DNA of 64,000 nt. Source: Nitrospira japonica. Lineage in GTDB: Bacteria; Nitrospirota; Thermodesulfovibrionia; Thermodesulfovibrionales; SM23-35. The notes beneath the pieces were generated by a model. That model was not told the DNA's origin, did not search any database, and saw nothing but the letters and a program-made list of their open reading frames with translations. Made by a program: the position numbers and the translations under genes. The DNA is taken from positions 8,339 through 72,338 of the forward strand of contig DYFC01000034.1 of the NCBI GenBank assembly GCA_020725385.1, given 5' to 3'. Of this stretch, positions 1-64,000 are shown piece after piece (the stretch's first letter is position 1; every line of letters starts with the position of its first letter).

Positions 1-666
1 TTCGAACTGGCTGACAATGGAAGCATATTCCTTGATGAAATCGGGGAGATGCCTTTGAATCTTCAGGTCAAATTATTAAGGGTACTTGAAAATGGTACTT
101 TCAGGCGTCTTGGCGGTACTACGGACATCAAAGTTGATGTAAGAATAATTTCAGCCACGAATAAAGATTTAAAAGAAGAAGTAAAAGCAGGGAAATTCAG
201 GGAAGATCTTTATTATAGACTTAATGTTTTCCCGGTAAAAATACCTCCTTTGAGGGAAAGAAAAGAGGACATTCCGCTTTTAATTGATCACTTCTTAAGA
301 AAACTATCCTGTTCTCAAAAGAAAATTTCTCCGGATGCAATGAAATTATTGCTGGATTACGAGTGGAAGGGAAATGTAAGAGAGCTTGAAAATACTATAG
401 AACGGATTGCGCTACTTACCGAAGAAAATGAGATAACTGTTAGGGATCTTCCTGCGGAAGTAACCGGTTATATTTCAAAAATAGAAGGGGTGCCTGTATT
501 TGAAGATAAAGGTGTAAATCTTGATTTAATAATTGAGGATATTGAAAAAAAATATATACTTAAGGCTCTGGAAAAAGCAAATGGAGTTAAGACAGAAGCT
601 GCGAAACTTTTGAATCTTTCCTTCCGTTCATTCCGCCACAGACTCAAAAAATACGGGATAACTTAG
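1..666 (+). CDS. sigma-54-dependent transcriptional activator (NtrC family), C-terminal part; 5' end outside window
   Basis: Reading frame is open from nt 1 (FELADNGSIFLDEIGEM...). AAA+ sigma-54 activator motifs are present (GTFRRLGG, RIISATN, EDLYYRLNV), with a C-terminal Fis-type HTH (TEAAKLLNLSFRSFRHRLKKYGI). Confidence 0.85.
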   Translation, partial: FELADNGSIFLDEIGEMPLNLQVKLLRVLENGTFRRLGGTTDIKVDVRIISATNKDLKEEVKAGKFREDLYYRLNVFPVKIPPLRERKEDIPLLIDHFLRKLSCSQKKISPDAMKLLLDYEWKGNVRELENTIERIALLTEENEITVRDLPAEVTGYISKIEGVPVFEDKGVNLDLIIEDIEKKYILKALEKANGVKTEAAKLLNLSFRSFRHRLKKYGIT

Positions 667-711
667 GGTTTACAAATAAGACTTTCAATTGTTAGTATAA
701 TATTCTTGAGC

Positions 712-804
712 GGAGAGGTGGCCGAGCCGGTCGAAGGCAGCCGCCTGCTAAGCGGTTGTGGGGGTAAAACCTCACCCAGGGTTCGAATCCCTGCCTCTCC
801 GCCA
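712..804 (+). tRNA. tRNA-Ser (anticodon GCU), long variable arm, encoded CCA
   Basis: Cloverleaf read by eye: acceptor GGAGAGG/CCTCTCC, anticodon loop CUGCUAA, long variable arm, T-arm CAGGGTTCGAATCCCTG, 3' GCCA. Confidence 0.9.
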
Positions 805-885
805 GAAAAACGGCGGATAGGCGAGTTGAGGAATTACAGAAAACTTTAATAATACTAAATGAATTCAACTTACAGGAGGAATAAA

Positions 886-1551
886 ATGAAGAAAGCTTTT
901 ATTATTGTGATAGGCTTATTATTAATATTTTCAATCTCTGCGTGCAAAAAAAAGGAAGAACAGCCACCATTACCTCAAACACAGGTTCCGATGATGCCGG
1001 GTGGAAATATGCCTCAAGGTCAGATGCCTCCTTCTCAAATGCCGCCTTCTCAGATGCCTCCAGCCCAGATGCCTCCTTCTCAAATGCCTCCAGCCCAGAT
1101 GCCTCCGGCCCAAATGCCGCCAGCTCAAATGCCTCCAGCAGGCCAGCCGGGCATGATGGGAAAAGTAAAAACTCAGGTTGTTGTTCCGCCTTCGGTAAAA
1201 GGGCAATGGAGTGGAGCAAAATTGATTATTGAAGATAAGACCGCTAAAACAAAACAGGAATATACAGTTAAGCTTAATAGTGATTTTACTATTCCTAATA
1301 CAAATTTAAAAATACATGTTGGTGATTTTCTACCTGAGATAAAATTTGAAGGAACAACTATTACATCGAGTTCAAATCAGCCGAATAATCCTGCTCTTAG
1401 TGTGCGTATTTACGAAAACAATAAACAGATTTTCCCTGACCCTAAAACCGGCAAACAATGGGCATGGCTTTTCTCAAAAGTGCCAACTATGCATGCTTTT
1501 GTGCACCCAAAATACGGAATTATTCTCAAGGAAGGCGTAAAAAAAGGATAA
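886..1551 (+). CDS. hypothetical lipoprotein with proline-rich QMPP(S/A) tandem repeat
   Basis: AGGAGGA RBS lies 6 nt upstream of the ATG at 886, so the track start at 859 is less likely. Signal peptide plus lipobox (LIFSISAC). Eight QMPPS/A pentapeptide repeats. No family recognised with confidence. Confidence 0.7.
   Translation: MKKAFIIVIGLLLIFSISACKKKEEQPPLPQTQVPMMPGGNMPQGQMPPSQMPPSQMPPAQMPPSQMPPAQMPPAQMPPAQMPPAGQPGMMGKVKTQVVVPPSVKGQWSGAKLIIEDKTAKTKQEYTVKLNSDFTIPNTNLKIHVGDFLPEIKFEGTTITSSSNQPNNPALSVRIYENNKQIFPDPKTGKQWAWLFSKVPTMHAFVHPKYGIILKEGVKKG
1021..1140 (+). repeat. 15-bp coding tandem repeat x8 (QMPPS/QMPPA)
   Basis: cagatgcctcc(t/a)(t/g)c(t/c) units read directly, in phase with the CDS. 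Confidence 0.9.
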
Positions 1552-1560
1552 TTTTATCTT

Positions 1561-1637
1561 GCGCCCATAGCTCAGCTGGATAGAGCGACGGACTACGAAT
1601 CCGCAGGTCGGGGGTTCAAATCCTCCTGGGCGCGCCA
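1561..1637 (+). tRNA. tRNA-Arg (anticodon ACG), encoded CCA
   Basis: Acceptor GCGCCCA/TGGGCGC, D-arm GCTC..GAGC, anticodon loop CTACGAA, T-loop GGTTCAAATCC. Confidence 0.9.
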
Positions 1638-1763
1638 GCTTAGGTTACACGGTTTAAATAGTTTACATGGTTGGCAGAGTTAAAAGATTGACAAGGCGGC
1701 AGGCATAAATACGTGAAATGTAACGTGTAAAATGTTTTTCAGTTACTTCTAAACCTTTTCTAT

Positions 1764-1789
1764 GTCATTCCGAACGAATGTGAGGAATC
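1764..1789 (+). repeat. solitary degenerate copy of the GTCATTC...GGAATC hairpin repeat family
   Basis: gtcattccgaacgaatgtgaggaatc shares the conserved flanks of the family seen at 7804-8009, 12363-12620 and elsewhere. Confidence 0.5.
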
Positions 1790-1854
1790 TTATTATTTCG
1801 AGAGTTCCTTTGACTATTTAACCGATAACTATTAACCTATTTTACAATATAAAA

Positions 1855-2724
1855 ATGCAAAATATAATTATTAACCTTAACAAACCTGTTAATATGTCCT
1901 CACAACAGGCTGTTACAAAAATAAAAAAGCTTTTTAATGCAAGAAAAGCCGGCCATTCCGGAACTCTCGACCCTATTGCGTCGGGTATTCTTCTTGTGTG
2001 TCTTGATGAAGCAACAAAAGTAACAAGATTTCTTTCTGATATTGAAAAAGAATATGTTGTAAAAATGAAATTCGGGGAAAGAACCGATTCTTATGATTCA
2101 ACCGGTAAGGTCATTGAAAAAAGACCATTTGATTTTCTTACCGAAAGAATGATTTTTGATACATTGAAAAAATTTACCGGTGCTATAAAACAAAAACCAC
2201 CTTTGTATTCTGCCATAAAAGTAAAAGGTCAAAGATTATACAAACTTGCAAGAAAAGGGATAAATATTGATGTTCCTGAAAGAACAATAAATATTATGGA
2301 AATACAAGCATTAGCTTTTAATCCACCTTTTTTTGAATTTAAAGTTGTCTGTTCAAAAGGAACATATATTAGAACATTATGCGATGATATTGGTATATCT
2401 CTTGGCACTGCCGCGCATGTGATTTCATTAATCAGGACGCGTATTGGAAGTTTTAATATACAGGATGCTTTTTCTTTTGGTGAGCCTGAAAATAAGTTAA
2501 TTAACGCAATTTATTCAATTGATTCGGCTATTTCCCACCTTGAAGAAATAATTCTAAATCCAGAAGATTTCAAAAAGCTCAGAAATGGTTTTCCTTATGA
2601 AATAACAGACAAAAAAATGACTTTTAAGACTCATTATATCAGGTTAAAAACTCCTGAAAATAATCTTCTTGGAATAGGCAAATTAGAGAATAATCTTGTC
2701 AAAATTGAGAGATTGTTAAACTAA
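1855..2724 (+). CDS. truB: tRNA pseudouridine(55) synthase
   Basis: TruB motifs GHSGTLDPIASGILLVCL..ATK, KPPLYSAIKVKGQRLY, KGTYIRTLCDDIG. Confidence 0.9.
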   Translation: MQNIIINLNKPVNMSSQQAVTKIKKLFNARKAGHSGTLDPIASGILLVCLDEATKVTRFLSDIEKEYVVKMKFGERTDSYDSTGKVIEKRPFDFLTERMIFDTLKKFTGAIKQKPPLYSAIKVKGQRLYKLARKGINIDVPERTINIMEIQALAFNPPFFEFKVVCSKGTYIRTLCDDIGISLGTAAHVISLIRTRIGSFNIQDAFSFGEPENKLINAIYSIDSAISHLEEIILNPEDFKKLRNGFPYEITDKKMTFKTHYIRLKTPENNLLGIGKLENNLVKIERLLN

Positions 2725-2772
2725 TTTATTAAGGTTTTTGGTGGATGTCCTTGTATTAAATAAAAAAAATAC

Positions 2773-2801
2773 TTGACAAGAATATTTTTTTTTGTAATTA
2801 T
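2773..2801 (+). promoter_or_regulatory. sigma-70-type promoter of the pil operon (TTGACA, about 17 nt, AATTAT/TAATTA); predicted start essentially at the pilM ATG
   Basis: Consensus -35 TTGACA at 2773-2778 and an AT-rich -10 at about 2795-2801. ATG at 2808 with no Shine-Dalgarno sequence between. Confidence 0.45.
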
Positions 2802-2807
2802 TAAGCT

Positions 2808-3845
2808 ATGTTATTTGGTGCAAAGAGCATTATCGGATTAGATATTGGCTCTGCGTATCTTAAGGTGGTTCAGCTTAAAGATACAAAAGCAGGCTATGAG
2901 CTTGAGCTACTTGATATGTTACAATTACCTCCTGAATTGATTGTAGATGGCTCTATTATTGACTCTATCCGTCTTGTTGAGGCCCTCAGAGAACTCGCAT
3001 CTAAAGCAAAAATCAAAGGCAAAGATGTTGTCATAAGCATGGCAGGACATTCAACTGTCATAATCAAAAGAGTTTCTTTGCCTGATATGTCAGAAGAAGA
3101 ATTATATGAATCAATTAAATTCGAGGCCGAGCAATACATACCTTTCGATATTGAAGATGTTAATCTTGATTTTCAGATATTAGGGCCAAAAGAAGAACCC
3201 GGTCAAATGGATGTTATGCTTGTTGCGGTTAAGAAAGATATTATTAACGAATATCTATCGGTCGTTAAAGAAGCCGGTTTTAATTGCCAGATTGTTGATG
3301 TGAATTCATTTGCGCTCGAGAATATATATGAAATAAATTATGAGATCGAACCCAACAAAAATATTGCGCTCATAAATATTGGCGCCAGTACAATAAATAT
3401 GAATATCCTTAAAGGTGGCATTTCAATTTTTACACGTGACAGTGCGGTTGGCAGCAATTTGCATACCGAAGTGCTCCAAAGGGAATTTAATTTAACCTAT
3501 GAAGTTGCCGAAAGACTTAAACGTGGAGAAGCGGTTGAAAACGTGCCGCCACAGGATGCATTTTCGGTTATGGAATTGGCATCCGAAGAAATAATCGGAG
3601 AAGTAAATCGCTCTCTTGAATATTTTCATGAAGATGTAAACGAGATTATTCTTAGCGGTGGTTGCGCTATTGTCAAAGACTTTCCTAAATTGCTTGCAGA
3701 GAAAACAGGTGTTGAAACAAAAGTAATACAGCCTTTTAAAAACATAAAAATACCTAAAAAATTCGATACTGCATATATAGAAGAGATCGCTCCTATTTAT
3801 GCGGTGGCTGCCGGACTTGCAATCAGGAGGCCAGGAGACAGATGA
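2808..3845 (+). CDS. pilM: type IV pilus assembly protein PilM (actin-like ATPase fold)
   Basis: N-terminal IGLDIGSAYLKVVQL, size and position ahead of pilNOPQ. Stop overlaps the pilN start (ATGA). Confidence 0.9.
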   Translation: MLFGAKSIIGLDIGSAYLKVVQLKDTKAGYELELLDMLQLPPELIVDGSIIDSIRLVEALRELASKAKIKGKDVVISMAGHSTVIIKRVSLPDMSEEELYESIKFEAEQYIPFDIEDVNLDFQILGPKEEPGQMDVMLVAVKKDIINEYLSVVKEAGFNCQIVDVNSFALENIYEINYEIEPNKNIALINIGASTINMNILKGGISIFTRDSAVGSNLHTEVLQREFNLTYEVAERLKRGEAVENVPPQDAFSVMELASEEIIGEVNRSLEYFHEDVNEIILSGGCAIVKDFPKLLAEKTGVETKVIQPFKNIKIPKKFDTAYIEEIAPIYAVAAGLAIRRPGDR

Positions 3846-4381
3846 TAAAAGTTAACCTGCTTCCGGTAAAGAGAAAGAAAAAAGCAAAGCCTTTGCCGAA
3901 GTTTATAATAATCTCCGTTCTATCGACCGTAATTGTTTGTATTATTATGGCTTATCTCGCATTTTTCTTTAGCTCTAAACTTTCACAGAAAAGAATTCAA
4001 TTCAAAGAAAATGAAAGAAAGATTGCACAACTCAAAGAACAGATAAAAGCTGTCGATGATTTCGAAAAGAAGAATAAGATGTTCAAGGAAAGAAACGAAG
4101 TGATAGAGCAACTCAGCAAGAACAGGAGCGTTCCTGTAAAAGTATTGACTGAAATAAGTTCACTTCTGCCGAAAGGTGTATGGCTGCAAGGCATGTCTGT
4201 CAACAACCAGAATATAAGCATAAACGGTTTTGGTTATACAAATTCAGAGATTGTTGCTTTTGTTGACAATCTCAAAGCTTCACAATTACTGACAGATGTA
4301 TATCTCGAAGAATCAAAGAGCGCGGAGAAAGAAAAAATATCGGTTTATACTTTCAAATTATCATGCAAGATAAAGGTATAA
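3842..4381 (+). CDS. pilN: type IV pilus assembly protein PilN
   Basis: IKVNLLP N-terminus, single TM segment, coiled coil, operon context. Confidence 0.85.
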   Translation: MIKVNLLPVKRKKKAKPLPKFIIISVLSTVIVCIIMAYLAFFFSSKLSQKRIQFKENERKIAQLKEQIKAVDDFEKKNKMFKERNEVIEQLSKNRSVPVKVLTEISSLLPKGVWLQGMSVNNQNISINGFGYTNSEIVAFVDNLKASQLLTDVYLEESKSAEKEKISVYTFKLSCKIKV

Positions 4382-4382
4382 T

Positions 4383-5009
4383 ATGGCATTAAAATTGAAC
4401 ATAAATCTTAAAAACATTCCAACATATTTAAAGGTTATTCTTTCTTTTCTCCCTGCTGTAATAATCATTATTCTCGTCGTATTTTTAATTATCCTTCCAA
4501 AACATAAAGAGATACAGGAACTTGAAACAAAAATAGCGTCGCAGGAAAATGAGATAGCAAAGAATCAGGCCAAAGCATCCAAACTTCCTGCATTGAAATT
4601 CGAAAATGAAAAACTCATGAAAAGACTCGAGGAACTTAAGCAGCAATTGCCCGAAGAAAAAGAAGTCAGCACCCTTTTAAAGCAGGTCTCTGATTTATGC
4701 ATACGTTCGGGATTAAAAGTCAATTTGTGGAAGCCGGAAGCAAGAAGAAATCACCCGAGCGGTATTGTTTATGAAATACCTGTAAAAGTTGAGCTTTCCG
4801 GAAGCTATCACAGTCTCGGATATTTCTTTAGTAGTCTAACAAAATTAAACAGGATAGTTAATGTGGCTGATTTCAAGCTTTCTGACCCAAAACCCGACAA
4901 AGGCTTTGCTGTAGTAAAGATAGCTTTTACAGCAACGACTTTCTCGTCTGTTCCGGAACAGGAAATATCCAAAGCAGGAGAAGCAAAAAAAGGTGAAAAG
5001 AAAAAATAA
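4383..5009 (+). CDS. pilO: type IV pilus assembly protein PilO
   Basis: Single TM segment, coiled coil, conserved C-terminal domain (VELSGSYHSLGYFFSSL), operon context. Confidence 0.85.
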   Translation: MALKLNINLKNIPTYLKVILSFLPAVIIIILVVFLIILPKHKEIQELETKIASQENEIAKNQAKASKLPALKFENEKLMKRLEELKQQLPEEKEVSTLLKQVSDLCIRSGLKVNLWKPEARRNHPSGIVYEIPVKVELSGSYHSLGYFFSSLTKLNRIVNVADFKLSDPKPDKGFAVVKIAFTATTFSSVPEQEISKAGEAKKGEKKK

Positions 5010-5514
5010 AATAGGTTTTGCTATCGCACTTTGTTTTTTAATTGCTTTTATTGCAGGCTGTAAGAAAGAACAGCCGGTAAAAAAACCTGCTGCTGAAAAA
5101 GTAAAACCTCCTGCAGTTGAGGTTCAGAAGCCTGCTGAAGAGGTTAAAAAGGAAGAACAACAGGAAGTTGTTTATGATGCAAAAGGTAAAAGGGATCCAT
5201 TCCTTTCTCTTGTGGAAATAACAAAACAAAAACCTGTAAAGAAAAGAGGAGCAAGTCCTTTTGAAAGTTATGACATAGATGAAATAAAACTTCTTGCAAT
5301 AGCATCGAGCAAGGAAAAATATTACGCCTTGATACGTCTTCCTGATAAGAAAAATTATACGATTACCGAAGGTATGACACTCGGTCTTCAGGGAGGCAAA
5401 GTAGAAAAAATAACAAAAGATTCTGTAATCATAAGGGAATATGTAAAAGATTACAGGGGTGAAATAAAACCAAGAGATGCAATTTTGAAACTCCATAAGG
5501 GGGATGAAGAATGA
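4993..5514 (+). CDS. pilP: type IV pilus assembly lipoprotein PilP
   Basis: Lipobox (FIAGCKK), Pro/Lys-rich linker, C-terminal beta domain, position before pilQ. Confidence 0.75.
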   Translation: MKRKNKIGFAIALCFLIAFIAGCKKEQPVKKPAAEKVKPPAVEVQKPAEEVKKEEQQEVVYDAKGKRDPFLSLVEITKQKPVKKRGASPFESYDIDEIKLLAIASSKEKYYALIRLPDKKNYTITEGMTLGLQGGKVEKITKDSVIIREYVKDYRGEIKPRDAILKLHKGDEE

Positions 5515-7787
5515 AGAAGATTTTTATAGATAAGAGAAGACATTTAATAAGACAGAGTTTCTCTCTTTTCAAGTTTAAACAATTTTATATCCTCAAAATG
5601 ATTTCGGTCATGTTCATGCTCGGAGCTTTGTTTAATTTCCTGGGTTGTGCTTCATCTGGAAACAAATCAGGAGAGACTTTAAAACCTGTTGAGCCAGCGG
5701 TTATAACGTCTATAGATATTCAGGATCATGCAATGATAATTACTGCCAGCAAACCTTTTATTTATACAATATATAAGCCCGGTGATCCTTACAAACTAAT
5801 AATCGACCTTCCCGATGTATCTGCCGGAACATTTACGAAAAAGATTGTAGCAAGAAAAAGCGGGATTACCGAAGTAAGCCCTTCACAGATCACCACACCT
5901 TCACCTCTCACAAGAATAGAGATGCTTATGCAAAGCCCTTATTCTTATGAGCAGGAATATAAAAATAATGTTCTCACTGTGAAAATAAAAGAAGAAACGC
6001 CGGCTGTAAAGGCAGAACCATTAAGCGATGTCAAAGTCACAGAACTTATTCAGGAGCAAAAGAAACCTGTTCCTGTTGTAGAGAAAGTTCCGGATATGCC
6101 TTCTGTTCCATCTGTGCCTTTGCCGGATGCAACAGAAATAAATAATATTTCTTTTGATCAATACGGCAGGGTTGTAAGAGTAAAGATTAAAGGTAATGGC
6201 TCGATGGTCCCGAATGTTTTTCCGCTTGAAAACAGAATTGTTATAGATATTCCGAATGTTAAGTTAAATGCAGCTATTCCTTCGGAAGTAATGTCGCCTG
6301 TAAAAGGGATTCGTTCAGGAAGATATGATGACAAAGTAAGGCTTGTTCTTGATTTACAGGAAGATACAAACTTCGATGTTGCATCGATAAGCGATTCTAT
6401 AATAATCAGTCTCCGGGGACGCGGTGAAGAAATACCAACTGCCCAGATGACAAGAAACATACTTGCCGAAACAGAGAGCGCAGAACCTGTTTCAGCGCCT
6501 GTAAAAGTGCCCGAAGCTCTTGCAGGAAGTAAATGTCAATCATATCTTGAAGGAAAAGAAAATGTAAACTTTGATTTTCAGGATCAGGACATAGTCCCTA
6601 TTCTCAGGCTTTTTGCAGACATCAGTAATTGCAATTTGTTTCTGCATCCGGAAGTTAAAGGCAAAGCCACAATGAAGTTCCGTGATGTGCCATGGAATCA
6701 GGCTCTCGATACGATACTAAAAACCTTCAGCCTTGATAAATCTGTTGAAGGAAATGTAATAAGAATAGCTCCGAATACTGTATTTACAAGAGAGAAAGAG
6801 GAGAAAGTCAAACTTCAGGAAGCTCAGGTAAAAGCCGAGCCATTGGAACAGAGAATTTATCCTGTAAGCTACGCAGATGTCGGAATAGTTGAAAGTGCTA
6901 TTAAGAAAGTATTGACACCAAGAGGCAGTATCAATGTTGACAAAAGAACAAGCACAATGGTTGTAAAAGATGTTGCTACTGTTTTCCCGGAAGTCGAAAA
7001 TCTTCTAAAAACACTCGACAAACCAACACCGCAGGTTTTAATAGAGGCAAGGATTGTCGAAGTTAATACAAACAGCGAACGAGAACTTGGAATCCAGTGG
7101 GGCGTTAATCTCAAGACAACAAATACACTTGCATCTATCGGCGGATTAAGCGGGGTACCTTTGCTTTCAACAGGACCTTTTACGGGTGGAAACTATCTTG
7201 TTGATTTCCCGGCAAAAGGAGTTGGTCCGTTGTCAGGTTCGGGGTTTACATTTGGGATAATAGACCCGGCGCGTTCAATAGGTCTTGATTTACAGCTCTC
7301 TGCAATTGAGACAATGGGACATCTCAAGGTTATATCAAATCCTAAGGTATTAACGATAGACAACGGCAAAGCAAAAATACTTCAGGGCAAAAGCATTCCT
7401 GTTAGAAAACTTACAACCGAAGGCACGGTATCAACAGAATTTAAAGATGTAACTCTTGAGCTTAATGTAACTCCTCATATAACACCTGATAGATCTATTA
7501 GCATGAGTGTAGAGATTAAAAAAGAAGAACTTGACCCAACAGTTCCATCTGTTGAAGGAGTGCCCGGTACCGATAAAAAAGAAGCTAATACAAATGTAAT
7601 TATAAAAGATGGCGAAACAATTGTTATTGGTGGAATGTATAAAGTTACAACAAATGATTCTGAATCAGGTGTGCCGGGGTTAATGAAAATTCCGATACTC
7701 GGATGGCTTTTTAAATCTAATAAGGTTTCATCAAATACCAGTGAATTATTGATTTTCATAACTCCGAGAATTTTAGATAAGCAATAA
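5511..7787 (+). CDS. pilQ: type IV pilus secretin PilQ with two N-terminal AMIN-like domains
   Basis: C-terminal secretin domain (VLIEARIVEV..., GVPGLMKIPILGWLFK..., ELLIFITPRIL). Two AMIN-like repeats (YKLIIDLPDV..., RIVIDIPNV...). The true start may be the internal M at about 5598, followed by FLGCASS. Confidence 0.9.
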   Translation: MKKIFIDKRRHLIRQSFSLFKFKQFYILKMISVMFMLGALFNFLGCASSGNKSGETLKPVEPAVITSIDIQDHAMIITASKPFIYTIYKPGDPYKLIIDLPDVSAGTFTKKIVARKSGITEVSPSQITTPSPLTRIEMLMQSPYSYEQEYKNNVLTVKIKEETPAVKAEPLSDVKVTELIQEQKKPVPVVEKVPDMPSVPSVPLPDATEINNISFDQYGRVVRVKIKGNGSMVPNVFPLENRIVIDIPNVKLNAAIPSEVMSPVKGIRSGRYDDKVRLVLDLQEDTNFDVASISDSIIISLRGRGEEIPTAQMTRNILAETESAEPVSAPVKVPEALAGSKCQSYLEGKENVNFDFQDQDIVPILRLFADISNCNLFLHPEVKGKATMKFRDVPWNQALDTILKTFSLDKSVEGNVIRIAPNTVFTREKEEKVKLQEAQVKAEPLEQRIYPVSYADVGIVESAIKKVLTPRGSINVDKRTSTMVVKDVATVFPEVENLLKTLDKPTPQVLIEARIVEVNTNSERELGIQWGVNLKTTNTLASIGGLSGVPLLSTGPFTGGNYLVDFPAKGVGPLSGSGFTFGIIDPARSIGLDLQLSAIETMGHLKVISNPKVLTIDNGKAKILQGKSIPVRKLTTEGTVSTEFKDVTLELNVTPHITPDRSISMSVEIKKEELDPTVPSVEGVPGTDKKEANTNVIIKDGETIVIGGMYKVTTNDSESGVPGLMKIPILGWLFKSNKVSSNTSELLIFITPRILDKQ

Positions 7788-7803
7788 AATATTTAAAAAT
7801 TTT

Positions 7804-8009
7804 GTCATTCCCGGGCTTGACCAGAGAATCCAGAAAGCACGGGACTGGATTCCCCGATTAAATCGGGGAATGACATTATTCTTGACTGTCATACCATGAC
7901 GTGATCGTGGTATCCAGTGATAAAGCTTAAAAACTGGATTCTTCAATCCCGCCATGAAAACGGCGGGCAGGTAAATCGGGGAATGACGTAAGGAAGATGT
8001 GACATCCAC
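7804..8009. repeat. repeat cluster A: four GTCATTC-hairpin-GAATCCAG units in both orientations, one with a nested hairpin, plus a GGATGTGACATCC palindrome
   Basis: Units at 7804-7833 (+), 7845-7874 (inverted), 7888-7917 (GTCATACC variant) and 7934-7987 (inverted, with cccgcc..ggcggg nested). Confidence 0.85.
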
Positions 8010-8015
8010 GATAAA

Positions 8016-8225
8016 TTGTGGAATTTAGAGGTAATCTTGAAATTCAATGAACTTATAAGATTACTCGAAGAAAATGGTTTTAGAATTATAAAAGAAAAAG
8101 GCGCAATAAGGTATTACGGAAAACCCGGATGGAAAAACTTGATCAGAGTTGATTATCATGGCTCAAAGGAAGTACCGAAAGGGACGTGTCATGCTATACT
8201 TAAAGCAGCAGGTATTAAATTATAA
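8016..8225 (+). CDS. hicA: HicA-family mRNA interferase toxin
   Basis: LIRLLEENGFRIIKEKGAIRYYGKPG...HGSKEVPKGTCHAILKAAGI matches the HicA/YcfA fold signature. TTG start at 8016, or an in-frame TTG at 8037. Confidence 0.8.
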   Translation: MWNLEVILKFNELIRLLEENGFRIIKEKGAIRYYGKPGWKNLIRVDYHGSKEVPKGTCHAILKAAGIKL

Positions 8226-8244
8226 CTATGGATGGAAAAAATAG

Positions 8245-8490
8245 ATGTTAGAATTAGAATATTCTCTAATAATAGAAGCGACGGAAGATCCGGATTTTTT
8301 TGGTTTTTATTCTCCTGAACTTGAAGGTTTCTCAGGGATAGGGCATTCTATTGAGGATTGTATATATAGGGCAAAATGGGGAATGATAGAGCATGTGAAT
8401 TTATTGAAAGAAAAAGGATTGCCTGTTCCACCTAAAAATCCTGAACCAAGAATAATAATACAGAATGAACAGGCGATGGCAACTGCTTGA
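8245..8490 (+). CDS. hicB: HicB-family antitoxin (short form, no obvious C-terminal DNA-binding domain)
   Basis: UPF0150/HicB-like N-terminal domain (YSLIIEATEDPDFFGFYSPELEGFSGIGHSIEDCIYRAKWGMIEHV), immediately downstream of hicA. Confidence 0.75.
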   Translation: MLELEYSLIIEATEDPDFFGFYSPELEGFSGIGHSIEDCIYRAKWGMIEHVNLLKEKGLPVPPKNPEPRIIIQNEQAMATA

Positions 8491-8533
8491 ATAAAATTAG
8501 GAGAAGATAAATATAAATAACATTTTTTAGTTT

Positions 8534-8748
8534 GTCATTCTCGGGCTTGAATGGATGAGAAAGGTAATAAACAACCCCCTGACCCCCTTAACAAAGGGGG
8601 AATAAGGTGTGGACAAAGGGATTGCCTTATAAATTCCCCCTTATAAAAGGGGTTTACCTTATTATATTCCCCCTTAGAAAAGGGGGATGAAGGGGGTTGT
8701 AAAAGGCTTTAAATTTTTGTCATTCTCGGTCTTGACCCGAGAATTATA
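8534..8748. repeat. repeat cluster B: composite G5/C5 module bracketed by two GTCATTCTCGG hairpin units
   Basis: aaccccctgacccccttaacaaaggggga ... gccttataaattccccctt ... ttaccttattatattcccccttagaaaagggggatgaagggggttgt. The element order is the same as at 12625-12877 and 15497-15797. Confidence 0.85.
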
Positions 8749-8795
8749 GTATTTTAAAAATAATGACTAATAATTTATAAATAAAAGGGGGTAAA

Positions 8796-9413
8796 ATGAA
8801 AAGGAGTCTATTGGAAGTTTTTCTTTTCTATACTTTTATAAGCCTTATTCTAACAGGCTGCGGCGGAGGTGGTTCTGGCTCTCCCGGTTCTTCAGGAAGC
8901 GAAAGCACAGGCATACAGATAAGCGCTGTCTCGATAACAAGCGAAAAAGGACCGGATTTTGATGTTTTTTCTGCTCCTTTAGCCTGTCCTCCGGATAATC
9001 CTACAAAATCCGAAGCCCTTTTGACAAGAGAAGATGCAACGATAACAATAGACGCAACAGTTCTTAATCCGAGCAGCACATTTGACCCTTTTCCTGCAAG
9101 CGTTGAAGAATGCACCATAACATATTTAAAAGCCCGTGAAGACCCTTCAGCCCCTGTAATAGAATCATGGAAGATATATCCAAATTGTCCAATTTATGAT
9201 TCGCCTTCCAACATATGCAATGTATCATTAATCGATATTACACGTAAAAATAAATTCTGGACGGATATAAATGATGGTATCCATGTGCCCGCAGAATACC
9301 CAACACATTATGTAGCAAAATATCACTGCAAATATATGAATAGAGTAGGAAAGTATGGTTATTTCGATGTTGAATATGATATGTGGCTTGCAGATTTCTT
9401 AATTTGTGATTAG
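8796..9413 (+). CDS. hypothetical lipoprotein (Gly/Ser-rich linker, Cys-containing globular part)
   Basis: GGGGG RBS, signal peptide plus lipobox LTGCGGGGSGSPGSSGS. No family recognised. Confidence 0.6.
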   Translation: MKRSLLEVFLFYTFISLILTGCGGGGSGSPGSSGSESTGIQISAVSITSEKGPDFDVFSAPLACPPDNPTKSEALLTREDATITIDATVLNPSSTFDPFPASVEECTITYLKAREDPSAPVIESWKIYPNCPIYDSPSNICNVSLIDITRKNKFWTDINDGIHVPAEYPTHYVAKYHCKYMNRVGKYGYFDVEYDMWLADFLICD

Positions 9414-9421
9414 GAGGAGCG

Positions 9422-12316
9422 ATGAATAAAAAAACAATAATTGCAATTTTACTTCTTTCAATATTTTTATTTAATTGTGGAGGAGGAGGCTCGGGCGGGT
9501 CAAGTTCACCGGCTGGCGAGAAACCCGGAGTTCCCGAGATTGTTCAGGTTTTACCATCACATTATATCGCTCTGACAAATTCTGCAATAATCATAAGGGC
9601 AAAGATATTGAACGGAAACGGCGGTCCTGTTAGAAATTATCCAGTCACTTTTACTAATCTGTCCCCTATTGGAACTCTTATAAATGAAAATGATGTTCCT
9701 GTAGGAAATAAAACAGTTGTAAAAACAAACAATAGCGGTCTTGCCACAATAAAAGTAAAGTCAACCATAACAGGTTTTGCGACAATAATGGCTGAGGTTG
9801 CAAAGGGTGTGGGAATCGTAAGGGATAAAAAGACAGTATATTTCAGTTCAACTCTCGCATCACAGCCTTTCATGTATCTTGATGCAGATGCTGACAGCGA
9901 TGGAACTTATAACGAGCCCTCTGATTACACATTGTTTGAAGGCGGGAATGCTTCAGACAATCAGGTCTTAATGAGAGCAACTGTTTTCAATAAATTCGGA
10001 CAGCGTGTATATGGAGCTACCGTTAAGTTCGGATCAGACTATCCATATAAAGAAGGTTCATCAACAACATGTAGTGATGGAACAACTACATGCTATGTAA
10101 CTTTCCCCAATGGCACTACAGCTACAACCGATTCGAACGGACAGGCTTATGTTTTGGTGCAGGTTGACCCTGTATTGAGAAATCTGATAACTGTCTTAAA
10201 CATTACAGCAGTGGCAGACACAAACGGTGACGGATACGCTGATGCAGGCGGAGTTTATTCATTATATCTTTTGCCAATAACCTTGAATTCAATCACAGTT
10301 ACAGCAAGTCCGGATATAGTTGCTCCTAATGCTAAATCAACTATATCAGCGGCAGTAAAATTAAACACAGGAGGTCCTGCGCCTGATGGAACAGCTGTTG
10401 GTTTTGTAGCTGACTGTGGTTCGGTAGAGCCATTTGCTCTCACATCAACAGGGCTTGCAAAAGCAGAATTTGTTGCGCCATCAGCACCACCTTCATCAGG
10501 AACCTGCCGTGTAACAGCAACAGTTGATGGCTTAAGCAATTTTGTTGATATTACAATTTCATCCGATCTTGTTGTTGTGCCTGATGCGCAGGTAATAAGC
10601 GGGGCATCAGGCGGAACAGTTTCATATGTAATATCAGGAGGAGTAAGACCATATACTGTAACCTCATCAAATCGCTTTGTCGCGTGTAATAGCGAGGATA
10701 CTGATTGCTCCGATGCAGAGGATTCTGGCACATGGAATATATCAACTCCTGATGGAAGCGGAAACTATATATTTACAGCAACTGTACCGCCAAACACACC
10801 TTCACAATCTGTTACATTTACAGTTATGGATGCAGTAGGCAAGACAAAAACCGCAACACTTACAATCAATGTTGCTGCATTAACAGTTCAACCCGGAACA
10901 GTAACAATTGATGGCACAGCAGGTGGAATTGTAACCTTTACAATCTATGGCGGAGTTCCGCCATATGATATATTTGCAAACATTGCAGACCCTGTCTTTG
11001 CTCCTAACCCTGCGCAGGTTACATCAAGCGGAAGTGCCTTCACTGTTACAGTTCCTGCAAATACAACTGCTAAAACGATTATATATACTGTTAGGGATGC
11101 AAATGGCGCAACAACAACAGGAACTTTGACAATATCAGCAGTAGCGCCTCCGGGATTGTTAATAATCCCTGCAAGTCAGAGTGTTGTAGCTCCAAATACT
11201 GCAAGCTTCTCTGTTTCAGGCGGGACTGCGCCATATGTTATAACCTCTACAGATCCATCGAGTGCCTGTAATTCAACAGATGCAGACTGTTCTGATGCAG
11301 GTGATACAGGTATCTGGAATCTTGCATCAGCAGGCTCATTCACTGTTACTGTACCTACAAATGCTGTTGCAGGAAATGTAACATTGAATGTATTCGATTC
11401 TGTAGGTGCTACAAAGAGCGCAACGTTAACTATTATTTCTGGTGGTGCTGCGTCTGCTTTAACAATTAATCCAGCAAGTATTTCTGTAACAGGGTTAGGT
11501 CCAGATGATCCTTCTGATACTGATAAAGATGATGTTACATTTATAATTTCAGGCGGTAGCGGTTCTTATACAGTTTTCTCGTCAAATACAGCAATAGCTA
11601 AAATTAAAACTACAGGAACAAGTTCATTTACAGTTGACCCACAGCCAGTTGCCGCTACAACAGCAGCTACTTTAACAGTTGTTGATTCACTTGGTGCAAG
11701 TAAGACAGCAACAATTACTGTGACTCCATTGTCTTCGTCAATGGCTATTAACCCGAGCACACTTGCAGTTACATCGGGTACTAATAATATTGGCTTTAAC
11801 ATTATAGGTGGGGTGGCTCCTTATACTGTATATTCAAGCAATACATCAGTTATTGTTTTAGATGGCGGAGGTGGCACAGGACCATGGACAATATCTGGTA
11901 ATTCTTTTACTGCTGATGCTGCGGGTGCTGGTAATGCAGTAATAACTGTTGTTGATAGTGATGGAAAAACAGTTACTTCAAATATAACAGTGACACCTTC
12001 TGCTCAAGATTTTACACTAACGTGTGTTCCTAATGCACTTAGTATTGCTATTGGAAGTAGTGATGTTAGTACTTGTACTGTGACTTCTTTAAATGGATTT
12101 ATAAACAATGTTAATTTGAGTTGTGATGGATTACCTACTGGTGTTAGTTGTAGTTTTAGTCCTGCAATTATTGCACCTCCTCCTGCTGGTTCTTCTGATA
12201 GTAGTCTAACGATTACTATTGGTTTAGCTGCCTCTTCTGGTGTATATAATTTCAATGTTGTTGGAACAAGTGGTAGTCTTTCACATGTACAAACAATTAA
12301 CTTGACAATCCCTTAA
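9422..12316 (+). CDS. large surface lipoprotein with bacterial Ig-like (Big_1-type) domains and five repeated modules of about 90 aa
   Basis: Lipobox LFNCGGGGSGGSS. Invasin/intimin-like Ig domains (ATIKVKSTITGFATIMAEV). Repeated modules carry the x(I/V)SGGxxPY(T/V)V motif. Thr/Ser/Ala/Gly-rich. Confidence 0.75.
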   Translation: MNKKTIIAILLLSIFLFNCGGGGSGGSSSPAGEKPGVPEIVQVLPSHYIALTNSAIIIRAKILNGNGGPVRNYPVTFTNLSPIGTLINENDVPVGNKTVVKTNNSGLATIKVKSTITGFATIMAEVAKGVGIVRDKKTVYFSSTLASQPFMYLDADADSDGTYNEPSDYTLFEGGNASDNQVLMRATVFNKFGQRVYGATVKFGSDYPYKEGSSTTCSDGTTTCYVTFPNGTTATTDSNGQAYVLVQVDPVLRNLITVLNITAVADTNGDGYADAGGVYSLYLLPITLNSITVTASPDIVAPNAKSTISAAVKLNTGGPAPDGTAVGFVADCGSVEPFALTSTGLAKAEFVAPSAPPSSGTCRVTATVDGLSNFVDITISSDLVVVPDAQVISGASGGTVSYVISGGVRPYTVTSSNRFVACNSEDTDCSDAEDSGTWNISTPDGSGNYIFTATVPPNTPSQSVTFTVMDAVGKTKTATLTINVAALTVQPGTVTIDGTAGGIVTFTIYGGVPPYDIFANIADPVFAPNPAQVTSSGSAFTVTVPANTTAKTIIYTVRDANGATTTGTLTISAVAPPGLLIIPASQSVVAPNTASFSVSGGTAPYVITSTDPSSACNSTDADCSDAGDTGIWNLASAGSFTVTVPTNAVAGNVTLNVFDSVGATKSATLTIISGGAASALTINPASISVTGLGPDDPSDTDKDDVTFIISGGSGSYTVFSSNTAIAKIKTTGTSSFTVDPQPVAATTAATLTVVDSLGASKTATITVTPLSSSMAINPSTLAVTSGTNNIGFNIIGGVAPYTVYSSNTSVIVLDGGGGTGPWTISGNSFTADAAGAGNAVITVVDSDGKTVTSNITVTPSAQDFTLTCVPNALSIAIGSSDVSTCTVTSLNGFINNVNLSCDGLPTGVSCSFSPAIIAPPPAGSSDSSLTITIGLAASSGVYNFNVVGTSGSLSHVQTINLTIP

Positions 12317-12321
12317 TGAAT

Positions 12322-12347
12322 AAGGGCGGGGAAGCCCGCCCTTTGTA
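12322..12347 (+). terminator. rho-independent terminator after the Ig-like gene
   Basis: aagggcggg-gaag-cccgccctt hairpin followed by a T-rich stretch, 6 nt after the stop codon. Confidence 0.7.
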
Positions 12348-12362
12348 TAAAACATTTGTTTT

Positions 12363-12877
12363 GTCATTCTCTGGCTTGACCAGAGAATCCAGAAGGCACG
12401 GAACTGGATTCCCGCTTTCGCGGGAATGACAAAATATAGGTGTGGATTCCTCAATCAAGTTGAGGAATGACGAATTGGATGTGACATCCATAAAAAATGG
12501 AATGACGTTTAAATGACTTGTCATTCCCGGGCTTGACCCGGGAATCCAGAATTTTCTGTCATACCACAATTCTCTGGTCAAGCCAGAGGGCATGCTTGAT
12601 TGTGGTATCCAGAGGGAAGAAAGGCACAACCCCCTAACCCCCTTGACAAAGGGGGAATAGGTGTAGGGAATAACAAAGGGGGAAAGGCACAACCCCCTGA
12701 CCCCCTTAACAAAGGGGGAAAGGCACAACCCCCTAACCCCCTTGACAAAGGGGGAAAAGGGTAGTGGTTAACAAAGGGGGAATAGGTTGTGGAGAAGGGG
12801 TTACCTTATAAATTCCCCCTTAAAAAAAAGGAGGTTACCTTATTATATTCCCCCTTAGAAAAGGGGGATGAAGGGGG
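12363..12877. repeat. repeat cluster C: six GTCATTC/GTCATACC hairpin units (one nested inside another) followed by a composite G5/C5 module that runs into the DUF559 start
   Basis: Hairpin units at about 12363-12392, 12404-12430 (inverted), 12444-12473 (inverted), 12519-12548 and 12558-12614 (nested). 36-bp units from about 12625. The cluster ends ...ttaccttattatattcccccttagaaaagggggatgaagggggttgt. Confidence 0.9.
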
Positions 12878-12883
12878 TTGTTT

Positions 12884-13354
12884 ATGAAGCTTTATTACAA
12901 CCCAAAACTAAAATCTCTTTCAAGAGAACTAAGAAAAAAAGGGGTTCTTTCAGAAGCATTATTATGGAACTACTTAAAAGGCAGAAAATTGAGAGGCTAT
13001 TTATTTACAAGACAAAAACCTATTGGAAATTATATAGTAGATTTTTTTTGTAGCAAACTCAAATTAGTTATAGAGATTGACGGGGTAAGTCATGACGGTA
13101 GATACGACTATGATGAAGAAAGAGAAAAGTATCTCAAATCATTGGGATTAAAAATATTAAGGTTTAACGATACTGATGTTAAAAAAGATATAAGAAATGT
13201 ATTAATAGGTATTGAAGGTTGGATTGAAAGAAAGGAAAAGGGAGTAAACAACCCCCTGACCCCCTTAACAAAGGGGGAAAGGCACAACCCCCTGACCCCC
13301 TTAACAAAGGGGGAAAGGCACAACCCCCTGACCCCCTTAACAAAGGGGGAATAG
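12884..13354 (+). CDS. DUF559 (Vsr/restriction-endonuclease-like) domain protein with repeat-encoded C-terminal tail
   Basis: DUF559 signature LSRELRKKGVLSEALLWNYLKGRKLRGYLFTRQKPIGNYIVDFFCSKLKLVIEIDGVSH...ILRFNDTDV. ATG at 12884 lies 6 nt after the GGGGG of the repeat (track start is TTG at 12878). The last 35 aa, (NPLTPLTKGERH)x3, and the TAG stop come from 36-bp repeat units. Confidence 0.8.
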   Translation: MKLYYNPKLKSLSRELRKKGVLSEALLWNYLKGRKLRGYLFTRQKPIGNYIVDFFCSKLKLVIEIDGVSHDGRYDYDEEREKYLKSLGLKILRFNDTDVKKDIRNVLIGIEGWIERKEKGVNNPLTPLTKGERHNPLTPLTKGERHNPLTPLTKGE

Positions 13355-13427
13355 GGTAGTGGTTAACAAAGGGGGAATAGGTGTTGACAAAGGGTATGCC
13401 ATTATGAATTCCCCCTTTGTTAAGGTG
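13250..13427. repeat. repeat cluster D: 36-bp tandem unit x3 (13250-13357) plus the distal part of the composite G5/C5 module
   Basis: aaccccctgacccccttaacaaagggggaaaggcac repeated three times, then aatagggtagtggttaacaaagggggaataggtgttgacaaagggtatgccattatgaattccccctt. This is nearly identical to 12688-12835. Confidence 0.9.
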
Positions 13428-13472
13428 AAATAGCAACATATGAATTTACTTTACTTATAAAGGAGTGGAGCC

Positions 13473-15449
13473 ATGAAAAAATATTTCTGCGTTTTTATAT
13501 GCCTATTCATCGTATTATCAGGCATTCAAGCCTTTGCAGGCAATTCTTCAGAAAATGTAACCATAACCAAACCTAAAATAACTGTGGATTCAATTCTTGG
13601 AGAATTAAACAAAGGCAAATATGTTCAGGGTGAACTCCTTGTTAAATTCAAATCAGGCGCTTCGAAACAAACGTCTCAGGCAATTCATCAGTCATTAGGC
13701 GCAAAACTAATTAAAAAGTCAGCTATACTTGAAAATGTTGAACGTGTAAAGCTTCCCTCTGGTTTATCTATAAAAGATGCAATTATTCAATATATGTCAA
13801 ATCCAGATGTTGAGTATGCATCTCCTATTTTCATCAGAAAAGCTTCTGGAATCAGCAAACTCATGCCCGATGATCAGTTCTTCAGGGACCAATGGGCTTT
13901 AAGGAATACCGGGAAATATGCATATGGAACAAAAGGTGCTGATATTGATGCAACATATGCATGGCGTGTTTCAACCGGAAATTATGGAATAGTAGTAGCT
14001 GTTATCGACACCGGTATTGATTATACCCATCCTGACCTTGCTTCTAATTTATGGAGAAATAATGCAGAATGTAATGGTACAGCAGGTGTTGATGATGATG
14101 GCAATGGTTTTATTGATGACTGCACAGGATGGAATTTTGTAACATGCGAGGAATGGGGTGATTCGGGGTGTCTTTATCCAACGACCGGAAATAATGACCC
14201 TATGGATTATTACGGTCATGGAACACATGTGGCAGGAATTATTGGAGCAATCGGAAACAATGGTGTAGGCGTGACAGGGGTGATGTGGAGAGCCCGAATA
14301 ATGCCTGTAAGGGTCTTAAATCAATATGGTGAAGGTGATGATTCAGATATAGCAGAAGGTATTAAATATGCTGTTGACAATGGAGCAAAAGTTATAAATG
14401 CGAGTCTTGGCGGCTACGGGACAAGTCCTGTTCTGGAAGATGCAATGAATTATGCGTATTCACACGGCGTTCTTTTTGTTGCAGCAGCGGGGAACGAGTC
14501 AAATAATAATGATATAAATCCTTTCTATCCGGCAAGCTATTCATATGCAAATATAATTTCAGTGGCTGCAACAGATCAGGATGACCTTAGGGTTCAATTT
14601 AGCAATTTTGGTTATAGCTCTGTTGATGTTGGAGCTCCGGGTGTTTATATCATAAGCACCGTGCCAACATGGTGGGCTGATTATTATGGTTATGGTTATC
14701 TTGAGCATTTTGCAGGAACTTCAATGGCAGCGCCTCATGTTAGCGGTCTTGCAGGGCTTTTATATTCATACTACGTTAATTTTGACTATAGTCAAATAAA
14801 GAATATGATTATGAGTTATGTAGATGTACTTCCATCGTTGGATGGCTGGGTTTTTTCAAGAGGAAGAATAAATGCATTCAGCTCAATGTCTGCCTTATGG
14901 GAGCCTTTTGATCTTAAATTGAAAATAAAAGGTTCATATGTTGAGCTTAAATGGACTGATGTTGCGCATGCCGAGCAATATACGCTTGTTGAACGTAAGA
15001 CAGAAGGCGGAACATATGTTACACTTGCGACATTAGGCGCAAATGTAAATTCATATACAGACACTTATGGAATATCTGAAGGTGTTAAATATACATATCG
15101 CATTAGACTTAAAAATCAGATCGGCGAAACACCGGGACATCCTGATAATGAACGCTCTATTTCAACCGGTTTGATTGCGCCATCAGGGCTTAGAGCAACT
15201 GCACTGTCTAAATCAAAAGTAAAACTAACGTGGTTTGATGGTTCGGGTTCTGAAAAAGGCTTTAAAATATACAGGCACAATGGAACAGGTTCTTATATAC
15301 ATATAAAAACAGTTGGCAAAAATGTAACTTCATATACTGATAAGAAACTTGCCACAGGAACAAAGTACTGGTATCAGGTAAAAGCGTATAATGACTCGGG
15401 AGATTCTGATCCGTCAAATGAGGCAGAAGTTACAACCTCAGCCAAGTAA
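13473..15449 (+). CDS. secreted subtilisin-like serine protease (peptidase S8) with two C-terminal fibronectin type III domains
   Basis: Signal peptide. Catalytic triad motifs VAVIDTGID (Asp), HGTHVAGIIGA (His), GTSMAAPHVSGLAGLL (Ser). Two FN3-like repeats (YTLVERK...YTYRI, FKIYRHN...YWYQVKAYN). Confidence 0.9.
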   Translation: MKKYFCVFICLFIVLSGIQAFAGNSSENVTITKPKITVDSILGELNKGKYVQGELLVKFKSGASKQTSQAIHQSLGAKLIKKSAILENVERVKLPSGLSIKDAIIQYMSNPDVEYASPIFIRKASGISKLMPDDQFFRDQWALRNTGKYAYGTKGADIDATYAWRVSTGNYGIVVAVIDTGIDYTHPDLASNLWRNNAECNGTAGVDDDGNGFIDDCTGWNFVTCEEWGDSGCLYPTTGNNDPMDYYGHGTHVAGIIGAIGNNGVGVTGVMWRARIMPVRVLNQYGEGDDSDIAEGIKYAVDNGAKVINASLGGYGTSPVLEDAMNYAYSHGVLFVAAAGNESNNNDINPFYPASYSYANIISVAATDQDDLRVQFSNFGYSSVDVGAPGVYIISTVPTWWADYYGYGYLEHFAGTSMAAPHVSGLAGLLYSYYVNFDYSQIKNMIMSYVDVLPSLDGWVFSRGRINAFSSMSALWEPFDLKLKIKGSYVELKWTDVAHAEQYTLVERKTEGGTYVTLATLGANVNSYTDTYGISEGVKYTYRIRLKNQIGETPGHPDNERSISTGLIAPSGLRATALSKSKVKLTWFDGSGSEKGFKIYRHNGTGSYIHIKTVGKNVTSYTDKKLATGTKYWYQVKAYNDSGDSDPSNEAEVTTSAK

Positions 15450-15469
15450 CGTAATTTACTTATTAGTTT

Positions 15470-15932
15470 GTCATTCTCTGGCTCGACCAGAAGAGAAGGG
15501 TGTGACAACCCCCTAGCCCCCTTGACAAAGGGGGAAAGGCACAACCCCCTAACCCCCTTAACAAAGGGGGAAAAGCACAACCCCCTAACCCCCTTGACAA
15601 AGGGGGAATAGGGTAGTGGTTAACAAAGAGGGAATAGGTGTAGGGAATAACAAAGGGGGAATAGGGTGCATGAAAAGGGAATGCCATTATAAATTCCCCC
15701 TTAAAAAAAAGGGGGTTACCTTATTATATTCCCCCTTAAAAAAAAGGGGGTTACCTTATTATATTCCCCCTTAGAAAAGGGGGATGAAGGGGGTTGTAAA
15801 AGCCTTTAAAATTTTGTTGTTCTCGGGTCCTCTGGTTCCACCAAACAAATGGCGGACAAGCAAGTCAAAGGGCGTGCTTGATTGTGGTATCCAGAAACCT
15901 TGAAACTGGATTCCCGCTTTCGCGGGAATGAC
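15470..15932. repeat. repeat cluster E: hairpin unit, 36-bp units x3, composite module with 35-bp tandem unit (15703-15772), degenerate nested unit and a terminal inverted hairpin unit
   Basis: Same element order as cluster C but without a DUF559 gene. aaaaaaaagggggttaccttattatattccccctt occurs twice, followed by agaaaagggggatgaagggggttgt. Confidence 0.9.
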
Positions 15933-15967
15933 AGAAAAAATTTCGAATAACAAAAATGGTTTTAAGT

Positions 15968-16486
15968 CTATTTTTTAAGTTTTGCTATCAAATCCCTTAC
16001 CTTTGAAGCATCCGGCGCATTAGGTGAAATTGCAAGATATTGCTCGAATTCTTTTACTGCTTCGGATTTTTGTTTGAGATCAAAAGCCAGAACTACTCCA
16101 AGATTTCTATGGGCATTTGCATGATTGGGATTGATTGAAATGGCTTTTCTATATTCTTCAGCAGCTTTATCCGGTTTTCCGATGCTTCTGTAACATGTTC
16201 CCATATCAACCCTTACATCAACATTATTGGGGTCTATTTCAAGGGCTCTGCTATAGGCATCAATAGCATCGGCAAAACGATGTGTATCCATATAAATATT
16301 TCCAAGTTCAATTTGTGCATTTACATCTTTGGGATTCTGTCTTATTGATTCTTTAAGTTGAAAAATCTTATTTTCCAGGACCGGAGAGGTTGAAGGAACT
16401 TGAGAATAGGTTTTTGTATCTTCTTTTTTCTTACAGCCAGTCACTATTAGAAATGAAATAAAAAATATTATTAAAAATTTTTTCAT
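15968..16486 (-). CDS. TPR-repeat lipoprotein
   Basis: Lipobox LIVTGCKK. Three to four TPR motifs (AIDAYSRALEIDPNN, AAEEYRKAISINPNH, ...). Confidence 0.8.
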   Translation of the reverse strand: MKKFLIIFFISFLIVTGCKKKEDTKTYSQVPSTSPVLENKIFQLKESIRQNPKDVNAQIELGNIYMDTHRFADAIDAYSRALEIDPNNVDVRVDMGTCYRSIGKPDKAAEEYRKAISINPNHANAHRNLGVVLAFDLKQKSEAVKEFEQYLAISPNAPDASKVRDLIAKLKK

Positions 16487-16591
16487 AGCACTCTCCTCAC
16501 TTGTTAAAAATTTTATTATTTTACCTCAAATAATAAGATTATTGCATAACATCCTATATCCGCAGAACCTTAACCCGATTGAGATTTGGTC

Positions 16592-16620
16592 TTGACAAAT
16601 AGATTTAGATTTGATATTAA
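16592..16620 (+). promoter_or_regulatory. sigma-70-type promoter upstream of the PilZ gene
   Basis: TTGACA, 17 nt, TATTAA, followed by AGGAAAGGGG RBS and ATG at 16639. Confidence 0.5.
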
Positions 16621-16638
16621 AAAGGAAAGGGGCGGGAG

Positions 16639-16956
16639 ATGTTTAAGTATGAGGAGACGACCTATTTGGAAAAGAGGTTTATCGAACAGAGAAAGCATCT
16701 GCGTTATCCCTTTAACTATGCAATAAAATATACTATTGCACCGATATTGGATGAAAATTATTCAACAGGAATAATATCAAATATCAGTAGTTCCGGAATG
16801 TGTCTTTATACTTCCTGTGCCCTTGTTAAGGGTCAGGAAATAATTTTCAGGACGATCCTGCCAACTTTTTACAAAAAGGCAATAGTGCGTTGGTGTGAAA
16901 ACACAGATAGAAATTTCTGGAAATCCGGCCTGGAATTTATCCATAGTAATAATTAA
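16639..16956 (+). CDS. PilZ domain protein (putative c-di-GMP receptor)
   Basis: RxxxR (RKHLR) and (D/N)xSxxG (NISSSG) PilZ signature motifs at the correct spacing. Confidence 0.75.
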   Translation: MFKYEETTYLEKRFIEQRKHLRYPFNYAIKYTIAPILDENYSTGIISNISSSGMCLYTSCALVKGQEIIFRTILPTFYKKAIVRWCENTDRNFWKSGLEFIHSNN

Positions 16957-16968
16957 CCCAAATTTAAT

Positions 16969-16997
16969 TTGACAGCCGGCTAATAAATTACTATAAT
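16969..16997 (+). promoter_or_regulatory. consensus sigma-70 promoter for the OmpA-family gene
   Basis: Perfect TTGACA, 17 nt, TATAAT. About 85-nt leader, AGGAGG RBS before ATG at 17083. Confidence 0.65.
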
Positions 16998-17082
16998 TCT
17001 TACATCAGATAAAATATTTTCTAATTTTCCATTTCAAATTATTAATAAAGACAATATTATTTTTTCAAGAAAGGAGGATTTT

Positions 17083-18942
17083 ATGATTTCGGATTTATCA
17101 AAAAAATTAACCGTTGTTCTTGTGGTAGTTTCATTTCTGCTTTTGTCCGGATGTGCTGGATTCGAATATGCTCCGAAGAAAGATTATTTATTCTACCATA
17201 AGGAACTTCCGCAGGCTGAACGTGCAGTGGAGGATGCTGTGCTTTCAGGCAAGGACAAGCAATGTCCTGAGGAATTCAATGAAGCAAAAACATTAATGGA
17301 AAAAGCCTATGAGACTTACTGGGCTTGCAGAACAAAGGAAGCAAGAGAAATGGCGAGGGATGCTCTTATAAAAGCAAAGCATCTCTGTCCGCCACCGCCA
17401 ACATGTGAACTTACAGCATCTCCAAAAGAGATAGAAATAGAGCAATCATCTACGCTAACTTTGAAGACCTCCGGAAAAGTGAAATCAGCTTTAATTGATG
17501 GAACACCTGTAACTGTTACAGGCGGAACAAAAGTAGTAACACCCAGGAATTCGATGCCTTATCTTGCACACGTTCTTGGCCCGGGTGGTTCCGGCACCTG
17601 CAGTGCTTCTGTAATTGTCAATATCCCTCCTGCACCGAATTGTGAATTGACAGTTTCTCCTTCAGAGATAGAACGCGGTCAGTCAGCGACACTCACTCTT
17701 AAAACTTCAGGCAAGATCAAATCTGCAATAATCGATAATACAATAGTTTCACCTAACGGAGGCACAAAGACCGTTACACCTTTAGACAGTACGACATATA
17801 TAGCTCAATGTAGCGGCCCGGGTGGCTTATCTATTGGAAGCGCAACTGTTGCTGTTGTTCCTCCACCACCTCCAGGGTGTGACCTAACAGCTTCACCTGC
17901 AGAAATCGAAGAAGGTCAATCCACGACATTAACTCTTAAAACAACAGGACAGGTTACATCTGCAATCCTTGATGGCTCGGAAGTCCCTGTTACAGGTGGA
18001 ACAAAGACTGTAGCGCCGAAGAATACTATGCCTTATCTTGCAAAATGTTCGGGTCCCGGTGGTTCATCTATTGCGTCAACAACAGTCTCTGTAATTCCTC
18101 CTGCACCACCAAAAGCCGAGCTAACCGCATCTCCTAATGAGATAGAAAAAGGACAGTCTTCGACCCTGACATTAAAAACATCGGGCAAGGTTACAAGTGC
18201 TATCCTTGATGGAACCGAAGTTGCGCCTGAAGGCGGAACAAAAGTAGTTACTCCTTCGACGAGTTCCTCATATCTTGCCCATGCAACAGGACCGGGTGGC
18301 ACAGCTGTAAGCACAACTACAGTTTCTGTAACACTGCCACCGCCGCCGAAATGCGAACTGACAGCATCGCCAAAAGAAATTGAACAGGGAGCTTCATCAA
18401 CAATAACCCTTAAAACATCAGGCAAAGTAACAACAGCAATTCTTGATGGAACAGAAGCTGACCCATCTGGTTGTTCCAGAACAGTTTCTCCAAAAAGTAC
18501 CACACCTTACATTGCAAGCGTGATAGGCCCGGGTGGAACCGAAATCTGTACGACAACTGTTTCGGTTATACCGCCACCTCTACCTATACCAAAAGTAATA
18601 GATAGATTTACAACACATGTGAATTTTGATTTTAATAAATATGATATTAGACCGTCTGAAAGGCCTGAATTACAAAAGGTTATCAATTTTGTAAAACAAA
18701 AACCCGGTGCAAAGATTTATATTGATGGACATACCGACGCTATCGGAACCGACAATTACAATCAGGCTCTGTCCGAAAAAAGAGCGGAAGCGGTTAGACA
18801 GTACTTAATAAAAGAGGGCGGCATCAATGAGTCGGGTATAATAACTGTTGGATTGGGTGAATCGAGACCTATTGCTCCAAATACTACGGATGAAGGAAGA
18901 GCCGGAAATAGAAGAGCTGAAATAGTGATAATAGCAGAATAA
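17083..18942 (+). CDS. OmpA-family lipoprotein with five tandem modules of about 79 aa and a C-terminal OmpA/peptidoglycan-binding domain
   Basis: Lipobox LLLSGCAG. Five C(E/D)LTASPxEIExGQSxTLTLKTSGKV...GPGG repeats. C-terminal OmpA_C motifs (NFDFNKYDIR, GHTDAIGTDNYNQALSEKRA, GNRRAEIVI). Confidence 0.85.
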   Translation: MISDLSKKLTVVLVVVSFLLLSGCAGFEYAPKKDYLFYHKELPQAERAVEDAVLSGKDKQCPEEFNEAKTLMEKAYETYWACRTKEAREMARDALIKAKHLCPPPPTCELTASPKEIEIEQSSTLTLKTSGKVKSALIDGTPVTVTGGTKVVTPRNSMPYLAHVLGPGGSGTCSASVIVNIPPAPNCELTVSPSEIERGQSATLTLKTSGKIKSAIIDNTIVSPNGGTKTVTPLDSTTYIAQCSGPGGLSIGSATVAVVPPPPPGCDLTASPAEIEEGQSTTLTLKTTGQVTSAILDGSEVPVTGGTKTVAPKNTMPYLAKCSGPGGSSIASTTVSVIPPAPPKAELTASPNEIEKGQSSTLTLKTSGKVTSAILDGTEVAPEGGTKVVTPSTSSSYLAHATGPGGTAVSTTTVSVTLPPPPKCELTASPKEIEQGASSTITLKTSGKVTTAILDGTEADPSGCSRTVSPKSTTPYIASVIGPGGTEICTTTVSVIPPPLPIPKVIDRFTTHVNFDFNKYDIRPSERPELQKVINFVKQKPGAKIYIDGHTDAIGTDNYNQALSEKRAEAVRQYLIKEGGINESGIITVGLGESRPIAPNTTDEGRAGNRRAEIVIIAE

Positions 18943-18956
18943 GAATTTTACTAAAA

Positions 18957-18990
18957 GGGAGAGACATCGCGTCTCTCCCTTTTTATTTGG
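18957..18990 (+). terminator. rho-independent terminator
   Basis: gggagagac-atcgc-gtctctccc 9-bp stem followed by TTTTTATTT. Confidence 0.75.
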
Positions 18991-19031
18991 GTCTTCGCGT
19001 AATCGAGTAGGTAATACCGATAATAAATTAT

Positions 19032-19156
19032 GTCATTCCCCGACTTGATCGGGGAATCCAGAAATTTTCTTGTCAGTTTTACTTGTTACACATGCGACGT
19101 TGAGAAAGATTCACATTTTCTTTATACTGGATTATCCGGTCAAGCCGGATAATGAC
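19032..19156. repeat. repeat cluster F: two hairpin units in inverted orientation about 65 bp apart
   Basis: gtcattccccgacttgatcggggaatccag (19032-19061) and ctggattatccggtcaagccggataatgac (19127-19156), between convergent genes. Confidence 0.8.
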
Positions 19157-19281
19157 AAACAGAAGATTAACTCTTTGGATATTTTCACCTTATAGCATGT
19201 TCTTTTATCCTTATTATGATCCAGTTTGGAGTCTGTTTCCATCATTTTTTACCCACTCACTTTCACGATGAGAATTTAATT

Positions 19282-20940
19282 TTATGGCAACGGTCCAAAT
19301 ATTATAGTATTATTGTTTTCATCTGCTTCTACCAAAACATTCTCAAAGTCAATTACAGCAATAATATATTTTCCTGACAAAGATGTTCCATAACTAAAAT
19401 TATATTGAATTGTAATGTCTTTGCTTTTGCCCGCCTTTATTTTACCTGTTGAAATTTTCTTTAAAGGCATATCTTCAGTTTCATATAGATTGTTTTCAGA
19501 CAGAAAGAATTTCACAGAAGATGAAGGAGCATCCTGTTGCCCTGAATTTCTTACATTCAGTTTGCCTGATATTTTGCATTTAATTCCCTTGCGTGTCTCA
19601 ATACATTTTATAGTCAGAAATTTCCACGAGCCTGTAAGATCAGGACCAACGGATGAAGAAGGAGTTGCAGATGCTGTTACTCCTGATGAAATATTTCCTT
19701 TATTATCTATGGCGCAAACACGATAATAATATGTTGTATCATTTGTTAGACCTTTATGAACGTATGATTTATTAATACCCGAGTATAATTGAGTTCCTTC
19801 TGAACAGTTTGCAGGAAATGTTCCGGTACTGTAAACAAGTTTATACCTGTTTATACCGCTTTCTGTATCTGAAAATCCGCTCCAGCTCAAAGATACCTGA
19901 TTGCTTCCAGGAGTTGCGGTTAATGTTCCGTCAACAGGTGGAGTGGTATCTTTTTTAAATTCAAACCAGAAATATGGTCCTTTAATATCTCCTGAAGAAG
20001 AATGAGCTATGACCTGCCAGTAATAGATACTTCCACTTTCAAGTTCAGGGAAGTCCATTTCAGGATAAGACAAATTGTTTCCGATTTTTTTCAAAGGTTC
20101 GGTTACGTTTTTACCAAAGTAAAGGTCATATCCTGTGACGCCTGTCAGAGGATACCATGAGAAAGCCCCTTCTTCAGCATTAACAAGTGCGCCTTCTTCG
20201 GGTTCCGGAAAATATATGCCGGGACGGAAAGTTGCAGGATTTTTCGTAAATACAAGTTCATATTTTCCTGTGCCGCTATGATTATATGCTTCTGCAATTA
20301 TTGTATAAAGACCTGTTTTTTTGAGCTGATAGTTTATTCCATATGCTCCAAGATTTTGTGATTCTGCTTGCTCTCCGCTATCAGGATAAAGCCTAAGATA
20401 AATACCGCCACTCATGTTGCCTGATTTTTTCATTGCATAAATGGAAACAATATCTCCAGCAAGTCCATAGAATTGATAAGCATCTATATCCGATTTTTCA
20501 TGGATATATCCAATCGTTTTTGTGCCAGGGAAAATTGTTCCACCATCCATATCTTCAGGAGAAGTAACCGGTCCCGGAATTTTCTGGAATGTAAGGGTAT
20601 AATTACCGGTATTGCCGTGAGGATTAGCTTCAACAGCGATTTTATATAATCCGGTTTTTTTCAATTGATGGTCAATGCCAGCATTACCATTATTCTGAGT
20701 TTCAAGAATCGAATCTTTATCATAGAGTTTTAAATAAACTCCTGACATAGAGCCCGATGTCTTTATAGCGGATACAAGAACCCTTTGATTAGTCTCACCA
20801 TAAAATAACCACTCCTCTGTTGAGGATGCGGATTCAATGGTTCCGGAAACAGTTTCAGCAGACCTTATTGATTTAATTTCTGTAGCCCAGGAATATGATG
20901 CTATGATGAAGCTTATTAAAACCATGATAATTAATCTCAT
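19282..20940 (-). CDS. secreted multidomain protein (two PPC/pre-peptidase-C-terminal-like domains, FN3 domain, CARDB-like C-terminal domain)
   Basis: Signal peptide. Duplicated module ending GNTGNYTLTFQK / GTGKYELVFTK. FN3 (LSWSGFSDTESGINRYKLVY...TTYYYRVCAIDNKGN). C-terminus resembles CARDB (VRNSGQQDAPSSSVKFFLS). Confidence 0.6.
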   Translation of the reverse strand: MRLIIMVLISFIIASYSWATEIKSIRSAETVSGTIESASSTEEWLFYGETNQRVLVSAIKTSGSMSGVYLKLYDKDSILETQNNGNAGIDHQLKKTGLYKIAVEANPHGNTGNYTLTFQKIPGPVTSPEDMDGGTIFPGTKTIGYIHEKSDIDAYQFYGLAGDIVSIYAMKKSGNMSGGIYLRLYPDSGEQAESQNLGAYGINYQLKKTGLYTIIAEAYNHSGTGKYELVFTKNPATFRPGIYFPEPEEGALVNAEEGAFSWYPLTGVTGYDLYFGKNVTEPLKKIGNNLSYPEMDFPELESGSIYYWQVIAHSSSGDIKGPYFWFEFKKDTTPPVDGTLTATPGSNQVSLSWSGFSDTESGINRYKLVYSTGTFPANCSEGTQLYSGINKSYVHKGLTNDTTYYYRVCAIDNKGNISSGVTASATPSSSVGPDLTGSWKFLTIKCIETRKGIKCKISGKLNVRNSGQQDAPSSSVKFFLSENNLYETEDMPLKKISTGKIKAGKSKDITIQYNFSYGTSLSGKYIIAVIDFENVLVEADENNNTIIFGPLP

Positions 20941-21039
20941 TTTTAGTCCCCTTAAAATTATTATTTTAAATATTCTACAACAAAATAATTATTAATGTAC
21001 TGATATAAACCGGTTTGTTTATAATGTATAATTAAACTA

Positions 21040-21636
21040 ATGGAAGACATTATAAAAATATTGCCCAACACTTTTATACCTTTATTTGTAGCAACCAATA
21101 TCTTTATGCTACTTCCTGTTTTTATTTCATTAACAAAGGAAATGTCAAAAGCAAAGCGCAAAATAGTCGTGAGGGACTCGATATTAACTGCCATAATTGT
21201 AAGCTTCTTATTCATAGGTCTCGGTGAATTTATCTTCAGAACACTGGGAATTACATCCGATGACTTTAAGATTGCCGGTGGAATAGTGCTTCTTATTTTT
21301 GCGGTTAGGGACCTTGTGCATAGCGGCGAAGAAAGGATAAAACCTGATATAAAAGTAGGTGTAGTTCCAATAGGAGTGCCTTTAATTATCGGACCTGCGG
21401 TCCTTACAAATATACTTCTACTCGTAGATCATTATGGGATTATGCCTACAGTTATTTCATTGGTCTTGAATCTTTTTATTGTATGGATAACACTTATTAA
21501 TGCAGAGAGGCTTACTAATATAATCGGCAGAGGCGGGATAACCGGAATTGCAAAAGTAATGGCATTGCTCCTTGCCGCTATTGCAATTATGATGATAAGG
21601 ATTGGTATTCAAAACACCTTCAAATTCGGTGTTTAA
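21040..21636 (+). CDS. MarC-family (UPF0056) integral membrane protein
   Basis: Six predicted TM segments of MarC-like size and an N-terminal pattern (IPLFVATNIFMLLPVFISLT). Recognised by eye only. Confidence 0.55.
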   Translation: MEDIIKILPNTFIPLFVATNIFMLLPVFISLTKEMSKAKRKIVVRDSILTAIIVSFLFIGLGEFIFRTLGITSDDFKIAGGIVLLIFAVRDLVHSGEERIKPDIKVGVVPIGVPLIIGPAVLTNILLLVDHYGIMPTVISLVLNLFIVWITLINAERLTNIIGRGGITGIAKVMALLLAAIAIMMIRIGIQNTFKFGV

Positions 21637-21725
21637 GCGCAAGTTATTAACTTTACTTTTGATTCGCTAAGTCCCGTAAGAGCTATTTTTTTATTTCAAT
21701 ATACATAAAAATTACTTTTTTCGGT

Positions 21726-21755
21726 TTGACATGAAAACTTTCTCAATGGTAGTAT
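21726..21755 (+). promoter_or_regulatory. sigma-70-type promoter of the RHH/PIN toxin-antitoxin operon
   Basis: TTGACA, 18 nt, TAGTAT. AAAGGAGA RBS before ATG at 21786. Confidence 0.5.
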
Positions 21756-21785
21756 TTATTCATACCAGTAGAAAGGAGAAAAACT

Positions 21786-22022
21786 ATGGGAATAGCTGTG
21801 AAAAAAACTATTTCACTTCCTCCTGACCTTGCGAATGAAGCTGAGACTATTGCAAGGGAAGAAGGTAAGACTTTAAGTTCTGTAATACAGGATGCCCTTA
21901 GAATTGCAAGACAGGATAGACTAAAGAGAGAATTTCGTGAAATGCAAGGATATTGGAGCAGGAAGGCAAAAGAAAAAGGGATACTTACAGAAAAAGATCT
22001 AAAAAAATATCTTAATAAATGA
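21786..22022 (+). CDS. ribbon-helix-helix (CopG-like) antitoxin
   Basis: N-terminal RHH pattern (KKTISLPPDLANEAETIAREEGKTLSSVIQDALR). Four-nt overlap (ATGA) with the PIN gene. Confidence 0.75.
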   Translation: MGIAVKKTISLPPDLANEAETIAREEGKTLSSVIQDALRIARQDRLKREFREMQGYWSRKAKEKGILTEKDLKKYLNK

Positions 22023-22414
22023 AAGTCGTTTTCGATACCAATATTTTTATATCTGCATTAATTTTCCCCGGCAGCAAAGCAGAAGAAGCTATCATGAGGG
22101 TTATAAATGGTGGGGATACCCTTATTGTTTCTCGTTATATTATTGATGAAATTCTTACGGTACTCGCTAGGAAATTTAGTAAAGAAGCCGAGGCTTTAAG
22201 TAGGGTTGCGGTGAATATTGGAGAGATAAGTGTGATGGTTAATCCTACGCAAAAACTAAAGGTTTTTGACGATGAATCAGATAACCGAATCCTTGAATGC
22301 GCTATTACAGGAGGTGCTGATGTTATAGTTACTGGTGACAAGGCCATGCTTGTACAAAAAAAGTATCAAACTGTGAGAATCATTAGTCTTAATGATTATT
22401 TAAGAGGATTTTAA
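22019..22414 (+). CDS. PIN-domain toxin (VapC-like)
   Basis: MKVVFDTNIFISAL... and the distal acidic motifs (DDESDNRILECAI, IVTGDK) typical of PIN-family toxin components. Confidence 0.8.
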   Translation: MKVVFDTNIFISALIFPGSKAEEAIMRVINGGDTLIVSRYIIDEILTVLARKFSKEAEALSRVAVNIGEISVMVNPTQKLKVFDDESDNRILECAITGGADVIVTGDKAMLVQKKYQTVRIISLNDYLRGF

Positions 22415-22431
22415 AGGATAACACTAAAAAT

Positions 22432-23547
22432 CTATCCTTTTATCACCCTTCTTTCATACAGAAAATATCCTGTTATTATAAATATTATTCCAAGAATCAG
22501 CAGCTTTAACATATTAAGGGTCAATTGTTCGGGGGATGCTCCTCTGATAAGCAGGCTTATGCCCGAGTCCATATAGTGCTTTAGCGGAGAAATTACTGTC
22601 ATTTTTCTTAGCCAGACAGGTAAAGACTCCGGTGGTACCCATCCGCCTGATAGCAAAATCATAGGAGCAAATACTGCCATAGTAAGGAGCCCTATCTGAC
22701 TTAGTCTTTTTGCGATTGAAGCTATTATAAACGCAAGGCCTGAAGTGGCAAGACTGTAAATTAAGCTTATAAAAAGAAACTCTAAAAGAGTGCCTTTTAA
22801 GTCGAACCCGAGCCATAAAGAAAGGATTATTTCATAGCTGAAAGCAATTAAAAATAGAAGGAATATTGTTGATGCGGTTATTTTCATTAAAAGAAGTTTC
22901 TTTATATTTAAAGGAGAAATCATTATCTGTTCGATTGTTCCATATTCTTTCTCACGTATCAGAATAGCAGCGGGTAATATCATACCTATAAGTGTAATTA
23001 TCATGAAAAATTCATTTATTCCTTCGAACAATTTATCATTTGCATTTGGGTTGAACAATATTCTGCTTCTTGCTTCGATAAAATTTAGGCCGGTAATATT
23101 GCTTGCTTTAAGCCTTTCTTTTAAAAAATCCAATGTATATTTCTGGATGATTATATTTAGATATGCTGAGCTAAGATAAGCTGTCGAACTCTGCGTGCCA
23201 TCAACAAGTACCTGCAGAGAAGCATTTAATCTATATAAATCTTTCTCAAAACCATAAGGTATTGCGAGTGCGATAACTGTTTTTGATTCATTCAAAAGTT
23301 TGTCAATATCCTTATAGCCATCTATAAAAACCGGATTCTTAAAAGCAGGTGGATTTATATGCTCAATAAGTTCTCTACTTTTAAATGATTTGTCTTCATC
23401 ATAAACACTTATAGAAACCATTTCAGGTATAAGGTTAAATCCTTCGGCAGCAAGATAAATATCAAAAGTAAAAGCATATATTATAAATATCATTAAGCCT
23501 TTATCACGCAAGATGTGTAAAAGTTCTTTTCTTATTAATTGGAGCAT
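22432..23547 (-). CDS. ABC-2 type transporter permease (YbhR-like)
   Basis: N-terminal TM segment, large periplasmic loop, five C-terminal TM segments. Context with a paralogous permease, a double ATPase and an HlyD protein. Confidence 0.8.
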   Translation of the reverse strand: MLQLIRKELLHILRDKGLMIFIIYAFTFDIYLAAEGFNLIPEMVSISVYDEDKSFKSRELIEHINPPAFKNPVFIDGYKDIDKLLNESKTVIALAIPYGFEKDLYRLNASLQVLVDGTQSSTAYLSSAYLNIIIQKYTLDFLKERLKASNITGLNFIEARSRILFNPNANDKLFEGINEFFMIITLIGMILPAAILIREKEYGTIEQIMISPLNIKKLLLMKITASTIFLLFLIAFSYEIILSLWLGFDLKGTLLEFLFISLIYSLATSGLAFIIASIAKRLSQIGLLTMAVFAPMILLSGGWVPPESLPVWLRKMTVISPLKHYMDSGISLLIRGASPEQLTLNMLKLLILGIIFIITGYFLYERRVIKG

Positions 23548-23552
23548 ATGTT

Positions 23553-24692
23553 TTAACCTTCTCTCTTTCTAAAGACCATAACCCCTATTGTGAATAAAAT
23601 TACAAAATAAAGAATCATAAGAAGTATATGAGGAAGCAAATCAATCATGTTAAGGTTCTTCAAATAAACACCATGAATTATTCTCATAAAGTGCATCGTT
23701 GGATAAAGACGGGCTATTATTTTTGCTTCACCCTCAAGATTCGCAACAGGCACTAATAGTCCTGAATAAAGAAATGCAGGTATTACTGTTACAATAACAG
23801 TAACAATCTGTGCTGCAACCATAGTCCTTGTTACCGAAGAAACAAGCAGCCCTATTGAAACATTAATAAGCACATATACAATTGCACCGGGCACCAGATC
23901 AATAAAATTACCTTTCATTGGTATCTTAAAAAGAAGGCTTACGGTAATTATCAATATATTAAAATTTATCGCTGAAATGATTAGGTAAGGTATTATCTTT
24001 CCTGTAAGAAATTCCCACTTTTTTATTGGTGTTGAGTAAATGTTATAAATTGTTCCAGTTTCCTTTTCTCTGGATATTGCAAGGGCTGTTAATACAGCGG
24101 GATTCATAAGTAATATAACAGCAATCATGCTTGGTACCAAAGCATAGCTACTTTTTAAGGATTCGTTGTAGAAATAACGGGTTTCGACTTTTAGAGGAGA
24201 AATTGTTTGAAGTTTTCCTTTATATTTTTTCATTGCCATTTCTGTATTAAAAGCAGTAAGAATAGATTCACAATATCCTCTTATAGTAATTGCTCTGAAA
24301 GGATAGCCTCCGTCGATTAAAAATTGAACCTGTGCATTATTCCCCCTATAAATATTTTTGGAGAAATCAGAAGGGATAATCATAACAGCTCTAAGTTTAC
24401 CCGAGGATAAAAGCATTTCTGCATGTTTAAGTTCTGTTAATTCGTACTTCAAATCAAAATATCTGTTTTTGAATTTCTCTACAAGATTAGCACTCAACTG
24501 ACTTTTATCATGGTCAATATACGCAAAAGGCATATTTTCGTTATCGAGACTAATTCCAAAACTAAATACATTAAACATTATGAAAGGCACAATAAATGCA
24601 AGCATAAGAAAAAGCCTGACCCTGACTATTTCCTTAATTTCTTTGGTTGTAACTGCAAATATTCTCTTTAGACTTTCTTTTAAAAATATCAT
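23553..24692 (-). CDS. ABC-2 type transporter permease (YbhS-like)
   Basis: Same architecture as the neighbouring permease (REKETGTIYNIYSTPI motif). Confidence 0.8.
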   Translation of the reverse strand: MIFLKESLKRIFAVTTKEIKEIVRVRLFLMLAFIVPFIMFNVFSFGISLDNENMPFAYIDHDKSQLSANLVEKFKNRYFDLKYELTELKHAEMLLSSGKLRAVMIIPSDFSKNIYRGNNAQVQFLIDGGYPFRAITIRGYCESILTAFNTEMAMKKYKGKLQTISPLKVETRYFYNESLKSSYALVPSMIAVILLMNPAVLTALAISREKETGTIYNIYSTPIKKWEFLTGKIIPYLIISAINFNILIITVSLLFKIPMKGNFIDLVPGAIVYVLINVSIGLLVSSVTRTMVAAQIVTVIVTVIPAFLYSGLLVPVANLEGEAKIIARLYPTMHFMRIIHGVYLKNLNMIDLLPHILLMILYFVILFTIGVMVFRKREG

Positions 24693-24695
24693 ACC

Positions 24696-24765
24696 GTGCT
24701 CTTCGCTCTATGTTATATACTCTTTGCTCTATGCTCTTTGCTCTATGCTCTTCGCTCATTGCTTT
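24696..24765. repeat. heptanucleotide tandem repeat, about 10 units of NNGCTCT
   Basis: gtgctct tcgctct atgttat atactct ttgctct atgctct ttgctct atgctct tcgctca ttgcttt. It fills the 63-bp gap between the ATPase and permease genes. Confidence 0.8.
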
Positions 24766-26444
24766 TCAATGAAATAAATAAAAACATCTTCCATTAATGG
24801 TTTTATCCTTTTTATGTATCTGTTGCTGATATTTGAAGATGAAAGTATGTCTTGAATTTGATTTTCTGTAAGGTCTTTACTCCACAAATGAAATCTTCTC
24901 CCAAATGGGGCAATTGATATATTTTTTGAAATGAAAATCGTTTTATCCAGTTCTATATCGGGATAAATTTCAAATACTTCCCCGGAAGATTCTGAAAATT
25001 GTTGTCTTAAATTTTCAGGAGTGTCAATTGCAATAACTTTTCCTTCATTCATAATAGCTATTCTGTCACAGAAGTCTGCTTCAACAAGATTATGTGTTGT
25101 AACAAGAACAGTCATACCGAGTTTCTGGGATAAAGCTCTTATCAATTGCCAGAAAGATTTTCTTGCGACAGGATCAACACCTGATGTGGGCTCATCAAGG
25201 ATAAGCACATCTGGCAAATGTAAAGCAGAACATCCGAGCGCAAGCCTCTGCTTGATTCCCAGCGGGAGTCTTGATACTATCGTATCACCTTTTCCTTTAA
25301 GCCCTGCAACATTTACAACCCAATCTTTTCTAATTTTAAAATTTGCTTTATCAATGCTGTAAAGACTCGCATATAGTTCAAGATTTTCATCAACAGTCAA
25401 ATCTCCATAAAGGGAAAATATCTGTGACATATATCCTATCCTGTGTTTTATTTCTTTTTCCCGTGAATCTATTCCAAGAACTTTAATTGTGCCTGAATCG
25501 GATTTTAAGATTGATAATATGCACTTAAGCAATGTTGTTTTCCCTGCACCATTTGGGCCAAGAAAACCAAAAATCTCACCTGTGTTTATTGTTAAGCTTA
25601 TATTGTCGAGTGCTTTAAAAGAACCAAAAAACTTGCTAACACCCTGTATATCTATAGCAATATCATTGAGACCAATTTTACTTTTTTCAAAAGGAACTTC
25701 ATAGTAAGGAATATCCTTGTCTTTCAGAAGCAAATTAAAAAAAGCATTTTCAAGGTCATTATATCCGGATACAAGCATTTCAGGATCGCCTGAAAATAAT
25801 ATTTCACCATCGTGAAGAAATCTTACTGAATAACATCTCTCAGCTTCATCCATATAAGAAGTGGCAAGTATTAGAGTTGTTCCTGTTTCTGTAATGAAAT
25901 TATTAAGAATCTCCCATAATTGTCTTCTTGATAAAGGATCAACACCTGTTGATGGTTCATCGAGTAAAACAACTTCTGGATTGGATATAAGGGAGCAACA
26001 TATTCCAAGTTTTTGTTTCATGCCGCCAGAAAGATTTCGTGCATGCCGTGTTCTAAATGGAATTAGTCCTGTCGCAAATAATAATTTTTCTTTAAGTTCA
26101 TTTCGCTTGTTAATTGGAACATCTTTTATTGCTGCAAAAAAATCAATATTTTCTTCTACAGACAAATCCATGTATAAATTTAATCCAAGCCCCTGTGGCA
26201 TAAAACTCAACCATTTTTTTATTGCTTCAGGTTGTTTTTTTATATCTATGTTTTTGAATTTTGCCTGACCTTCAAATGATAAGACTCCTGCACATATTTT
26301 CATCAAAGTGCTTTTACCTGCGCCATCAGGCCCGATTATGCCTGTAATTTCAGAGGATGCTATATCAATGTCAATATTTTTTAGAGCCAGAGTTTTTCTA
26401 TACTTTTTTGAGACATTCTTAAGCGATATTAGAGGATTATTCAT
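24756..26444 (-). CDS. ABC transporter ATP-binding protein with two fused ATPase domains (YbhF-like)
   Basis: Two sets of Walker A (GPDGAGKST, GPNGAGKTT), signature (LSGGMKQKL, LPLGIKQRL) and Walker B (VVLLDEP, VLILDEP) motifs. Confidence 0.9.
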   Translation of the reverse strand: MNNPLISLKNVSKKYRKTLALKNIDIDIASSEITGIIGPDGAGKSTLMKICAGVLSFEGQAKFKNIDIKKQPEAIKKWLSFMPQGLGLNLYMDLSVEENIDFFAAIKDVPINKRNELKEKLLFATGLIPFRTRHARNLSGGMKQKLGICCSLISNPEVVLLDEPSTGVDPLSRRQLWEILNNFITETGTTLILATSYMDEAERCYSVRFLHDGEILFSGDPEMLVSGYNDLENAFFNLLLKDKDIPYYEVPFEKSKIGLNDIAIDIQGVSKFFGSFKALDNISLTINTGEIFGFLGPNGAGKTTLLKCILSILKSDSGTIKVLGIDSREKEIKHRIGYMSQIFSLYGDLTVDENLELYASLYSIDKANFKIRKDWVVNVAGLKGKGDTIVSRLPLGIKQRLALGCSALHLPDVLILDEPTSGVDPVARKSFWQLIRALSQKLGMTVLVTTHNLVEADFCDRIAIMNEGKVIAIDTPENLRQQFSESSGEVFEIYPDIELDKTIFISKNISIAPFGRRFHLWSKDLTENQIQDILSSSNISNRYIKRIKPLMEDVFIYFIEKQ

Positions 26445-26469
26445 ATTAATTATGAAGATGCTGGAAATT

Positions 26470-27558
26470 TTATTTTGTTTTGATATTAAATCTTACATCA
26501 ACAGGCATACCTTTTTTCAAAGTCGAAATCCCTTTGTCAGTCTCATCAATTTTTGAAGATTTGACGCAAACTTTAACAGCAAATACCTGCTTAACTCTTT
26601 CTTCGTATGACTGTACTTCTTTTGGTGTGAATTCAGCCTTATCAGAAATATAACAAACATAGCCTTTGATTGGTTTATCCGGATATGCATCGGTAAATAT
26701 TTCTGCTTCAATATTATTATTAAGATTGCCAATGTATTTTTCAGGCACAAAAGTTCTTATATGTATGCTTTCAGGATTAATCATTGTTCCGATTACGCTT
26801 CCACTTGAAATAACCTCCCCGGACTCTGCAATTTTTCTCAGAATTATTCCATCAACGGGTGCTGTAATTTTTGTATAGCCAAGATTTATATCAGCCTGCT
26901 GTAATAATTCTTTTAATTGCCCGAGAGATTTTTTCATTGAGAGGATTTCCTGTTCCTTTGCGTTTATTAAAATTCTTGAATCTTCCGCTTTTTTCAATGC
27001 AACTTTTGCTTTCTCAACATCGCTCAATGCAACTTTATTCTCTTCGGATGAAAGATCAAATGCAAGTTTTACAGAATCAAATCTCTCTTTTGATATTACA
27101 TCTTTCTCAAGAAGCGCTGAATATCTCATAAGTTCTTTCCTTGCATTCTCAAGTTTTGTATTTGATTGTTTTAGTCTTGCTTCTGATGCTTCGAGCACTC
27201 TTTTTGCTTCTTCAATAGAATGTGATATGTTGTTTCTTGTGAATTCAAGATTTAATTCTGCTGCTTTGATGCTTTCTGTTATTTCAGCGATTTTGTTTAA
27301 TATTTCCCTTCGTTTCGATTGAATTTCATCATCTTCAAGGAAGGCTATTAAATCACCTTTTTTTACATTAGAGCCGTCATTTATTAGAACTTTTGCAAGT
27401 CTTCCGGAAATTCTTGAAGATAATTCTATTTCATCGGCTTCAACCCTTCCACTTACTTTAAGAAGATTTTCTTTTGGTTTCAGATAGGGCAGCAAGATAA
27501 ATATTAACAATATAATAGCGGTTATAATTAAACCTGAAATCAAAATTTTCTTTCTCAT
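26470..27558 (-). CDS. HlyD-family membrane fusion protein (YbhG-like)
   Basis: N-terminal TM segment, long coiled coil, lipoyl-like and beta-barrel segments (ITAPVDGIILRK). First gene of the ABC exporter operon. Confidence 0.85.
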   Translation of the reverse strand: MRKKILISGLIITAIILLIFILLPYLKPKENLLKVSGRVEADEIELSSRISGRLAKVLINDGSNVKKGDLIAFLEDDEIQSKRREILNKIAEITESIKAAELNLEFTRNNISHSIEEAKRVLEASEARLKQSNTKLENARKELMRYSALLEKDVISKERFDSVKLAFDLSSEENKVALSDVEKAKVALKKAEDSRILINAKEQEILSMKKSLGQLKELLQQADINLGYTKITAPVDGIILRKIAESGEVISSGSVIGTMINPESIHIRTFVPEKYIGNLNNNIEAEIFTDAYPDKPIKGYVCYISDKAEFTPKEVQSYEERVKQVFAVKVCVKSSKIDETDKGISTLKKGMPVDVRFNIKTK

Positions 27559-27561
27559 ATT

Positions 27562-29334
27562 TTACCAGCTACCTCCACCGCCTCCGCCAAAACCTCCACC
27601 GGATGAGCCGCCACCAAACCCTCTGCCGGAACTAACCCCGCTTCCTCTTGGTGCGGAAAACATTGCCGAAGCCATGCTTGAAGTTGCCGAACTTATTGAG
27701 CGCGAAAAACTATGGGGGTGGAATGTTCCGATGCCTGTGTGAGAAACATACCAGTTAGGCATCTCCTGAAATATTCCCTCAAAAGCTTTTGCCCAGTTAT
27801 CAACAACATCAAGTGCAATAGCATAAGGCAGAAATTTTGAAAAAAGATCCTTATCACCCATTCTTAAAAGTCTATCTTTCTCCGCACGGTTTAAAAATTC
27901 CCTGAAACCAAGAATTTCCATATAAGCCTTAGTACCTATTTTTGTTTTCACAGGCATTGCTTTGGCAAATAAGATAACAGGGATACCTGTCAACAATCCA
28001 GCTATCAGACCTGCCGGAGAATTTGATGCAACAGGGAGAATAAAACTACAAATAATTAAAATTATTATGCCTATAATAATATAGGTTTGTCTAACCTTTT
28101 CGGGGCTTACAAGAAAATATTTCTTTGAGACAAGTTCTTCATATAAAGTCTTTTTTAGAAGATTAAGATTTTTATAAAATTCATTCTTCATTTCAGAAAC
28201 CATTCTTCCGGATACAGGCAAATCCGTAGTGAATATTTTATTCAAAAGCATCTTTTCAAATATACTTAAATTATCATCTGGCTCTTTTATTCTTTTTAAA
28301 TAATAATCTGTTGAATCAAACAAAATACCTTCTTTTTTTATTTCTTCAATCTGAATATATCCTTTTACTGCAAGACCCACAATTGTTGAAGTTATGTCTC
28401 TTGGATCAAGTTTTTCATCAATCAATGTGCCTGCTTCTCCAGGTGTTATATAATTGTTATTAAACTTTGGTGGCTCATACATAACTGTAATTGATTCTCT
28501 CACTTCAGGATCTCTACCTTTTTTTCTCCATAGGTTAAACATGATAATTAATGATATTAAAGGAACTATAAATACCCAGTTCTGCCTTAGATTCAAAAAC
28601 CAGATTAATCTTTTTAATCTTGATGGCTGAACGACAAGCCCTTTATCCCAGCCAAAAGCTACTGTGAATCCTTCACGTACTCCGAGATTTCTGACTGTTA
28701 GAAAATTTCCACTGTTGTTTGATGTCTCGAAACGACAGGCAGTTTCTTTTGATCCTGTAGCGCCAGTATAGCAAGCTGCCCACAAGTTATGGCTCTGTTT
28801 TGTTGTAGAAAGATTAATATTGGCTGAAGCTTCTTTTATTGGAGCCCACCAATAATTGCCTGTGACATTCCAATAAAGCTCATCATGATCTTCAAAAAAT
28901 AAGATAGCGTTTTCAACATTGTAAGAAATTATATACGTTTGCAAACCATCAATATATTTTTGGGGATCGCCTATACGGATATTTATTACATTTCCTTTTC
29001 TACTAACATTGTATTTCCATTTGTTTCCGTTTCTATCGGTAACGGATAATATATCCACCGGTGTAATTATTGTTCCTCCTCTATCATCCGAATATCTGTA
29101 AGGTATTTCTCTATATATACCATGTTTTTGTCTATGAAATTCTACAGTAATATTTTCGGTAACAGTAATTGAGGAATCCTCTTTAATTAAAATATCAGAA
29201 TGAAATTTATTTATTGTAAAATCCTGGGCAAGTGCAGGGGTAATAATATTAATTGATAAAAAAATTATCAATAAGGCAAAAATTTTTAATAAAAAATAAA
29301 ATTCATGAAAATAATTATTGTATTTGCTTTTCAT
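27562..29334 (-). CDS. DUF2207 domain membrane protein with Gly-rich C-terminus
   Basis: N-terminal signal/TM segment, extracytoplasmic domain, several TM segments, terminal GRGFGGGSSGGGFGGGGGGSW tail. Classic partner of LemA. Confidence 0.8.
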   Translation of the reverse strand: MKSKYNNYFHEFYFLLKIFALLIIFLSINIITPALAQDFTINKFHSDILIKEDSSITVTENITVEFHRQKHGIYREIPYRYSDDRGGTIITPVDILSVTDRNGNKWKYNVSRKGNVINIRIGDPQKYIDGLQTYIISYNVENAILFFEDHDELYWNVTGNYWWAPIKEASANINLSTTKQSHNLWAACYTGATGSKETACRFETSNNSGNFLTVRNLGVREGFTVAFGWDKGLVVQPSRLKRLIWFLNLRQNWVFIVPLISLIIMFNLWRKKGRDPEVRESITVMYEPPKFNNNYITPGEAGTLIDEKLDPRDITSTIVGLAVKGYIQIEEIKKEGILFDSTDYYLKRIKEPDDNLSIFEKMLLNKIFTTDLPVSGRMVSEMKNEFYKNLNLLKKTLYEELVSKKYFLVSPEKVRQTYIIIGIIILIICSFILPVASNSPAGLIAGLLTGIPVILFAKAMPVKTKIGTKAYMEILGFREFLNRAEKDRLLRMGDKDLFSKFLPYAIALDVVDNWAKAFEGIFQEMPNWYVSHTGIGTFHPHSFSRSISSATSSMASAMFSAPRGSGVSSGRGFGGGSSGGGFGGGGGGSW

Positions 29335-29350
29335 TATTTTGACTGTAGCA

Positions 29351-29911
29351 TTATGAAAAGCTAACCTTTACAGGCTTTCTTTCGACCTCAGGAGACTCAA
29401 GTTCAAAGAATTCTTCCTGCTTGAAATTAAATGTGCCAGCAATTATATTCGAAGGAAATGACTCTATAGTTATATTGAAATCCCTTACAACAGCATTATA
29501 ATATCTTCTTGCATATTCAATATTGTCTTCAAGTTCTTTGAGCTGGGACTGCAATTGTAAAAAATTTGTATTAGCTTTCAAATCAGGATAGGCCTCAGCG
29601 AGAGCAAAAAGACTTTTTAAAGTAGATGTAAGCATATTTTCAGCTTTTGCCTTATCTGCTGGAGATGAAGCATTCATTGCCATGTTTCTTGCTTTTGTTA
29701 CATTCTCAAAAGTTGTTTTTTCATGAGAAGCATATCCTTTAACTGTTTCTACAAGGTTCGGAACAAGATCATATCTCTTTTTTAATTGAACATCTATATC
29801 AGACCATGAAGATTTAACAGTATTACGGAGTTTTATCAATTTGTTATATATTGCTACACCATAAAACAAAACAAGTAAAACTACACCAGAAATAATAAGT
29901 AAAGCAATCAT
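29351..29911 (-). CDS. lemA: LemA family protein
   Basis: [43 protein letters not shown] LemA signature. ATG at 29911 is preceded by a GGGGGA RBS. The track start at 29941 (TTG) is less likely. Confidence 0.85.
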
Positions 29912-29924
29912 CTTTCCCCCTAAG

Positions 29925-30056
29925 TTATTGTATATAAGCAAATCTATAAATTAATTGGTCATTATGACCGAGCCCGGTTATAGCTATATCAATATGGATT
30001 ATAAACCTTCTAGGAATATTCTCGAGCTCGTTAACTTTTTCTTCTATTTCAGGCAT
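29925..30056 (-). CDS. possible small ORF (43 aa) upstream of lemA
   Basis: GAGGAG RBS 8 nt before the ATG. Translation: [43 protein letters not shown]. The stop overlaps the lemA RBS. It is below the ORF-track length cutoff and has no recognisable family. Confidence 0.3.
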
Positions 30057-30263
30057 ATTGATAACTCCTCATTAATTTCATATTCTACCATAAAAAAACA
30101 ACTTATCTTACAAATAAGCTGTTTGAACAAAAATACAAATAAACATGTAATAGGGTATAGGAAGAGCAGAGACCAAAGAACTGTAAAGCGTAAGGCATGA
30201 ACACGCAAACAGCTAAAGAGTTAACGTGGGCAAGTAATACTTGAATCTGGATACTTGATTTTT

Positions 30264-32444
30264 TTAGTGCGTCTTACGATTTCCTTTGACTTCGAATTTA
30301 ACCGAGTCAAGAATGTTTTCATGTTTATCAATTAATTGAACTGTGTGTTTTCCTGAAACAGGTTTTATTATCAGCGGCATTTTTGTATTCATATTTGTGT
30401 TATGTCCATCAAATACCCATGATATTTCATCGCTTAATGGATTTGCTTCAATAATGATTTTCTGTATTTCATCTGGAATGTCAGGATCAAGAGTTATTAT
30501 AGTGCCATCAGGAGGATAAACAATTTGCGGGATAAAGTGTTTTTCATTTAAAGAAATTATGTGTCTTGAACTTTCTTTAAATGACGGTTCTGTGCCTTTA
30601 ATAAACCATTCCTCTATTTCTAAAAGATTGGTTGAATCGATGAATACAGGCTTCTTTACTATGCCATCAGGAGGTTTAATTTCTTCATCAATATTATCCT
30701 TATAGAGATAATTCATTATAGAAAGCCAAATAGGAGCAGCTCCTGTTATTCCTGTTACATTCCACATTGCCTCACCTGAAAAATTACCAACCCATACGCC
30801 TACTGTATATTTATTTGTATAACCAATGCACCAGTTGTCTCTCATATCTTTGCTTGTGCCTGTTTTTACCGAACTCCGGAATTTTGTATTCAAAGGGTTT
30901 TCTAAACTAAATGTATAAACTCTTGCCTCTCTGTCAGAAAGTATATCAGATATTATAAAAGCAGCCTCTGGTGAGAATACCCGAAATTTAGTATGTAAAA
31001 CATCTTTATTTTGCAACCTTAAATTACTATATATGCCTCCATTTGCGAGCATTCGGTAAGCATTAACAAGTTCATATAATGTAACATCAGCCGAGCCAAG
31101 AGCTAAAGAATGGCCGTAATAATCTGCATTTCTCAGATTTTTAAACCCCGATTCTTTAAGTTTCAGGACAAAATTTTCTATTCCAATCAGCGATAATGTT
31201 CTTACAGCAGGAACGTTTAATGATGAGGCAAGAGCAGTTCTTAAAGTAACCAGACCTTTAAAATCATTTTCATAATTTTGTGGTTTATATATCCCATATT
31301 CTGTTGAAATATCAACAGGACTATCCGGGATAATTGATGCGGCAGTCAGCAAATGTTTATCTATGCTTAGTGCGTATAGAAACGGTTTCAGGGTTGAACC
31401 TGCCTGTCTTTTTGCTCTTACACCGTCAACATATGGAGCAACCGAGCCTTTCCCGATGCTTCCAACATAAGCCAGTATATCGCCAGATTTATTTTCAACA
31501 ACAATAGCTGCTCCATCATTCACATTCCTTGATTTAAGAGAAGAAATATGTTCTTCTAAAGTTTCGGAAACAAAACGCTGAATATCATAATCCAGAGTGG
31601 TAGAAATGGACTCTGTTCCAAAATAGGTAGGATTAATATTATTGTCATTCCTGTTTAAGAGAATATGTGCTACATGCGGAGCAAGATTTTCTTTTTGTCT
31701 TACATAATATTTTCTATTGAATGTTTCTTTTATCTTTTCTTCAATTTTTTCTGGTTCAACGACAGGCGTAAGGGATTGATTTAATAAATTAGCTCTATTA
31801 ATAATTTTATCTATTTCCGCATTTGGTGAACGAATAAGTACAGCAAGAATAATTGATTCAACGCTATTCAAACCCGATGGTTCTTTATTAAAAAGACATC
31901 TTGATGCAGCGGCAATTCCCTGCAACTCTCCTCTATATGTAACAAGATTTAGATAGGCTTCAAGTATTTCATCTTTTGACCAGATTTTCTCAATTTCAAG
32001 TGCTTCTTTCATCTGTCTCCATTTCTGTAAAACTGATCTGCCATTCTGCGCCGGTTTTAATTCTTCATTAAGAAGAGAAACAAGTTGCATTGTAATAGTG
32101 CTTGCCCCTCTTTTTGTTTTACCAGTAATATTTTTGATTAAGGTAGAAATAACAGAAAGCCAGTCAACACCGTAATGGCTGTAGAACCTTTTGTCTTCTG
32201 AATAAATAACAGCTTCTATCAGAGCTGGAGAGATGTCTTTTAAAGAAATCCATTCAAGTTTTCTTATATCGGGATTAAACCGCAATTCATGAATGATTTT
32301 CCCATTTCTGTCAAAAAGAAGTGCATCGGATGTAACATAAGAGTTTTTTACCTCCTGAAAAGAAGGCAAGGCATAAACATCAGAAACTACTAAAAGTATA
32401 AATAAGATAAGAAATTTATTTAAAATGAAAAATTTTTTTTTCAT
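30264..32444 (-). CDS. pbpC: bifunctional penicillin-binding protein 1C (glycosyltransferase 51 + transpeptidase + C-terminal domain)
   Basis: GT51 motifs (EDKRFYSHYGVDW, GASTITMQL). Transpeptidase motifs SxxK (STLK), SxN (SLN), KTG (KTGTS). Length and C-terminal extension are typical of PBP1C. Confidence 0.85.
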   Translation of the reverse strand: MKKKFFILNKFLILFILLVVSDVYALPSFQEVKNSYVTSDALLFDRNGKIIHELRFNPDIRKLEWISLKDISPALIEAVIYSEDKRFYSHYGVDWLSVISTLIKNITGKTKRGASTITMQLVSLLNEELKPAQNGRSVLQKWRQMKEALEIEKIWSKDEILEAYLNLVTYRGELQGIAAASRCLFNKEPSGLNSVESIILAVLIRSPNAEIDKIINRANLLNQSLTPVVEPEKIEEKIKETFNRKYYVRQKENLAPHVAHILLNRNDNNINPTYFGTESISTTLDYDIQRFVSETLEEHISSLKSRNVNDGAAIVVENKSGDILAYVGSIGKGSVAPYVDGVRAKRQAGSTLKPFLYALSIDKHLLTAASIIPDSPVDISTEYGIYKPQNYENDFKGLVTLRTALASSLNVPAVRTLSLIGIENFVLKLKESGFKNLRNADYYGHSLALGSADVTLYELVNAYRMLANGGIYSNLRLQNKDVLHTKFRVFSPEAAFIISDILSDREARVYTFSLENPLNTKFRSSVKTGTSKDMRDNWCIGYTNKYTVGVWVGNFSGEAMWNVTGITGAAPIWLSIMNYLYKDNIDEEIKPPDGIVKKPVFIDSTNLLEIEEWFIKGTEPSFKESSRHIISLNEKHFIPQIVYPPDGTIITLDPDIPDEIQKIIIEANPLSDEISWVFDGHNTNMNTKMPLIIKPVSGKHTVQLIDKHENILDSVKFEVKGNRKTH

Positions 32445-32465
32445 TTCACGACTATAAAAATAATT

Positions 32466-33893
32466 TTAAGTTATTAATTTTCTCGTGTCCCAGAATTTCC
32501 ATTTTAGGTAGTCATTAATGCCTTTAGCTGCTTTTCTGCCTGCACCCATCGCAAGAATTACTGTTGCAGCGCCTGTAACAATATCACCTCCTGCAAATAT
32601 GCCGGGTTTTGAAGTCATTCCTGTTTCATGGTCAGCGATTATATAATTTTTCTTGTTAAGAGCAAGATCTGGTATTGTGCTGGTTAGCAATGTATTCGAC
32701 CTTGTTCCTATAGCAGGTATTGCAACATCTATATCAAGCTTAAACTCGCTTCCTTTTATTGGTACAGGTTTCCTCCTTCCAGAAGCATCAGGCTCGCCAA
32801 GTTCCATTTTTATACATTCAACAGCACAAACATTTCCTTTGCCATCATCAATGAATTTTAATGGAGCAGTGAGAAACATGAATTCAATTCCTTCTTCTTT
32901 TGCGTGATGTATTTCTGCTTTCCTTGCAGGCATTTCTTCTTCAGAGCGACGGTAAATGAGATATACTTTTTCCGAGCCAAGCCTTAAAGCAACTCTTGCA
33001 GCATCCATTGCAACATTGCCGCCTCCAAATACAGCTACATTTTTTCCTTTTTTAATAGGTGTATCATATTCGGGAAAAAGATAAGCTTTCATAAGATTTG
33101 CTCTTGTAAGAAATTCATTCGCAGAATAAATTCCATTTAAGTTTTCACCCGGAATTCCAAGAAAAACAGGCAGTCCCGCGCCTGCCCCAATATAACATGC
33201 ATCATAACCCTGTTTATTCATGAGGTCATCTATAGTAAAAAGTTTCCCTATTACCGAATTAAGTCTTATCTCAACTCCGAGCTTTTTTATATATTCAACT
33301 TCTTTTTCAACTATAACCTTTGGCAATCTGAATTCCGGTATCCCGTAAATAAGGACTCCCCCGGGTTTGTGGAGTGCTTCAAACAATGTAACCCGATGTC
33401 CTTCTTTTATAAGATCTGCTGCGCATGAAAGTCCTCCGGGTCCGGAGCCGATTACAGCAACTTTTCTTCCTGTTGATTTAGGTTTTTCCGGTATTTGTAT
33501 TTCACCGCTTTCACGTTCAAAATCAGCGACAAATCTTTCAAGATTACCAATTGCAACTGGCTCTCCTTTTTTTCCAAGAATACATCTTGATTCGCACTGT
33601 ATTTCTTGAGGACAAACTCTTCCACATACAGCAGGCATTGCATTTTCTTCTTTTATTTTCCATGCTGCTTCTATAAATTTTCCTTGTTTAATTAATTTAA
33701 TAAATGCAGGTATATCAATCGATACAGGGCATCCTTCCCTGCATGTAGGTTTTGCACAATTTAAACAACGGGAAGCTTCTTCAACAGCTTCTTTAGGAGA
33801 ATAACCAAAAGGCACTTCATCAAAATTTCTTGCTCTTATTATAGGGTCCTGTTCTCTCATCCTGATTCTGCTTTTTTGTTTCTTTTCTTCCAT
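32466..33893 (-). CDS. nfnB: NADH-dependent reduced ferredoxin:NADP+ oxidoreductase large subunit (GltD/SudA-like)
   Basis: N-terminal Fe-S Cys motifs (CLNCAKPTCREGCP, CGRVCPQEIQCESRC) and two Rossmann GxGxxG motifs (VIGSGPGGL, VFGGGNVAMD). Translationally coupled to the NfnA-like gene. Confidence 0.85.
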   Translation of the reverse strand: MEEKKQKSRIRMREQDPIIRARNFDEVPFGYSPKEAVEEASRCLNCAKPTCREGCPVSIDIPAFIKLIKQGKFIEAAWKIKEENAMPAVCGRVCPQEIQCESRCILGKKGEPVAIGNLERFVADFERESGEIQIPEKPKSTGRKVAVIGSGPGGLSCAADLIKEGHRVTLFEALHKPGGVLIYGIPEFRLPKVIVEKEVEYIKKLGVEIRLNSVIGKLFTIDDLMNKQGYDACYIGAGAGLPVFLGIPGENLNGIYSANEFLTRANLMKAYLFPEYDTPIKKGKNVAVFGGGNVAMDAARVALRLGSEKVYLIYRRSEEEMPARKAEIHHAKEEGIEFMFLTAPLKFIDDGKGNVCAVECIKMELGEPDASGRRKPVPIKGSEFKLDIDVAIPAIGTRSNTLLTSTIPDLALNKKNYIIADHETGMTSKPGIFAGGDIVTGAATVILAMGAGRKAAKGINDYLKWKFWDTRKLIT

Positions 33894-34723
33894 TATTTCA
33901 CCCCTGCTTTATAGTGTTCCATGGCAATTTTTTCTTCATCAATATACATTCTTTGCCTTGACATTAAGAGATTGAAATCAACCTTATGTCCATCGAATTC
34001 AGGTCCATCAACACATGCAAATTTTGTTTCACCGCCGACTTCAACCCTGCATGCTCCACACATTCCTGTTGCATCAACCATTATGGAATTCAGACTGACA
34101 ATAGTTTTAACATTATGTTTTTGAGTAGTAATGCATACAAATTTCATCATTATCGCAGGTCCAATTGCATAAACGAGTTTTACACTTTTATCTTCATGCA
34201 AAATTTCATCAACAGGCACGGTAACAACAGCTTTTCTTCCGTAAGAACCATCATCGGTTACAACTATCAATTCATCCGATACACTTCTCATTTTGTCTTC
34301 CCAGAAAATGAGTTCTTTCATTCTTGCTCCAATTATAGATATTACAGTATTGCCTGCTTCTTTTAATGCACGTGCAATAGGATAAACAGGTGCGATTCCA
34401 ACACCGCCTCCAACACAAATAACTTTGCCAAAATTTTCAATATGCGAAGGAATTCCGAGAGGACCTATAACATCTGTAATATAGTCACCTTCGTTTAATG
34501 TAGAAAGCTCATGGGTAGTTTTACCGATTTTTTGGAAAACAGTTGTAATAGTTCCTTTTTCTCTGTCAAAGTCTGCTATTGTAAGGGGAATTCTTTCTCC
34601 TTTTTCATGAATGCGAAGCACAAAAAAATTGCCTGCCTTTGCTTTTTGTGCTATTTCTTTTGCATCAATTACAAATAGAACTACAGCATCAGACAAGATC
34701 TGTTTTTCGAGGATTTTGAACAT
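33893..34723 (-). CDS. nfnA: NADH-dependent reduced ferredoxin:NADP+ oxidoreductase small subunit (SudB/PyrK-like)
   Basis: MFKILEKQ...GERIPLTIADFD...VGGGVGIAP...GMCGACRV...FACVDGPEFDGHKVDF: FAD/NAD-binding fold plus C-terminal 2Fe-2S Cys cluster. Confidence 0.85.
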   Translation of the reverse strand: MFKILEKQILSDAVVLFVIDAKEIAQKAKAGNFFVLRIHEKGERIPLTIADFDREKGTITTVFQKIGKTTHELSTLNEGDYITDVIGPLGIPSHIENFGKVICVGGGVGIAPVYPIARALKEAGNTVISIIGARMKELIFWEDKMRSVSDELIVVTDDGSYGRKAVVTVPVDEILHEDKSVKLVYAIGPAIMMKFVCITTQKHNVKTIVSLNSIMVDATGMCGACRVEVGGETKFACVDGPEFDGHKVDFNLLMSRQRMYIDEEKIAMEHYKAGVK

Positions 34724-34770
34724 TAAAAACTCCTTTCTAATACGGCGGTGCCGGGATGAACTTAAGATCT

Positions 34771-34819
34771 AAAACTCAAAATTCAAGATTCAAAACTCAA
34801 AACTCAAAATTCAAGAATG
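34771..34819. repeat. heptanucleotide tandem repeat, 7 units of AA(A/G)A(C/T/A)T(C/G), upstream of nfnA
   Basis: aaaactc aaaattc aagattc aaaactc aaaactc aaaattc aagaatg. Lies about 50-95 nt upstream of the nfnA start, in the nfnA/nuoA divergent region. Confidence 0.8.
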
Positions 34820-34983
34820 GGTTTCTATAGCTAATGCTTTCATAGTATAAACTCTCAATAAATTTTTTGGAATAATTTTTTATACAAATTAAAAATAACC
34901 TCTATTTATGATGATTTTATAATTGAAAATAATAAGCTTATCAAGCTATTAAAAAAATTATTTTACATTAATCAATTTTTTAC

Positions 34984-35013
34984 TTGACAAGACCGAGCAC
35001 TTTCAAGTATAAC
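34984..35013 (+). promoter_or_regulatory. sigma-70-type promoter of the nuo operon
   Basis: TTGACA, 17-18 nt, (G)TATAAC. The ATG of nuoA follows only about 10 nt after the -10 element, with no Shine-Dalgarno sequence. Confidence 0.55.
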
Positions 35014-35023
35014 ATACTCGCTT

Positions 35024-35395
35024 ATGCCTGGAACGTATTTGCCAACAGAATATTTACCGGTTTTGATTTTTATACTCGTTGCAGAGGCGTTTGGTTTTGG
35101 CGCACTGTTAATAGGAGTAGTATTCAGACCTAAAAAGCCTTACCTTGAAAAATTACTGCCTTATGAATCAGGTATTGATCCCAAAGGAGAACCTCGCACA
35201 AGATTTGCAATTCGTTTTTATATAATAGCAATGCTTTTTGTGGTTTTTGATGTTGAAGCAATTTTTATTTATCCATGGGCAATTGTATTTGATAAGATCG
35301 GCATATTTGCATTTATTGAAATGGTTATCTTTATTCTGATACTTTTAGTCGGATACATCTATGCCTGGAAAAAAGAAGCTTTTGTCTGGGATTAA
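35024..35395 (+). CDS. nuoA: NADH-quinone oxidoreductase subunit A
   Basis: Three TM segments. YESGIDP and FDVE(A)IFIYPWA motifs. Confidence 0.9.
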   Translation: MPGTYLPTEYLPVLIFILVAEAFGFGALLIGVVFRPKKPYLEKLLPYESGIDPKGEPRTRFAIRFYIIAMLFVVFDVEAIFIYPWAIVFDKIGIFAFIEMVIFILILLVGYIYAWKKEAFVWD

Positions 35396-35420
35396 AATAC
35401 CTAACAGGGGGTTATTGTAG

Positions 35421-35939
35421 ATGCTGGATACATCGAGTTTAGGCCTGATTCAAGTGCAGCAGGATGTTAAGATACTGCCTCCAAATGCTATTATTACGAC
35501 TTTTGACAAAATTATTAACTGGGGCAGGCTTTCATCTATATGGCCTATGACATTCGGACTTGCTTGATGTGCTATTGAGATGATGGCCGTGGGCGCATCA
35601 CATTATGATTTTGACAGGTTCGGTGTTATTTTTAGAGCTTCACCCCGACAGGCAGATTGCATTATAATCGCAGGCACAGTTACTAAGAAAATGGCTCCAA
35701 TTGTAAGAAGAGTTTATGATCAAATGCCTGAGCCGAGATATGTTATCTCTGTTGGAAGTTGTGCATGCACCGGAGGGATTTTCAAAACATACAGCACAGT
35801 ACAGGGTTGCGATACTTTCCTGCCGGTTGATGTTTTTATCCCTGGTTGCCCTCCAAGACCCGAGACATTTCTTGAAGGTGTAATGTTGCTTCAGGAAAAA
35901 ATAAGAAAAGAACAGGCGAGGTGGAGTCCATGGCGGTAA
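35421..35939 (+). CDS. nuoB: NADH-quinone oxidoreductase subunit B with an in-frame UGA (35565-35567) at the first Cys of the conserved CCxxE motif; candidate selenoprotein (alternatively an error or pseudogene)
   Basis: ATG at 35421 is in frame with the track ORF at 35580. Translation ...[39 protein letters not shown]...SPRQAD...GSCACTGG...IPGCPPRPE matches the full-length NuoB/Nqo6 pattern. Confidence 0.75.
35576..35605 (+). promoter_or_regulatory. candidate SECIS-like hairpin downstream of the nuoB UGA (weak)
   Basis: UGAUG-GCC-[GUG]-GGC-G-CAUCA, with an additional 3-bp lower stem. Apical loop lies about 22 nt after the UGA. The region also encodes a highly conserved peptide, so the pairing could be coincidental. 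Confidence 0.3.
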
Positions 35940-36511
35940 CCGAAGTTGTAGCAGGTTTGTATCCTGCCGGAATAGAGCAGGAAAAAATAGCTGAAATGAT
36001 AAAAGAAAAATTTCCCGAGCAGGTAATTGATGTTACCAATTTCAGGGATCAGGTTGCTGTTATTATAAAGAAAAATCAGAGTTTTTCAATCCTTAAATAT
36101 CTCCATGATGAACCAACTCTTAGTTTTGACCATCTTAGAGATCTAACTGCTGTTGACTGGTCTAATAAAAAAGAAGTAAGATTTGAAGTCGTTTATAATC
36201 TTTTATCAACAAAATACCGTCATATACTAAGAATAAAAGTACAGGTTCCGGAAAATGACGTGAAAATTGCTTCGGTTGTGCCGATATGGGCAGGAGCAAA
36301 TTGGCATGAACGTGAATGTTTTGATATGTTCGGAATTCAATTTACAGGTCATCCCGATTTAAGAAGAATTTTAATGCCAGAGGACTGGGAAGGTTATCCA
36401 TTGAGAAAAGATTATCCTTTAAAAGGATATGAAGGAGATAAAGACTGGCCTGGATTTATTCAAGTTATTAAAAGATCTCAAGAACTGAAGGAGTTTGAGT
36501 GGCATGATTAA
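35921..36511 (+). CDS. nuoC: NADH-quinone oxidoreductase subunit C
   Basis: [32 protein letters not shown] motifs. The start could instead be the ATG at 35930. Confidence 0.9.
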
Positions 36512-37973
36512 GATGCAGGAGCCTGAAAAGATTTTTGAGACGAGAGAACTGAATGTTAATATGGGGCCACAGCATCCGGCTACCCATGGGGTATTAAGAG
36601 TTGTATTGGACCTTGATGGTGAAACTATTGTCAGACTTACTCCATACGTTGGTTATCTGCATCGTGGTATAGAAAAGCTCGGTGAAAGTCTGAGTTATTT
36701 TCAGGCATTGCCTTTAACAGACAGGATGGACTATGTCTCAGCAATGTCCAATAATATAGGTTATTGCGTAGCTGTTGAAAAACTTTATGGAATAGAACCT
36801 CCGCCAAGAGCAAAATTCATAAGAACAATTGTTGGAGAGTTGTCAAGAATTTCAAATCATCTCTTATGGCTTGCAACACACGCTCTTGACATCGGCGCAA
36901 TGACAGTCTTTCTTTATTGTTTCAGGGAAAGAGAATGGATACTTGAATTATTTGAGATGATATGCGGTGCAAGACTTACCGTTACATATCCAAGAGTTGG
37001 TGGAGTAAGAAACGATATATCCAAAGAATTTATAGATCATCTCGTAAAATTCCTTGCAGAATTTCCTTCAAGAATACTTGAATATGAAACATTAATTGAT
37101 CAGAATAGAATCTGGCTTCAAAGGACTGTAGGTATTGGTGTTATCTCTGCTGAAGAAGCCATTAACTGGGGAATGACAGGACCTACATTAAGAGGTTCTG
37201 GAATTCCGTATGATATTAGAAAATTTATGCCTTATGATGCCTATGATCAGGTTGAATTTGAAATTCCTATAGGTACCGCAGGCGATACATATGATAGATA
37301 CCGTTGCAGAATGCTTGAAATGAGGCAGTCTGTAAAAATAATCATACAATGTCTCGAGAAACTTCCTGCCGGTCCTGTAATGGCTGATGCTCCAAAGTTT
37401 GTACTTCCTCCAAAAGACAAAATGTTAATAATCACACATCCTGTAAATGAAATTGCATATTTCATAGATGAAAAAGCATGTAAAGGATGTGGAATGTGTT
37501 TAAGAGCATGTCCTGCAAAAGCAATAACAGGTGAGAAAAAGAAACCGCATAAAATTGATCAGGCTTTATGTCTGCAATGTGCCACCTGTTTTGTTACATG
37601 TAAGTTCAAGGCTTTAAAAATAGTTCCGGGAGGAAAAGGACAGACAGAGGAGAAACTTGTAGAGCTTGCAGCGCAGCCTGTTTCGGATGAACTAAAACAG
37701 GCTCAAGAAGCACTCGTTGCTCATTTTGATTTCATAAAGAAAGGACCCAAGGTTCCTGAAGGTGAAGTATATGTAGCAACAGAAGTCCCGAAAGGAGAGC
37801 TTGGATTCTATTTTGTCAGTGATGGTACGCATAAACCATATAGAATGCGTGTTAGGTCGCCATCCTTTATTCATGCAGGATGTCTTGAAAGACTCTGTAA
37901 AGGGCATTTGGTTGCGGATGTTATAGCTAATATTGGAACGATTGATATCGTTCTTGGAGAGTGTGACAGGTAG
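36495..37973 (+). CDS. nuoD: NADH-quinone oxidoreductase subunit D carrying an internal 2x[4Fe-4S] ferredoxin-like domain insertion of about 94 aa
   Basis: NuoD motifs ([48 protein letters not shown]). At 492 aa it exceeds the usual length of about 400. The insert at aa 311-404 has [12 protein letters not shown] and [11 protein letters not shown]. Confidence 0.9.
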
Positions 37974-37976
37974 AAT

Positions 37977-39035
37977 ATGAATATGGCAAATGTAATAAGT
38001 CCTACAACTGTTGATGCTTTAATTAAATTTGGCATTGATGTAGCTATTATTCTTCTTAAAATAGTAATAGTTCTTGCGGTTGGCTTACTTCATGTAGCAT
38101 ATGCAACATATTTCGAACGTAAAGTAATAGGTCATATGCAGGTAAGACTTGGACCAATGAGGGTTGGACCTCACGGTCTTCTTCAGCCTTTTGCTGATGG
38201 TATAAAACTTTTCTTTAAAGAAGACATAATCCCTGCTCAGGCTGATAAAGTAGTCTTTTATATTGCTCCTATTATTTTTATGGCTGCTGCAATGGTTAAT
38301 TTGTCCGTAATTCCATTTGATGCAAATTTTGTAATTGCTGATATTAATGTTGGATTGCTTTTCATCTTTGCGATGGCTGGAGTTGGTGTTTATGGAATAT
38401 TTATATCAGGATGGGCATCAAATTCAAAATATGCATTCATGGGAGGACTTAGATCATCTGCACAGGTTATAAGTTATGAAATTGCGATGGGTCTCAGCCT
38501 TGTTGGTGTTATGATGATGGCGGGTTCTTTAAATCTCTCGGATATAATCAGGGCACAAGGTGAATCAATATTTGGCATGTACGCTATCCCCCAGTTTATA
38601 GGATTTATAGTATTTGTAATTGCTGCAGTTGCAGAAACAAACAGAACACCGTTTGATTTGCCCGAAGCCGAAAGCGAATTAGTAGCAGGTTATTTTACAG
38701 AATATAGTAGTTTCAGATTTGCTCTATTCTTTCTTGGCGAATATATAGCAATGATTCTTATGGCGTCATTATGCACAATATGTTTCCTCGGTGGATGGAC
38801 ATTGCCATGGTATGTTTTGAAAATTTTCCCGTTCCTTAGTTATGTGCCGGGAGTTGTATGGTTTGTGTTGAAAGTTTATGCATTTTTCTTCTTCTATTAC
38901 TGGATAAGAGCAACAGTACCAAGATACAGATACGACCAGTTTATGGCTATAGGCTGGAAGATTTTAATTCCGGTTGCGATAGGAAATATATTATTAACAG
39001 GTCTTGTGAAAATTATTTTGAAAGAGGTATTGTAG
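37977..39035 (+). CDS. nuoH: NADH-quinone oxidoreductase subunit H
   Basis: ERKVIGHMQVRLGPMRVGP..GLLQPFADGIKL, ETNRTPFDLPEAESELVAGY motifs. Confidence 0.9.
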   Translation: MNMANVISPTTVDALIKFGIDVAIILLKIVIVLAVGLLHVAYATYFERKVIGHMQVRLGPMRVGPHGLLQPFADGIKLFFKEDIIPAQADKVVFYIAPIIFMAAAMVNLSVIPFDANFVIADINVGLLFIFAMAGVGVYGIFISGWASNSKYAFMGGLRSSAQVISYEIAMGLSLVGVMMMAGSLNLSDIIRAQGESIFGMYAIPQFIGFIVFVIAAVAETNRTPFDLPEAESELVAGYFTEYSSFRFALFFLGEYIAMILMASLCTICFLGGWTLPWYVLKIFPFLSYVPGVVWFVLKVYAFFFFYYWIRATVPRYRYDQFMAIGWKILIPVAIGNILLTGLVKIILKEVL

Positions 39036-39036
39036 C

Positions 39037-39561
39037 GTGACATTCAAACATTTCATTAAAACAATTACCTTTATAGAAATATTGAAAGGTATGGCTTTAA
39101 CATTAAGAAGGATGTTTTCTAAGGCAGTTACAATACAATATCCCGATGAAAGAAGAAAGATTGCGCCTGGTTTTAGAGGGCAACATGCTCTTTCAAAACG
39201 TGGCGGGAAAGCAAAATGTGTTGGTTGCGGATTATGCGCTACAATATGCCCTTCGCAATGTATAAGCATAACGAGAGAAAAAGGTCAGGTTACAAAATAT
39301 CAAATAGAGCTTCTAAGATGTATATATTGTGGATTTTGTGTTGAAGCTTGCCCGTATGGAGCTATCTCTCTAACTGAGAATTATGAATATTCTTCTTACA
39401 ACAAACAGGATTTAATGATGACAAAGGAAAAATTATTATCAAACTGGGATAAATATATGCCCGGTACAAAAGGCGAAGAATATTACAAAAAATTCTGGAG
39501 GCCTATGTCAGAGGATTTCGGTACACCTCCCGGACAGGCAATGTATGGAGGTAAAAGATAA
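39037..39561 (+). CDS. nuoI: NADH-quinone oxidoreductase subunit I (2x[4Fe-4S])
   Basis: CVGCGLCATICP and CIYCGFCVEACP motifs. GTG start. Confidence 0.9.
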   Translation: MTFKHFIKTITFIEILKGMALTLRRMFSKAVTIQYPDERRKIAPGFRGQHALSKRGGKAKCVGCGLCATICPSQCISITREKGQVTKYQIELLRCIYCGFCVEACPYGAISLTENYEYSSYNKQDLMMTKEKLLSNWDKYMPGTKGEEYYKKFWRPMSEDFGTPPGQAMYGGKR

Positions 39562-40073
39562 TGGTATCCATAGGCTTTTTTATATATTTTGCTTTTGCAA
39601 TTGTAGTTCTTTCATTGCTTGTAGTAACAAGAAGGAATCCTGTTCACAGTGTTTTATGGATGCTTCTTTTGTTTTTCCATATAGCAGGAGTATATTTGTT
39701 CCTTAACGCTGAATTTATGGCTGCAATACAGGTCATTGTATATGCAGGAGGTATCCTTGTTTTATTCTTATTTGTTGTTCTTTTAATGAACTTACGAGAA
39801 GAGTTATCAATAGGTAAATACACCACATTTGGCCCGACAGGTTTTACTTTCGCTTTAGGACTTTTTGTAGCTGTTTCTATGGCACTGAGTTCTTTTATAG
39901 CTGCGCCTCCCGGCAAATATTCAATAGATTTAATCAAGCAGGAGACACATGTAAAAGCACTCGGTAAATTGTTATATACAGAGTTTATTTATCCTTTTGA
40001 AATTGCTTCTTTGATTCTTTTAGTTGCAATGATTGGAGCAATAGTCCTTGCGAAAAGGAGGCTTAAGAGTTAA
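39561..40073 (+). CDS. nuoJ: NADH-quinone oxidoreductase subunit J
   Basis: Five TM segments, NPVHSVLWML and QVIVYAGGILVLFLFVV motifs. Confidence 0.85.
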   Translation: MVSIGFFIYFAFAIVVLSLLVVTRRNPVHSVLWMLLLFFHIAGVYLFLNAEFMAAIQVIVYAGGILVLFLFVVLLMNLREELSIGKYTTFGPTGFTFALGLFVAVSMALSSFIAAPPGKYSIDLIKQETHVKALGKLLYTEFIYPFEIASLILLVAMIGAIVLAKRRLKS

Positions 40074-40074
40074 G

Positions 40075-40380
40075 ATGGCGGTTCCATTAAGCTGGTACAT
40101 GTTATTGAGTCTTGCTGTATTTTCAATCGGTGTGTTTGGTTTTCTTTCAAGAAGAAACATTATTATTATGTTAATGTCTATAGAATTAATGTTAAACGGA
40201 GTAAATATTAATTTAATCGCTCTCAGTCATTATATTCAGGATTTAAGGGGCCAGATACTTGCGTTTTTTGTGATAGCGGTTGCAGCAGCCGAGGCGGCGA
40301 TTGGACTTGCGATTGTGATTGCGATGTTCAGGAACAGGGCAACTGCGCATGTTGATGAAATCAAAGAGATGCAGGGTTGA
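40075..40380 (+). CDS. nuoK: NADH-quinone oxidoreductase subunit K
   Basis: ATG at 40075 is preceded by an AAAAGGAGG RBS (the track ORF begins upstream at 40048). SIELMLNGVN and AAAEAAIGLAI motifs. Confidence 0.85.
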   Translation: MAVPLSWYMLLSLAVFSIGVFGFLSRRNIIIMLMSIELMLNGVNINLIALSHYIQDLRGQILAFFVIAVAAAEAAIGLAIVIAMFRNRATAHVDEIKEMQG

Positions 40381-40409
40381 TTAACAAATGAGTATAGAGG
40401 AATAAGAAT

Positions 40410-42494
40410 ATGGCAAATATGGAATTACAATGGTATCATGTTTTAATACCTTTTCTTCCGCTAACCGGTTTTATAATTAATATTCTACTTGGCAAAGAAG
40501 TAACCAGATATAAAGCTCACTGGTTTGCTGTTTCTTCTGTTTTTGGTTCATGGCTATGTTCGCTCGCTACATTACAGGATGTTCTTGGAGGCAAGATAAT
40601 CGATGCCGATCTTTATACATGGATACTTTCAGGCACATTTAAGGTAGGGGTGGGATTTTTAATTGATCCTTTAACTGCAGTTATGCTCATTGTTGTTACA
40701 ACCTGTGCAACTTTGATTCATATTTATGCAATAGGTTATATGCATGGTGACACAGGTTATTACAGATTTTTCTCATATCTGAATCTTTTCACATTCTGTA
40801 TGCTTATGCTTGTAATGGGCAATAACTTCCTCCAGCTTTATTTCGGATGGGAAGGTGTAGGACTTTGCTCTTATTTCTTGATTGGATATTATTTCAATAA
40901 AAAATCTGCTGCAGATGCTGGAAAGAAAGCCTTCATAGTCAATAGATTCGGCGACTTTGGTTTTGGAATCGGTGTTTTTATGGTCTTTTTAACATTTGGA
41001 ACTTTACACTATGCTGATGTTTTTGCGAATGTTAGCAGTATTGCCGGTAAAACAGTCAATTTTCTTGGTTTAAATGTTGACCTTCCAACATTGATTGCAC
41101 TATTACTTTTTTGCGGTGCGGTTGGAAAATCAGCCCAGATTCCATTACATGTCTGGCTTCCAGATGCAATGGAAGGTCCCACACCTGTCAGCGCATTAAT
41201 CCATGCTGCCACAATGGTTACAGCGGGTGTATTTCTCGTTGCAAGATGCAATCCTATTTTCAACCTTTCTGAAATTGCAATGAATACAGTCGCAATTATC
41301 GGGGCGTTGACAATGTTCTTTGCAGCAACAATCGCTATAACGCAAAATGATATAAAAAGAATTATAGCTTTTTCTACATGTAGTCACTTAGGTTATATGT
41401 TTCTTGCCTGTGGAGTTGGAGCTTATGCAGCAGGAATATTCCATCTTTACACCCATGCATTTTTCAAAGCACTTCTATTTCTTGCAGCAGGTAGTGTAAT
41501 TCATGCAGTTCATACAAATAATATTCAGTTTATGGGTGGATTGAAAAAATATATGCCTATTACATACGCGGTTTTCGTTATTGCTGGGTTAAGTGCCGGC
41601 GGATTTCCCGGTCTTTCCGGATTCTTCAGCAAGGATGAGATTATATGGTCTGCATATGCTTCCCATTCAAGCGTAGGTAAATTTGTATGGATACTCGCAC
41701 TTGCCGGAGCATTCTTTACACCTTTCTATACATTTAGATTAATATTCAGGACTTTCTTCGGAGAATATCGTGGTGGACTCGAGGCAGAAGAAGCAGCGAC
41801 TCATGCACATAGCAGTTCACATGGTTCGGGGCATAGTTCACATGGTGCCGGTCATGATTCTCACGGTTCAGGACACGACCCGCACGGACATGATTCATCT
41901 CATGGTTCCGGACATGATTCACACGGAGGACATGGACATGGTCCCCATGAATCACCTTATATTATGACAGTGCCCTTGATGTTTCTTGCTGTTGGAGCAA
42001 TAGCTGCCGGCTGGGTTGGCATTCCGCCTTTACTCGGGGGAGGAAATCATTTTGCTCATTTCTTACAGCCTGTTGTAGGCCACCCGGAATTTCATGGCAC
42101 TCATGCTGAAGAATGGGGTGTAATGATATTATCAACCACAATTGCACTAATTGGCCTGGGACTTGCAGCATTTATGTATTTAAGAAAAACCGATTTACCC
42201 GAGAGAATTTCAAAACAATTCTCATTGTTATATAAAATTTTATATAACAAATATTATGTGGATGAATTTTATAATCTTACTATTGTGCAGCCGACTCTTA
42301 AACTTGCAAATAAAGTGCTTGTAGGATTTACAGATGCCAAGATAATTGAAGGTATAGTTAATGGTGTGCCTAACTTAATAGGAATATTCAGCCAGAAACT
42401 TAGAAGGCTTCAAACAGGAATAGCGCATCATTATGCAATATTTATGGCAGCAGGTGCAGTTTTTATAGTTGCACTGGTAATTTTATTGAGTTAA
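40410..42494 (+). CDS. nuoL: NADH-quinone oxidoreductase subunit L with His-rich insert
   Basis: Antiporter-like subunit motifs (GWEGVGLCSY, KSAQIPLHVWLPDAMEGPTPVSALIHAATMV). 16 His occur within 49 aa at nt 41802-41948. Confidence 0.9.
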   Translation: MANMELQWYHVLIPFLPLTGFIINILLGKEVTRYKAHWFAVSSVFGSWLCSLATLQDVLGGKIIDADLYTWILSGTFKVGVGFLIDPLTAVMLIVVTTCATLIHIYAIGYMHGDTGYYRFFSYLNLFTFCMLMLVMGNNFLQLYFGWEGVGLCSYFLIGYYFNKKSAADAGKKAFIVNRFGDFGFGIGVFMVFLTFGTLHYADVFANVSSIAGKTVNFLGLNVDLPTLIALLLFCGAVGKSAQIPLHVWLPDAMEGPTPVSALIHAATMVTAGVFLVARCNPIFNLSEIAMNTVAIIGALTMFFAATIAITQNDIKRIIAFSTCSHLGYMFLACGVGAYAAGIFHLYTHAFFKALLFLAAGSVIHAVHTNNIQFMGGLKKYMPITYAVFVIAGLSAGGFPGLSGFFSKDEIIWSAYASHSSVGKFVWILALAGAFFTPFYTFRLIFRTFFGEYRGGLEAEEAATHAHSSSHGSGHSSHGAGHDSHGSGHDPHGHDSSHGSGHDSHGGHGHGPHESPYIMTVPLMFLAVGAIAAGWVGIPPLLGGGNHFAHFLQPVVGHPEFHGTHAEEWGVMILSTTIALIGLGLAAFMYLRKTDLPERISKQFSLLYKILYNKYYVDEFYNLTIVQPTLKLANKVLVGFTDAKIIEGIVNGVPNLIGIFSQKLRRLQTGIAHHYAIFMAAGAVFIVALVILLS

Positions 42495-42521
42495 AAAGGA
42501 TAAAACTCTTAGAGGAGAACA

Positions 42522-44063
42522 ATGGAACAGGTAATAATGAATAATCTGAATTACCCCATACTTAGCACCGTTATATTTCTACCAGTTTTGGGCGCGCTTC
42601 TAATTCTCATTAACAGAAGATCATGGGAGACCCTGACAAAATGGATAGCATTGGGAACGAGCATTTTAACTTTTATAGCTTCAATTCCTTTATTTACTCA
42701 TTTTGACAAGACCACCCATAAGATGCAATTTGTAGAGAGATTTTCATGGATTCCCAACTGGAATATTTATTATTTTCTCGGAGTTGATGGCATAAGCGTT
42801 CTATTTGTTCTTCTTTCGACACTATGCGCTATTCTTTGTGTATTAATATCATGGACAGCAGTTACTAATAAAATTAAAGAGTTTTATATAGCTATTTTAT
42901 TAACAACATCTTTTATGATCGGTGTCTTCTGCTCCCTGGATTTTTTCCTTTTTTATCTTTTCTGGGAAGCGATGCTTATACCTATGTTCCTGATCATCGG
43001 TGTCTGGGGCGGACCAAATCGTATATATGCTGCAATTAAGTTCTTCCTTTATACATTAGTAGGAAGTGTCCTGATGCTTGTTGGAATAATCGTTCTTTAT
43101 CTTTATTCAGGTAAAACATTTGATATTCTTACAATGATGACAAAGAATTATCCTTATACAATGCAAATATGGCTTTTCTGGGCATTTTTTGCAGCTTTTG
43201 CTGTTAAGGTGCCAATGTGGCCAGTGCATACATGGTTGCCCGATGCACATACCGAAGCTCCAACAGCAGGTTCGGTTATTCTTGCTGCTGTCCTTATTAA
43301 AATGGGTGCTTATGGTTTCCTGAGATTTTCATTGCCCCTGCTTCCCGAAGCATCAAAAGCAATGACACCTGTTATGTTAACGTTATCAGTTATTGCAATT
43401 ATTTATGGAGCTATCATATGTTTAGGCCAGACAGACCTGAAAAGACTTATTGCATACAGTTCGGTAAGTCACATGGGATTTGTAACACTCGGTATTTTTG
43501 CACTAAATACACAGGGAGTTGAAGGCGGAATACTACAAATGCTCAATCATGGTGTAGTAACAGGAGCTCTCTTTTTATCTGTAGGTATTGTTTATGAAAG
43601 AACACATACAAGATTAATTGCTGATTATGGTGGTCTTGCTACCGAGATGCCAATATATTCATCATTTTTTATGGTGTTTACCTTAGCAGCAATTGGGCTT
43701 CCTGCAACAAATGGTTTTATAGGTGAATTCCTGATCCTTTTGGGTGGATTCGCTGCAAATAAATGGGCTGGAGTCCTTGCTTGCACTGGAATAATCATAG
43801 GTGCAGGTTATATGCTCTGGCTATATCAAAGAGTATTTTTTATGGAAGTAAATCCCAAGCTTCATGGACTGGTTGATATGAATGTAAGGGAAACTATAGC
43901 ATTATTGCCCATGTTAATACTCGTATTCTGGATAGGTGTTTATCCTAATTCATTCCTTAGCTTTATGCATACTTCTGTGCAACATCTTTTAGAGAGAGTT
44001 AATAGTGGCGGGATTGCCCAGGAAGCACAGATAGCTAAAAATATTATGGAGGTAATCAGATGA
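42522..44063 (+). CDS. nuoM: NADH-quinone oxidoreductase subunit M
   Basis: FWEAMLIPMF, VKVPMWPVHTWLPDAHTEAPTAGSVILA motifs. Confidence 0.9.
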   Translation: MEQVIMNNLNYPILSTVIFLPVLGALLILINRRSWETLTKWIALGTSILTFIASIPLFTHFDKTTHKMQFVERFSWIPNWNIYYFLGVDGISVLFVLLSTLCAILCVLISWTAVTNKIKEFYIAILLTTSFMIGVFCSLDFFLFYLFWEAMLIPMFLIIGVWGGPNRIYAAIKFFLYTLVGSVLMLVGIIVLYLYSGKTFDILTMMTKNYPYTMQIWLFWAFFAAFAVKVPMWPVHTWLPDAHTEAPTAGSVILAAVLIKMGAYGFLRFSLPLLPEASKAMTPVMLTLSVIAIIYGAIICLGQTDLKRLIAYSSVSHMGFVTLGIFALNTQGVEGGILQMLNHGVVTGALFLSVGIVYERTHTRLIADYGGLATEMPIYSSFFMVFTLAAIGLPATNGFIGEFLILLGGFAANKWAGVLACTGIIIGAGYMLWLYQRVFFMEVNPKLHGLVDMNVRETIALLPMLILVFWIGVYPNSFLSFMHTSVQHLLERVNSGGIAQEAQIAKNIMEVIR

Positions 44064-45487
44064 ATTTCCCCCTTCCTGATCTTAATCCTGTAATGCCTGA
44101 AATACTGATGACTGCATTTGCATTAATTGTGCTTTTACTTGATTTGATTGTGAAAAAGAAAGAAGCTGTAGCTGTAATTAGCATTGCAGGCACAGCAATA
44201 GTATCACTAAGTCTTCTAAATACATCAGGCTCTACATTCGGGGGAATGTATATAGCTGACGGATATAGCACATTCTTTAAAATCATATTCTTTATAAATG
44301 TCATATTAACGATATTGATTTCAATTAAATATATTGCTGTAGAAAGAGTTAATTATGGTGAATATTATAGTTTAATACTTTTTTCGACAGTTGGTATGAT
44401 GATAATGGCCTCAGCTTCTGACCTGATAACGCTTTACTTAGGTCTTGAATTAATGGCATTAAGCACTTATGTATTAGCCGGATTTATAAGACATAATCTT
44501 AAATCGACTGAATCTGCACTTAAATATTTTCTTCTGGGAGCTTTTTCATCAGGATTCTTGCTCTATGGTATTTCTATTGTATATGGACTTACAGGTACAA
44601 CGGATATAAAGGCAATAGCAACATTCATAACAGAAAGAGGATTAAGCGGAAATTTATCGCTTCTTCTTGCGATTGGAATGCTTACTGTTGCGTTTGGATT
44701 TAAGATTGCTGCGGCTCCATTTCATATGTGGGCTCCCGATGTATATGAAGGAGCTCCAACTTCAATAACAGCATTCATGTCAGTTGGCCCAAAAGCAGCT
44801 GGTTTTGCTGTTATTGGAAGAGTTTTTATGATAGCTTTTGCAGCTGTAAAAGCAGACTGGGCAACTATCTTGATCCCGATATCAATTCTTACAATGGCAG
44901 TTGGTAACATTGTAGCATTATCACAGACGAACATAAAGAGAATGCTCGCATATTCTTCTATAGCCCATGCTGGATATGCATTGCTTGGTATAATTACAGC
45001 CAACTCAGAGGGTATATCAAGCATGATGAATTATCTCTTTATCTATGCTTTCATGAATATCGGAGCATTTGCAGTTATCATAATGCTTAGAAGCGAAGGC
45101 ATAAAAGGTGAAGATTTAAGCGACTATGAAGGGCTTTCAAAAACACATCCTATGGCAGCGGCTTTAATGCTGATTTTTATGTTTTCATTGACCGGAATCC
45201 CACCAACAGCAGGTTTTATTGGTAAATTATATATTTTCATGGCTGCAATTAATGCAGGATATACATGGCTTGTTATTATAGCTGTCATATTTAGCGCTAT
45301 TTCAGCATACTTTTATTTACGAGTTGTAATGTATATGTATATGAGGGATCCAAAAACTGAACTACCTTTAACTACATCCTTTACAAATGGATTAGCCCTT
45401 GCAGTTACAACAGCAGCAGTATTGATCATAGGTGTTTTCCCGACAATGCTTGTGGAATTTGCCCGTGCTGCATTGAAGAGTTTTTAG
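44060..45487 (+). CDS. nuoN: NADH-quinone oxidoreductase subunit N
   Basis: LGLELMALSTY, KIAAAPFHMWAPDVYEGAPT motifs. Four-nt overlap with nuoM. Confidence 0.9.
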   Translation: MNFPLPDLNPVMPEILMTAFALIVLLLDLIVKKKEAVAVISIAGTAIVSLSLLNTSGSTFGGMYIADGYSTFFKIIFFINVILTILISIKYIAVERVNYGEYYSLILFSTVGMMIMASASDLITLYLGLELMALSTYVLAGFIRHNLKSTESALKYFLLGAFSSGFLLYGISIVYGLTGTTDIKAIATFITERGLSGNLSLLLAIGMLTVAFGFKIAAAPFHMWAPDVYEGAPTSITAFMSVGPKAAGFAVIGRVFMIAFAAVKADWATILIPISILTMAVGNIVALSQTNIKRMLAYSSIAHAGYALLGIITANSEGISSMMNYLFIYAFMNIGAFAVIIMLRSEGIKGEDLSDYEGLSKTHPMAAALMLIFMFSLTGIPPTAGFIGKLYIFMAAINAGYTWLVIIAVIFSAISAYFYLRVVMYMYMRDPKTELPLTTSFTNGLALAVTTAAVLIIGVFPTMLVEFARAALKSF

Positions 45488-45540
45488 AACTTCTGAGATT
45501 TTCCACAAAATAAAAATAACAAGAGTAAATTCTTTCCGAT

Positions 45541-46365
45541 ATGAAAATCCATGATGACATTTTTTGTTTATCAAATAATGACTGTTATATAACTGATCCA
45601 AAAAGGAAACGTTCATTTCTTTCAAAATTATTTCTGTCCGGCAAATTATCATTTTATCCACAAATATTATCATGTATCTTAACTAATGGTATTAAAGCAG
45701 CTTTTAGTCATTACAGTAATGAAGACTGGGTAAAAGCAAGTTACTGGATTCTTAAAATACTTGAAAATGTTGGAATTATTGTTAATATAAGCGGCCTGAA
45801 AAATATTTCGAGTTTTGACGGGCCTTGTGTTTTTATAGGGAATCATATGAGTGTTCTTGAAACATTTGTGTTACCATGCATTATACAGCCCATTAAGCCA
45901 GTTACATTTGTAGTAAAAAAAGAGCTTCTTCATGTGCCTGTTTTTAAACATGTAATGCGGTCACGTGACCCGATTGCAGTTGGAAGAGTTAATCCGCGTG
46001 AGGATTTCAGAACAGTGATGGAAGAAGGAGTAAAAAAAATCAAGAATGGTATATCGATCATAATTTTTCCACAAAGCACACGCTCGGTTGAATTCAAACC
46101 CGTGGAATTCAATTCTCTCGGGGTAAAGCTTGCATTAAGAGCTAATGTGCCTGTAATTCCATTAGCTTTAAAAACAGATGCATGGGGTATTGGCAAAATT
46201 ATAAAAGATTTCGGGAAAATAAATACTAATAAAAAGGTATGGTTTAGATTCGGTGAACCTATGAGAGTTCAGGGTAGGGGTGCAGAAGAACATGAGAAAA
46301 TAATCAAATTTATACAGGATTGCCTTGCGGAATGGAATAAGGAAGAAAAAGCACCTGTAACATAA
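45541..46365 (+). CDS. lysophospholipid (PlsC-family) acyltransferase-like protein
   Basis: Block I NHMSVLE (HX4E rather than HX4D) and block III FPQSTRS (similar to FPEGTRS), with PVIPLAL. Family assignment made by eye. Confidence 0.65.
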   Translation: MKIHDDIFCLSNNDCYITDPKRKRSFLSKLFLSGKLSFYPQILSCILTNGIKAAFSHYSNEDWVKASYWILKILENVGIIVNISGLKNISSFDGPCVFIGNHMSVLETFVLPCIIQPIKPVTFVVKKELLHVPVFKHVMRSRDPIAVGRVNPREDFRTVMEEGVKKIKNGISIIIFPQSTRSVEFKPVEFNSLGVKLALRANVPVIPLALKTDAWGIGKIIKDFGKINTNKKVWFRFGEPMRVQGRGAEEHEKIIKFIQDCLAEWNKEEKAPVT

Positions 46366-46385
46366 CAATCATGTTCTTCATCAGG

Positions 46386-46937
46386 TCATTTGATTCTTGC
46401 AGCTATTGTTTTAAATTCTTGCGTTCCTGCGATTTTTAGCAACTGGAAAAGCACTGTTTCGGTGCAAGTGATTACAGCTCCGGCATCTCTCATAAATTCA
46501 ATACCTGTTTTCCAGTTATCTTTCGACCTTGAGCAGATTGCATCTTTAACAATATGAACATTATATCCTTCGGATATAAGCCCGATGCATGTTTGAAGAA
46601 GACATACATGTGTTTCCATGCCGGAAAGAATTAGCGTCTTTTTATTTATCTTTTTGATTTCGTCAAGAAAAGAAGGTTCATCGCAACAACTAAAAGTTAG
46701 CTTCTCAATAGGTTTATATTCAGGCAGGGCATTTTTAATTTCTTCAACAGTTGGACCGAGACCCTTCGGATATTGTTCGGTTAATATTATGGGTATGTTT
46801 AATAAACGGGATAATTCAATAAGATGCAAACAATTATTTATGACTTTGTCTTTTTCTTTCATAACAGCAGCAAGTCTTTCCTGAATATCAATAATTACAA
46901 GAGCTACATTGTCCCTATCAAGATAAAACTTTTTCAT
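46386..46937 (-). CDS. isochorismatase-family cysteine hydrolase
   Basis: ALVIIDIQERL N-terminus and the catalytic Cys context LSGMETHVCLLQT. Confidence 0.8.
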   Translation of the reverse strand: MKKFYLDRDNVALVIIDIQERLAAVMKEKDKVINNCLHLIELSRLLNIPIILTEQYPKGLGPTVEEIKNALPEYKPIEKLTFSCCDEPSFLDEIKKINKKTLILSGMETHVCLLQTCIGLISEGYNVHIVKDAICSRSKDNWKTGIEFMRDAGAVITCTETVLFQLLKIAGTQEFKTIAARIK

Positions 46938-47105
46938 AAAAACACCTCTAATTTATTAGAATAAAATTTATTATACTAATTTATTTGTGTCAAAGTATAA
47001 AATAATTTTTTGTAATATCTTCAGTATCTCCATACAAATAATGCAGACATTGCTCAAAAATTTATGGTTCTTCTCCAAAAAAGTTGCTGAATAAATAGAC
47101 AAACT

Positions 47106-47242
47106 GTCATTCTACGACTTGCCTGCCCACCGATTTTGTGGTGGGATTGAGAATCCAGTTTGAATAGTCTCTGGATTCTCGGGTCAAGTCCGAGAATGAC
47201 AAGTAATCAAAGGTCATTCCCCGACTCGATCGGGGAATCCAG
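47106..47242. repeat. repeat cluster G: three hairpin units (one with a nested cccacc..ggtggg hairpin, one inverted)
   Basis: Units at 47106-47158, 47171-47200 (inverted) and 47213-47242 (gtcattccccgactcgatcggggaatccag). Confidence 0.85.
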
Positions 47243-47298
47243 AAAAATATGAAAAATTATTATGTTTATATCCTTATTTCAGGGTAAAATATTTAATC

Positions 47299-48030
47299 AT
47301 GAATTTTTGGAAGGACAATATACATTTTATTCTTATTGAACCCCGGGAACCCGGAAATATAGGCGCTGCTGCAAGAGCTATGAAAAATATGGGATTCAGC
47401 AAACTTGAACTTGTAAATCCTGTGCCTTTTCATACTAAAGAAGCAAAGTGGATGTCATGCCAGGCTTATGACATGGTAAAAAGAGCTAAAGTTTATCAAA
47501 CATTTGAAGAGGCAATTAATGGTAAAAGTTTAATTATCGGAACTACAAGAAGAATTGGAAAAAGGAGAGGAATAATCCTACCTCTTAAAGATAGTGTAAA
47601 AAGAATCGTTGTTGCTGCGAAAAAGAATAAAATAGCAATACTGTTTGGAAGGGAGAAAAACGGTCTTTTAAATAGAGAAGTTGAATCATGTGGTTTTATG
47701 ATAACGATTCCATCATCACCCGAAGCAGCATCACTGAATCTATCACAAACTGTTATGCTTGTAGCATATGAACTTGCCCAAAAAACGTATAAAGTGGAAA
47801 CGCCTGAATTTGTTAAACATGAAAGGCTTAATACTCTATATGAAAGAATTGAATATCTGTTAAAACTTCTCGATTATATTCCCAGAGGTGACAGACAGAT
47901 TGAAAAAAAGATAATGAAAAACCTCAAACATTTCATTGGAAGGGCAGGATTAACAGAATGGGAATTAAATATGCTACAGGGGCTATGTACACAAATAGAG
48001 GAGAAAATAAATTTTTATCAACATCTTTGA
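47299..48030 (+). CDS. SpoU/TrmH-family RNA 2'-O-methyltransferase (TrmJ-like)
   Basis: ILIEPREPGNIGAAARAMKNMG, FGREKNGL, IPSSPEAASLNLSQTV SPOUT motifs, plus the C-terminal extension typical of TrmJ. Confidence 0.75.
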   Translation: MNFWKDNIHFILIEPREPGNIGAAARAMKNMGFSKLELVNPVPFHTKEAKWMSCQAYDMVKRAKVYQTFEEAINGKSLIIGTTRRIGKRRGIILPLKDSVKRIVVAAKKNKIAILFGREKNGLLNREVESCGFMITIPSSPEAASLNLSQTVMLVAYELAQKTYKVETPEFVKHERLNTLYERIEYLLKLLDYIPRGDRQIEKKIMKNLKHFIGRAGLTEWELNMLQGLCTQIEEKINFYQHL

Positions 48031-48050
48031 TTTTTTAACCCCATTTTTAT

Positions 48051-48509
48051 TTAAAAATAATCATCCCATTTGAATATTAAAGGTTCGGCATCTTTTTTTA
48101 GTATTTTTGCATCTGTTACTGTGCCGGTAAAGATTGAATGGTCTCCGGCTTTGAAATCATCGATCAGTTTGCATTCAAAGTATGCAACTGCATCCATTAA
48201 AACCGGTGAGCCATTTGAAGCATCAAAATAAGGAATATTCTGAAATTTATCATGCTTTCTTCCACTTTTAAAGCCAAATAGCTTTGCAATCTCTATTTGA
48301 TTTTTTGAAAGAGTATTAACGGCAAAATAGCCTGATTCTTTAATAAGACCGTGTGTAAATCTTGCCGGAGCAATTGCAACCATAAGCATTGTTGGCTTCA
48401 AGGATACCTGTGATACCCATGCTGCTGTCATTCCATTTATTTTTTCTTTTGTTCTTGTAGTTATTATATATACCCCATGAACTATTGCTTTTGAGACAAT
48501 ATCCTGCAT
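48051..48509 (-). CDS. flavin reductase-like FMN-binding domain protein
   Basis: NGMTAAWVSQVSLKPTMLMVAI and DHSIFTGTV patterns of the flavin reductase family. Confidence 0.75.
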   Translation of the reverse strand: MQDIVSKAIVHGVYIITTRTKEKINGMTAAWVSQVSLKPTMLMVAIAPARFTHGLIKESGYFAVNTLSKNQIEIAKLFGFKSGRKHDKFQNIPYFDASNGSPVLMDAVAYFECKLIDDFKAGDHSIFTGTVTDAKILKKDAEPLIFKWDDYF

Positions 48510-48524
48510 TTTTAACCTCCTGAT

Positions 48525-49076
48525 TTAGTTATTAGTGTGTAAAGTTTTAATCAATCTGCCTGTGTCATAATTTTGTTGTTTTAATTTTTCAATTATATTC
48601 ATATAGAGTTCTTCATCCATTGAAGGCCTGCGGCTTAATATCCAGAGATATTTTCTATCAGGGTGACCGACTACAGCATATTCATAATCTTTACCGAGAT
48701 CAATAATCCAATAATGACCCGAGAAAGGCCAGAAAAATGTTACCTTTAACTTTGAATTAGTTTTGTTATCAACAATTCGCGCAACACCATGAGCTGTTTT
48801 GAATTTTCCATCTGGAGAACCTATTTGACATTTGTTCAACACGTCAATTTTACCATCTCCGCGAATTGTATAGGTGGCAGAAGTATTTATACATCCTTCC
48901 TGGAAACGATGAGGGAAACGGGCAATCTCATACCATGTGCCTGTATATTTTGTTAAGTCAACATAGGGAACAGTTTGAAGTGGGACTTCTGATTTCTTAA
49001 GGTTCGAAGTGCAGGAAGTTGAATATAAAAGAACAAATGATAAGATTAAAGATATTTTGAATCTAAGATATATCAT
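48525..49076 (-). CDS. blc: bacterial lipocalin (Blc-like outer membrane lipoprotein)
   Basis: Lipobox-like YSTSC and lipocalin motifs YTGTWYEIARFP, YWIIDLGKDYEYAVVG, LWILSR. Confidence 0.8.
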   Translation of the reverse strand: MIYLRFKISLILSFVLLYSTSCTSNLKKSEVPLQTVPYVDLTKYTGTWYEIARFPHRFQEGCINTSATYTIRGDGKIDVLNKCQIGSPDGKFKTAHGVARIVDNKTNSKLKVTFFWPFSGHYWIIDLGKDYEYAVVGHPDRKYLWILSRRPSMDEELYMNIIEKLKQQNYDTGRLIKTLHTNN

Positions 49077-49235
49077 TTTTTGCCTTTTTATAATTTTCCC
49101 ACAATAACTGCATTATTTCAACAAATTTTTTTAATATCGTATCAGTAGAAAAATGTTCTTCTCTAAAAGAAATATTTAATATGATAATAAATAAGTTATA
49201 ATTCATTAATGTATCAATTAGGATAATATATTCGT

Positions 49236-49442
49236 ATGAAGTATTTTTTTATAGAATCTACTTTAAGATATAGTGATGAAAAAGGTTTTGGTGAAGCATA
49301 TTATATTCTTTGTCCTGTTTGCTGGAATTCGAGCATAATGTATATTAAATGGGAGGATGGGACAGAGGAAACAAGTGAATGTAGAGTGTGTGAAAGAATG
49401 CTCAGGATATTAAACAATGAAGATGATTATTCTAATACCTGA
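49236..49442 (+). CDS. hypothetical small protein with CxxC...CxxC zinc-ribbon-like pattern
   Basis: ORF-track ORF with CPVCW and CRVCE pairs. No clear RBS or family was recognised. Confidence 0.35.
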   Translation: MKYFFIESTLRYSDEKGFGEAYYILCPVCWNSSIMYIKWEDGTEETSECRVCERMLRILNNEDDYSNT

Positions 49443-49463
49443 TACGAAAAATCTTATTAACCT

Positions 49464-50387
49464 ATGAATCAAGAATTTATTGTAACATCCTCTGAAGCCG
49501 GGCAAAGGATAGATGTCTTTCTCTCTTTAAAGACAGGCATTACCCGTTCACAGATACAAAAAGCTATCGATAGAGGCGATGTGTTTGTTAGTGGAAAAAT
49601 TATTGAGAATAAATACAGGATACGACAGGGTGATGTTATTCTGATTAATTTAAAAGAGAAGAAAGACGAAGGACTTATTCCTCAGAATATACCAATCGAA
49701 ATTCTTTTTAAAGATGAATATGTCATTGTAGTAAACAAGCCAGCAGGTATTGTTGTCTATCCAGCAGCAGGGCATGAGGATGGAACATTGATGAATGCAA
49801 TTACGTATCATTGCGGCACAATTGTAGCGCCAGGTGCTCCATTGAGACCGGGTGTAGTACATAGACTTGATAAGGATACTTCAGGCGTTATGGTAATCGC
49901 TTTGAACGATATTTCCTATTACAATCTAATTGAACAATTTCGCAAAAGAACAATTAACAGAAAGTATATAGCTTTGGTTTATGGGATAATGAATGAAGAC
50001 AGTGGAGAAATAATCAGGAAGATAGGCCGTTCAGAGTCTGATCGAAAAAAAATGTCCACCCATGTTAAAAAAGGTAAAGAAGCATTAACACGATGGAGGG
50101 TTATCAAAAAATTACCGTTTGCTACAATAATAGAAGCAAAACTCGGAACCGGAAGAACACACCAGATAAGGGTACATTTTGCATCTATAGGCCATCCTGT
50201 ACTTGGAGATAGGGTTTATGGGAAAAAATGTGAGATTCAACTGAAGACAGGCAAGAAGATAGTTTTCCCGAGACAGATGCTTCATGCAGAGATGCTTGGT
50301 TTTATTCATCCCGCAACCAATGAATATCTTGAATTTTCAAGTCCTTTACCCGATGATATGGAAAAAACAATTAGAGAAATGGAATAA
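49464..50387 (+). CDS. rluD: RluA-family 23S rRNA pseudouridine synthase (RluD-like)
   Basis: N-terminal S4 domain, catalytic HRLDKDTSGVMV, GRTHQIRVH motif. Confidence 0.85.
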   Translation: MNQEFIVTSSEAGQRIDVFLSLKTGITRSQIQKAIDRGDVFVSGKIIENKYRIRQGDVILINLKEKKDEGLIPQNIPIEILFKDEYVIVVNKPAGIVVYPAAGHEDGTLMNAITYHCGTIVAPGAPLRPGVVHRLDKDTSGVMVIALNDISYYNLIEQFRKRTINRKYIALVYGIMNEDSGEIIRKIGRSESDRKKMSTHVKKGKEALTRWRVIKKLPFATIIEAKLGTGRTHQIRVHFASIGHPVLGDRVYGKKCEIQLKTGKKIVFPRQMLHAEMLGFIHPATNEYLEFSSPLPDDMEKTIREME

Positions 50388-50415
50388 AATAAATTCCAGG
50401 AAAATAATCTGCATG

Positions 50416-50727
50416 TCAAAAAGTAATAATTTTATCTGCTTCTTTTACTGATTCATAAAGGTCATTCATATAGCCTATTGGACACATTTTTGAGCTCACA
50501 AGTCCGTGAGCTTTCATACAAACTCCTCAGACAAACATGTTGCCTTTAAATTTATCTATTTGTTCTTTTACATTGAATTTTTCATCATTAATTTGCTCAA
50601 ATAAAACTGCTTTCCCGAGCATAAAAACATTTACTTCATCACCCTTTTCTACAGCTATATTTGCTAATCTCATAGCATTATAGATTTTTTCTGCATCATC
50701 GGTACTTAAAATAAATAGGATATTCAT
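50416..50727 (-). CDS. DsrE/DsrF-like protein with in-frame UGA (50527-50529) at a UxxC position; probable selenoprotein, 103 aa
   Basis: The track ORF (66 aa) ends at a TGA. Reading through gives ...KGNMFV-U-GVCMKAHGLVSSKMCPIGYMNDLYESVKEADKIITF, restoring the C-terminal third of the DsrE fold with U aligned to the first Cys of CGxC. A strong hairpin follows the UGA. Confidence 0.8.
50493..50512 (-). promoter_or_regulatory. SECIS-like hairpin downstream of the DsrE-like UGA
   Basis: On the minus strand, AGCUCAC-GGACUU-GUGAGCU forms a perfect 7-bp stem starting 14 nt after the UGA. The 6-nt loop begins GG. Confidence 0.7.
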
Positions 50728-50748
50728 TTTATATCCCCCTAAATTTTA

Positions 50749-51831
50749 TTAATCTCCAAAACTAATACCCATTGATCTTGCTGTAAGAACTATATCAGAG
50801 TCCAGAGGCACTGATTTCATCTGTCCAATTGCTTCTTCAATAGGAACTGCGATTATTTCGGTAGAACGTACAGCAGCCATCATACCAAATTTACCTGCTT
50901 CAACAAGACGAACAGCAGCTGTGCCAAATCTTAAAGAAAGTAATCTATCGAAAGTCGTAGGCGCGCCTCCTCTTTGTAAATGACCGAGAACTATATCCCT
51001 TGTTTCTTTGCCGGTTTTTTTCCCGATTTCTTCTCTTACTTTTCTTCCTATACCACCTAATCTTACTTCAGAACCTCCTGGCTGTTTGCCTTCAGCAATT
51101 GTAATTTCTCCTCCAACAGGTTTGGCTCCTTCAGCAACAACGACAATTGCATAATCTCTTCCCATCAAAGCAAGCTGTCTGATTTTGTTGCAAACTTTAT
51201 CAATATCAAAAGGTATTTCAGGAATTAGAATAACATCCGCAGAACCCGAGATTCCTGAATGAAGGGCTATCCAGCCAACATAACGACCCATTACTTCAAC
51301 AACCATAACTCTGTCGTGAGATCGTGCTGTAGTGTGAAGACGATCAATTGCTTCAGTAGCAATGTTAACAGCAGTATCAAAACCAAAAGTTGCGTCAGTA
51401 CAGCTAATATCATTATCAATTGTTTTAGGAACACCAATAATTGGCATTCCTTTTTTTAGAAATTTATTTGCAATTCTGAGGCTTCCGTCACCTCCGATAG
51501 CGATTAATGCGTCAAACCCGAGCGCCTTGAAATTTGAGACAATAATATCCGAAATGTCTGTTTCAACAACACTTCCATCAGGCTGGTTTACTGCATATTT
51601 AAACGGGTCGCCTTTGATTGCTGTGCCAAGAATTGTTCCTCCAATATCTGTAATATCCCAAACTGATTCCGGTGTAAGACGAACAATCTGCTTTGTGTCA
51701 ATCAGTCCTCTATATCCATATTTAATGCCATAAACTTCCCAGCCTTTCTGGTGAGCTGCAAGAACAATGCCTCTTATTACGGCATTAAGTCCGGGTGCAT
51801 CCCCCCCGCCAGTATTAACAGCTATTTTCAT
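50749..51831 (-). CDS. pfkA: 6-phosphofructokinase (GGDGS motif suggests ATP-dependent type)
   Basis: TGGGDAPGLNAVIRG, IGGDGS, PKTIDNDI, MGR and HLQRGG motifs. Confidence 0.85.
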   Translation of the reverse strand: MKIAVNTGGGDAPGLNAVIRGIVLAAHQKGWEVYGIKYGYRGLIDTKQIVRLTPESVWDITDIGGTILGTAIKGDPFKYAVNQPDGSVVETDISDIIVSNFKALGFDALIAIGGDGSLRIANKFLKKGMPIIGVPKTIDNDISCTDATFGFDTAVNIATEAIDRLHTTARSHDRVMVVEVMGRYVGWIALHSGISGSADVILIPEIPFDIDKVCNKIRQLALMGRDYAIVVVAEGAKPVGGEITIAEGKQPGGSEVRLGGIGRKVREEIGKKTGKETRDIVLGHLQRGGAPTTFDRLLSLRFGTAAVRLVEAGKFGMMAAVRSTEIIAVPIEEAIGQMKSVPLDSDIVLTARSMGISFGD

Positions 51832-52343
51832 TTTATAACCTCCACTGCATCTTTTTTAGAGACCCTCGGAGGAGGGCTTGGAATTTTTGATGGATAACCA
51901 ACAGGTACAATTGCAACGGGTCTTAAATAATCCGGCATCTTCAATATCTTATGTACATCATTTTCATTGAAAGCACCAACCCAGCATGTGCCAAGACTGT
52001 TTTCATGAGCAACAAGCATCATGCCCATTATGCTTAATGCAACATCCTGAATTGAATAAAGATATACACCCCTTTCCCTGTATTTATATGATATACGGCT
52101 GTCTGTACATCCAATGATTACCAGTGGTGCTTCTGCGATAAAATTCTGGTTTAAAGCAGCAATAGCAATTTTTTTCTTTATATCACCATTCATAACAAAA
52201 TAGAATTTTCTCGCCTGTAAATTTCCAGCACTTGGAGCCCAGATTAAAGCTTCTGCAAGTTTGTCAAGCAAAAAATCGGGGATTTCCTTTTTTTGAAAAT
52301 CCCTTATGCTTCTTCTTTCTTTAACAGCTTTTAAAATATCCAT
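51828..52343 (-). CDS. nitroreductase family protein
   Basis: RRSIRDF N-terminal motif and PSAGNLQ typical of the family. Four-nt overlap with pfkA. Confidence 0.8.
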   Translation of the reverse strand: MDILKAVKERRSIRDFQKKEIPDFLLDKLAEALIWAPSAGNLQARKFYFVMNGDIKKKIAIAALNQNFIAEAPLVIIGCTDSRISYKYRERGVYLYSIQDVALSIMGMMLVAHENSLGTCWVGAFNENDVHKILKMPDYLRPVAIVPVGYPSKIPSPPPRVSKKDAVEVIK

Positions 52344-52350
52344 TTTTTAA

Positions 52351-53460
52351 TTACGGTTTCCAGAATTCCTCAAATTTTCCGTTTTTAGTAATCCATACAA
52401 CGTACGGAGAAACAGTTACATCTCCTTTTGAGTCAAATTTTATTTTTCCGAGAGCAACATTAAATTCCATTGAATGTAGTTTTTCGGAAATTGCTGCTCC
52501 ATCTGTTGAATTTGCAGCATTTATTGCTGTTAATAAAATATTTGCTGCATCATAGGCATAAATTGAATATGGTCCTATTTCGCCAAATTTTGATTGGTAA
52601 TTTTTTATGAAATCTTTTGCAGACGGAATATTTTTTGGATCAGGACTAAAAGTAAGATAAGTACCTTCGGCAGCAGATGCGCCTGCAATTTCTATGAATT
52701 TCGGGTCAATTGTTCCATCACCGCTTAGAAACGGCACATTCAAACCCAGTTCTCTTGATTGTTTCACAAGAAGACCTGCTTCAGGATATATTCCTCCAAA
52801 AAAAACAATTTCAGGTTTCTTTGATTTTACAGTGGTTAATACCATTTTGAAATCTTTATCACCTTGAACTATTCCACCATAATATACGACCTTAGCTTTA
52901 TCACCAATGTGTTTTTTGAATTCGTCAGCCAGTCCCTGTCCATATGTAGTTTTATCGTGTAAAATTGCTACATTCTTTAATTTAAGCTGTTCGGTGACAA
53001 AAACAGCTCCTACTTTACCCTGCTGGTCATCTCTACCGCATACCCTGAAAACATTTTTATATCCTTTGTCCGTGAGTTGTGGATTTGTAGAACCCGGTGT
53101 AATCATAGGGATTCCACTTCTATTGTAAACATCGGATGCAGGGATAGAACAACTTGAATTAAAATGTCCGACAACTCCGACCACACCATCATTTATCATC
53201 TTATTTGCTATTGAAACAGCTTGTTTAGGGTCATGCTGATCATCTCCTACTATAAGTTCAATCTTTTTGCCCAATACCCCGCCTTTTTGATTCCATTCTT
53301 CAACCGCAAGTGTAGCTCCGTTTTTAAAATCCATTCCCATTTTTGCCTGATCACCTGTCATCGGTCCTGCAATTCCAATTTTAATAGTATCTTGTTGCTT
53401 CGATTGACATCCGGTGGATATGAAGAATGCAAAAAAAATTAAAATAAAAAATTTTTTCAT
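52351..53460 (-). CDS. branched-chain amino acid ABC transporter substrate-binding lipoprotein (LivJ/K-like), orphan (no permease genes adjacent)
   Basis: Lipobox ISTGCQS. IKIGIAGPMTGDQA, GHFNSS, LSGDG patterns of periplasmic binding protein type I. Confidence 0.8.
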   Translation of the reverse strand: MKKFFILIFFAFFISTGCQSKQQDTIKIGIAGPMTGDQAKMGMDFKNGATLAVEEWNQKGGVLGKKIELIVGDDQHDPKQAVSIANKMINDGVVGVVGHFNSSCSIPASDVYNRSGIPMITPGSTNPQLTDKGYKNVFRVCGRDDQQGKVGAVFVTEQLKLKNVAILHDKTTYGQGLADEFKKHIGDKAKVVYYGGIVQGDKDFKMVLTTVKSKKPEIVFFGGIYPEAGLLVKQSRELGLNVPFLSGDGTIDPKFIEIAGASAAEGTYLTFSPDPKNIPSAKDFIKNYQSKFGEIGPYSIYAYDAANILLTAINAANSTDGAAISEKLHSMEFNVALGKIKFDSKGDVTVSPYVVWITKNGKFEEFWKP

Positions 53461-54077
53461 GATCTAACCCTCCCTATTGAGTCAAGAAAATATTTAATAT
53501 TAGTTTTTATATCACCTTTCAATATTCCTGAAGAGACAGCAATACCATCTGCACCGGCATCAAGAACTGATGCCAGATTTTCCGTGTTAATCCCGCCAAT
53601 GGCAATTACAGGAATATTCACTATTTTTTTTACTTCCTTTAAAGCTCCTATTCCTTTTGGTTCACCCGCATCTTTTGTGTTTGTGTGAAAAATTGGACCA
53701 AATCCTAAATAATCAGCTCCTGTATCCTGAGCTTCAAGCGCCTCTTCAATTGAGTGTGTTGATATACCAATAGTAAATTTTTGTCCAGTGATTTTTCGAG
53801 CCTCTTTTAAAGGTAAGTCATCCTGTCCAAGATGAACTCCTTCAGCATCAGAAGCAAGTGCAATATCTGTGTGATCATTTATAATTAAAGTCGCATCATA
53901 TTCAGAAGTTATTTGTCTCAAGTCAACAGCATTTTCGTAAATTGCTCTTCTTGTGTTTTTTTTGTCCCTGTATTGAATCCATTTAATGCCGCAATCGAGA
54001 ACAATACGTGTCATCTCTATAAAAGACAGATTGCAAATATTCTGATCGGTAATGAAACAGATGCCAGCCAGATACAT
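53457..54077 (-). CDS. thiE: thiamine-phosphate synthase
   Basis: IQYRDK, LIINDHTDIALASDAEGVHLGQDD, GFGPIFHTNTK, IPVIAIGGI motifs. Confidence 0.85.
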   Translation of the reverse strand: MYLAGICFITDQNICNLSFIEMTRIVLDCGIKWIQYRDKKNTRRAIYENAVDLRQITSEYDATLIINDHTDIALASDAEGVHLGQDDLPLKEARKITGQKFTIGISTHSIEEALEAQDTGADYLGFGPIFHTNTKDAGEPKGIGALKEVKKIVNIPVIAIGGINTENLASVLDAGADGIAVSSGILKGDIKTNIKYFLDSIGRVRS

Positions 54078-54081
54078 TGTA

Positions 54082-55443
54082 TTAACCTTCTTTAGTGTTA
54101 TTGTTATTCTTTTCGATAAAACCTGTATTGAAATTACCGCTAATAAAATCAGGATGGCTCATTACTTTTTTATGGAAAGGAATTGTAGTCTTGACCCCTT
54201 CTATGATGAATTCATCAAGCGCTCTTTTCATTCTTGCTATAGCCTCATTTCTGTCTTTGCCATAGACAATAAGTTTTGCGATCAAAGAATCATATTGTGA
54301 GGGGATAACATATCCCTGATAGATTGCTGTGTCTACCCTTACACCCGGTCCACCCGGTAAAGACAAGAATGTAATTTTGCCGGGTGAAGGAATAAAACGT
54401 TCCGGGTCTTCAGCATTAATTCTGCATTCGATAGAATGACCTGAAAGTTTAATTTGATTCTGTTTATATCCGAGAGGAAGTCCGGCTGCGAGTTTTATCT
54501 GTTCTTTAATAATGTCAATTCCGGTAACAGCCTCTGTAACGGGGTGTTCGACCTGTACACGAGTATTGACTTCAATAAAATAAATATTTCCTTTATTGTC
54601 AACAATGAACTCAATTGTACCTAAGTTACGATACTTTAAAGCTTTTGCAGCTTTTACCCCAAGCTCTCCAATTCTTTTTCTGAATTTTTCAGTTGTTATA
54701 AATGGTGAAGGAGATTCTTCAATAAGTTTTTGATGCCTTCTTTGTATGGTACAGTCTCTTTCATGAAGATGAATTATATTCCCTTTATTGTCAGCCATAA
54801 TCTGGACTTCAATATGTCGTAATTCAGGTATATATTCTTCTATATATACTTCGCTGTTACCAAAAGCTGTGAGAGCCTCCCTTTGAGCTATAAAGAAAGC
54901 CTGCTCAAGAGCCTTTTCTTCTTTTATGATTTTCATTCCATGTCCGCCACCACCTGCTGATGCTTTCAAGACAATAGGAAACCCGATCTTTTTTGCGACC
55001 TTCATGGCAGTTTCTTCATCAGGAATAGGGCCATCGCTACCTGATACTATAGGAACACCTTTTCTTTTCATTGTCTGTCTTGCCTTGGCCTTGTCTCCAC
55101 CGAGACGTATATTTTCAGGTGAAGGACCTATAAAAATAATTCCGGATGTCTGGCAGGCTTCTGCAAAATGATAATTCTCTGCGAGGAACCCGTATCCAGG
55201 ATGTATTGCGTCGGCGTCAGTAATTTCAGCAGCACTCAAAATTGCAGGAATGTTAAGATAACTCTGGCTTGCCTGAGCAGGACCAATGCAGACAGATTCA
55301 TCTGCAAGACGCACATGTAATGACTCCCTATCGATATCAGAATAAACAGCAACAGTTTTTATTCCCATTTCACGACAGGCTCGTATTATGCGTACTGCTA
55401 TTTCACCTCTATTTGCGATCAAAACTTTCTTAAAAATTTTCAT
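54082..55443 (-). CDS. accC: acetyl-CoA carboxylase biotin carboxylase subunit
   Basis: [40 protein letters not shown] motifs. Downstream of accB. Confidence 0.95.
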
Positions 55444-55498
55444 ACTCTTAACATTACTGGATTTTTATAAAAAGAGATTAATCAAGTTTGTCGAATAT

Positions 55499-55936
55499 CT
55501 ATAAAGGTTCTATTAAGAACAAAGGTTCACCATATTCGACTGGCTGTCCATTTTCCACAAGAATTTTTACGATTATTCCATCTGTTTCGCTCTCAATTTC
55601 ATTCATGAGTTTCATTGCTTCAACAATACATAGAACCTGACCTTTTGATACCTTTGAGCCAATTTCTACAAAAGGATTTGCATCGGGCGAGGGTGCTCTA
55701 TAGAAAGTGCCTACAATTGGAGAAGTAATTGTAATAAGCCTTTGGGTTTCTTCTTCTTCCGGGATGTCTGTAGTTTTAGTATGAATAACAGAAGGTTTTT
55801 GTAAAGGCATTTCTATAGATGTCAAGATTTTTTCTCTTTTAATTTTTACTCTGGTACCTTCTTTTTCAACCTGAAGTTCTGTAATGTCTGTATCCTTGAG
55901 AAGTTCAATTAAAGCTTTTAAATCCTCAAGTTCCAT
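55499..55936 (-). CDS. accB: acetyl-CoA carboxylase biotin carboxyl carrier protein
   Basis: Biotinylation motif [13 protein letters not shown]. Confidence 0.9.
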
Positions 55937-56499
55937 TATTTTACCCTTTCTATATACTCTGAAGTTCGAGTGTCTATTTTAATTACGTCTCCTTCATTTA
56001 TATGAAAAGGAACTTTTACTACAGCGCCTGTCTCAAGTGTTGCTGGTTTGCCTCCGCCTGAAGCTGTATCACCTTTAAAGCCTGCAGGGTCTGTTTTTAT
56101 TACAGTTAGTTCAACAAAAGTCGGGATGTCAACACTTATTGGTATTTCTTTATGATATAGTATTTTGACTGTCATGTTTTCTTTAAGAAAGTTTTTTGCA
56201 TCTCCAAGTTGCTCCACTGTTAATGGAATTTGTTCATATGTTTCGGTATCCATAAAGAAATACTGGTCTGCCTGGTTGTAAAGATATTGCATTGATTTTT
56301 CTTCAAGACCTGGCTTTTCGAGTTTTTCCCCTGATCTAAAGGTTTCCTCGATAATCGCACCTGTTTTCAAATTCCTGAGTTTTGTTCTTACAATAGCACC
56401 ACCCCTGCCCATCTTGACATGCTGAAAATCTACTATTTCGCAAGGTTCACCTTTAAATTCAACTTTTAAACCCCTTTTAAAATCACTTGTTGAAATCAA
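55936..56499 (-). CDS. efp: translation elongation factor P
   Basis: [14 protein letters not shown]...VKMGRGGA...[32 protein letters not shown]. Confidence 0.95.
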
Positions 56500-56687
56500 A
56501 TCTAATACCTCCTGATAAGATGAGTATTATTTTAGCATTTTCTGCAAATTTTTCCACTATCTTAACGGAGTTAACTAGTTATTCATTTGCTAACATAAAA
56601 AGAAAAAATAAAAAAATTTACTTGACATTAATTTTTAAGATATGTAACTCTACGTAGCATATATTTTTTATTAAAGGAGGGAATTGG

Positions 56688-58019
56688 ATGAAAAAGGGGT
56701 CTGTAGTAATGTTTAGCAGTATTTTTCTTGCAGTATTTACCATTTTATTCTTTTCTTGGGGTTCTGCTTTCGGAGCTGGATTCGCACTTATTGAGCAAAG
56801 CATGAGCGGTCTTGGAAATGCATATTCAGGAGGTTCAGCAATTGCTGAAGATTCATCAACAATATTTTATAATCCTGCTGGAATGACAAGACTCAGCGGT
56901 AATCAAATTGTAGCCGGTACCCATGTAATTATGCCTTCCGTTGAATTTAATAATGAAGGCTCAAAACACGTAACAGGAGCGCCTTTAAGCGGTGGAAATG
57001 GAGGAGATGGTGGTGTAACGAAACTTGTACCCAATCTTTATTACAGCAGAAAAGTTACCGATAAATTTGCTGTCGGTATTGGAATAAACGCTCCATTTGG
57101 ACTTGCAACAGAATACGATAAAAATTGGGTCGGTCGCTATCATGCGGTTGAATCAGATGTTCTTACTGTAAATATTAATCCATCGGTAGCTTATAAAGTA
57201 AATGATAATCTTAGTATTGGAGCGGGTTTTAGCGCAATGTATTTAAAAGCCCTTCTTTCCAATGCAATAGATTTTGGAACTGTTGGATATATGCTTAAAA
57301 TTCCTGGCTTACTTCCTCAAAAAAATGATGGTTTTGTTGAACTCGAAGGAGATAGCTGGGCCTTTGGTTTTAATGCAGGTATCCTTTATGAATTCAATAA
57401 AAATACAAGAGCAGGTATAGCATATCGTTCAAGAGTAGAACATACTCTAAAGGGTGAAGCTGATTTTTCAAAAGTTCCGGCACTATTAAAGTCTGCATTT
57501 AAGGATGGAGATGTTGAAGCAGATATTACTTTACCCGATAGTCTGTCAATAAGTTTATACCATCAGTATAATCCTAAATGGGCTGTTATGGCTGATTTCA
57601 CATGGACTAACTGGAGTGTATTTGACAAGCTTGTTGTAGAATTCGATAATCCTGCACAGAAAGACGCTGTTACAACTGAAAAATGGCAGGACAATTACCG
57701 TTATTCATTGGGCGTAACATATACTCCGGATGATAAGTGGAAATTCAGGGCTGGAACTGCGTATGATACATCGGCAGTCGCAAGCTCAAAATATCGTACT
57801 CCAAGAATTCCTGATGGAGACAGAATATGGATAGCTTTGGGATTCGGTTATAAATTTACAGACATGTTTGCGGTTGATTTCGGTTATGCACATCTTTTTG
57901 TGAATGACCCTGAAATAAACAAATCAGCAACAGGTGAAGATCAGCTTAAAGGTGCGTTGAAGGGCACATTTGATGCAGCTATTGATATACTTAGCGCCCA
58001 GTTGACATTAAGGTTTTAA
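56688..58019 (+). CDS. fadL: FadL/OmpP1/TodX-family outer membrane long-chain fatty acid or hydrophobic compound transporter
   Basis: Signal peptide, N-terminal hatch motif GAGFALIEQSMSGLGNAYSGG...IFYNPAGM, terminal aromatic residue (RF). Confidence 0.85.
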   Translation: MKKGSVVMFSSIFLAVFTILFFSWGSAFGAGFALIEQSMSGLGNAYSGGSAIAEDSSTIFYNPAGMTRLSGNQIVAGTHVIMPSVEFNNEGSKHVTGAPLSGGNGGDGGVTKLVPNLYYSRKVTDKFAVGIGINAPFGLATEYDKNWVGRYHAVESDVLTVNINPSVAYKVNDNLSIGAGFSAMYLKALLSNAIDFGTVGYMLKIPGLLPQKNDGFVELEGDSWAFGFNAGILYEFNKNTRAGIAYRSRVEHTLKGEADFSKVPALLKSAFKDGDVEADITLPDSLSISLYHQYNPKWAVMADFTWTNWSVFDKLVVEFDNPAQKDAVTTEKWQDNYRYSLGVTYTPDDKWKFRAGTAYDTSAVASSKYRTPRIPDGDRIWIALGFGYKFTDMFAVDFGYAHLFVNDPEINKSATGEDQLKGALKGTFDAAIDILSAQLTLRF

Positions 58020-59542
58020 TGCTTCTTCACCAGCATTTCATAAAAATAGCGAAAAGGTGCGGTGATAAATTTGCTTTTATTGACCGCACCTCTGATAAAC
58101 GCATTACCTATTCAAAGGCTTTGATTGCCTCATTAATTCTTTCCGACAAGATAAAAAAATATCATGAAGGATTTATTGGCATTATGATTCCAACATCAGC
58201 AGGTTGTGCTCTTTCGATACTCGGGACTTTGATGAGCGGAAAGATACCTGTAATGATTAATTATTCAACAGGCGCTGCAACAAATGCTTTATACGCACAA
58301 AATAAATGCAGTTTCAAGACAATTATTACATCCAAAGCTTTGCTCGAAAAAATTAATTGCCCTGTAATTGATGGCATGGTATTTATCGAAGATATCATGG
58401 AAAGTGTTACGGCAGGCGATAAGCTGAAAGCTGCTTTCATATCTAAATTACCCGTTGCTGTAATCCAAAGGCTCGTTTATAGCGGTAATGAGGATGACAA
58501 TATTGTGATACTTTTTACGAGTGGAAGCGAGAAAGATCCAAAAGCTGTACAACTGACGCACAAAAATATATCATCCAATATAAGAGATTTCAGTCAGGTT
58601 ATGAAAATGTTTGAAAATGATATTATGCTTGCAAATCTTCCATATTTCCATGTATTCGGCCTGACTGTAAATCTCTGGACACCGCTTTATTTTGGAATGA
58701 CCATTGTATCATATGCAAATCCTCTGGATTATAAAATGATCTGCACCATCCTTAGAGAAGAGAGACCAACTGTAATGGTTGGCACCCCGAGCTTCTTGTG
58801 GGGGTATCTTCGCAAATCAGAATCCGGGGATTTCAGCAGCATTCGCCTTATTGTAAGTGGTGCTGATAAGTGTCCTGATGTACTTAGAAAAGAATTCAAG
58901 GAAAAGCACGGCATTACACTTTATGAAGGTTATGGTACTACCGAAACATCACCTGTTATTTCAGTAAATACACCCGAGTATAATAAACCTGGAAGTGTTG
59001 GCAGGGTATTGCCCAATGTTAAAGTTCGGATCGAAAATTATGAAACAGGAAATGAATGCAAACCCGGCGAAGTTGGACGAATTCTTGTTAAAGGTGATCT
59101 TGTAATGAAGGGTTATCTTGATGATTTTGAAGAGACTTCTATGCGTATTAGACACGGATGGTATGACACCGGCGATATGGGTTATATTGACAAGGATGGT
59201 TTTTTATGGCATTCCGGAAGATTAAAAAGATTTGTTAAGATAGGCGGGGAGATGGTATCGCTCGTAAAAGTTGAAGATGTATTGCAAAAACTTTTACCAG
59301 AAGATATTGCATGTTGTGTAGTTGAAGTGCCTGATGCATTGAAAGGTGTAAAGATTGTTGCTGCTGTAACCAAAAAGATTGATGAAAGAAAAATCCTCAA
59401 ACAAATGTCAGCACATCTTCCTAATATAGCCCTGCCCAAACAATTTGTTGTTATAGAAGAACTTCCTAAAATGGGAAGCGGCAAGATAGATTTCCGTACA
59501 GTAGCAAATATGCTGCATGAAATATTGAGGGAAAAGGGATAG
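58019..59542 (+). CDS. AMP-dependent acyl-activating enzyme (acyl-ACP synthetase Aas-like or long-chain fatty acid CoA ligase)
   Basis: AMP-binding motifs ILFTSGSEKDPKAV, YEGYGTTETSP, TGDMGYIDKDGFLWHSGRLKRFVKIGGEMV, GSGKID. Start overlaps the fadL stop (TAATG). Confidence 0.8.
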   Translation: MLLHQHFIKIAKRCGDKFAFIDRTSDKRITYSKALIASLILSDKIKKYHEGFIGIMIPTSAGCALSILGTLMSGKIPVMINYSTGAATNALYAQNKCSFKTIITSKALLEKINCPVIDGMVFIEDIMESVTAGDKLKAAFISKLPVAVIQRLVYSGNEDDNIVILFTSGSEKDPKAVQLTHKNISSNIRDFSQVMKMFENDIMLANLPYFHVFGLTVNLWTPLYFGMTIVSYANPLDYKMICTILREERPTVMVGTPSFLWGYLRKSESGDFSSIRLIVSGADKCPDVLRKEFKEKHGITLYEGYGTTETSPVISVNTPEYNKPGSVGRVLPNVKVRIENYETGNECKPGEVGRILVKGDLVMKGYLDDFEETSMRIRHGWYDTGDMGYIDKDGFLWHSGRLKRFVKIGGEMVSLVKVEDVLQKLLPEDIACCVVEVPDALKGVKIVAAVTKKIDERKILKQMSAHLPNIALPKQFVVIEELPKMGSGKIDFRTVANMLHEILREKG

Positions 59543-59584
59543 TAATTTCGGAATTTTTTGCTTAATTTAGAAAATTTTTTGGGG

Positions 59585-60664
59585 TTAAATGATTTCAAGT
59601 TTTTTGGGCAATTGAGTAAGAACTTCGCAGCCTGCTTCTTTTACAATAACCATATCCTCAATCCTTACACCTCCGAGTTCAGGTATGTATATCCCCGGTT
59701 CTATGGTAAATATCATATTATGTTTAAGAATTGTGTTCTGATTCCATGTGATTCTCGGAGCTTCGTGCACCTCAAGTCCTACCCCGTGTCCTGTTCCATG
59801 TCCAAAATAATTGCCGAAACCTTTTGCCTTTATATATTCTCTTGCAATTGAGTCAATTTTTTTGGATTTGATTCCGGGTTTAACAGATGAAATAGATTTT
59901 TGATTAGCCCTTAAAACAATATTATAAATAGCGGTTTTTTTTCTGTAGTCCTTACCACCATTTAATAGAAAAGTACGGGTCATATCCGAAAAATAACCAT
60001 CCGCCTCTCCGCCCCAATCAATAATTATCATATCACCTTTCTGAAATCTTCTATCCGTGGGTTTTGCATGAGGCATTGCGGAATTAGGACCTGATGCTAC
60101 AATAATATCAAATGGTAAACAGCGACATCCCTGTTTTTTTAACCTCTCTTCAAGTAGATTTGATAGTTTTAATTCAGTTTGACCTTCTTTTATTAAAGGT
60201 TTTGTTTCAAGAAAAGCATTTTCAGCTCTTTTTATAGCCAGTTTTATTTTTTCGATTTCTTCTTCTTGTTTTATCAGACGTATCTGTTCAACAACACCAT
60301 CAACATCTCTTAGGGTGGTCTTTGATTTTGTCAGCTTTCGATAGAAATTATATGATATACTCGATTCAAATCCTGTTATTTTTGAAAAAGTTTTTTTAAT
60401 TAGTTTATCTATAATTTGAATACGATTCCCTGCTTCAATAATTATGTCCCAACCATTTATTTCTTTATGTGCCTGTTCTTTGTATCTAAAATCGGTTACA
60501 AATACATTATGTTTATGCGTTATAAATAAAAAACCCGATGAGCCTGTAAAACCTGTAAGATACCTTATGTTAATAATATTAAATATGAGTAATGAATCTA
60601 CCCCTATTTTTTTGATTGCTCTTTTAACAGCATCGAGTCTTGCCTGAAATGAAGATGTAAGCAT
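59585..60664 (-). CDS. Xaa-Pro aminopeptidase/dipeptidase (peptidase M24B)
   Basis: Metal-ligand motifs DWGGEADGYFSDMTRT, HGTGHGVGLEVHE, FTIEPGIY, VRIEDMV. Confidence 0.85.
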   Translation of the reverse strand: MLTSSFQARLDAVKRAIKKIGVDSLLIFNIINIRYLTGFTGSSGFLFITHKHNVFVTDFRYKEQAHKEINGWDIIIEAGNRIQIIDKLIKKTFSKITGFESSISYNFYRKLTKSKTTLRDVDGVVEQIRLIKQEEEIEKIKLAIKRAENAFLETKPLIKEGQTELKLSNLLEERLKKQGCRCLPFDIIVASGPNSAMPHAKPTDRRFQKGDMIIIDWGGEADGYFSDMTRTFLLNGGKDYRKKTAIYNIVLRANQKSISSVKPGIKSKKIDSIAREYIKAKGFGNYFGHGTGHGVGLEVHEAPRITWNQNTILKHNMIFTIEPGIYIPELGGVRIEDMVIVKEAGCEVLTQLPKKLEII

Positions 60665-60724
60665 AATGATGTAGATACAATAACAAAAAATATCCTTAAA
60701 TGTCTAAAGTGAAAATCTGTTATT

Positions 60725-60768
60725 AAAATTCTCAAATTCTCATTCTTATTTATCAAATTGAGAATTTT
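60725..60768. promoter_or_regulatory. perfect 11-bp inverted repeat (aaaattctcaa, 22 nt, ttgagaatttt) in the divergent pepP-like/rpoD intergenic region
   Basis: Read directly from the sequence. Function unknown (operator or RNA hairpin). AT-rich context. Confidence 0.4.
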
Positions 60769-60906
60769 TAGATATTTCAAAAATATATTAAGTCCGCATT
60801 TTTATATAACTATAGGAAAAATAAGTAAAAATTACATTGTAAGAATATGGCATTTAATTTGCTGCTATATTTTCAGATTGAAGTACAAATTAGTTTTAAG
60901 TAGCAG

Positions 60907-62217
60907 GTGATGTTTATGGAAGAAAACAATTTATTTGAGGATATTATACAACTGGGGTTAGATAAAGGAAGTTTGACCTTCAATGACATAGATGAAGTAA
61001 TACCGCCTGAATTTATGGTAAATAAAGATTTTGAATCATTTGTATATCAGATACAAGATGCAGGAATTAGATTAGAAGATGAAATTGAATCGGATTTGAA
61101 AAATAAGGAAAATAATGGAGACGATTTATTTGATGATATTGAAAATGACAATCTTGTCCGGACTTATCTCCATTCAATGGGAAATATCAATATTTTTACA
61201 AAAAACGAGACTATCGAAATTGCAAGAAAAATCAAAGAAGGTAACAGGATTTTAATAAAAAGCATTTCACAGTTTCCGGTATATAAAAGAATTAAGAAGG
61301 AGAATCGGGAGAACGGTGGGCATAACAATAATATTACAAATAACAACAATGACCAGGAAATTTTAAAGAGGTGTATGGAGGTTTTAAAATCTCTTCTTGG
61401 AAAAAATAAAATTAAGGATATAATTGCTGAAACAGGTGTTAATTCAAAAGAGTTTAAAAAGAAATATGAAAAAATATTAGAAGTTCAGAAATTTATCGAT
61501 GATGCAAAAAATGAATTTGTAATACACAATTTAAGGCTTGTTGTTAATATAGCAAAACAATATATAGGAAGGGGGCTACCTCTGCTAGATTTAATACAGG
61601 AAGGAAATATAGGGCTCATGAAAGCTGTTGAAAGGTTTGATTATAGAAGAGGCTTCAAATTCAGTACTTATGCGGTCTGGTGGATTAGGCAGGCAATTTT
61701 AAGAGCTTTAATCGAGCAAACAAGAACTGTTAGATTGCCTGTTCATGTGATCGAGATGTATAACAAAATGAATCAATCGGAGAAAGAGATAACTAATATG
61801 CTCGGAAGAAAACCCGGGATTGCTGAAATTGCCGATAAAACAGGTGTATCTTTTGAAAAAGTTGAAAATGTATATAATGCATTGCAGGATACTGTTTCAA
61901 TGAACGAACCAATTGGAGATGACAAAACTTCTCTCGGCGAATATATCCCTGACACAAGAAGCTTGTCACCTTATGAAAGTACAGAACAGAAAAAAATGAG
62001 GGAATATCTGCTGAAAATACTTCATACACTTACACCTAAAGAAGAAAAAGTTATCAAAATGAGGTATGGAATAGGCTGTGACAGGGATTATACACTCGAA
62101 GAAATAGGCAAGCATTTATCTATTACAAGAGAACGTGTGAGACAGATTGAAGAGAAAGCAATTAAAAAGCTCAGGCATCCAAAACGGCTTAAGGCAATAA
62201 GGGAAATGCTTCATTAA
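60907..62217 (+). CDS. rpoD: RNA polymerase sigma-70 family primary-like sigma factor
   Basis: Region 2 (HNLRLVVNIAKQYIGRGLPLLDLIQEGNIGLMKAVERFDYRRGFKFSTYAVWWIRQAI), region 3 and region 4 (YTLEEIGKHLSITRERVRQIEEKAIKKLR). Asn-rich linker (NGGHNNNITNNNND). Confidence 0.85.
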   Translation: MMFMEENNLFEDIIQLGLDKGSLTFNDIDEVIPPEFMVNKDFESFVYQIQDAGIRLEDEIESDLKNKENNGDDLFDDIENDNLVRTYLHSMGNINIFTKNETIEIARKIKEGNRILIKSISQFPVYKRIKKENRENGGHNNNITNNNNDQEILKRCMEVLKSLLGKNKIKDIIAETGVNSKEFKKKYEKILEVQKFIDDAKNEFVIHNLRLVVNIAKQYIGRGLPLLDLIQEGNIGLMKAVERFDYRRGFKFSTYAVWWIRQAILRALIEQTRTVRLPVHVIEMYNKMNQSEKEITNMLGRKPGIAEIADKTGVSFEKVENVYNALQDTVSMNEPIGDDKTSLGEYIPDTRSLSPYESTEQKKMREYLLKILHTLTPKEEKVIKMRYGIGCDRDYTLEEIGKHLSITRERVRQIEEKAIKKLRHPKRLKAIREMLH

Positions 62218-62599
62218 ATAATAAAAAGAAAAGGGACAGAGACTATGTGGGAGTCAATCCACAGTGTAATATCGCCTCTGCCCCAACCTGAAATCTGTTT
62301 TTGAAGGTTCCTGAATACAGTTTCAGAAATCAAAGAGGCAGTGTTAATTTTTCAATTCTGAAATTTTACCATAATTTTAAAATAATTTGTCAATCAAATT
62401 GCTCAAAATAAATTGATTTATAAAAATTTTTGATGAAATAAAATTTACTATAATTCGAAGCAACAGCCGGATATTCTGAAATTTGTGCTATACTTACTTA
62501 TAATCCGTCTTCTCTATTCTTAGCTTTGAGCAATTGGTCCGGTTATTCTGGTTAACAATTGTAAATATTAAAGTAGCAAAGAATTATTTCATTATTAAA

Positions 62600-63262
62600 A
62601 TGAGTTCGAGATCAGAAGAAAAACTATATAAAACCAGTGAAGAAATAGTCCACGGGATTACACATGGCATTGGTATTTTGTTTGCTCTTGCAGGTATGAT
62701 AATTCTTTTGTACTTTGCTATAATGCACGGAACCTTCCGTCATATTATAAGCTGTACAATTTATGGAGTATCACTGATTTTACTCTATACTACTTCAACC
62801 CTCTATCATAGCATTCAACGTCCTAAAACAAAAAAAATCTTAAGACAATTAGACCATACATCAATTTATATTTTAATTGCAGGCTCATATACACCCTTTA
62901 CACTTGTTAATCTTCGTGGCATATGGGGATGGACATTATTCAGTATAGTGTGGGGGCTTGCATTTGCCGGAATAATTATGCAATTATCTCCATTAAGAAA
63001 ATGGAAAATAATAAGAATGCTCATTTATATAGTAATGGGTTGGATTGCAATAACTGCAATTAAACCCTTACTATTTTCTCTTCCTCTTAATGCTTTTATT
63101 CTTATAGTAGCAGGAGGGATAATTTATACCTCCGGAATAGTGTTTTATCTCTGGAGGCGCATCCCTTTTAATCATGCTATATGGCATGTATTCGTTCTCG
63201 CAGGCAGTATAATGCATTATTTTGCAGTTCTTCTATCTTTAAACCGTTCATGGTCTTTATAA
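62600..63262 (+). CDS. hemolysin III / PAQR-family membrane protein
   Basis: Seven TM segments with HGITHGIG, STLYHS, LDHTSIY, HAIWHVFVLAGS motifs. The ATG at 62600 is preferred over the upstream track start at 62534. Confidence 0.8.
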   Translation: MSSRSEEKLYKTSEEIVHGITHGIGILFALAGMIILLYFAIMHGTFRHIISCTIYGVSLILLYTTSTLYHSIQRPKTKKILRQLDHTSIYILIAGSYTPFTLVNLRGIWGWTLFSIVWGLAFAGIIMQLSPLRKWKIIRMLIYIVMGWIAITAIKPLLFSLPLNAFILIVAGGIIYTSGIVFYLWRRIPFNHAIWHVFVLAGSIMHYFAVLLSLNRSWSL

Positions 63263-63428
63263 TCGAGACAATTCTATATTTTTTGACCATCAAGAATAAA
63301 AGCTTTATAGCATCTTTTGCATTTCGCAAATGCCTATGTGAAAACATAAAGCAAAAAGAAACAATACCCGAACCCTCTTCAGGGCACCTCTCTCGGTAAA
63401 AATAAAAACAGATAATAATTCGTGATTT

Positions 63429-63770
63429 TTATAACCCGAGTGCTTCGGCTATTCTTTTCTTTTGTTTTTCTATTGTCCTCTGTCCGTGTTCAAGATTTTT
63501 TAAGAGTTCTTTTTTTGCATTATCCGAAATATCCTTGCCACTGTCAATAAGATCGGAGATTTTTTCTTTTACATCATCTGCAAAATCATTAATGGTATCA
63601 ATTGCATCTTCAACGATATTTACAGTTTCTCTCTTGATTTTACGCGCTGTTCGTGCAATATCTTTTCTTGTATCTTTACCCGACTGCGGTGCGTAAAGTA
63701 ACGCAATTCCGGCTCCTACTGCACCTCCAATTAAAAATGCAAGCGCTATTTTCTTATAATCTTCGTCCAT
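63429..63770 (-). CDS. YtxH domain protein
   Basis: GGAVGAGIALLYAPQSGKDTRKDI YtxH signature. ATG at 63770 is preceded by a GGAGG RBS. Confidence 0.7.
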   Translation of the reverse strand: MDEDYKKIALAFLIGGAVGAGIALLYAPQSGKDTRKDIARTARKIKRETVNIVEDAIDTINDFADDVKEKISDLIDSGKDISDNAKKELLKNLEHGQRTIEKQKKRIAEALGL

Positions 63771-64000
63771 TAATACCTCCTTCTTAGTAATTACTAAATT
63801 GCTAAGCTTAAACAAAGAATTTGCTATGTTTCACAATAAAATCTTAAATCAATACAGGTAAAATGTGCCAACCGTAGAAACTATTTTCAAAATATTTTTG
63901 GTATTACCTAAATTATAATAGTTTGATTTTATTAATTCCAGCAAAATGTTGCAGAGCTTTTTAATATTTTAATAAATCCGATAGACGCGCAAATTCTTCG

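Follow-up and report, generated by a model that had tools for sequence, protein, structure and literature searches.

A single minus-strand gene at positions 50416–50727 of the window, the whole 64-kb stretch of DNA that was analysed, very probably encodes a selenoprotein of 103 residues that belongs to the YchN-like branch of the DsrE/DsrF-like superfamily, with an in-frame UGA read as selenocysteine (Sec). The reading frame opens with an ATG (50727–50725), runs for 66 codons to a TGA (50529–50527), continues for 36 codons (GVCMKAHGLVSSKMCPIGYMNDLYESVKEADKIITF) and closes with a second TGA (50418–50416) after ...KIITF, giving 103 codons, with Sec as codon 67, and a stop codon. A preliminary description, made from the sequence alone, had proposed this read-through of a 66-residue open reading frame, and its coordinates and translation are confirmed. 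Codon 67 opens a U-G-V-C motif whose second half-site, Cys70, is encoded by TGT at 50518–50520. Another TGT (50482–50484) encodes Cys82, which forms a C-P pair and is the third conserved Cys/Sec position. DNA similarity to a syntenic relative (locus L054, 87% identity) collapses right past the stop codon at 50416–50418. On the 5′ side, a Shine-Dalgarno-like AGGGGGA (50734–50740, minus strand), a putative ribosome-binding site read from the sequence, lies 6 nt ahead of the ATG. The end of pfkA is 21 nt upstream, and the two genes are probably co-transcribed; a scan for promoters and terminators in this region gave nothing exceeding shuffled expectation.

Comparison with Pfam was made for both the read-through product and the 66-residue fragment. 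With U replaced by C, the read-through product matches PF02635 along the entire profile (positions 1–116 of 116; 43.4 bits, E = 4.3e-11), whereas the fragment reaches 21.1 bits, under the gathering cutoff of 22.7 bits, and covers profile positions 1–48 only. With the TGA at 50527–50529 read through, the DsrE domain is complete and its score doubles, as expected if the product is the full-length DsrE/DsrF protein that had been suggested. The AF2 model of an orthologue (P0001) has a pLDDT of 90.6, with a strand at residues 63–67 followed by a helix at residues 68–73. Six Foldseek hits in the PDB have E ≤ 0.001, all of them DsrE/DsrF-like (3pnx with two chains, 3mc3, 2qs7, 2fb6 and 2hy5), with TM-scores on the query of 0.71–0.84. 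A single-sequence phmmer search of the PDB returned nothing meaningful, and E. coli YchN (1jx7) was reached only by a profile search (E = 1.4e-7), by which it is the closest solved structure. YchN has 117 residues and a similar C-terminus (...DKV.TF), and its L-C-K-T-C places C-K-T-C on the columns of the U-G-V-C motif. It differs in having Cys rather than Sec and in lacking the conserved Cys82-Pro83. This comparison informs the fold and the motif, not the mechanism.

If codon 67 were a genuine stop, homologues might be expected to end there, and this is not what we find. TGA occupies codon 67 in all 44 full loci from named MAGs, sampled across three phyla (Nitrospirota, Thermodesulfobacteriota and Thermodesulfobacterium), and in 45 of 45 orthologues. 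In each of the 44 loci the TGA is followed by GVC[ML]K...CP...DLYE...TF and then a stop; the proteins are colinear over residues 1–103 and the frame across the UGA is kept in every one. The codons downstream of the UGA are DsrE-like. The terminal stop differs among orthologues (TGA in 13, TAA in 13 and TAG in 6; n = 32), and codon 67 is always TGA. At divergences down to ~50% identity, dN/dS is 0.094 on the 5′ side of the UGA and 0.091 on the 3′ side, where nucleotide diversity at codon positions 1, 2 and 3 is 0.15, 0.13 and 0.50. These comparisons of aligned sequences, together with those of the hairpin described below, show that selection acts on the UGA, on the reading frame 3′ of it and on the hairpin.

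Gene callers nevertheless treat the UGA as a stop: more than 110 close database clusters end at residue 66, and some annotations add a 33-residue ORF that begins at an internal ATG (50416–50517). An exact-sequence search with the 66-residue product of the window matched no record. A truncated 66-residue protein or a pseudogene, with the 33-residue ORF separate or meaningless, is in our view very improbable. Such a protein would be the piece that falls under the Pfam cutoff and ends within the profile; the G-V-C encoded by the three codons that separate the UGA from the internal ATG is invariant in the protein; and the frame across the UGA is intact in all 44 orthologues, with equal dN/dS on both sides. 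Decay of a pseudogene would not preserve TGA, in preference to other stops and to sense codons, in each of 45 lineages out of 45.

More distant relatives indicate the residue that the UGA replaces. Of 94 distant full-length homologues, 82 have Cys in the Sec column, as does E. coli YchN, which bears out the earlier proposal that the UGA stands for the first Cys of a CGxC motif. In alignment A3, a mixture of Sec-type and Cys-type proteins (31 sequences), all 25 Cys-type rows carry this Cys in the context A-C-G-T-C; Cys70 and Cys82 are invariant and Pro83 is nearly so. The Sec-type clade extends over Nitrospirota (Thermodesulfovibrionia), several orders of Thermodesulfobacteriota, and Thermodesulfobacterium, and it includes relatives within the Desulfovibrionales (Desulfohalobiaceae, loci L016 and L018). 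All 45 sampled members are predicted to use Sec.

Downstream of the UGA we observe a predicted SECIS hairpin inside the coding sequence (50493–50512, minus strand; codons 72–79). It begins exactly 14 nt past the first TGA and reads AGCUCAC-GGACUU-GUGAGCU, with the 5′ arm at 50512–50506, the 6-nt loop GGACUU at 50505–50500 and the 3′ arm at 50499–50493, so that the perfect 7-bp stem and the loop are as first described. RNAfold adds a G·U pair, which yields an 8-bp stem and a GACU loop. The isolated hairpin has a folding energy of −10.8 kcal/mol (z = −4.2), and none of 200 dinucleotide shuffles folds equally well. By chance, a perfect stem of at least 7 bp with bacterial SECIS spacing and the loop rule is expected after about one TGA in a hundred: the window has 2407 TGA triplets, and 24 of them (1.0%) precede one. 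The published bSECIS model calls for a loop of 3–9 nt, an upper stem of 4–16 bp, G at the first two loop positions, a distance of 16–37 nt from the UGA to the loop and a minimum free energy ≤ −7.5 kcal/mol (PMC13188914). The hairpin lies within all of these bounds: in addition to its energy, it has a loop of 6 nt (4 with the G·U pair), a stem of 7–8 bp and a spacing of 21–22 nt. The fit to a bacterial SECIS element that had been suggested is therefore borne out, and the stem also covaries.

Across 44 sequences, 82.7% of the cells at the hairpin are paired, compared with 23–53% when the partners are slid, although the independent covariation events are fewer than these cell counts suggest, because the strongest covariation, CAC/GUG to CGU/ACG (His-Val to Arg-Thr), clusters in a single clade, Desulfobulbia and their relatives. 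Compensatory changes are found at four hairpin pairs. G opens the loop in 44 of 45 loci and is its second base in all 45, and the family consensus of the loop is GGUCU. Diversity at third codon positions is 0.36 within the hairpin versus 0.61 in the flanks. The loop also serves as the codon for Gly75 (36 of 44 sequences have GGU), and the constraints on protein and RNA overlap there. The single Cys-type control locus with DNA, the paralogue in L040, is without the hairpin. Like the canonical bacterial SECIS, for example that of E. coli fdhF, and the consensus model of bSECISearch, the element lies directly past the UGA, in coding sequence, with a small loop that starts with G-G. It differs in being a plain stem of 7–8 bp with no bulged U, and SelB binding is putative; Rfam gave no SECIS-type match either for the whole window at gathering thresholds or for 50380–50760 at permissive E-values (noise at E ≥ 5.9).

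The hairpin also bears on whether the UGA could be read as Trp or Gly, through a reassigned code (table 4 or 25) or near-cognate read-through, with no Sec involved. Six database clusters, from contigs of ~1 kb or less, are called as 103-residue proteins with W67, the TGA being translated under code 4, but these are gene-caller choices on short contigs. TGA is also the final stop of the DsrE-like gene itself, as it is for 13 of 32 orthologues, and it is the ordinary stop of 8 of the 51 long ORFs in the window. Relatives have Cys at the UGA column, neither Trp nor Gly, and a reassigned code would leave unexplained why a hairpin with a G-G loop is conserved, and covaries, at the distance of a SECIS. 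We consider this reading highly unlikely. One base change would suffice for an error of sequencing or assembly to turn TGC or TGT into TGA, but this reading is refuted to the point of near-impossibility by the presence of the TGA in independent assemblies, among them the syntenic L054 (87% DNA identity) and 44 MAGs from different studies.

With Sec as the meaning of codon 67, we propose that decoding would follow the standard bacterial pathway. A ribosome at UGA-67 would have the hairpin 14 nt ahead of it, with the apical loop starting 21 nt past the UGA. The hairpin would bind SelB carrying GTP and Sec-tRNA(Sec); Sec would be inserted in place of termination, and translation would proceed 36 codons further to the real stop. 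The 64-kb window contains no selA, selB, selC or selD, and among its 20 annotated long ORFs there is no SelA, SelB or SelD. ARAGORN and Rfam detected no tRNA-Sec in the window, where the only tRNAs are tRNA-Ser(GCU) and tRNA-Arg, and none was found in 47 related loci. As no sel genes were found in the window, the Sec machinery of this organism is assumed; selB and selC, and Sec machinery, have been described in Nitrospirae in the literature, and in this group selC may lie nested within selB. The gene points, on sequence grounds, to selenocysteine use in a Nitrospirota lineage of 36% G+C.

A DsrE-like selenoprotein family (PF02635, UxxC) has been established since 2005 (Zhang, Fomenko & Gladyshev 2005, PMC1088965), in agreement with the preliminary description, which took such proteins to be listed already in selenoproteome surveys. 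Members have been reported from the Sargasso Sea metagenome, from Desulfovibrio vulgaris (PMC1794560; reference protein WP_014524487.1, PMC13188914) and from the delta-symbionts of Olavius (PMC1976440). The protein described here shares with this family the PF02635 domain, a U-x-x-C motif with Sec first (U67-G-V-C70), a bacterial SECIS right downstream and Cys homologues; the assignment is by domain and motif. Because the family has been known for this long, the gene is a misannotated member and not a new kind of selenoprotein. Here it forms a clade across three phyla, and each of the 45 members sampled is predicted to be of the Sec type.

What might the protein do? In the structural model, Sec67 probably sits where the strand ends and the helix starts, forming the U-x-x-C motif with Cys70, with the conserved Cys82-Pro83 nearby. 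In DsrE and TusD, a reactive Cys near the junction of a strand and a helix carries persulfide sulfur. The fold is alike in DsrE of DsrEFH and TusD of TusBCD (Foldseek 2hy5_B, E = 2.2e-4, TM 0.74; 2d1p_C, E = 1.6e-3). Another related protein is YedF (TIGR03527), a candidate selenium-metabolism protein, whose C-terminal domain is DsrE-like with a CGxC redox motif. By analogy with the Cys-based sulfur relay of DsrE/TusD and with this domain of YedF, we lean slightly towards a small selenol/thiol redox or sulfane-sulfur (persulfide) carrier, which would cycle through an Se–S bond between Sec67 and Cys70. There are differences from each of these systems. DsrE and TusD have a single catalytic Cys as opposed to the UxxC of the present protein. 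An hhalign comparison with an approximate TusD sequence tentatively aligned TusD Cys78 with Cys70, not Sec67, at a low probability of 64%. YedF is Cys-based and has two domains, the N-terminal one SirA/TusA-like. DsrEFH and TusBCD comprise partner subunits, whereas the genes next to the present one are pfkA, a nitroreductase gene and rluD, with none for DsrF/DsrH or TusB/TusC among them, and no partner is conserved across the 45 loci.

Alternatively, Sec67, Cys70 and Cys82, with or without His74, could form a metal or cluster site in a metal or selenium chaperone. The three Cys/Sec positions are invariant in both Sec-type and Cys-type members, and their C-x2-C...C-P spacing gives weak PDB matches to RING-type zinc knuckles, but these are non-significant (E = 1.5 and 3.2). 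The CGxC DsrE-like domain of YedF is linked to selenium metabolism, and the NCBIfam selenium_YedF model has a weak match to residues 33–102 (E = 0.013; 15 bits against a family cutoff of 110). On the other side, the third Cys is absent from E. coli YchN, Arg takes the place of His74 in the Desulfobulbia clade, and no metal-handling neighbours are conserved. We therefore regard such a site as rather unlikely. For the clade as a whole, a role in sulfur or selenium trafficking would be a modest reading.

The gene neighbourhood is not conserved. A conserved operon was rejected, as the largest ‘conserved neighbour’ proved to be an antisense shadow ORF. Likewise, 11 loci seemed to have a Cys paralogue as a neighbour, but this was an artefact, in which N-terminal halves of the Sec gene had clustered with one true paralogue; an adjacent Cys-type paralogue is found in L040 only, out of 45 loci. 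Five loci share a small Desulfobulbia-specific context, in which ArsR lies upstream of the gene and a Pyr_redox_2 oxidoreductase lies downstream of it.

In those public databases that were searched, the 66-residue fragment has no name, or is labelled as hypothetical or as ‘involved in oxidation of intracellular sulfur’. Since the true product is very probably the 103-residue selenoprotein, the databases lack the half of the protein that carries the active site, a misannotation that affects the more than 110 clusters. Comparison of the sequences documents a DsrE/YchN-like clade with predicted Sec in all 45 sampled members, spanning three phyla. As a selenoprotein the case is solid but ordinary, and it matters most as an internal control that lends credibility to a second UGA in the same window.

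This second UGA, at 35565–35567, is in frame in nuoB and looks real. It stands in place of the first Cys in the tandem G-L-A-C-C motif, which supplies ligands to Fe-S cluster N2 in respiratory complex I. The DsrE-like gene points to decoding of UGA as Sec in this lineage, and therefore the nuoB UGA is probably Sec too, the interpretation that the preliminary description had expected the DsrE-like gene to support. It may represent a new selenoprotein family. We hold it an even chance that the nuoB UGA would define such a family, Sec-NuoB (PF01058), alongside a DsrE-like clade in sulfur or selenium trafficking. Sec-NuoB was not found in the literature searched or in the family table of a 2026 review. 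The nuoB UGA is conserved in two contigs that are ~89% identical to the window in DNA, and more than 120 metagenome contigs among the matches listed have TGA at the first Cys of the NuoB tandem CC motif. Among the matches listed, these TGA-type contigs represent at least 12 groups of bacterial sequences, each with a SECIS-like hairpin of its own, and the registers of the hairpins differ between groups. A further TGA-type set is of the mitochondrial NDUFS7 type.

The DsrE-like gene lies on the minus strand at 50416-50727. Its 5' piece begins with the ATG at 50727 and runs for 66 codons to a TGA at 50529-50527; in the same frame, a further 36 codons (GVCMKAHGLVSSKMCPIGYMNDLYESVKEADKIITF) lead to a second TGA at 50418-50416, just as the preliminary description laid it out. 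A mechanical ORF list splits the locus into a 66-aa ORF and a 33-aa ORF. When the first TGA is read through, with cysteine in place of U, the 103-residue product covers the whole Pfam DsrE profile (PF02635, positions 1-116 of 116, 43.4 bits, E = 4.3e-11), while at 21.1 bits the 66-residue piece stays under the cutoff of 22.7 and extends only to profile position 48. The downstream codons therefore resemble DsrE and complete the domain. Among 32 gap-free orthologues, dN/dS is 0.094 before the UGA and 0.091 after it, and downstream nucleotide diversity at codon positions 1, 2 and 3 is 0.15, 0.13 and 0.50. The terminal stop in these orthologues varies (TGA in 13, TAA in 13, TAG in 6) and codon 67 is invariant. 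Similarity between the window and its syntenic relative L054 (87% DNA identity) spans the UGA and collapses directly past the second TGA. The full domain on the read-through product, the codon conservation and the similarity to L054 across the UGA indicate that the 36 downstream codons are translated.

Orthologues were collected by scanning one genome per species with a peptide pattern placed within the N-terminal half, so that the scan is not biased towards TGA. It recovered 44 full-length loci in named MAGs, from Nitrospirota (Thermodesulfovibrionia), Thermodesulfobacteriota (including Desulfobacterales, Syntrophobacterales, Desulfobulbia and Desulfohalobiaceae) and Candidatus Thermodesulfobacterium. 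All 44 carry TGA at the homologous codon, followed by GVC[ML]K...CP...DLYE...TF and a later stop; none ends at the UGA. When 5.8 billion proteins were searched, over 110 close clusters proved to be exactly 66 residues long, and six to be 103 residues long with W at position 67. The source contigs of these six are about 1 kb or less and the gene caller chose code 4 for them, which means that TGA is present there too. Misannotation is thus systematic across the database clusters P0001-P0120, and some of the 66-aa fragments are named 'uncharacterized protein involved in oxidation of intracellular sulfur'.

The UGA had been proposed to stand where homologues carry the first Cys of a CGxC motif. 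A profile built from six full-length sequences was run on 1.84 billion cluster representatives and picked up 478 relatives with E <= 0.001, 143 of them with E <= 1e-10; among the matches listed with at least 100 residues, 82 of 94 have Cys in the UGA column, which bears out the proposed alignment. In an alignment of 31 Sec-type and Cys-type proteins, A-C-G-T-C occurs in all 25 Cys-type members, Cys70 and Cys82 are invariant in both types, and Pro83 is nearly so. A PDB profile search reached E. coli YchN (1jx7, E = 1.4e-7), whose L-C-K-T-C occupies the same columns as the UGA-containing motif. In the AlphaFold model of the orthologue P0001 (pLDDT 90.6), residue 67 is the last of strand 63-67, where helix 68-73 begins. 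All six Foldseek matches in the PDB at E <= 0.001 (3pnx, two chains; 3mc3, 2qs7, 2fb6 and 2hy5) are DsrE/DsrF-like, with TM-scores on the query of 0.71-0.84.

Fourteen nucleotides past the first TGA, at 50512-50493 on the minus strand, a perfect stem, AGCUCAC/GUGAGCU, encloses the loop GGACUU; stem, loop and spacing are as first described, and RNAfold lengthens the hairpin by one G.U pair. Alone, it folds at -10.8 kcal/mol (z = -4.2), and none of 200 shuffles folds as well. Of 2407 TGA triplets counted on the two strands of the window, 24 (1.0%) are followed by a hairpin with a perfect stem (7 bp or longer), SECIS-compatible spacing and a G early in the loop, so a hairpin of this kind is uncommon even without recourse to comparative evidence. 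The bSECIS model (PMC13188914) specifies an apical loop of 3-9 nt with G in its first two positions, usually G[G/U], a stem of 4-16 bp, a UGA-to-loop distance of 16-37 nt and an MFE of -7.5 kcal/mol or lower. With a 6-nt loop, a 7-bp stem, a spacing of 21 nt and its folding energy, the hairpin falls within the model on all four counts, in line with the position and G-containing loop originally claimed for it.

The comparative data point the same way. With the window counted, 44 of 45 loci have G as the first loop base and all 45 as the second; GGUCUG, GGUCUU and GGUCAA are the most frequent loops. In a gap-free, codon-registered alignment of 44 sequences, standard pairs fill 82.7% of cells, against 23-53% when the partner is slid by 1-3 columns. 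At four of the eight pairs both partners have changed, in 32 cells, and none of 500 shuffles matches the observed score. The clearest compensatory change, CAC...GUG to CGU...ACG, turns His74-Val77 into Arg-Thr and keeps two base pairs. Other lineages, the window among them, have further double changes, for instance U-A to G-C (pair 25:42) and C-G to U-A (pair 27:40). Third-codon-position diversity is 0.36 within the hairpin versus 0.61 in flanking codons. The four-fold-degenerate codon of Gly75 is GGU in 36 of the 44 sequences, so that the loop G-G is at once the Gly75 codon and the SECIS signature; glycine at this position is not conserved among the Cys-type proteins of the 31-sequence alignment. 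The only Cys-type gene available as DNA, a paralogue at 2656-2976 of L040 (a Deltaproteobacteria MAG), has no such hairpin (-3.5 kcal/mol, 4 of 8 pairs). A search of Rfam returned no model matching the hairpin.

With frame, homologues and hairpin in agreement, this misannotated locus belongs to a known selenoprotein family and has a well-supported SECIS, as first interpreted, and UGA 67 is very probably decoded as Sec. A reassigned code is ruled out, because TGA is a working stop (it ends this gene, 13 of the 32 orthologues and 8 of the 51 long ORFs in the window) and relatives have Cys at the site, not the Trp or Gly that such decoding would predict. The same TGA in independent assemblies excludes a sequencing error, and conservation on both sides of the UGA excludes a genuine stop or pseudogene. 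We found no tRNA-Sec in the window, no selA, selB or selD among its 20 annotated long ORFs, and no selenocysteine machinery in the flanks of related loci. Reviews from 2022 and 2026 (PMC13188914) record selB and selC in Nitrospirae, and for this organism we infer the machinery.

The gene fits the stated definition of the family, and its kind is therefore already known. 'DsrE-like protein, PF02635, UxxC' was described in 2005 from Sargasso Sea data (PMC1088965), later recorded in Desulfovibrio vulgaris (PMC1794560) and in the deltaproteobacterial symbionts of Olavius (PMC1976440), and retained in the 2022 and 2026 (PMC13188914) reviews; the initial statement that selenoproteome surveys list it was correct. 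What is new is limited to the membership of a Nitrospirota lineage, a clade across three phyla with Sec in 45 of 45 sampled members, and the absence of the 103-aa product with Sec from every public protein call retrieved.

Any specific biochemical function can be assigned with low confidence only. The protein is not the DsrE of a DsrEFH/TusBCD complex, since the partner genes are absent beside it. Judging from the analogy to DsrE/TusD and to YedF, whose DsrE-like domain has CGxC, we favor a selenol/thiol redox or sulfane-sulfur carrier role, in which the Sec67-Cys70 pair would act. At only 64% probability, hhalign placed TusD Cys78 opposite Cys70 rather than Sec67. A metal site with Sec67, Cys70 and Cys82 as three ligands is a live rival: residues 63-88 of the alignment profile, with their C-x2-C...(11)...C-P spacing, match RING-type zinc knuckles in the PDB weakly and not significantly (Mdm2, E = 1.5; TRIM21, E = 3.2), no more than a hint that metal might be bound at the three conserved Cys/Sec positions.

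The neighborhood of the Sec gene is not conserved. In the window and L054 it comprises pfkA, a nitroreductase and convergent rluD; in another Nitrospirota genome, mnmG, methyltransferases and DnaJ; in five Desulfobulbia loci, ArsR and a pyridine-nucleotide-disulfide oxidoreductase. In these Desulfobulbia-type loci (L035, L037, L039, L040 and L041) the oxidoreductase (416 aa, PF07992, possibly SQR-like) follows the Sec gene, and an ArsR-family regulator lies upstream in L037, L039 and L040, as also in L013 and L018. This context, possibly sulfur or sulfide related, is not common to the window. The A-C-G-T-C paralogue of L040 ends 24 nt upstream of the Sec gene (3001-3318); it may have arisen by tandem duplication or may partner the Sec protein in a hetero-oligomer. 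Such an adjacent paralogue occurs in 1 of 45 loci; its apparent presence in 11 was a clustering artefact.

The DsrE-like gene is chiefly valuable as an internal control, lending strength to a far more interesting case, that of nuoB (35421-35939, plus strand), whose TGA at 35565-35567 replaces the first Cys of G-L-A-C-C-A-I-E-M-M. Cluster N2 is ligated by residues of this tandem G-L-A-C-C motif. Translated through the TGA, the gene encodes a complete NuoB (PF01058, E = 3.8e-31), and C-C is present in all 120 best-scoring database homologues. The same TGA occurs in L052 and L151, metagenome contigs about 89% identical to the window in DNA, with one substitution between the window and L052 in the 84 nt around it. 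Scanning metagenome contigs for F-G-L-A-TGA-C-A-[IV]-E-M gave at least 120 stretches, nearly all with in-frame NuoB sequence on both sides; the TGA is carried by more than 120 metagenome contigs (related loci L052, L151 and L055-L174). This retention supports the Sec reading of nuoB that the DsrE-like gene had been said to back. The bacterial genes form at least 12 sequence groups. In every group a hairpin lies some 19-24 nt past the UGA; the apical loop is GGN or GUG and stem sequences differ among groups. The nearest Cys-type NuoB (L175, 86% amino acid identity) has a hairpin, GAUGAUGGCC-GUG-GGCGCAUC, identical to 35577-35602 of the window and absent from the more distant Cys types L176 and L177, consistent with a recent Cys/Sec switch. 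Among the papers searched, none describes NuoB or NDUFS7 as a selenoprotein, and the text of the 2026 review (PMC13188914) does not mention NuoB, PF01058 or complex I.

A further set of TGA-carrying genes resembles mitochondrial NDUFS7, and in some of them introns are apparent. About 35 of the matches listed are of mitochondrial or alphaproteobacterial NDUFS7 type (U-CAVEMMHAAAARYD...; L058, L059, L064, L073, L074, L077, L081, L083, L086, L098, L102, L113 and others), and several (L065, L121, L132, L134 and L167 among them) diverge past ...MIVAG in an intron-like manner. Their sequences suggest nuclear genes of eukaryotic plankton that may carry Sec at the same position.

The window also contains 10 copies of a 20-23 nt palindromic repeat, ATTCYC...GRGAAT (for example ATTCCCCGATTAAATCGGGGAAT), at 7807-7871, 8722-8744, 12366-12545, 15910-15929, 19035-19057 and 47175-47238. 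The copies lie mostly between long ORFs, at times paired, and may represent a REP-like element family.
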